The notes under the pieces were generated by a model, which was given only the letters and a program-made list of their open reading frames with translations, made no database searches and had not been told where the DNA came from. A DNA stretch of 64,000 nt. Source: Octopus vulgaris (Eukaryota). Of the stretch, positions 1-64,000 are shown piece after piece. Position numbers and translations under genes: made by a program. Numbering within the stretch: position 1 is the first letter of the stretch; every line of letters begins with the position of its first letter. Location of the stretch: positions 23,002,001 to 23,066,000 of the forward strand of contig OX597836.1 of NCBI GenBank assembly GCA_951406725.2, given 5' to 3'.

Positions 1-111
1 TGGGCTTACAAAGAATAAGTCCCGGAGTCGATTTGCTCGACTAAAAGGCACTGCTCCAGCATGGCCGCAGTCAAATGACTGAAATAAGTAAAAGAGTATA
101 TATATATATAC

Positions 112-1160
112 TACAAAATAAGAAAATGGAGAAATACATCTAAATCAATTATCAACTACCAGATAATACCCAATCACATAATTTATTAAACCACTACATA
201 TGAACATTAAGGTCAAACATATTAATATAGAACAAAACAGTGTACATGAAGGAGTAATATGGTACAATAAGTACAGTATGTATAAGAGAATATAAAAATA
301 TAAATATACATATAAACTACATCTTACAGCTGTTTCGGCCATGCAGATATGGGTGTCTCATTTTGCTCATATTAGCCATGTGTGATAGGTCAACATGTAG
401 TTATAAATGAGACACTTACAAAAATATCACAAGGCCTCTTCGGAGATTATGAAATACAAACAAAGTCGAGAGTACATTATATTAATTTACAAAATGTCAT
501 TCATATTAACATCATTACTATTATCATTACCACTATTGCTACTAATATCACTATTATTATTATTAATAACACTAATACTAGCTCTGCATTTGAGTATTAA
601 TATGTGTATGTTTTCTACATTGTAATATAATATTAAGTTGAAAAACTGTAACATTGAATATGGAACATATGTTTGTATATTGATTTATATTATTATGTAT
701 ATATATATGTATAGGAGTATGAGTATATGCACTCATATGTATGTGTATATGATATATTATGGGTATGTACCCACACTTGTATGGGTGTACCTACTCTGAT
801 ATTCATATCTAATTTAGTTTGTATTTCATAATCTCCGAAGAGGCCTTGTGATATTTTTGTAAGTGTCTCATTTATAACTACATATTGACCTATCACACAT
901 GGCTAATATGAGCAAAATGAGACACCCATATCTGCATGGCCGAAACAGCTGTAAGATGTAGTTTATATTTATATTTTTATATTCTCTAATACATACTGTA
1001 CTCATTGTACCATATTACTCCTTCATGTACACTGTTTTGTTCTATATTAATATGTTTGATCTTAATGTTCATATGTAGTGGTTTAATAAATTATGTGATT
1101 GGGTATTATCTGGTAGTTGATAATTGATTTAGATGTATTTCTCCATTTTCTTATTTTGTA
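112..1160. mobile_element. Penelope-like inverted pseudo-LTR structure (arms 112-461 and 817-1160)
   Basis: About 350-bp inverted arms differing by about 4 substitutions and one 6-nt indel; each arm carries a hammerhead-like motif. Confidence 0.7.
831..957 (+). ncRNA. Putative type I hammerhead ribozyme (CCGAAGA core, extended helix II); mirror copy at 321-447 (-)
   Basis: ATCT-CCGAAGA-GGCC...GGCC-GAAA-C-AGCT-G-TA/AGAT. Confidence 0.6.
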
Positions 1161-1511
1161 TTATTAATTTGTGGTAAAACATTTTACCTTTGCCCATATA
1201 ATACAGTAAATGAATTAATTGCATTGCAATTCTTAACATTTATGTATTAACTTTGTTGGGTACTTCACTAGCAGTATATTGGATATATGTTATCCCATGG
1301 AGGGTTGCATTTACAACCCCTATCTTAATTTATACATATATATATATAGCAAATTAAGGAACGGCCATAATAGGCCGTTCAACCCACTAGAAATAACAGC
1401 CAAGGCTTCAACTGCAAAATAGTAGTAATTCCGTAAATCAGGAGAAAATTAAAAAAACATTTGCCCTTTCCACTTTATACAATGCATTGTTTCATCGTTT
1501 TTTAATGGTAA

Positions 1512-1514
<3 letters not shown>

Positions 1515-1589
<75 letters not shown>
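1515..1589. repeat. (TA)n microsatellite
   Basis: Direct reading. Confidence 0.95.
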
Positions 1590-1939
1590 GTGTGATGTCT
1601 GGACAGGGGATTGATTGAATCTGTAGAGCATTGGGAAAAAATACCTTGTGGTATTTTGGAATTTGGGAACATTCCTTTCCTTTCTGAATTCAAGTCCTGC
1701 CCAGGTCTTTCCTTCTTTTGAGGTTGATAAAATACGAAGACCAGACAGATATAATTTTGGGGAATTGATGCAATCGACTATAAATGTTAAAATTGGTGCT
1801 CCAGCATGGTCGCTGACCAGTGAGTAAAACTAATAATAAAGAATTCACAAGAATCCAGATGATGCCAAATACCGTTGTCTTATGTCGTAGCTTGTAATTT
1901 TCAAGGGTGTTTTTTTTTGTTTTTTTAATCTTTATTCAG

Positions 1940-2064
1940 AGTTCGATGACTCAGTAAAAGATAATGATGACATAGAAGAAGCCAACGGTGACCCCAGTCA
2001 TGGCACACAGGCATCAATGCCAACCAGTGCACCAGGGAGGCACAAGAAGGAATTCTTCAAAAAG
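1940..2064 (+). CDS. RNGTT: RNGTT exon (acidic linker [13 protein letters not shown]...KKEFFKK)
   Basis: tttattcag|AG...AAG|gtaatc. Confidence 0.85.
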
Positions 2065-5000
2065 GTAATCAGCACTACTACTACTATTACTACTGCAACT
2101 ACTACCACCAGCATCACCACCACCACTACTACTACTGCTGCTATGACTGCCACCACCACCACCATCACGACTACAACTACTACTACTACTGCAACCAAGA
2201 CAACAACCACCACCACCACCACTACTACTACTGCAACTAAGACTACTACTACCACCATCACCACCACTACCATTATTACTACTGCAACCACCATCCCCAC
2301 CACCACCACCATACTACTACTATTGCAACTATGACTACTTCTACCATCATTACCACCATTACCATTATTACTACTGCAACTACGACCACCACCACTACTA
2401 CTACCATCATCACCACCACTACCACTATTACTACTGCAACTACGATTACCACCACTAACTACTACCACCATCACCACCACTACTACAACTAATATTACTA
2501 CCACCACCACTGTTCAACACCATTATCATTATGCATCCACATCCCATGCTGCCATGGGTTGCACAGCTTAACAGGATCCAACTTGTTGTAGAACCACAGC
2601 TTTTTCCAATGTCTAAGTTTTGCCATGGTTTTCTATGACTGAATGCCCTTCCCAATGCCAACCACTTTACTGTACTTTGTACTTGCGGTGGCATTCACTT
2701 AAGGTGGGTTGAGCTGGCTCCGACCAATGAGTTTGCCATGTTCCTCATGAATGCTGCCCACATCCAACAGCTAGTTACAGTCAAGGCCAGCAGGTTCAGT
2801 AATGCATCTGCCTGCAGCCCAAAAATCTGGCTTGTAAATTTGACAACTGCCCTCCTGGGAAAGCAAGCATGTCAGATAATACAGATACTGTAGCTGTTGA
2901 GGCATAGAATTCTTGTTCTTTACAGACTGTACTGACATTAGGTGCCTTTTTTTGTTTTTTTCTTTGATGCACCAGCACCAGGGAGGTTACAAGACTTAAG
3001 GGATCTCTTGACCAAGAGGGAGAAAAGAAAAGAAGGGGTGACTTTCTGTAAGGTGTTGAGAGGTTGATGTATGATGTATTAAGGAGGCGAGCTGGCAGAA
3101 TCATTAGCATACTGGGCGAAATGCTTAGTGGTATTTCATCTGCCGCTACGGTCTGAGTTCAAATTCCGCCGAGGTCAACTTTGTCTTCCATCCTTTTGGG
3201 GTCGATAAATTAAGTACCAGTTATGCACTGGGGTCGATGTAATCGACTTAATACCTATGTCTGTCCTTGTTTAGCCCCTTGTGGGTAGTAAAGAAATAGG
3301 TATTTCGTCTGTCATTACGTTGTGAGTTCAAATTCCGCCAAGGTCGACTTTGCCTTCCATCCTTTCGGGGTCGATAAATTAAGTACCAGTTACGCACTGG
3401 GGTCGATGTAATCGACTTAATACCTATGTCTGTCCTTGTTTGTCCCTTCTATGGGTAATAAAGAAATAGATGTATGATGGGAAGAACAGGGACAGGTCTA
3501 TTATTGCAGAGGAGGGATGGATTGATGTCAGAAAGAGTAAAAGACGGTGGTGGCAAGATGCCTAAGCATGTTCTTAATGGCAACATGTCCAAGAAAGTAA
3601 ATGAAGGAGAGCATGGAGACAGAAAGACGGATTGGATCAAGAGCTGGATAGGGAAATAAAGGTGGGAGGGAAGAATGATTGATGAAATGAAATAGGGCTG
3701 ATGATGTAGTGAGGTGTAGAAGGGAGTGAATGTAGGGAACCGTGAACAAGTGATGGGGTTAGGTATAAAAATAAGACATACACATTGTAAAACATACTTA
3801 TTGACATAACTTCTGCTTTCAGAATGCCCAGTTCATGGAAGGTGTAAGAGGAGTATATGCTGTTGAAGACCAGTCCCTTCTGTCCAGCATACAGCGCAAA
3901 TGCCAAGACATGTGTGGATGGAAGTTGTAAGTTGAGAAGGTTTTTTTTAAAAAATTTATTTCATCTTTATAGTTGACATTTTTTTTTTAGTTGTTTATTT
4001 CTTTGAATATAATTTTCATTATCATTTAATCCTTTGTGGAGGTGCGTGGCTTAGTGGTTAGGGTGTCAGCACCATGATCGTAAGATTGTGGTTTCGATTC
4101 CTGGACTGAGTGACGCATTGTGTTCTTGAGCAAAACACTTCATTTCACATTGCTCCAGTCCACTCAGCTGGCAAAAATGAGTAACGCTGTGATGGACTGG
4201 CGTCCCGGCCATCTGGGGAACACATACGCCATAGAAACAGGGAAACCGGGCCCATGAGCCTGGCTAGGCTTTAAAAGGGCACATTTATTTGTAGAGGCGT
4301 GTGGCTTAGTGGTTACTGTGTCAGCACCACAATCATAAGATTGTGGTTTCGATTCCTGGACTGGGCGACGTGTTGTGTTCTTGAGCAAAACACTTCATTT
4401 CACGTTGTTTCAGTCCACTCAGCTGGCAAAAATGAGTAACGCTGCAATGGACTGGCGTCCTGTCCAGCTGGGGATGGTTTAAAGGCTAAAGGGTTAATAT
4501 TCACTTTACCATGCTTGCATGGGTCAGATGGAGTTTGAGGCAGATTTTCAACAACCAGGTGCCCCTCCTGTCCCCAACCTTTGCTCGTTTCCAAGCAAGG
4601 TAATATTCCTCCATGGCCAGAAAATATTTTCCACCAAGGACTGGAGATGAATGACACCCCTTATATGACAGGAATGCTCATTTACAACCATATCATGATA
4701 TCAAAACACACACACACACACACACAGTGAAATACTATGAGTCTGTCTATCAAATTCACTCACAAGGCTTTGCTTGGCTTTGGTATATTGCAGAAGAGAT
4801 ACTTGCCTAAGGTGCTGCTACTCAGTGGGACTGAAACCCAAGTCACATGACTGGGAAGCAAATTTCTTAACAACAAAACCACACCTGCCCTCAAGTTAGC
4901 ATTAATTACATTTAGTTGGTTTGACTGTACACAGGGACACTTTCTGCATGTTAAAACAGTATTGTATTTACTGATGATTTGTTTGGCTGTACTCAGGGAC

Positions 5001-8000
5001 GCCTTCTGCATGTTAAAACAATAATTAGTGTAGATTGTATTTACTGGTAATTTGTTTTTGTTTTGTTTTCTTCAGTTCTGGGTTTCCTGGCTCCCAACCA
5101 GTGTCAATGGACATAAACAATCTCATCTACCTCAAGCAGAAACCATACAAAGTTAGCTGGAAAGCTGATGGAACAAGGTCAGTTAAACTCATTTCCATAG
5201 TGAACTGTTTGCTACACAACTACTACTAGTAGTAGTAGTGATGGTGTTTTATGTATGACTATCCATCCATCCATCTCTCTTTCTCTTTGTCTCTCTCTCG
5301 CTATATGTATATATATTATAGACACGTGTGGTTGTTGCCAGATCTAGTTGACTGGCTCTTGTGTCGGTGGCACGTAAAAAGCACCCACTACACTCTCGGA
5401 GTGGTTGGCGTTAGGGAGGGCATCAAGCTGTAGAAACTTTGCCAGACCAGATTGAGCCTGGTGCAGCCTCCTGGCTTCTCAGACTCCAGTTGAACCATCC
5501 AAGTCATGCCAGCATGGAAAGCGGACGTTAAACGATGATGATGATGATGATGACACACACACACACACACACACATTGGTCTAGTGGTTAAGATGTTGGT
5601 CTCTTGGTTATGAGATTGTGAATTCAATTACTGGGGCAGGAGATTCATTATGTTTTCAAGCAGGGCACCTTTTTTCATGTTGTTTCAGTCTATTCAGCTA
5701 AAAATGAATACCAGTTAAGGATTCATGCAGCCCACCTTTCATATCTTCACTGCTGCATTTGGGTAAAGGGCAAGAGGGTCAAGAGAGTATCTATGCCTGC
5801 TTGTTACTATATGGACACCTAACACAATTAGCATATATGACTTGTTGCCTGCAAGTAATGGCTATCGTTTTGTGTGTGTGTCAGATCATCATCATCATCA
5901 TCATCATCCTTTTAACATCTGTTTTCCATGTTGGCATGGGTTGGACGGTTTGACCAGAGCTGGCAAGAGGAGTGCTGTACCAGGTTCCAGTCTTATTTGG
6001 CCTGGTTTCTATGGCTGGATGTCCGTCCCACTTTACAGTGTGTGCTGGGTCCTTTTTAACATAGCACTGGCATGCGTGCTTTTACAGGGTGCCCAGCACA
6101 AGTGCTATTATGTGATACTGACAAGGGTGTTTATGTAGTGCCAGCACAAGCGCTTTTAACGTGGCACCGGCACAGGCGTTTTTTTACATGGCACTAGCAC
6201 AAGGCTCTTGCAGGCCAATCCTATACACACACAGTATACTGTTCAACTATTTGCAGGATCATCAAAAATGTGCTCAATCCAGTTAGAGATAAGTATCATT
6301 TAATGAATACAGGAGTTATATCTGAGCTGCTTCAAGTTTCATCTTGGATAGTGCAGTAATCAGATGAGCTTGTACATGCATATAATGCATGATCCAGCAC
6401 CAGTTCATCACCATGCATGGTAAGCTGTACATGCTCATCTAATTACTGCACTATCCAACCATGAAACTTGAAATAGCTCATGTATAACAGCTATATTCAT
6501 TAAATGATATGTGTGTTTGTGTGTATGTACATATAATCTTTTACTGATTTCAACCACTAGACTGTGGCCATGTTGGGGCACTGCCTTGAAGAAACTTTTT
6601 TAGTTGAATTGATCGACCCCAATACATTTTTTTAAGCCTGGTATTTATGTATATGGATGTGTGTGTGTTTGTGTCTGTGTTAATCCCCACCGCCACCACC
6701 ACTTGACAACCAGTGTTGGTGTGTTTACATCCCTGTAACTTAGCAGATCGGCAAAAGAGACTGATAGAATAAGTACCAGGCATAAAAACAAAAAAAAAGT
6801 ACTAAAATTCCTCAAGGTGGTGTCCCAGCATCACTGCAGCCTAATGACTGGAGTAAAAGGAAGTTTATATTCACTTGTGTGACCATCATCTCTAATTTCA
6901 GGTACATGGCCCTAATAAATGGCCCTGACAACGTCTACATGATCGACCGTGACAACGCTGTGTTCCATGTACCCAATTTATTGTTCCCATCCCGGAAGAT
7001 TCCATCAGAACATCTCACAGAAACTCTTCTAGATGGTGTAAGTGAATAAATTACTGTTTCCTACATGTGTGATACAAAGTAGCTTTATTAGTACATCTTT
7101 ATATGTCAATCTTCCTTTCCATTTTGTTGTAAATATGTCAGTCTCAGGACAAAAGACTCAATAGTTTCCATGCTATATATTTAGTCAGGTGTGACGCTGC
7201 ATGGCCCAGTGGTTAGATTGTTGAGTTTACACTCATATGAGGTGGTATCAAAAGGTTCCAGGACCAGTTATGTTTAATAAAAGTAACTTATTTACCTAAG
7301 TTTTAACATCATTTCCTTTAAAATAGTCACCTTGCGCAACAATACACTGGTCCCAGCATTCCTACCACTTTTGGAATCCAGCCTAGAAGTCGATTTCTGT
7401 AAGCGAACTGAAGACTTTCTGCAATTCTCTCTGGATCTCGACAACGGTGTCAAAACACTGACCTTTGAGCTGCATTTTCATTTTGGGGAAGAGATGGAAG
7501 TCTACAAGTGCTAAATCTGGCAAATAGGGCAAGTACGGAACCGGTACTGTGTTGGTTTTGGCGAAAAACTCATGAGTGAGGAAAGATCCAGTTGCTTTTG
7601 CCGAATATCCTCTCTCAAACGCTTCAAAACGTTGCAATAGAATTCTTGATTGGGATTCTGCCCCCCCCCCCTCCTGGAGGACGAATTCTCAATGCACAAT
7701 ACCACATTTCCAGGGGTGACACTTGTGGCAGGTTTTTCAGATCACTCCTCGTCTTTCAGGAACATTCTTCTGCTTTTGAAGCACCTGTGCAACTCGAAAC
7801 ATTGTATATGACCCATTGCCTTGTCACTGTAAGTTTGTCAAACCATTCCGACTGGCCTCCGTACCGGTGGCACGTAAAAAGCACCATCCGATCGTGGCCG
7901 TTTGCCAGCCTCGTCTGGCACCTGTGCAGGTGGCACGTAAAAAGCACCCACTACACTCACGGAGTGGTTGGCATTGGGAAGGGCATCAAGCTGTAGAAAC

Positions 8001-11000
8001 ACTGCCAGATCAGACTGGGCCTGGCGCAGCCTACTGGCTTCCCAGACCCCAGTTGAACCGTCCAACGCATGCTAGCATGGAGAACGGACGTTAAACGATG
8101 ATGATGATGCTCAATGTCTCTGTAGCAGACTTCCCAAGTTTAACTCAAAATTTCACATTGGTTCTTTGTTATTGTCCATGACAAAATCACAGACTACAGC
8201 ATATGCATGGTCACAAAAACACAAATTTCACAACTTACTAAGTATTTACAGCGACATCACTCATCACACTGCCTCATGATGGTCACTACTAGTTCTCACT
8301 GTGCACTGCCATCTGTTGGCACACTACAGAACTAGTCCCAGGAACTTTTTAATACCACCTCATAAGTTCCTTGATTTTATTCCTCAGCTGAGCAGCATGT
8401 CATGTACTTGAGCCAGGCACCTTGTTTTACATTGCTTCAGCCTACTCGGTGGTAAGAAACTATCTGCACTACCACCACCACCACCATCATCCTCATACTA
8501 CTACCATCAGCATCATCACCCACCCACCACTATTTCCACCAGCTCCACTACTACTACTACTACTATTATTATTATCATCCTTGCTGCCACTGCAATGGTG
8601 GTATTCATAGTACTAGTAGTGGAGATGGCAGCAATGGTGGTGGGTGATGATGATGCTGATGGTAGTGGTGGTAGTGTAGATATTTTCTTACAGAGGCACA
8701 AAGCTAACAACTTTGTGGGGGGGAGATGAAGGGGGTGTGATACCCCCCCCACTCGCTGCCACCACCAATCCTAGTATTTGATCAGTGATGTTTTATTTTG
8801 GTGTGGATAACAATAATGATTGTTATGATGATGATAATAGTTAATGGTGGTGGTGGTGGTGATGATTATGATAACGATGATGATGATGATTAACTCTATC
8901 TTTTCAGGAGATGATCCTTGACAAAGTCAACGATAAAGTGGTACCAAGATATTTAGTCTATGATATCGTCAAATTTATGGTAAGGTACATTGTCTTGTAT
9001 ATTAACCCCATCCTCCTTCCTTCAGCCCCACCCAGAACCTTCAAAAGAAATTTTGCCAAGCAAAGCAATAAAAACAAAACTTATTTCTAGTTCCTAGGCT
9101 CTGGAGTGGGTTGGTGGGGCCTTAGTGGCTATAAGATCCCTTCAAATATTCACTTGTTTCTCCTTATTTCTCTAGACCCCAGATAAGTATCCTGGTTGTA
9201 TCTCACCCCTTCTTGTAGCCCAGATTAGTCTTAATTAAAGTCATTTGAACCACAACCAACTTGTTTCTCTTAGCATTGGTTCTTATTTCTAGCTCCCTGG
9301 ATTGACCCTTTTGTTTCCTTTGATTTCTAGATAGAAGCAAATAGGAAATAACACTTACTGACCAGAGACAAAAGAAATTTTGTTACACATTGTAACGAAG
9401 TATTTAATTAAATAACTTTTACATGATTAAGTTGATGTTTGGAACTGAAATTAATGTGAAAATTTGATGGCAGGTTTTAATTTAGAAAATTTTAAAACAG
9501 GAAGTTTGTATCATAGAACCAGGGGCAGTATTGGGCAGGTTAGTATCAAATGGGTTAGTTCAGTGTGGGCAGGGGTCAGTTACAAACTGGTGCAGCTGAT
9601 GGAGTGATGTTACTTGTGGTACAAGGCGGCGAGCTGGCCGAAACGTTAGCGTGCAGGGCGAAATGCTTAACGGTATTTTGCCTGCCGTTGCGTTCTGAGT
9701 TCAAATTCCGCCGAGGTCGACTTTGCCTTTCATCCTTTCGGGGTCGATAAATTAAGTACCAGTTACGCACTGGGGTCGATGTAATCGACTTAATCCGTTT
9801 GTCTGTCCTTGTTTGTCCCCTCTGTGTTTAGCCCCTTGTGGGTAGTAAAGAAATAGGTACTTGTGGTGATGGTGGTGGTGGTGGATGTCTGCACGTACCA
9901 TTATCATCATCATTGTTTTAATGTTCACTTTTCCATGCTTGCATGGTTCAGACGGAATTTGTCAAGGCAGATTTTATAAGGCAACCAGATCTCTTCCTAA
10001 GCCAGCCTTCACCTGTTTCCCAGCAAGGTCAGATTAGCTCCATGGCCAGGCATGTTCTCTATAGAAGAGCAGATATAAACATCACTTGTAAGACAATGAT
10101 GCTCGTTTGCAAGCATCACGTGATGTCATGACAGGAGTATACACACACACACACATATACAATGGGCTCTTTTTAATTTCCATCCACCAAATCCACTCAG
10201 GAGGTTTTTGTCAGCCCAAAACTATAGTAGAAGACAACTTGCCCAAGGTGCCTCACACTGGGACTGAACCCAGAACTATGCAGCTGGGAAACAAGCCTCT
10301 TACTACTCAGTTATACCTGTGCCTATGTTGATGAGAATAACTTATAATAGTATGGTGGTGGTGGTGGTGGTAGCAGCTAGTAGTTGTTGTTGTGGTTATG
10401 ATTGTGGCAATGGTGGTGATGGTGATTATTTATTTATTTATTTTTTATCTGTTTTATTTCAGGGTAAAGATGTTGGCGGCACCGACTTTGAGCGCCGGCT
10501 TCTGTGTATCAAGAAGGAGATTATTGAACCAAGACATTCACGGATGATTGAGGGGCTTCTCGACAAAACTAAAGAACCGTTCAGCGTACGAGCTAAAGAT
10601 TTCTGGGATATCAGCATCTCAAGAAAGGTGCATAACAAGACAACCCTTGCACTTCCATTAACCTTTCTTTAGATCAAAAATATTTCAGCCATCTTTTTGT
10701 ATATTTAGGACTACATTATGTGATGTATCCTTTTTTTTTTTCATTTTTTATGTGACATGAAGGAGATTTAGCTGCTATTTCTAGCAAGTTCAGCAACCAC
10801 ATAGTAACTACCTCAACGGATCTATTAACCTTTGTTGTTATTCTTTTGTCACAGGTTCAACTCTGATTGAGCTGACTTATGATCAAAGACATCACAGCCG
10901 TAACCATCCCATCATTATGCTATGTACAGGGAACCCAAGAATATATTTTCTAAGATGGGGTTGGGTAGGGGATGATTTTAGGGAAATTTGGCTGTTATTT

Positions 11001-14000
11001 CTAGCAGGTCAAGTTACTATTGAGACTCCCTCGTTGAATATATCAACACTTGTAGTTGCTGCTTATTCCATGTCAACTTTCATCTAACACACCTATGATA
11101 GGCATTCCAGCCATGACCACATTATCTAGTGTGTCCTTTAGTGAGTCAGTGAGTTTCAGTTTGCAGGAGATTTGGTTGCTATTTCTGGCAAGTCAAGTGA
11201 CCTCATAGAGGATCAGCGGTTTGGCTTTATTAACAACTAGTTGTTAACCTACATTATTTACATTTTATGGATAGTCGTCCTCATCTTGTTTGTTGTTAAC
11301 ACAGCATTTTGGCTGATATACCCTCCAGCCTTCTTCAGGTGTCTTGGGGTAATATGCCCACGGACATATGGCATAGTGGTTAAGAGCATGGGCTACTAAC
11401 CCCAAGATTCCAAGTTCAATTCCAAGCAGTGACCTGAACAATAATAATAATAATATCAACTAATAATATCTTCTGTGCCGGTGGCACGTAAAAATCACCC
11501 ACTACACTCATGGAGTGGTTGGCATTAGGAAGGGCATCCAGCTGTTGAAACATTGCCAGATCAGACTGGGCCTGGTGCAGCCTTCGGGCTTCCCAGACCC
11601 TAGTTGAACCGTCCAACCCATGCTAGCATGGAAAGCAGACACTAAACAATGATGATGATGATGATAATGATGATCAACAACAACATCAAAAAATACCTTA
11701 GGAATGAGAACGCAGGTTCGAAATTTCCCCAAGACACCTGAAGAAGGCTGGAGGGTATATCAGCCGAACCGTTGTGTTAGTAACAAACAAGATGAGGACA
11801 AATATCCGTCAAATGTATATAATGTACATAATTCCTCATCTCTTAAATATAGAACTGTAGTTGTTAACCCTGTATAAATTCTACCTTGGCTGAAAAGCTA
11901 AAAAATAATAACCACTTGCTGCTAATGTTATGTAAATGTTACTTGGGGAGAGAAGCTAGAACAAAAATAGCTAGTTGTTAACTTTATATACTGTATTTCT
12001 GGTCATATAAGGCACACAAGCTCACCCCAGTTTTGGTAGGCCTAATCTATGACTAAAAAAAAACTGCAGTTTATCCCAAATCCCCATGTCTCACATTTTC
12101 ATGTATAGGAACCATGAAAATTTAGACTGACACCCTTTGGTAAGCTATTTATGGCAGACTAATTTACCTGGGCATGGACACATTGAAACTCCGATGTCTG
12201 GCAGCTGACTTGGCAGACACCCATAAAATTATTAACCATCTTACAAACAATAACTCTGAGCACCTTTTCAAACTCCACCCATGTAACACCCGTGGACATA
12301 TTTACAAAGTCAGAAAACAGCACAGCTCCCATGACTTTAGGAAACATTTTTTCACGCTGAGAGTTGCTGAAGCCTGGAACAAACTGCCGGCATCAGTTGT
12401 TAGTTGTCGGAGCACTGCATCCTTCAAAACTTCCATGCTTTCTGAGATTCGACAACACTACACCTCATTTTCTCCCCTCCATACACACACAAGCTTGTAT
12501 CTGACTCATACATTGTTCGCTTTCCAGACATTTTTACATTACTGCATACACCTTATACGCACTTTCTGACAAGTTGTGGTGCACCTGAGCACTGTATACA
12601 AAAATTTCATTATTATTATTATTATTATTATAATACTTACCTTAGCACTAACAAATATCACCACCAACCTCCACTGTTACCTATATTGTCCATTGTTAAT
12701 AATAGCTCTAACCAAGTCTACCTAAAGCCTGGCCTTCAGTATATAAGGTGCAGGGTAACTTTAGGGGGTAATTTTTTTGAAAAAAAAAGGGTTCTTTACA
12801 TGCAGAAAATACAGTATATGTTACTTCATTATTGTTGCTAATTGTTATGTGTGAGTTTTGTTTATTTTATGCTATTTTTCTTTCAGTTACTGGATGGTAA
12901 ATTTACAAGTGAAGTTAGCCATGAAGTCGATGGCCTCATCTTCCAGCCAGCTGGTGAGGTAGGTACTATTACTCCTACCACGATCACACTACTACTCTCT
13001 CATGGGTTAGGCAAGTTTTCTAGGGCTGTGTTGCCAACCCTTTTACAACATACAACTCATATATTTTACAATACACACACACACACACACATTCAGTGTC
13101 TATGCACCAAATTTAAGCAACTTTCTTCTATTATAGCCCCAAGCCAACCAATTCCTTATGAGTGTATTTGGTAGATAGAAATTGAAAGAAGCCTGTCATT
13201 GAGCAGTCGATGATGATGATGATGATGATTGTGTGTGTATGTGTGTCCTTGTTCTGATATCACTGTTGTAAAATGAGCATCATACAAGTGATGTGATTCA
13301 TTTTCAATCATCCATGAAAACAAATCTGGCTAAGCAGAAATATCAAAATATTACTTTTGTTTGGAAAGAAGTGAAAGTTGCTAGCAGGAAGAGTATCCAG
13401 CCATAGGAAACCTTCAACAAATTCCACCTGAACCATGCGTGCATGGAAAAGTGAATTGTTAAGACATTGATGATGATGATACTTATATATATTTGTGTGT
13501 GTGTGTGTGTGAGAGAGAGATTCCTGGCAATATACCTATTTCTTTACTACCCACAAGGGGCTAAACACAGAGGGGACAAACAAGGACAGACAAACGGATT
13601 AAGTCGATTACATCGACCCCAGTATGCAACTGGTACTTAATTTATCGACCCCGAAAGGATGAAAGGCAAAGTCGACCTCGGCGGTATTTGAACTCAGAAC
13701 GTAACGACAGACGAAATACAGCTATATATTTCGCCCGGCATGCTAACATTTCTGCCAGTTCGCTGCCTTCAATTATATTTCCTGGCAATATACCATGCTC
13801 GAGAAAACCTGTCAAGCCAAGTAAGATCATAGTCATGACCGATGCTGGTGTTATGTAAATGGTACTCATTCTGGTGACACATAAGAAGCACCTTTCAAGC
13901 GTTGGGCCTCACGAAGGCAATGTGGCCGATGCCGGTGTGGTGTAACTAGCAGCCATGTCAGTGGCACATAAAAAGCACGTTTTGAGTGTTGGGCCTCATG

Positions 14001-17000
14001 GAGGCAATGACAAATGACCAAGATCTTTGGCAATATGCTGTGCTTGAGTGGAAAACCCATCAAGCCAAGTGAAATCGTTGTTGGCAGATGTTGGTGGCAC
14101 GTAAAAGCAACCATTACACTCTTGCAATGATTGACATTAGAAAGGGCATCCAGCCGTAGAAACCATGCCAAAATCAGGCTGGAGTCTGGTGCAGCCCCTC
14201 AGCGTACCATCTCTTGTTAAACTGTCCAACCTATGCCAGTATGGACAACAGATGTTAAATGATGATGATGATGATGAATCATCCAGAAGCTCTACACTTT
14301 GAAATTCCTTTACAATAAAAAAAAAATTCTACCCTCTGTGTGAAAAGTCTGGCTGCATCCGAAAAAATATATATTCTGAAACAAAAATAAACACAAAATT
14401 TATTACACAAATCTGTTACCACCACGACAGTCAACTATTTGACTCCGAACACAAGTTTGATGTTGAATACATCCACAAATTTTCTGCTCCGATAGCTCTT
14501 CCCAAGACTGCAAGACGGCTTCATGCAATTCATGCTTCGTTGTAGGGTTTTTCACTTCAACTTCATCAGCCAAAACTTTGAAAATGCCTTCATCTAATAA
14601 TGATTCTGCTAATTCCACGTGTAAACATGTGTTGAATAGAACTCACTGAATAAATCTTAATTAACTGTGCTGTCAATTGTATGCACCTGACATATGCTAA
14701 CGTGTATGCAGCCAGACTTTTCACACAGAGGACTTACTTGAGAAACAATGAAAGGTTGGTAACAGAAGGAAAGACCCTGCATCAAATACCCTTTCCCTCC
14801 TTCCCTCTGCCACATGACTCCTGCTTGCTTGGAAAATGATCATTAAAACAAACATCTGCCTGGTATTCTTTTTTTACTTATTTTGATTTCACACTTGATC
14901 TTATCCCCCACAACCACTATCTTTTTTCATCTTTCTTCTCTTTCAAGAGATATGTATGTGGCCGTAATCCCAATGTTCTCAAATGGAAACCAGCAACCAT
15001 GAATTCTGTTGATTTCCGACTTGATATTCGTAAAGTAGAAAAACAAGGGTAAGTGTTTTAATATCATTTTTTTGTTTTTCTTTTTCTATAGTTTTATATT
15101 TTCTTTCCTTCAAAGAACAGCAGCATGCCTGTTTTTGGAGTGTCTTTTTAAAAATCACCTTTTTGCTTTGCTCATAATGAATTCCAATATTTTAAATCCA
15201 GGTTTGTCCCCGTTAAAGTGGGTAGCCAGATCTACCTCACTCTTACAGCAACTGCTCTCACACCATCTCACCCAGTTTTGGGCGTCCTCCCTCCTCAAGC
15301 CACCCCTACCAATCTCCTCCTTCACCTGTTCCCTCCACATTTTCTGTGGTCAACCTTGCTTTTGCAGTTAAGCACACTCCTCAGAACATGATCCTCACCC
15401 CTCCTCAACACATATCCACACCACCACACTTCATTCACCCTTGCCAGCTGTTCCACCGATTCCTCCAACCCCAGAATGGGGGTTCACATAAAATTTCGTT
15501 GTTAAAATTTAATTGAAATAAATTGGTTATACTTCTACAATACACAAGATATTTTAATTTTTTTTTTTTGTACAATACCTAATAATATTTATTAAAATAT
15601 AAAAGGATTTTTTAAACATCAAATGGCTATGAGGGTCCATCTGAGTAAAATAAGAATCAAAGGGGTCCTTAGGCAAAATATAGTTGAGAAACACTATGTT
15701 GTCTGGTTACTAAGGGCAGAGCTGTTGTGTTATAATTATTCTTTCTCATTACAGAATGTTACCCGAAACAAAAGGTTACCTGTTTGTTGGACACCAAGAC
15801 AATCCATTTGCAGAAATGAAGGTTGGTATTGCTAGTATTATTTTTGTGAGCTCTTCATATATAAAACCACTCCACTCCTCACTCTACATTGTAATTAAAA
15901 GATAACCAAACTGTTATTTGTCTCCATCTACCTACTAACACTCATCTTTTGCAAATTTGATGTCAAATAGCAATGTTTTTTTTTTTCATATTTTTTCCTT
16001 AGTTCTTTAGTTGTTTGTTTTACCCATTGTGATTCCAAGGCCATACTGGAGCACTGCCTTTGAATTCAAGAAATTAAAAATTTTTTTCTTTATATATTTT
16101 TTTTCTCTCATGCAGGTGAACAGAGAAATGAAAGAACTCAATAACAAAATTATTGAATGTACATGGGATGATGAAAAATCTTGTTGGAAGTTTCTACGGC
16201 AACGAACTGACAAATCTTTCCCCAATAGCTATGATACAGCTTTGGGTAAGTGTTGGCTTTAGTTTTCTTGTTTCATCAGTGATTGTGGGGTTTCTTTATT
16301 CTCTTCAGTTTTAGTTTCTAGTCTGCAGCTCATTCTGGAGCTCTGCCTATAAGTGATTTTTATATATAATGTTGGTCGTTTTTTGTTTATTTCTTTTACA
16401 AGGGAATGCTGAAAAGTTCCTGGCTTTAAGGGTATCACAAAAGGCCTGGTTGGACCCCAATCTTCTGAGTTCTTTTAGAGGGCTTAGAAAAACTGAAGGA
16501 CTGCTGCACTAAGTGTGTGAATCTGAAAGGGGAATATTCTCTCTCTCTTTTACTCTTTTACTTGTTTCAGTCATTTGACTGTGGCCATGCTGGAGCACTG
16601 CCTTTAATCGAGCAACTCGACCCCAGGACTTATTCTTTTGTAAGCCCAGTACTTATTCTATCGGTCTCTTTTGCCGAACCGCTAAGTAACAGGGACATAA
16701 ACACACCAGCATCGGTTGTCAAGCAATGCTAGGGGGACAAACACAGACACACAAACACACACATGCATATATATATATATATACATATATACGACGGGCT
16801 TCTTTCAGTTTCTGTCTACCAAATCCACTCACAAGGCTTTGGTCGGCCCGAGGCTATAGTAGAAGACACTTGCCCAAGGTGCCACGCAGTGGGACTGAAC
16901 CCAGAACCATGTGGTTGGTAAACAAGCTACTTACCACACAGCCACTCCTGTTGGATAAAATCATAATTAACTGACCCTCCTTCATTTTCTTTTACCCCAA

Positions 17001-17286
17001 ACCAGGAACTTTTCAGCTGCACCACCCCTCATAAATACTAAATACATAATTTTTTTTCTTCTTTCCCTGTTTTTTTTTTCTTCTTCCTCTCTTATTCATC
17101 CATCTCTTTCTGCCTGTTTCTCTAGGTGTGTGTAACAGCATCAGGCATCCTGTCACCAAAGAGATTCTTCTGGACATTGTGGAGCGGAAGAGGCCAATGC
17201 CACCAATGGGCAGTGGCGGTGGTGGCGGCAGCCGGGACCAGGAATTAATGCCGCCTCCTTCCAAGAAACGAGCGACATTTTGCTAA
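1940..17286 (+). CDS. RNGTT: mRNA capping enzyme (RNA guanylyltransferase and 5'-phosphatase), 5'-partial, 11 exons in window
   Basis: Exons 1940-2064, 3823-3926, 5076-5177, 6902-7037, 8908-8979, 10463-10627, 12887-12958, 14948-15048, 15755-15821, 16116-16245, 17126-17286 join in frame (about 410 aa). They carry GTase motifs [20 protein letters not shown] (KxDG), LLDGE, YLVYDIV, DGLIF, LKWKP and RTDK, and the C-terminal [10 protein letters not shown]. The triphosphatase domain must lie upstream of the window. Confidence 0.96.
2073..2520. repeat. Compound (ACT/ACC)n trinucleotide repeat directly after an RNGTT donor
   Basis: Direct reading; explains the poly-T and poly-V ORFs. Confidence 0.9.
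3823..3926 (+). CDS. RNGTT: RNGTT exon (NAQFMEGV...CQDMCGWK)
   Basis: ctttcag|AAT...TT|gtaagt. Confidence 0.92.
4037..4472 (+). mobile_element. Tandem pair of tRNA-headed SINEs
   Basis: A box tggcttagtgg and B box ggtttcgattcc, repeated about 256 bp apart. Confidence 0.75.
5076..5177 (+). CDS. RNGTT: RNGTT exon with catalytic KxDG motif I
   Basis: [12 protein letters not shown]...VSWKADGT; ttcag| and |gtcagt. Confidence 0.96.
6902..7037 (+). CDS. RNGTT: RNGTT exon (YMALING...ETLLDG)
   Basis: atttcag| and |gtaagt; phase consistent. Confidence 0.95.
7238..8362 (-). mobile_element. Decayed mariner DNA transposon with nested SINE (about 7850-8108)
   Basis: TIRs tgaggtggtatcaaaaggttcc / ggaactttttaataccacctca with TA at both ends; transposase remnants [17 protein letters not shown] and [18 protein letters not shown]. 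Confidence 0.85.
8908..8979 (+). CDS. RNGTT: RNGTT exon (EMILDK...[10 protein letters not shown])
   Basis: ttttcag| and |gtaagg. Confidence 0.95.
9624..9859 (+). mobile_element. SINE family B (TSD tacttgtggt); other copies near 3083-3470 (tandem), 23430-24250, 32468-32680, 38655-38890, 39020-39165, 48660-48860
   Basis: Conserved gagttcaaattccgccgaggtcgactttgcctttcatcctttcggggtcgataaa core repeated through the window. Confidence 0.8.
10463..10627 (+). CDS. RNGTT: RNGTT exon (GKDVGGTDF...[11 protein letters not shown])
   Basis: atttcag| and |gtgcat. Confidence 0.94.
11250..11857 (+). mobile_element. Composite non-autonomous retroelement: inverted 3' piece, tRNA-like head and degenerate hammerhead, with a nested SINE
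   Basis: 12-bp TSD tagttgttaacc (11238-11249 and 11858-11869); inverted arms 11250-11349 and 11727-11826; A/B boxes at 11369 and 11413. Confidence 0.65.
12119..12632 (+). mobile_element. CR1-like LINE 3' fragment
   Basis: RT C-terminal peptide TRGHIYKV...[17 protein letters not shown] followed by a 3'UTR and (ATT)n tail. Confidence 0.8.
12887..12958 (+). CDS. RNGTT: RNGTT exon with motif IV ([10 protein letters not shown])
   Basis: tttcag| and |gtaggt. Confidence 0.95.
13533..13769 (-). mobile_element. SINE family B copy in reverse orientation
   Basis: Reverse complement of 9624-9859; flanking direct repeat ttcctggcaatatacc. Confidence 0.8.
14332..14731 (-). mobile_element. Tc1-like deletion derivative
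   Basis: TIRs cctctgtgtgaaaagtctggctgcat / atgcagccagacttttcacacagagg; Tc1 C-terminal-like peptide [19 protein letters not shown]...RGG. Confidence 0.75.
14948..15048 (+). CDS. RNGTT: RNGTT exon with motif V (LKWKP)
   Basis: tttcaag| (AAG acceptor) and |gtaagt. Confidence 0.92.
15755..15821 (+). CDS. RNGTT: RNGTT exon ([12 protein letters not shown]...)
   Basis: attacag| and |gttggt. Confidence 0.92.
16116..16245 (+). CDS. RNGTT: RNGTT exon, OB-fold (KIIECTW...RTDKSFPN)
   Basis: catgcag| and |gtaagt. Confidence 0.95.
16397..17032. mobile_element. Mariner-derived MITE split by a SINE (about 16540-16950); related copies near 23807-23992 and 61751-61966
   Basis: Ends gctgaaaagttcctggcttt / aaccaggaacttttcagc and a shared body found three times in the window. 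Confidence 0.65.
17126..17286 (+). CDS. RNGTT: RNGTT last coding exon ([12 protein letters not shown]...[14 protein letters not shown])
   Basis: ctctag| acceptor; TAA at 17284-17286. Confidence 0.93.
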
Positions 17287-17529
17287 CAACTCCCTTCCCA
17301 ACACCAACCAACAGTTTACTCAACCATCCACCCATCCACTCATTCAATCCATCCCCAAACATCTCCTCCCTTCAGTATAGGCAGGCCCTTCTCTTTGTCT
17401 CTCTCTCTCTCTCTCTCCCCACTTCTCCTTTTATTTTAAAAGATTTTTAGAGTTTTAATAATTTCAGGCCTATATCATCATCATCATCACCACCACCACC
17501 ATCATCACATTATTATTATTGTCGTTATT

Positions 17530-18417
17530 AAGGCAGTGGGCTGGCACAATTAGTGGCATTTCATCCATCGCTACGTTCTAAGTTCAAATTCTGCTGGAGT
17601 CGACTTTGCCTTTCATCCTTTCGGGGTCGATGAAATAAGTACCAGTTGCGCACTGGGGTTGGTGTAATCAACTATCTCCCTCCCCCAAAATTTCAGGCCT
17701 TGTGCCTTTAGTGAAAAGGACTATTATTATTATTATTATTATTATTGTGCTGAGCTGGCAGAATTGTTAGTATGCCAGACAAAATGCTTAGCATTTAGTA
17801 GAAAGGATTATTGTTATTATTAATATTTATTAAGGTGGCAAGTTGGCAAAATCATTAAAACATTGAACAAAATGCTTAGAGGTATTTCTTCTGCTTCTTG
17901 GACTTGTGCCAAAATTAGAGGTTGTTGTTATTATTATTATTATTGGTATTGAAGATTCATTAGAACATTGGACAAAATACTTTGTGCTGTTTGCTCCAGC
18001 TCTTTATATTCTGTGTTCAAGTCCTGCTGTGGCCAACTTTGCCTCTCATCCTATCAGGGTCAATGAAATAAAGTACCGGTCAAGTAGTGAGATTGATGTA
18101 ATCAGCTAACCTCATCTCACTGAAAACTTGCTGGCTTTGTGCCAAAATTTGAAACCATTATTATTTTTTTTATTATTATTATTATTATTATTAAGGTTGT
18201 TAACTGGCAGAATCATTAGCACGCCGGGCGAAATGCTTAGCGGTATTTCATCTGTTGCTACGTTCTGAGTTCAAATTCCACCGAAGTCAACTTTGCCTTT
18301 CATCCTTTTGGGGTTGATTAAATAAGCACCAGTTACGCACTGGGTTCGATCTAATCGACTTAATCCCTTCCCCCAAAATTTGAGGCCTTATGCTTCCAGT
18401 AGAAAGAATTATTATTA

Positions 18418-18460
<43 letters not shown>

Positions 18461-18990
18461 GGTTGTTAGCTGGCAGAATGGTTAGCATGCCAGGCGAAAT
18501 GCATAGTGGTATTTCATCTGTTGCTGTGTTCTGAGTTCAAATTCCACGGAGGCCGATTTTGCGCTCCTTCTTTTTGAGGTCATTAAAATAAGTACCAGTT
18601 TCCCCATACCCCCAAATTTTAGGCCTTGTGCCTATAGTAGAAAGGATTATCATTATTATTATTATTATTATTATTAAAGCTGTCAACTGGCAGAATTGTT
18701 AGCAGACCTGGCAAAATGCTTAGCAGCATTTCGTCCATCTTTACGTTCTGAGTTCAAATTCCACTGCAGTCAACTTATCCTTTCATCCTTTCTGGGTCAA
18801 TAAAATAAGGACCAGTTGAGAGCTAGTGTCAATGTAATCTACTTAACCTCTCCTCCAAATTTGCTGGCCTTGTGCCAAAACTTGAAACCATTATCATCAT
18901 CATCATCATCTCCATCACCATCATCATCATCATCATTATCATCATCATCATTATTATTATTATTATTATTACTATTATTATTATTATTAT
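17530..18990 (+). repeat. Head-to-tail array of family B SINE units separated by (ATT)n
   Basis: About 7 complete or partial units, all in the same orientation. Confidence 0.75.
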
Positions 18991-20802
18991 TGGCCTAGGT
19001 GAAGGTTTATTGTCGTTTTTTGACTATTCCTTCTCATCTTGTTGTCTTCTCCCCAACACCCAAGCCCCATGCTTACATTTCCATTCACACACTTCCACTA
19101 AATGAAAGAACACAGACATGCATCCCCATGCATGCACGTATGGAGCAGATAATTCACAACATGGTCAGACAGAGTTACTTGGTATGGGCATTCCTTGAGG
19201 TGACGAATAGACAAATGAATTTTGTCAATATGTTGTTTGTTTGTTTGTTTTTTTTTTTTTGTTTTTTTTTTTACACTTGAAAGATTAATCTGTAGTGAGA
19301 AACTCTGAGTATCAAAAATCAGAAATAATCAGCTTCAGGTGAATAAATAAACTCTATTACATGTACTGCATGTATTGAGTACTTCTTTTATTTGCACATT
19401 CAAACATGTGTGTGTGTGTGTGTATTTCAACATGTGGAACCATTAATCCCAACACGTTTTTTTTTTTGCTCTCTCTGTTTTTTCCTCATTCCTTTCTAAC
19501 AAAGAGCAAAGGTTCAAAATAACAAAGATTTTTCCATTTTCCCCAAGCATCAAACTAATACACCTGCTTGTTGTTCTGTCACATGTCTCCGTCTTTTGTT
19601 TTCTATACATTTGAACTATATCATTCAACTATGGTAATAGTTGAGTAATATTCTTAAGGCTGCGATTTACTCACACACAGCATCTTTCAGAGCTTATCAC
19701 TAATTCAGTTCTTAAGCAAATGGAAAAACCGTTAACACATTTGAAGAGGACTGGTCTCTAGCTACATTTTGACATAAAAAAAATTGAGATTTGGTCCAGT
19801 AGAAAAAGTTTACATCAAAGTTTGTAGTGATAGGAGAATAAGTAATGCCACCAATCAAATTTAGATCTAAATAACTTTCGTATTTTAAAAGCAAAATATA
19901 TTTCTCTTAGCTTCAATGATAGAAGAAAGCACGAAGAATTTCATAGTTTTGATTCCATGCACCAAAAATTTGTATCAAAAAGGTTGTGAGGTAAAATGTC
20001 ATGAAAAAAAATATAAGGAAGATAAAAAATTGGATTTAAGTATATTTAAATTTTTTATTTTAAAAGCAAACTATATTTTGATAAAGCTTAAATGATAGGG
20101 CTCAATTCTAGGAATTTCATGGTATCAATCTCCTGCAGTGAAGTTTTAAAAGAAAAAAGTTACGAGTGTTTGTTTCTCAAATGTGAGGGTGATAATATAG
20201 TTCTATACTTTTTTATGAATATAGTTCTATAAGGGACTTTTAATATATGTCACCGGCGTCATTGAGGTAAGGAAAAAAATATCAACGATACCACTAATTG
20301 ACACATTTGACACATTATTAATTAGCATAGCATGGAAAGAATATGGATTACATGGGAAAATACGAGCAAGAGAAATAATATTCTTAAGATTATAAACTTG
20401 GAAAATTACAGGACAAGTTATTACACTTGGAAAAGTTCAGGACAACTTATTACATTTGGTAAAGTACAAAACAAGAAAATTTTTACTTAAAATGTTGTAC
20501 TTAAGGATGAAATAATTGAGTTATTTTTAATTTTTAATAGAAGTAACAACTTGTAATAAAATTTTCAGTTTGAATAAAAGCTAATATTTTTTAAATCTAA
20601 ATATTTTATTTGAAATTTTATCCTTAGCTGTAATATTTTAAGTAAAAATTTTCTTGTTCTCTACTTTACCAGATGTAATAAGTTGTCCTGAACTTTTCCA
20701 AGTGTAATAACTTGTCCTGTAATTTTCCAGATTTATAATCTTAAGAATATTATTTCTCTTGCTTGCATTTTTCCATGTAATACATATATATATATATATA
20801 TA

Positions 20803-21668
20803 CTAGCAGTATTGCCTGGCTTTGTGTGACTATTAATCGCACTGAGGAAAATCGATTAATCTGTGAGTGCAAAATCAATACTTTCTTACACAATGTGCGC
20901 TCGTGCGTTCTATGCACGCGCGAATTATGCTAAACTTGGATGAAGTTCAATCAGAATTCAATTATTTTGGTTTTAAAATCAAGCATTTAATGCCCTCTAT
21001 TTTTGCGCTTATGTGTTCCCATTTCCTCAATAGGAAGTACGTATAAGTGTTTCATAAAGTTTTGTTGATCAAATAATTGCATTGTTGAATTATTCTTTTA
21101 GATCAGTATTTCTCAACGGGGATTTCAGGGGAGAGTTTCAGGGAGTTGCTGGCGATGTATCGTGATGATCAAAAATCCGGCCTGCTAAAATTTGGTTAAA
21201 GTGATTCAAACTGCAGACTCAACGCAAAATGGTCACATTTAATTCAAAGCGTTAAAAATGTTATGAAAACAATTGGTATGTGTTCACAAAGTCCAAACGA
21301 TTAATACGGAAAAAACCCTCCAGGCTACATCCCGAAAATTCATTTCTTTGCTGAATTTCTACAATGTTTATGGCGATTCATTTTTATATCGTGATTTTTT
21401 ATTTTTCATGCAATTTACGCGTGGTGAACACAGTTCACGTCAAACAGCTGACTGAATAAAGTTCACTATTCAATGCATGGGATAAGGCCTAAACAAACAC
21501 ATCGATTTTTGCACTTGCGAGATGAATTTCAGAACAGAAATAGCGCAGTTCAATTTTCATTCGCCTAAACTTTAAGTGACCCATTTTTGGTGGTTCTACG
21601 ATTTGTTGTCTAGGAGATGTGCCGGGAAGTTAAACACACAGAAACACAAGTTGAGTTTTATATATATA
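20803..21668 (-). mobile_element. Helitron-like non-autonomous element with related ends
   Basis: Same gcaatactgCTAG-T 3' end and a similar 5' end to 57064-57440. Confidence 0.45.
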
Positions 21669-24600
21669 TAAAAAGAAGTGAAAGAGATTAATGGATGAAT
21701 AAATCCAGGCAGATAAAGTTAACTAAGTCAAACAAACAGATACCAATTTATTCAAGTAGAATTAACATCCAAGGTAATCCTTCATGTTTGACAAATCCAA
21801 ATATCACTCAGAAGAATTTCAAGAATTTTGGAAATATCTTGAATTGATGAAGAATAAAAAGTTTTGAATGGTACAACAATGCACTATAATACAGACAATG
21901 GTCTATACACCTGTTGTTTAGAGTGTCTGTATATATTTTATCCCTTTCATTACCAACCTGGCTGAAACCAGCTCTAGCTCTGAGTACAAATGTCTTGTTT
22001 TCATAAGTTCTGAAATAAAATCTTCCACCAAACCTTAATCACAATTTATATTCCTAACACTAGCAGAATGATAACTAAGTTATTTTACTAAATTCTTTGT
22101 TGTATTTAAAGTAATTGAAAGGAACACAGAGCATCTCAAATATGGTAACGAAAGGGTTAATCAATGAAATTCCAACTTAGTCTGGTTTTCATGTTTTATT
22201 AATTGCAATTTTTACAATTTTACTTTTATACAATATTGAAATAAACTAGTACTTTCATGTGTTATGCAATCATCAGGTTTATGTGGTGACAGTCATGTTC
22301 TACAACTGACAACTGTTGTAAAAATGGTTAGATTTATCCTTTAAATACTCTCCAATGGGCTCCAGCAAGGTGAATCTTATGAACTGTGTTTTTACCAATC
22401 AGTATGTGGTTAGATGTATATGGTTGATATATTAAAATTACCTCCACAACCAGAGTAATGTATCATAATTACCAAAGAGCAATTAAGACCAGCCCTACCT
22501 GAGATGGGGAGATAATCACAAGATTCAAAAATACTCCAATGCTTACTTGCCATCAGGAAAAGGACAAGCTTATTGTCTGGAAACAAGAGGATAGTCAGTG
22601 CACCAGCATCACTGGGCAGGGAGAGGGCACTTGAAGAAAGAGTATGGTGGTGGAGGTGGTGTAATCGATGGAGCATCATTGGACAATTCAACATTTAGAA
22701 ATGAAACAACAAAAAAAGACAGGGAAAATAGTACAGGCATGTCCCCTGCATCTCTCTTCATCTGAGTGTTCCTAATCTTGCGGGCTCATGGGTGCTGGTG
22801 CCGCATAAAAGAACCTGTGCCAGTGTTGGGTAAAAGCACCCACTACACTTTATAAAATGGTTGGCATTAGTAAGGGCATCAAGCTGTAGAAACCATGCCA
22901 AAATGGACATGGAGTCCAGGCAGCTCCTGTCAAACCGTCCAACCCATGCCAGCATGGAACAGGGACGTTAAACGATGATGATGCTGGAGAGAAGGGGAAT
23001 GAAATATATTTCACAGCATTTCAATTAGAACCCCTCCTCTTTCCTCACCTCCACTGAGAACAAATGAAATCCAATTCTGTCATTTTCCACAGAAATGCAC
23101 TCTTATTTTCCTTTCTATATGTCTCTCTCTCTCTCACACTACATAAAACAATAATGTTAGGTTGATGTAAGAAATAAGTATTTAAAAAACAAAAACATCT
23201 CAAGTAAGCTCCAGTCCTTTTTGTCTTCCTTCCTCTATCACTCATTCTTTCTTTCACTTGGCCCCCTCCCTATCGAAAACACTGGATTAACTCCTCAATC
23301 ATTTGCCAAATTTCTCGCATCATGTTTATATATCAGAAATTGTTAAAAAAATAGCAGACTTGTTAATATGTTGAAATAAATGCCATGTGATATTTCTTCT
23401 GGCCCTTTATGCCTTTCATTATTCTTAGGGTTGCTGCAATAAAGTACCTGTCAATTATTGGGGTTGATGTAATTGATGACACCCTCCCGTCAAAATTGCT
23501 GGTTTTGGGCTTATAGTAGAAAGAATTAATAGCAGAATCATTAGGGTGTCGGGTAGTAAACCTGATAGTATTTCTCCTGGCTCTTCTGAGTTCAAATTGT
23601 GCTGAGGTCAACTTCACTTTCCATCCCTTCCAGGTTGATGGTTGATAAAATACAGTACCGGTCAAGTACTGGGGTTGATGTTAACTAGATCCTTTCCCTT
23701 GAAATTCCAAGCCTTTTACCTTCATCATCATCGTCATCGTTTAACATCCACTTTCCATGCTAGCATGGGTTGGACGGTCATTAACTATTAGTAATTAATT
23801 AATAGTTACAAGGGAGTGATGGAAAGTTCCTAGAGAAGAACCTTCTGAGTTCTTTTACAAGGCTTCGAAAAACTGAAGGGCTGCTGCAACAAGTGTGTGA
23901 ACCTGAGAGGGAAATAGGTTGAATAAAATCACAACTGATCCCCCCGTATATTCTTTTACCCAAAGCTAGGAACATTTTAGTACTCCTTCATATAAGGTGG
24001 TGAGCTAGTAGAATCCTTAGCATGCCAGGCAAAATGCTTAGTAGTATTTCATCTGTCTTTATGTTTTGAGTTCAACCTTGCCTTTCATCTTTTTGGGGTC
24101 CATAAAATAAGTACCAGTTGAGCACTGGGGTTGATGTAATCAAATAGCCCCCTCCAGCCAAATTTTAGGCCTTGTGTCTATCATTTCATTATCACCAAAA
24201 AGCAGTGAGCTGACAGAATTGCTAGCATGCCAAGCAAAATGCTTAGCGGTAGTTCTCCAAGATATGTTTATGACTACAGGTGTAAGTTCCATCTAATTTG
24301 GATTCTAGGTTTGCACTATACAAAAGGATTAACTTGATTGTTGGACATAAAAAATATTATCTGTATATCATATACAATATTTTATACATATATATATATA
24401 CACACACACACATACATATGTAATATACAAAAATACACCATCCATTACACACACAGATGAAGAGCCATGCACGATATTTCCTTCATTTTAAAACGATTGT
24501 TCTTTAATTAAAATTTAAATTGAAAATAAAGGATAAATGCAAAAGAGAATATTTTTAGATAAATATATACAAATGCTCTTTTAATCAAAATTTTTACAAT

Positions 24601-24690
24601 TTTCAGGAAAAAAAAAAACTGAAAATACTGCAAATATTTTACATCAGAAAATTGTTTTGTTTTTTGTTTTTTTTAAAATTTTTGTTGTGT

Positions 24691-52844
<28,154 letters not shown>

Positions 52845-53348
52845 TTTTGCCGCGATTAAAATTCGTAAAACGTATTTTTTTAATATTAAACCAATCCACT
52901 TTCACTATTAAGACATTTTTATTAAGGTAAAAGTATAAATAAAATAGGCCTTTGACGGAAGTGAACGATAACATTAGCTGTACAGCAGCAACGATATGCA
53001 ACCTGAAGAAAAAAAAACAAATCCGTTCAAATATTATGACGCAAACTTTCCTCAGCGATTAAATACATGTGATGTAAATTTATTTAAATATATCTGAAAA
53101 AATAAATTATTGAAAACTAGAATAAATTTAGCTTTAGTCTGTACTTAAATAAAATAGAAACGTAAACAACAGCTCCACACTGAAGTGTCCCGCCAATGTT
53201 GTCATAGTTACAAAGGGAGATGATGGCAGTCGTTTCACTGCGCGGAAGCCAATTTTCGTAATATTTTCCTCTATTTTTATTTCTATGCTCTATTAACGTA
53301 ATCAGTTTAATTGTTGTGTTGTGGCAGATAACAAAAAGCAACAAAAAA
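52845..53348. promoter_or_regulatory. Putative bidirectional promoter and 5'UTRs shared by DHX16 and SSNA1
   Basis: 504 bp between divergent ATGs with no recognisable repeat; ETS-like CGGAAGTG (52956) and CGGAAG (53243), E2F-like TCCCGCCA (53188), TGACGCAA (53037). Confidence 0.7.
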
Positions 53349-53400
53349 ATGACTCTTCAAGGTGCTACATTACAAACATACAACAATGAACTTGTCAAAT
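53349..53400 (+). CDS. SSNA1: SSNA1 exon 1
   Basis: ATG 53349; donor gtaagt, phase 1. Confidence 0.93.
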
Positions 53401-53864
53401 GTAAGTACTTGGTTCGTCTTTGAAAAATATTTCGAGGAAAAATCGGTATTGTTTGATTCTTTCACCCGCACGATTTTCACTAAGAAAAAGGAGAAAAAAA
53501 AAAAGCTCAGATTTTTTTGCGTGGAATCAAGTACACTGTCTTCCTAATATGCTGCAAACTCCTTATTTTTGTTCGGAAAAGGCTGGGGCCGAACCTCTCC
53601 CCCCTAATCCCAGGATCATTGGAATTACATGGTTTGTTATTATATATTTAGAGAATATAACGTTTATATTGTGTATATTCTCCGCTGAACATATTTTTTT
53701 CTGAAGTCGTGGTGTATATGTGCATGCATGTATGTATATATGTATATATATATATATATATATGTATGTATATATATATGTATGTATGTATATATGTATG
53801 TATGTATATATGTATGTATATATGTATGTATGTATATATGTATGTATGTATATATGTATGTATG

Positions 53865-53900
<36 letters not shown>

Positions 53901-56900
53901 TGTATGTATATATGTATGTATGTATGTATATATGTATGTATATACATGTATGTATATATGTATGTATATGTATGTATGTATATATATATATATATATATA
54001 ATAGCGGTATATGTTTATGTAGACAGGTAAAAAATTCACCGACCAAGTATGGTATTTGTTTCTTTTCAAAAAAAAAAAAAAAACGGATTTTTTTGCGTAG
54101 AATCAAGTACCCTGACCTCCTAATATGCTGCAAACCCCTTATTTTTTGTTCGGAAAAAAAGGTGGGGAACTGGACCCTCTTTCTATTGTTCCCTAATGTA
54201 TATTATATTTTAAAGCTTTTTGATATTCGGTATGAACGGACATACCTTCCCCCTTTTAGTCCGTTAAATCGAGAGCTTACTGTATATGAAATATCCGTTA
54301 TAGCATTCTAGATAGTTACTATCGTTGATATTCTTACAGTTTCCTATAGGCTTTTATGGTGGACTATGGGGATAACATCGGTGAAACCTTGTACTCAGTT
54401 ATTTCAAAGGTCTAAAGATTTCAACATATTGTCGTGGACTTCTGCATTACTGTAGACAACATCCAAACTACGACGATCACATTTACGTAGCAAGTTGCAG
54501 AGGGTGGACGTGATTAAATATCATTCTATTCTCTGAATGGCTGACAGTTCAATTCCCACCACTGGTACTGCTATATATCCCTGGCTAAAACATCGCTGCT
54601 ATTTAATATCATTGCTAGCAGAGATGTGAAGTTTGTATGTCAGGAAATCTTTTGTTGTCTGCAATGTAGGGCACAAGGTAACTGGAGTTACTTCACACAA
54701 TTTACATACATCATATGATCAACCTGATGGTTAGGTGCTTTTTATGTGGCACAAGTACTTTTAATATGGCATCAACATGAGTGCTTTTCATGTGGTACTA
54801 GCACTGGTATCAATTCTGTTGTGGTCCTGTTGTTCAATAGCAGTAACCAACAAAGCCTACTTCATGTTAAGCAATAATAGCAGAGATGAGTAGAATGTGT
54901 CCATAAATCTCCTTTAGTCTTGTACTCATGCCATGAGATGTTTTGAATCCCCATGAGAAGCTTGGTTTATGTACCATCAAAGCAATCTTGAAGTTCCTTC
55001 TTCATAGCCTAAGTTTCAGCTCCACTGAGAAGAATGCTCTCTACTCATGTCCAAAAGAATGCCTGCCTTGTTGACTTAGAAAACCTTCACCATCAACCAG
55101 AAGTGATCAAGGCATCAGTAGAACCTGCATCTCTCTGGCCTAGACAATTCTGACAATCTTACCTCTTGCCCTGCGAACCATCAAAAACATCAGATGGTAC
55201 CATCATGTTTCCAACAAAGAACTACATGTGTGTACACATCAGCCTGCAGCCTCCCATCTCATAGCTATCCATCACATGTGCTGGTATGGACATGTCTTCT
55301 GTCTCCTGCTAGATCATCCTACTGGAGCTTTACTCTGATTTGATGCAGCAGCTGCGTGGAAGGCTCTACACTAAATGGTTGGACATAATTGGGAAAGATT
55401 TCTAGAGGCTCAGTGTTACTCTGGAGAATGCAGAGGGGCTGGCATGGGACCACCAGCAATAGAGAATACTGGGGATCTGGTTGGCTCTACACATCATCAT
55501 CATCACCATCATTTAGCATCCGCTTTCCATGCTAGCATGGGTTGGACGGTTCAACTGGGGTCTGGGAAGCCAGGAGGCTGCGCCAGGCCCAGTCTGATCT
55601 GGCAGTGTTTCTACGGCTGGATGCCCTTCCTAATGCCAACCACTCCGTGAGTGTAGTGGGTACTTTTTACGTGCCACCGGCACGTGGGCGTATATAGAAA
55701 CAAGATTCGCCAACACTACACCTGATTTTCTCCCCTCCATACACACACAAGCATGTATCTGACTCATACACTGTCCACTTCCCAGACATTTGTACATTAC
55801 TGCATATGCTTTATACGCACATTTGACAAGTTGTGGTGCACCTGAGCACTGTATACAATAATTTCATTATTATTATTATTATTATTACTAACTTGGGATG
55901 TTCCCAACCCCATCAAGCAAGAGCATGAAGCAAAGCTTTATCACATCAACCAATAACAACAACAGATGTTGATGAAAGTGATTATTGTGAATGAGATGTC
56001 AGTTTGGTTAATTGAAACTAATTCCTGAATTATGACCTTCTCTAATGTGTTTTGAAACATGTAAAAGATGTGGCTATTCAAGCAGTAGTAAAAACTGGTG
56101 CTCCATCAGTAACAACGATGAGGGCTCCAGTTGATCCAATCAATGGAACAGCCTGCTTGTGAAATTAACGTGCAAGTGGCTGAGCACTCCGCAGATATGC
56201 GTATGAGAATATGTTAAGGTTTAACATAATTCTCATGGTGAGTCAGCGTGACACAATGTCACAAGACTGACCCTTTGAAATACAGGTCCTACTCAATTTT
56301 GCCAGCTTAGTGGACTGGAACATGAAATAAAGAGTCTTGCTCAAGAACAGATGTTGGCATGAGTCAAACTGATGATCCTATAATGAGCTGAATACCCTAA
56401 TCATGAAGCCCTGTGCCTTCACTTAAGCAATAATAGCATCGTGGTGAACTGGTAGATGGAAAAACATTGCTGTAAGAATTTATTTGTATATAAAACCAGA
56501 GTTTACAAAGAAATTGTTCAGTGGGGAGATCATTGTTTCTTTTGCTTTAAGAAATTATTATACATTGCCTATCTGCTACAGCAGAATTGGTATTGATGCT
56601 GGTGCCACAATATAAAAAAGTACTTGTACTGATGCCACATAAAAAGTATCCAGTACACTCTGTGGAGTGGTTGGTATTAAGAAGGGCATCCAACAGTAGA
56701 AACCAAGCCAGAACAGACAATGGAGTCTGGTGCAGCCCCCAGTCTTACCAGCTCTGGTCAATCCATCCAACCCATGCTAGCATGGAAAATGGATGTTAGA
56801 TGATGTCCATGTTTCTTTTGCTCATGTAGATGATGTCCATGTTTCATTGCTCATGTACATTGTGTTGGAACGGTAAAGAAGCAAAGCATCTTCTAAGAAG

Positions 56901-59560
56901 TGAAGTATGATAGCCCAGCATTGAGAAGATACAACCTAAAGTTTGGAACTGTTTGATGTGTGTGTGTGTTGCTTGAACTGTCTGAGTCACTGAAACCCTT
57001 GCAAATGTCTACAATTCCAAATGAACAAGAAAGACTACCTGTTGATTTTGATTGTAGATGTAACTAGCAGTATTGCTCGGGTTTGTAAGGGAAATAACTA
57101 TATAAGCATTTTTAGAGAGTTATAGCAAAAAAATGCATTAAAAATGGGAAAAAAATTATGGTAAATTTTTTTTTAAATCGTTGACTCATCGTAGACATTT
57201 TTAGAGAGTTACTTCCCTTATATAATAGCGAAAAATGCATTAAAATGGAAAAAAAATGATGGTAAATTATTTTTAAAATCATAGACTCATCGTAGACGCG
57301 CGCTAATACCCAGAAGGACTCGATATGAATCACGACTATAAGATACCCGGTTTTGGTTAAACTGCAACGCAAAATGTGGGAGTAGTTAGGAATCTAAATC
57401 GTAGGAGACAGACACACAACTTCACTTTAATATATAAAGACATCTTGTCAGTTGGAGATATTTGTCAGGAAATCAACTGAAATAATTAGTGTAAATGGTG
57501 GACAGCATAAAAAAGAAAGGACATTATCAACATCTAACATCTGTTTTCTGTGTTGGCATGGGTTGGATTACTTGAGAGGAGGTAACAAGGCCAGGGGTCA
57601 CACTAGGTTCCATAGTCTGTTTTGACTTGGTTTTTTATGCCCTTCTTAACACCAATCACTCCACAGAGTGTACTGCAGGCTTTTTATGTGACACCTTGGT
57701 CTTAGGATCTCAATCCTGTTGTCGTGGGTGGCTCTTCTTGAGTACAGCAATGTACCACATATCTTGATCCTCTTTCACCTCCTTCATAAAGTTCAGCATT
57801 TTGAGATTGGTCTTCATTACTTCATCCCATGTCTTCCTGGGTCTCCCTCTTCTACAACTTCCCTCCACTTTAAGTGACCAGCACTTCTTTATGCAACTGT
57901 CCTCATCCATCCACATCAAGTAATCAAACCAACACAATCTCTTCTCTTGTGCACTACATCTAATTCCTCTTATGCCCAACTTCTCTCTCAATACACAAAT
58001 ACTTTGTTGCAATACACACTGATATTGCACTTCAAGAAGAGCATTGCAGCTTTATTCCTCTCCAGCCTTTGCACATTCTCTGCATTTGGGGGCCAGGATT
58101 AGCTTTGTGCTTTAAAGGGAAGAGATGTTTGGGGCATTAGCATAGAGGGAATGAAAAAGAGGTAGTTTGCCTTTTCCCCTTTGTGATATTTCTTTTGTGT
58201 TTCTTTCCTGTCTCTGTAGGTATTGAAGAGCTTTGTAACAAAAGGGACATCTTAAAACGACAGATAGAACAGGAGGCAGAAGAGAAAGCGAAACTTCAGA
58301 GTGATATCCACATTCTTACAGAGAGGTTGTCAAAAGTAAATGAAAGTCTGAGCAGAAAACTTTCAGTCCAAAATGAATTTGATCGGACAATTTGTGAAAC
58401 AGAAACCGCATACAAGAAGGTTTGTAGCTAATTCATTTGTATAACTCCATATTGATAATGTTGTTTAGATCCAGGTCACACCTTGCTCCCACATCCAACA
58501 GTTATTCCAGATATGGCCAACCTGCTCCCCCCCACTACTCCTGCTCATGATCAGATATGCACATATTGTTGGCCACTTAGGGATATGCTCAAGTAGTTAT
58601 GGTCAAGCAACTGACAAGCAAATCTATGGTATTGAGCAGAATATTTGCTATAAAGATATTTCTGCCTCAGCAACTTGGCGCTGAATCTGTCTGAAGTGTA
58701 ATGGGAAGTAGGTCAGTCCAGGTCAGAAAAGCAAAGTTTGAAGAGAATAGAAGTCATTTCCTTTGATTTCTAGGCAGAAGCAAATAGGAAATAACTTTCA
58801 GACCAAAGACAAAATAAATTAAAATGTTGTTACACATTTCTCACCCACAACATCTCTATTCTCTTTGATACACTGCTTTGTAATCCAGAACACATCACAC
58901 TTTTTTATCCTCACTCTGTAAAACATTGGCGAATCTACTTTCTGCTTCTCGTTTTGCTATATAAACATATTGCCTAACTTCTCACTTCTGGCTACCTCAT
59001 ATAATTCTCTGCTACCACTATTTTTCCAGTCTTTCTAAGCCTGTCCCTTTGCTTTTATTTCACTGTCTGCTTTCTTGTTCCACCACCAGGTCACCTTTGG
59101 TCTGACCAGGTCCCCACACAGTGGCACTGAACCTGAAACCATGTGGTTGAGAAACAGGCTTAAGTACAATTTCTGTGTTTCAAATTCCTTTTACAAAGTA
59201 TTGTTCAATGACACAAGGCTGAAGTAAAAGACATTTAAAAGCCTAAGTGCTGCACTGTGGGATTGAACCTGGAACCACATGTCTGCAATGAGAACTTACC
59301 GCCCCCTCCTTCCCCTTGACGCAGTAATTCCTCCATCTATTCAAGCAAATTGTATGATAGCAGATTTTTAATTAGAGATAGTAATTAGCTGGTGTCATTA
59401 CGTGGGGTCCCAGAGTTCATCAGAAAGAAAAAGGACAAATTATGCAACCTTAATTTTTTTTTTTTTTTTTCAGATTTTAGAAAGTTCTGAAACCCTTCTG
59501 AATGTCTTGAAGCGAGAATCTCAACGAGTACTGGGAGAGAATAACAACGACTTAATATGA
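53349..59560 (+). CDS. SSNA1: SSNA1/NA14 microtubule-associated coiled-coil protein, 3 exons, 112 aa
   Basis: Exons 53349-53400, 58220-58419 and 59474-59560 give [26 protein letters not shown]...[31 protein letters not shown]..., matching the SSNA1 signature [12 protein letters not shown]. Confidence 0.95.
53714..54000. repeat. Compound (TATG/TA)n microsatellite in SSNA1 intron 1
   Basis: Direct reading. Confidence 0.95.
55702..55887 (+). mobile_element. CR1-like LINE 3'UTR fragment
   Basis: Same 3' end and (ATT)n tail as 12445-12632. Confidence 0.75.
57064..57440 (-). mobile_element. Helitron-like non-autonomous element
   Basis: Minus strand begins TCtttatatattaaag and ends gcaatactgCTAG followed by T; internal tandem duplication of about 100 bp. 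Confidence 0.55.
57715..58085 (-). mobile_element. RTE-like LINE 3' fragment; related pieces near 45605-45712 (+) and 15190-15470 (-)
   Basis: [10 protein letters not shown]...RLCWF...[17 protein letters not shown]. Confidence 0.75.
58220..58419 (+). CDS. SSNA1: SSNA1 exon 2
   Basis: ctgtag| and |gtttgt. Confidence 0.95.
59474..59560 (+). CDS. SSNA1: SSNA1 exon 3
   Basis: poly-T-cag| acceptor; TGA 59558-59560. Confidence 0.93.
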   Translation: MLESSETLLNVLKRESQRVLGENNNDLI

Positions 59561-62500
59561 CAGCAGTATCATTTCAACATGGTGCTATACACAACGCCAT
59601 TCTGCTCCTCCTTATATTCTAGTACCTGGTCTGTGGAAGTTGGCAAGAATTTAGGAATCCCAGTTACTGCATCATCATCAACATTATCATTCCTTTGGAA
59701 ATATCAGCAGCACAAACATGTAAAATGTACTTGTATACACATAGACACACACACACACACACACCCACTCACAAATTATTTTTTTCTATTTGACTTTTCT
59801 TTGGTACCTGTTGACTTCCAACCACTAATAATTCCTGGGAGATAAGCGTGGTGAAAGTGAGCAGAGAAAGCTTAACAAGATGTCTTACAGTATCTTGTTT
59901 GACATCTAAGTTTTGTGTTGGAATCTGACTTGCTTTGATTTTTGTCTTTCATCTCTTTATGTGTTTCTCAAAATAAACGACACTAACCAACCTTTTTGGA
60001 TTATTAAGTAAATCTATCAAGTTTTCTGTCTATAAAATAGTTATTTACTTTAGCACTACTGTGCCAGGGTCTTCAGTTACAATCCTCTACCGAAGTCAAC
60101 TTATAAGTCTTTCATGTTGATTATTAAAAAATAAACACTCACCTGTAATACATAACAATATATACCTAACTTTAATATATATACATTGATGAACTGTGCT
60201 GTATACGTTTGGTAACATTGTCTGTGTATGAATGGGGGTCGGATAGTACAAGGTATTAGTCCCCAAAGAGAATATTTTCTAGAATTTATCAACTGGAATA
60301 TTTTCCCTTTAGAAGGAAAATTACCATTTCTGTGAAAAGGCCAAACTCTTCTGAAAATTCTAATTTTATTATTTGTTCTTCTTTGCAATTTGAACTTTTC
60401 AAAGAACTAGAAATATGAAATTATGCAAATAGAATTTTTTTCCTATAAATGTTCCATTCAGAATTTAATGAAATTTTTGGGCCAACTGTGTAAATATAAA
60501 ACATATTTCTGGTTTATTTTTACTTTGTATGTTTTGTTAATAAAAAAAATAATTTAAAAAGGAAAAATTAACAAACAAAACTAGGAGTTGGCTCTACTTA
60601 TGTAAGGCCTAATTACTCTCCCAAGTCCTTCACTGACCAACATATACCTCATTTACCTTTCCCTTAGGGAACCATAATTGGCTAAAAATAACTGTCAAGT
60701 TTTTCTCAGATCATTGGTTTAAATCTCACAGAGCAAGTGTTCTCCCACGGTCAACTTTACGTTGGATGCTGCATCAGTCTATACATTTGTGCATCAGAAG
60801 GGAAAACGAGAAACATCGCCTACAAAGAAGTGCTCCACTGAAAAGACGGCATTTCTTCACATCTTTCAAATCACTGACCGTCATACACCTCATTTACTTT
60901 CCCCTTAGGGAACCATAATTTGCTAAAAATAACTGTCAAGTTTTTCTCAGATCATGAGTCCTTCCTTATCTACCTCTTGTGCTGTAATTTGAGGGACATT
61001 TGGGTTCTGTTTCTAACAGATACAGTGACTGGTTAGAGCAGTGTTTCTCAACCGTTTTTAACTTATGAATCCCTTTGCTGCCTGTTTAACTCAGGTGGGC
61101 CTCCATAGCTGTTTGAAGTTTTAAAAAGTTCCCATTATATTTTTATAACTAAATATTATTAGGAATTCATCATCATCATCATCGTTTAACGTCCATTCTC
61201 CATGCTAGCATGGGTTGGACGGTTCGACCGGGTATCTGGGAAGCCAGAAGGCTGCTCCAGTCTGATCTGGCAGTGTTTCTACAGCTGGATGCCCTTCCTA
61301 ATGCCAAATTGTATGAAAATAATTTTCTTGTACCAAGCTCTGCACTATGTCCAATACAGTTCACTTAGTTCTATTTAGAAACCAGTCTGGAATAGAATAT
61401 ATGGATGTGAATGTTCAAATTAATGCAGTTTTCGATGTTGGCATGGGTTGGATAGCTTGATAGGGGCTGCATCAGGTTCAATAGTCAGTTTTTGCTTGAT
61501 TTCTACAGCTGGATGACCTTCCAGAATGTACTGAGTACTTCTTACATGGTACCATCACTAATGCTTGTTACTTCCTAATGCCAAAGTGTACTGAGTGCTT
61601 CTTACATAGCACCAGCACCTACACCAATGCTTTTTGCGTGAGTACCTTGGTTTTAGGATCCCAATGCCATTGTATGATTTTGTATATCATCATCATTTAG
61701 CGTCCGCTTTCCATGCTAGCATGGGTTGGACATATAATAATACAAATATATACAAAGGGATGTTGAAAAGCTCCTGGCTTTTGAGAGTGTCACGAAAAGC
61801 CTGGTTGGAGGTCCAACTTTCCAAGTTCTTTTACAGGGCTTAGAAAAATTGAAGGACAGCTGCAATAAGTGTGTAAACCCAAGAGGAATGTGCTGAATAA
61901 AATCATAACTGATCCTCCTATATTTTCTTTTACCCAAAGGCAGAAACTTTTCAGGACATCCTTGTATATGTATGTATATATATATATATATATATATTTA
62001 TAATTCATACAAAGACCATCATGAAAATAGTTATTGTTAGAAGAGTAAAAACAACAATAAACAAAATACTTGTATCCAAAGAGAATTTCCATCAAACTGG
62101 AAATTATCTGGGTTAAAAGAAGAAATGCTCAGCACCTGTGAATTCTGAGCGGTAAAAAATATTACTTGGTACTTTTAAACATTTAACAGAGTCTGGCATT
62201 AAAAAGGTCTTTAACTGATAATGGAAATATCCTGTGATTCTTTAACTTTTTTTTATTTAACTTCAACCACTGAATTCTTGAAAATATATTTCAAATTCCT
62301 GTGAGAGAATCACAAATTCTCACTCCATTCAAGCTTACCTGAAACTCAAAAAAAATTGTATTTGTGTGTTTGTACCCTCAACCCAATGGTGCAGGTTCCA
62401 CCATGTGATTAAGATGATCTTGCAATCATGTAGTTCAGAGTTCAATCCTAAAGCATGAAAATTTGGGCAAATGTCTTCTACATTTGCATTGGGTTGACCT

Positions 62501-63820
62501 GTGTATATATATATATGTATTTTTTTTTACTCTTTTGTTTCAGTCATTTGACTGCAGCCATGCTGGAGCACCGCCTTTTGTCGAGCAAATCAACCCCAGG
62601 ACTAATTCACTGCAAGCCTAGTACTTATTCTATTGGTCTCTTTTGCCGAACCACTAAGTTATGGGGATGTAAACACACTAGCATCGGTTGTCAAGCGATG
62701 TTGGGGGGGACAAACACACACATATATATATATATATGACAGGATTCTTTTCAGTTTCCGTCTACCAAATCCACTCACAAGGCTTTGGTCGGCCTAAGGT
62801 TATAGTAGAAGACACTTGACCAAGGTGCCACACAGTGGGACTGAACCCAGAACTATGTGGTTGGTAAGCAAGCTACTTACCACACAGCCACTCCTGTAAA
62901 ATTTTAAAACAAATAAAATTTAAAATTTGTGTTGTATGCCGATAAGGCACTGCCTATGGCTACCTGGCATAATCCATGGTAATTGTACAATTGTTATTGG
63001 GCTTACATTAGGAATTCCTCAGTGTATGTTGAGTATAAAAGAGATGGAAGGCAAAATATATATATATAATTACCATCCTGAAATACAACAGTGTATGTGT
63101 ATAAATCATCATCATCATCGTTTAACGTCCGCTTTCCATGCTAGCATGGGTTGGACGGTTCAACTGGGGTCTGAGAAGCCAGAAGGCTGCACCAGGCCCA
63201 GTCTGATCTGGCAGTGTTTCTACAGCTGGATGCCCTTCCTAACGCCTATCTTTTACTTGTTTGTCATTTGACTGGCCATGCTACGGCACCACCTTAGTGT
63301 ATGTGTATATATGTATGTTTGTGTGTGTGTAAACAGCAGTCTCCCACCTTTGGCCTGCATCAGAATTCAGCCTGCTACAAAAATTCTTTGAGCATCCAAA
63401 TAAATCCATGCAGGAGGTGCCACACACAAAAGACATACCTTTCCATTTTCTAGTCTTTGTCGGTTGTGTTCCAGATATGTTTTAAATGAAGGGTGCAGGA
63501 ATTTTACAGTCACTAGTGACAGTAAATTTATCTTGTGCTTACACTAAAATTTAAGATATAACATTGTTATTCTTCAAATGCCCATTTTTATGAAACCACA
63601 AGTCAATTGGGGTTACACATCTCTCAGCATTTTATTTTGTCTTTGAGAGCCAACATTTTAACATCATCATTTCTTCCAACGTATATTGCGTTTAATTTAG
63701 TGAGCCAAATCATAAATCATGCTGCAAATAATATACAGGTAAAAAAATAAGTGCAATTCTTCAAAATTCTTTTTTTTTTTTCTCCACTAAACTGATTACA
63801 AACAGCAGTACCACCTGTGG

Positions 63821-64000
63821 GGAGGCGCAATGGCCCAGTGGTTAGGGCAGCGGACTCGCGGTTTCAATTCCCAGACCGGGCGTTGTGAGTGTTTATTGAG
63901 CGAAAATACCTAAAGCTCCACGAGGCTCTGGCAGGGGATGGTGGTGATCCCTGCTGTACTCTTTCACCACAACTTTCTCTCACTCTTACATCCTGTTTCT
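63821..64000 (+). mobile_element. tRNA-headed SINE running off the window end
   Basis: tggcccagtgg A box and ggtttcaattcc B box; no complete cloverleaf. Confidence 0.65.

Follow-up and report, generated by a model that had tools for sequence, protein, structure and literature searches.

The first part of the window, as we call the whole 64-kb stretch of DNA analysed here, lies in an intron of the RNGTT gene on the + strand. Upstream of the window, the same strand carries motifs that we take to be those of the RNGTT triphosphatase, and downstream exons match the guanylyltransferase domain (PF01331) at window positions 5095, 6897 and 10436. The host intron spans approximately -1348 to 1939, with the insertion inside it. 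An earlier note on this DNA had described an inverted repeat of about 350 bp in an RNGTT intron. The motifs, exons and intron bounds bear out the placement, and local alignment bears out the repeat itself, with arms at 108-464 and 814-1164 in which 345 of 351 aligned positions are identical and one 6-nt indel occurs; a separate repeat analysis divides the inverted repeat into I1+I2.

While the inverted repeat stands, the element exceeds the 112-1160 originally assigned to it and reaches from 112 to about 1333, including the spacer and a 171-nt tail. Comparison of 30 loci assigns the spacer and the downstream flank to the same element as the arms, in the order upstream UTR, segment A, segment I, arm and tail. 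In the window, the arm and A are inverted and are followed by I, arm and tail in direct orientation, the whole being bounded by TA runs:

97-110, no strand: (TA)n target run of the left flank, where an older high-copy repeat has its 3' end; ends of the family abut (TA)n runs (sequence)
112-464, - strand: left arm, a pLTR copy in inverted orientation, without a tail and ending at the proximal 3' end (alignment, end mapping)
321-447, - strand: left-arm hammerhead motif, which is antisense in the RNGTT pre-mRNA (motif search)
465-582, - strand: 118 nt of element 3' UTR, inverted; its junction with the left arm bridges a skip of ~240 nt unique to this locus
583-813, + strand: element 3' UTR immediately preceding the right arm, equal to the piece skipped in the left copy minus its first 5 nt
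814-1160, + strand: right arm, a direct pLTR copy (alignment)
831-957, + strand: type I hammerhead motif of the right arm, with a predicted cut after 953 (sequence, fold)
842-941, + strand: stem II rod of 100 nt, conserved, with two-sided changes across subfamilies
1161-1333, + strand: tail of ~171 nt, from the proximal to the distal 3' end, its end placed to within a few bases in the TA run
1281-1319, + strand: two short hairpins (1281-1295 and 1302-1319) just before the distal end, near-invariant in sequence and free of two-sided changes
1334-1347, no strand: TA-rich run of the right flank (sequence)
1940-2064, + strand: next RNGTT exon, part of the host gene and outside the element

To the left of the insertion, window 1-96 holds the 3' terminus of a SINE-like repeat of very high copy number, and to its right another repeat (1349-1480) starts with an 8-bp hairpin at 1359-1380.

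From 112 to about 1333, the window holds a single insertion, 5'-truncated and head-to-head, of a high-copy Penelope-like retroelement of the Hydra clade. The arm is a high-copy repeat, with 2,125 first-look candidates and about 40-44 scored matches in the 2.8 Gb of genome searched for copies. A Penelope-like origin had been suggested from the hammerheads and the layout, together with a BLAST-type search for a full element; with this search run, the arm is found linked elsewhere in the genome to reverse transcriptase (RT) and GIY-YIG frames in longer copies, which supports the origin. At L034, L052-L054, L057, L058 and L061, the arm and tail are placed 3' of a GIY-YIG frame and 5' of an RT frame. 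In L034, RT and GIY-YIG pieces are located 5' of a 2.2-kb UTR and the arm, and in L052-L054 open frames of 955-962 residues sit between two pLTR ends ~5.6 kb apart, the unit length being ~5.6 kb. The frames contain MGSPDS/YRDD and YIG motifs; the Pfam match to GIY-YIG is weak (E 0.0015, below the cut-off), and the protein fragments scanned gave no match to the RT Pfam domain.

Assignment to the Hydra clade follows the marks and the (TA)n insertion given in section 11 of Craig et al. 2021 (PMC8557442), matched by eye to the printed alignment blocks, with a tree that covers this genome's copies only. HSDKT, with DKT replacing DKG, occurs in L052-L054, L057 and L058, an N-terminal RWK in L057 and L058, and RWR in L052-L054, while the P0001 protein, read by eye, offers CNCRNKNKC (CxCx5C), CSLC (CxxC) and CIH (CxH). 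A TA run follows 73 of 105 proximal and 46 of 55 distal anchors, most of the others continuing into element sequence, and the family includes partial tandem pLTRs, inverted 5' copies and one-sided tails. As described in that section, the Hydra clade shares an RT with C-terminal GIY-YIG, DKT, RW[RK], CxCx5C, CxxC/CxH and (TA)n targets, as well as a 3' hammerhead, often with an ACAG..CTGT helix III and a GUA triplet. Comparison with these published marks led us to drop a first guess of Nematis. A non-LTR retrozyme, which consists of short non-coding tandem repeats with one hammerhead in each unit, was rejected, since the copies derive by truncation from the end of an element that has coding frames and do not form short tandems.

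Several features differ from the published clade (PMC8557442, as far as its text and File S2 describe it). The unit of ~5.6 kb contrasts with generally < 3 kb, a descriptive criterion, for Hydra elements, and the Asn-rich inserts seen here are unlike those elements. All 26 Hydra rows of File S2 have the core CUGA, a stem II of 3-7 bp and a loop of <= 10 nt, and Hydra-1_Obim represents a different family with a short stem II. The long Asn-rich stretches are located between RT thumb and endonuclease in L052-L054 and L115; similar ones are reported in Adineta Penelope elements (PMC3846280, in the part describing them). An acceptor-like pyrimidine run with AG directly precedes the start codon in L052 (3360-3402), L057 and L114, and this site, together with a 600-nt AT-rich 5' UTR, suggests a putative intron in the element leader. 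Nested insertions were also seen (L034, oriented 1925-5581; L059; L120): a non-LTR element (RVT_1 and zf-RVT matches) splits a Hydra frame, and members of one Hydra family lie within the (TA)n ends of another.

Each arm contains a hammerhead motif, as the note had claimed, on the + strand at 831-957 and mirrored on the - strand at 447-321. Helix I is formed by 831-834 and 954-957, and the core CCGAAGA (835-841) harbors the U4C change. GAAA (942-945) leads into an 8-nt palindrome, ACAGCUGU (945-952), and the GUA triplet (951-953). The two features singled out as unusual, the C at core position 4 and a stem II of ~100 nt, are both real, and the latter folds into a rod (z = -4.96; none of 200 shuffles does as well). 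The proposed search with hammerhead models gave a divided outcome. Rfam misses the motif, with 0 hits at the gathering score in the 64 kb and no hammerhead among 14 weak hits in window 1-2000, whereas exact two-block patterns recover it throughout the family.

Of the three helices predicted around the core, stem II is strong and helices I and III are weak in the monomer, forming ~4% and ~1% of the time, respectively. A dimer formed through the 8-nt palindrome would gain an 8-bp helix III, predicted at -11.1 kcal/mol. The predicted weakness of helix III in the monomer is in line with the dimer-only cleavage described for metazoan Penelope-like element (PLE) motifs by Cervera and De la Pena 2014 (PMC4209133, main text), whose hammerheads share the type I form, the short helix I and the palindromic helix III. 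Their stem II measures 7-8 bp, and U4C goes unmentioned in that text. On these folding models, the lone U4C motif is predicted to be close to inactive.

Across the genome, the exact two-block pattern matches 533 times with C4 and 1,406 times with U4, both lower bounds given the exact pattern, and a reversed-pattern control matches 0 times. The motif is therefore not a product of chance, and the core and GAAA, which the note had expected genomic copies to keep, are indeed conserved. The full canonical core, CUGANGA, is present in the 1,406 U4 family matches, the locus itself carrying C at position 4. Within the element family, stem II measures 80-100 nt and the core is often CCGA; entire subfamilies are fixed for C4 and have GUA or GUC as their triplet, and the youngest group (mean identity 98.2%) combines U4 with GUC. 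In a DNA tree with position 4 masked, drawn without support values and with two long-branch rows that are truncated copies, the C4 and U4 groups interleave. U4 is found in the older relatives L122 and L125 and in three outgroup families. Because of this interleaving and the U4 of older relatives, position 4 has likely switched more than once, as judged from trees of this genome's copies.

The long stem II is shown by sequence comparison to be conserved across the family. It folds as a rod in each subfamily tried (z of -4.7 to -5.9, sense strand, 4 of 4 copies). Among 27 aligned copies, which are related by descent, 92.9% of cells are paired, rising to 99.6% in the inner helix, against 31-42% in slid controls. 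Two-sided changes affect 7 of 22 pairs, a number that 44 of 500 shuffles also reach and that is thus not above shuffles, but both the two-sided-change cells and the covariation score exceed all 500. The inner two pairs of helix I and the two pairs of helix III are kept in 27 of 27 copies and, being invariant, are uninformative for covariation. The palindrome is likewise invariant in 27 of 27, and the outer helix I pairs are broken in 9-11 of the 27.

A natural U4C change has been described by Perreault et al. 2011 (PMC3088659, in the passages on this variant), where the same core change lowers activity in vitro and still allows viroid infectivity. Unlike in the viroid, C4 is fixed here in hundreds of retroelement copies and occurs in a second, short-stem family as well. 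Our literature search found no long-stem-II or U4C hammerheads in such elements; Lunse et al. 2017 or the figure supplements of PMC4209133 may show them.

The ends of the copies offer a greater level of detail about how the insertion formed. Copies of the family end at two fixed points, equivalent to window 1160 and ~1333, and the distance between them is 170-171 nt in 47 of 57 measurements, overlapping loci included, and 155-173 in the others. All 28 head-to-head pairs examined consist of one proximal and one distal end, a result with a probability of ~8e-10 were the ends independent, although the loci were chosen as best hits or first-listed matches and are thus non-random. The 28 pairs substantiate the inverted pLTR layout that the note had given for such elements. 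Their strict composition fits two priming events per insertion, and we infer one such event for each target strand. On the element map, the left cDNA resumes within 5 nt of the point at which the right cDNA stops. Another arm with an internal skip is present in L004, where the skip is located at a 5-nt microhomology.

It is highly probable, in our judgement, that the locus represents a 5'-truncated head-to-head Penelope-like insertion into (TA)n, made in one event with two RT starts on the element RNA, with the inverted repeat a likely by-product rather than a means of host control. The endonuclease would nick both strands of the (TA)n run. One 3' end would then prime at the distal site, yielding tail, arm and 231 nt, while the other would prime at the proximal site, copy the arm, jump ~240 nt and copy 118 nt more; the ends of both cDNAs would then be joined head to head. 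The hammerhead would cut only as a dimer via the 8-nt palindrome, or with the help of an element protein, and U4C would likely slow cleavage further without blocking spread. Within RNGTT pre-mRNA, the two arms would base-pair with each other, leaving the motif uncut.

One-sided tails and inverted copies are already known (PMC3846280; PMC8557442, Fig. 2 legend), and opposite-strand hammerhead pairs 100-700 bp apart have been reported in metazoan PLEs (PMC4209133, main text). The inverted 5'-truncated pLTR insertions in the relevant parts of PMC3846280 and PMC8557442 share the head-to-head copy beside a direct copy and the tail at one end only. Their published tails measure 30-40 nt, which makes the tail of ~171 nt unusual; in a few copies of other Hydra families of this genome it measures ~100-160 nt. 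The closest parallel for its origin comes from the anole element PAc Poseidon (Frangieh et al. 2024, PMC11167929, in the sections on priming and the hammerhead). There, the tail is tied to two internal RT starts with both strands nicked, and the hammerhead is a predicted dimer, protein-assisted and dispensable in vitro. Both systems share two fixed 3' ends that define the tail, AT-rich targets and a hammerhead near the starts. PAc Poseidon, however, belongs to another clade, and its starts lie close together inside the ORF, whereas those described here are in non-coding RNA ~170 nt apart. A structure joining both ends folds with z = -2.9, its long-range stem having no two-sided changes, which lends it weak support. 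The twin hairpins at 1281-1319 fall in the best-conserved part of the pLTR and are a candidate signal for the distal RT start.

A GT..AG pair lies within 1 nt of the two boundaries of the ~240-nt skip in the left arm, a coincidence that template jumping alone leaves unexplained. It could be accounted for if the left arm derived from spliced and the right arm from unspliced element RNA, the skip being a removed intron that ends just before helix I. In Drosophila virilis Penelope, an intron end indeed maps to the 5' side of helix I (PMC4209133, main text). The skipped piece starts with GTATGT or GTATAT in 16 of 16 matched copies and ends with TTAG in 22 of 30. However, 6 of the 30 have TTGG instead, and the youngest subfamily has no AG there. 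The junction is one base longer than a clean splice and occurs once in the genome, even with a pattern allowing 0-6 bases at the joint, and the skip in L004 lies at another place, with microhomology. Since the joint is one base off and unique, the AG is not conserved and L004 skips at microhomology, we prefer template jumping and regard a spliced template as improbable.

We give equally little credence to a layout that arose after insertion, through inversion or deletion in a simpler inverted pair. In its favour, long inverted repeats are unstable, and the 582/583 junction is blunt. Nevertheless, the outer ends obey the family rule exactly, and the two inner breakpoints are no more than 5 nt apart on the element map, as they should be if the second primer took over where the first stopped.

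The note had further proposed that the ribozyme fold competes with the arm duplex, so that a self-cleavage site is kept silent by its own antisense copy. As equilibrium physics, the competition is right, since the duplex is predicted at -567 kcal/mol and the probability of stem II drops to ~0 in a fold of 100-1170; as a function, it is unsupported. Genomic copies display no ADAR footprint, private changes on the sense strand (A>G 38, T>C 46, G>A 42, C>T 24, with 84 of 101 aligned copies placed in groups) showing no strand excess. The sense motif does lie within the RNGTT pre-mRNA, and selection might remove insertions that cut and have no antisense arm. Yet the same layout recurs at 27 other loci, and the arms resemble each other (98.2%) no more closely than they do unrelated copies (98.2-98.8%). 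The minimal hammerheads of metazoan PLEs do not cleave as monomers in vitro (PMC4209133, main text). In three runs presumed to be RNA, the next RNGTT exon appears in the interior of longer contigs. For the insertion itself, none of the runs listed with a match is recorded as RNA, and the contigs that align there stem mostly from other copies of the family. With helix III at ~1% and helix I at ~4% in the monomer, and no second sense copy of the motif in the window, little needs silencing. That the host keeps the inverted pair as a device, either silencing self-cleavage by the antisense arm or tuning RNGTT splicing by an edited duplex, is the least probable of the readings and very unlikely; the inverted repeat is likely a by-product of insertion, not a regulatory switch.

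The locus is ordinary and its class of element known. Mildly new are the family-wide features, namely the conserved long stem II, the amplified U4C core and the ~170-nt tail. The family matters modestly, as it bears on two questions, the role of Penelope hammerheads and the origin of the tail. Sister U4 and C4 subfamilies, intact young copies and a 170-nt tail with its 28/28 pairing rule make both directly testable. Hammerhead searches restricted to a short stem II undercount such motifs.

Three further, more distant Hydra-type families (L059, L114-L117, L119-L121), whose RT is 53-62% identical to P0001, possess canonical cores, stem II regions of 55-59 nt and differing helix III palindromes. 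In the few copies available, two 3' ends lie ~160 nt apart in L117 and L119 and ~100 nt apart in L121. We tentatively entertain, at somewhat less than even chances, that in the Hydra elements of this genome a stem II of 55-100 nt is kept for a job other than cutting (e.g., binding an element protein), that the core switches back and forth between U4 and C4 while the elements go on spreading, and that RT starts ~170 nt apart act in strict pairs, one per target strand. If so, the family would offer a natural experiment to decide if cutting is required of Penelope hammerheads, and short-stem descriptors would be missing a hidden class of long-stem variants.

Among the more distant families, L116 is a 3.6-kb tandem array. 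A second repeat family (L126-L137) has a short-stem hammerhead sharing the ACAGCUGU palindrome and the GUA triplet, with 1,998 genome matches that include both C4 and U4 (C4 in 59 of the 100 first listed). No coding frame was found in the 12 loci of this family that were examined; its copies are short, TA-flanked and at times arranged head to head.
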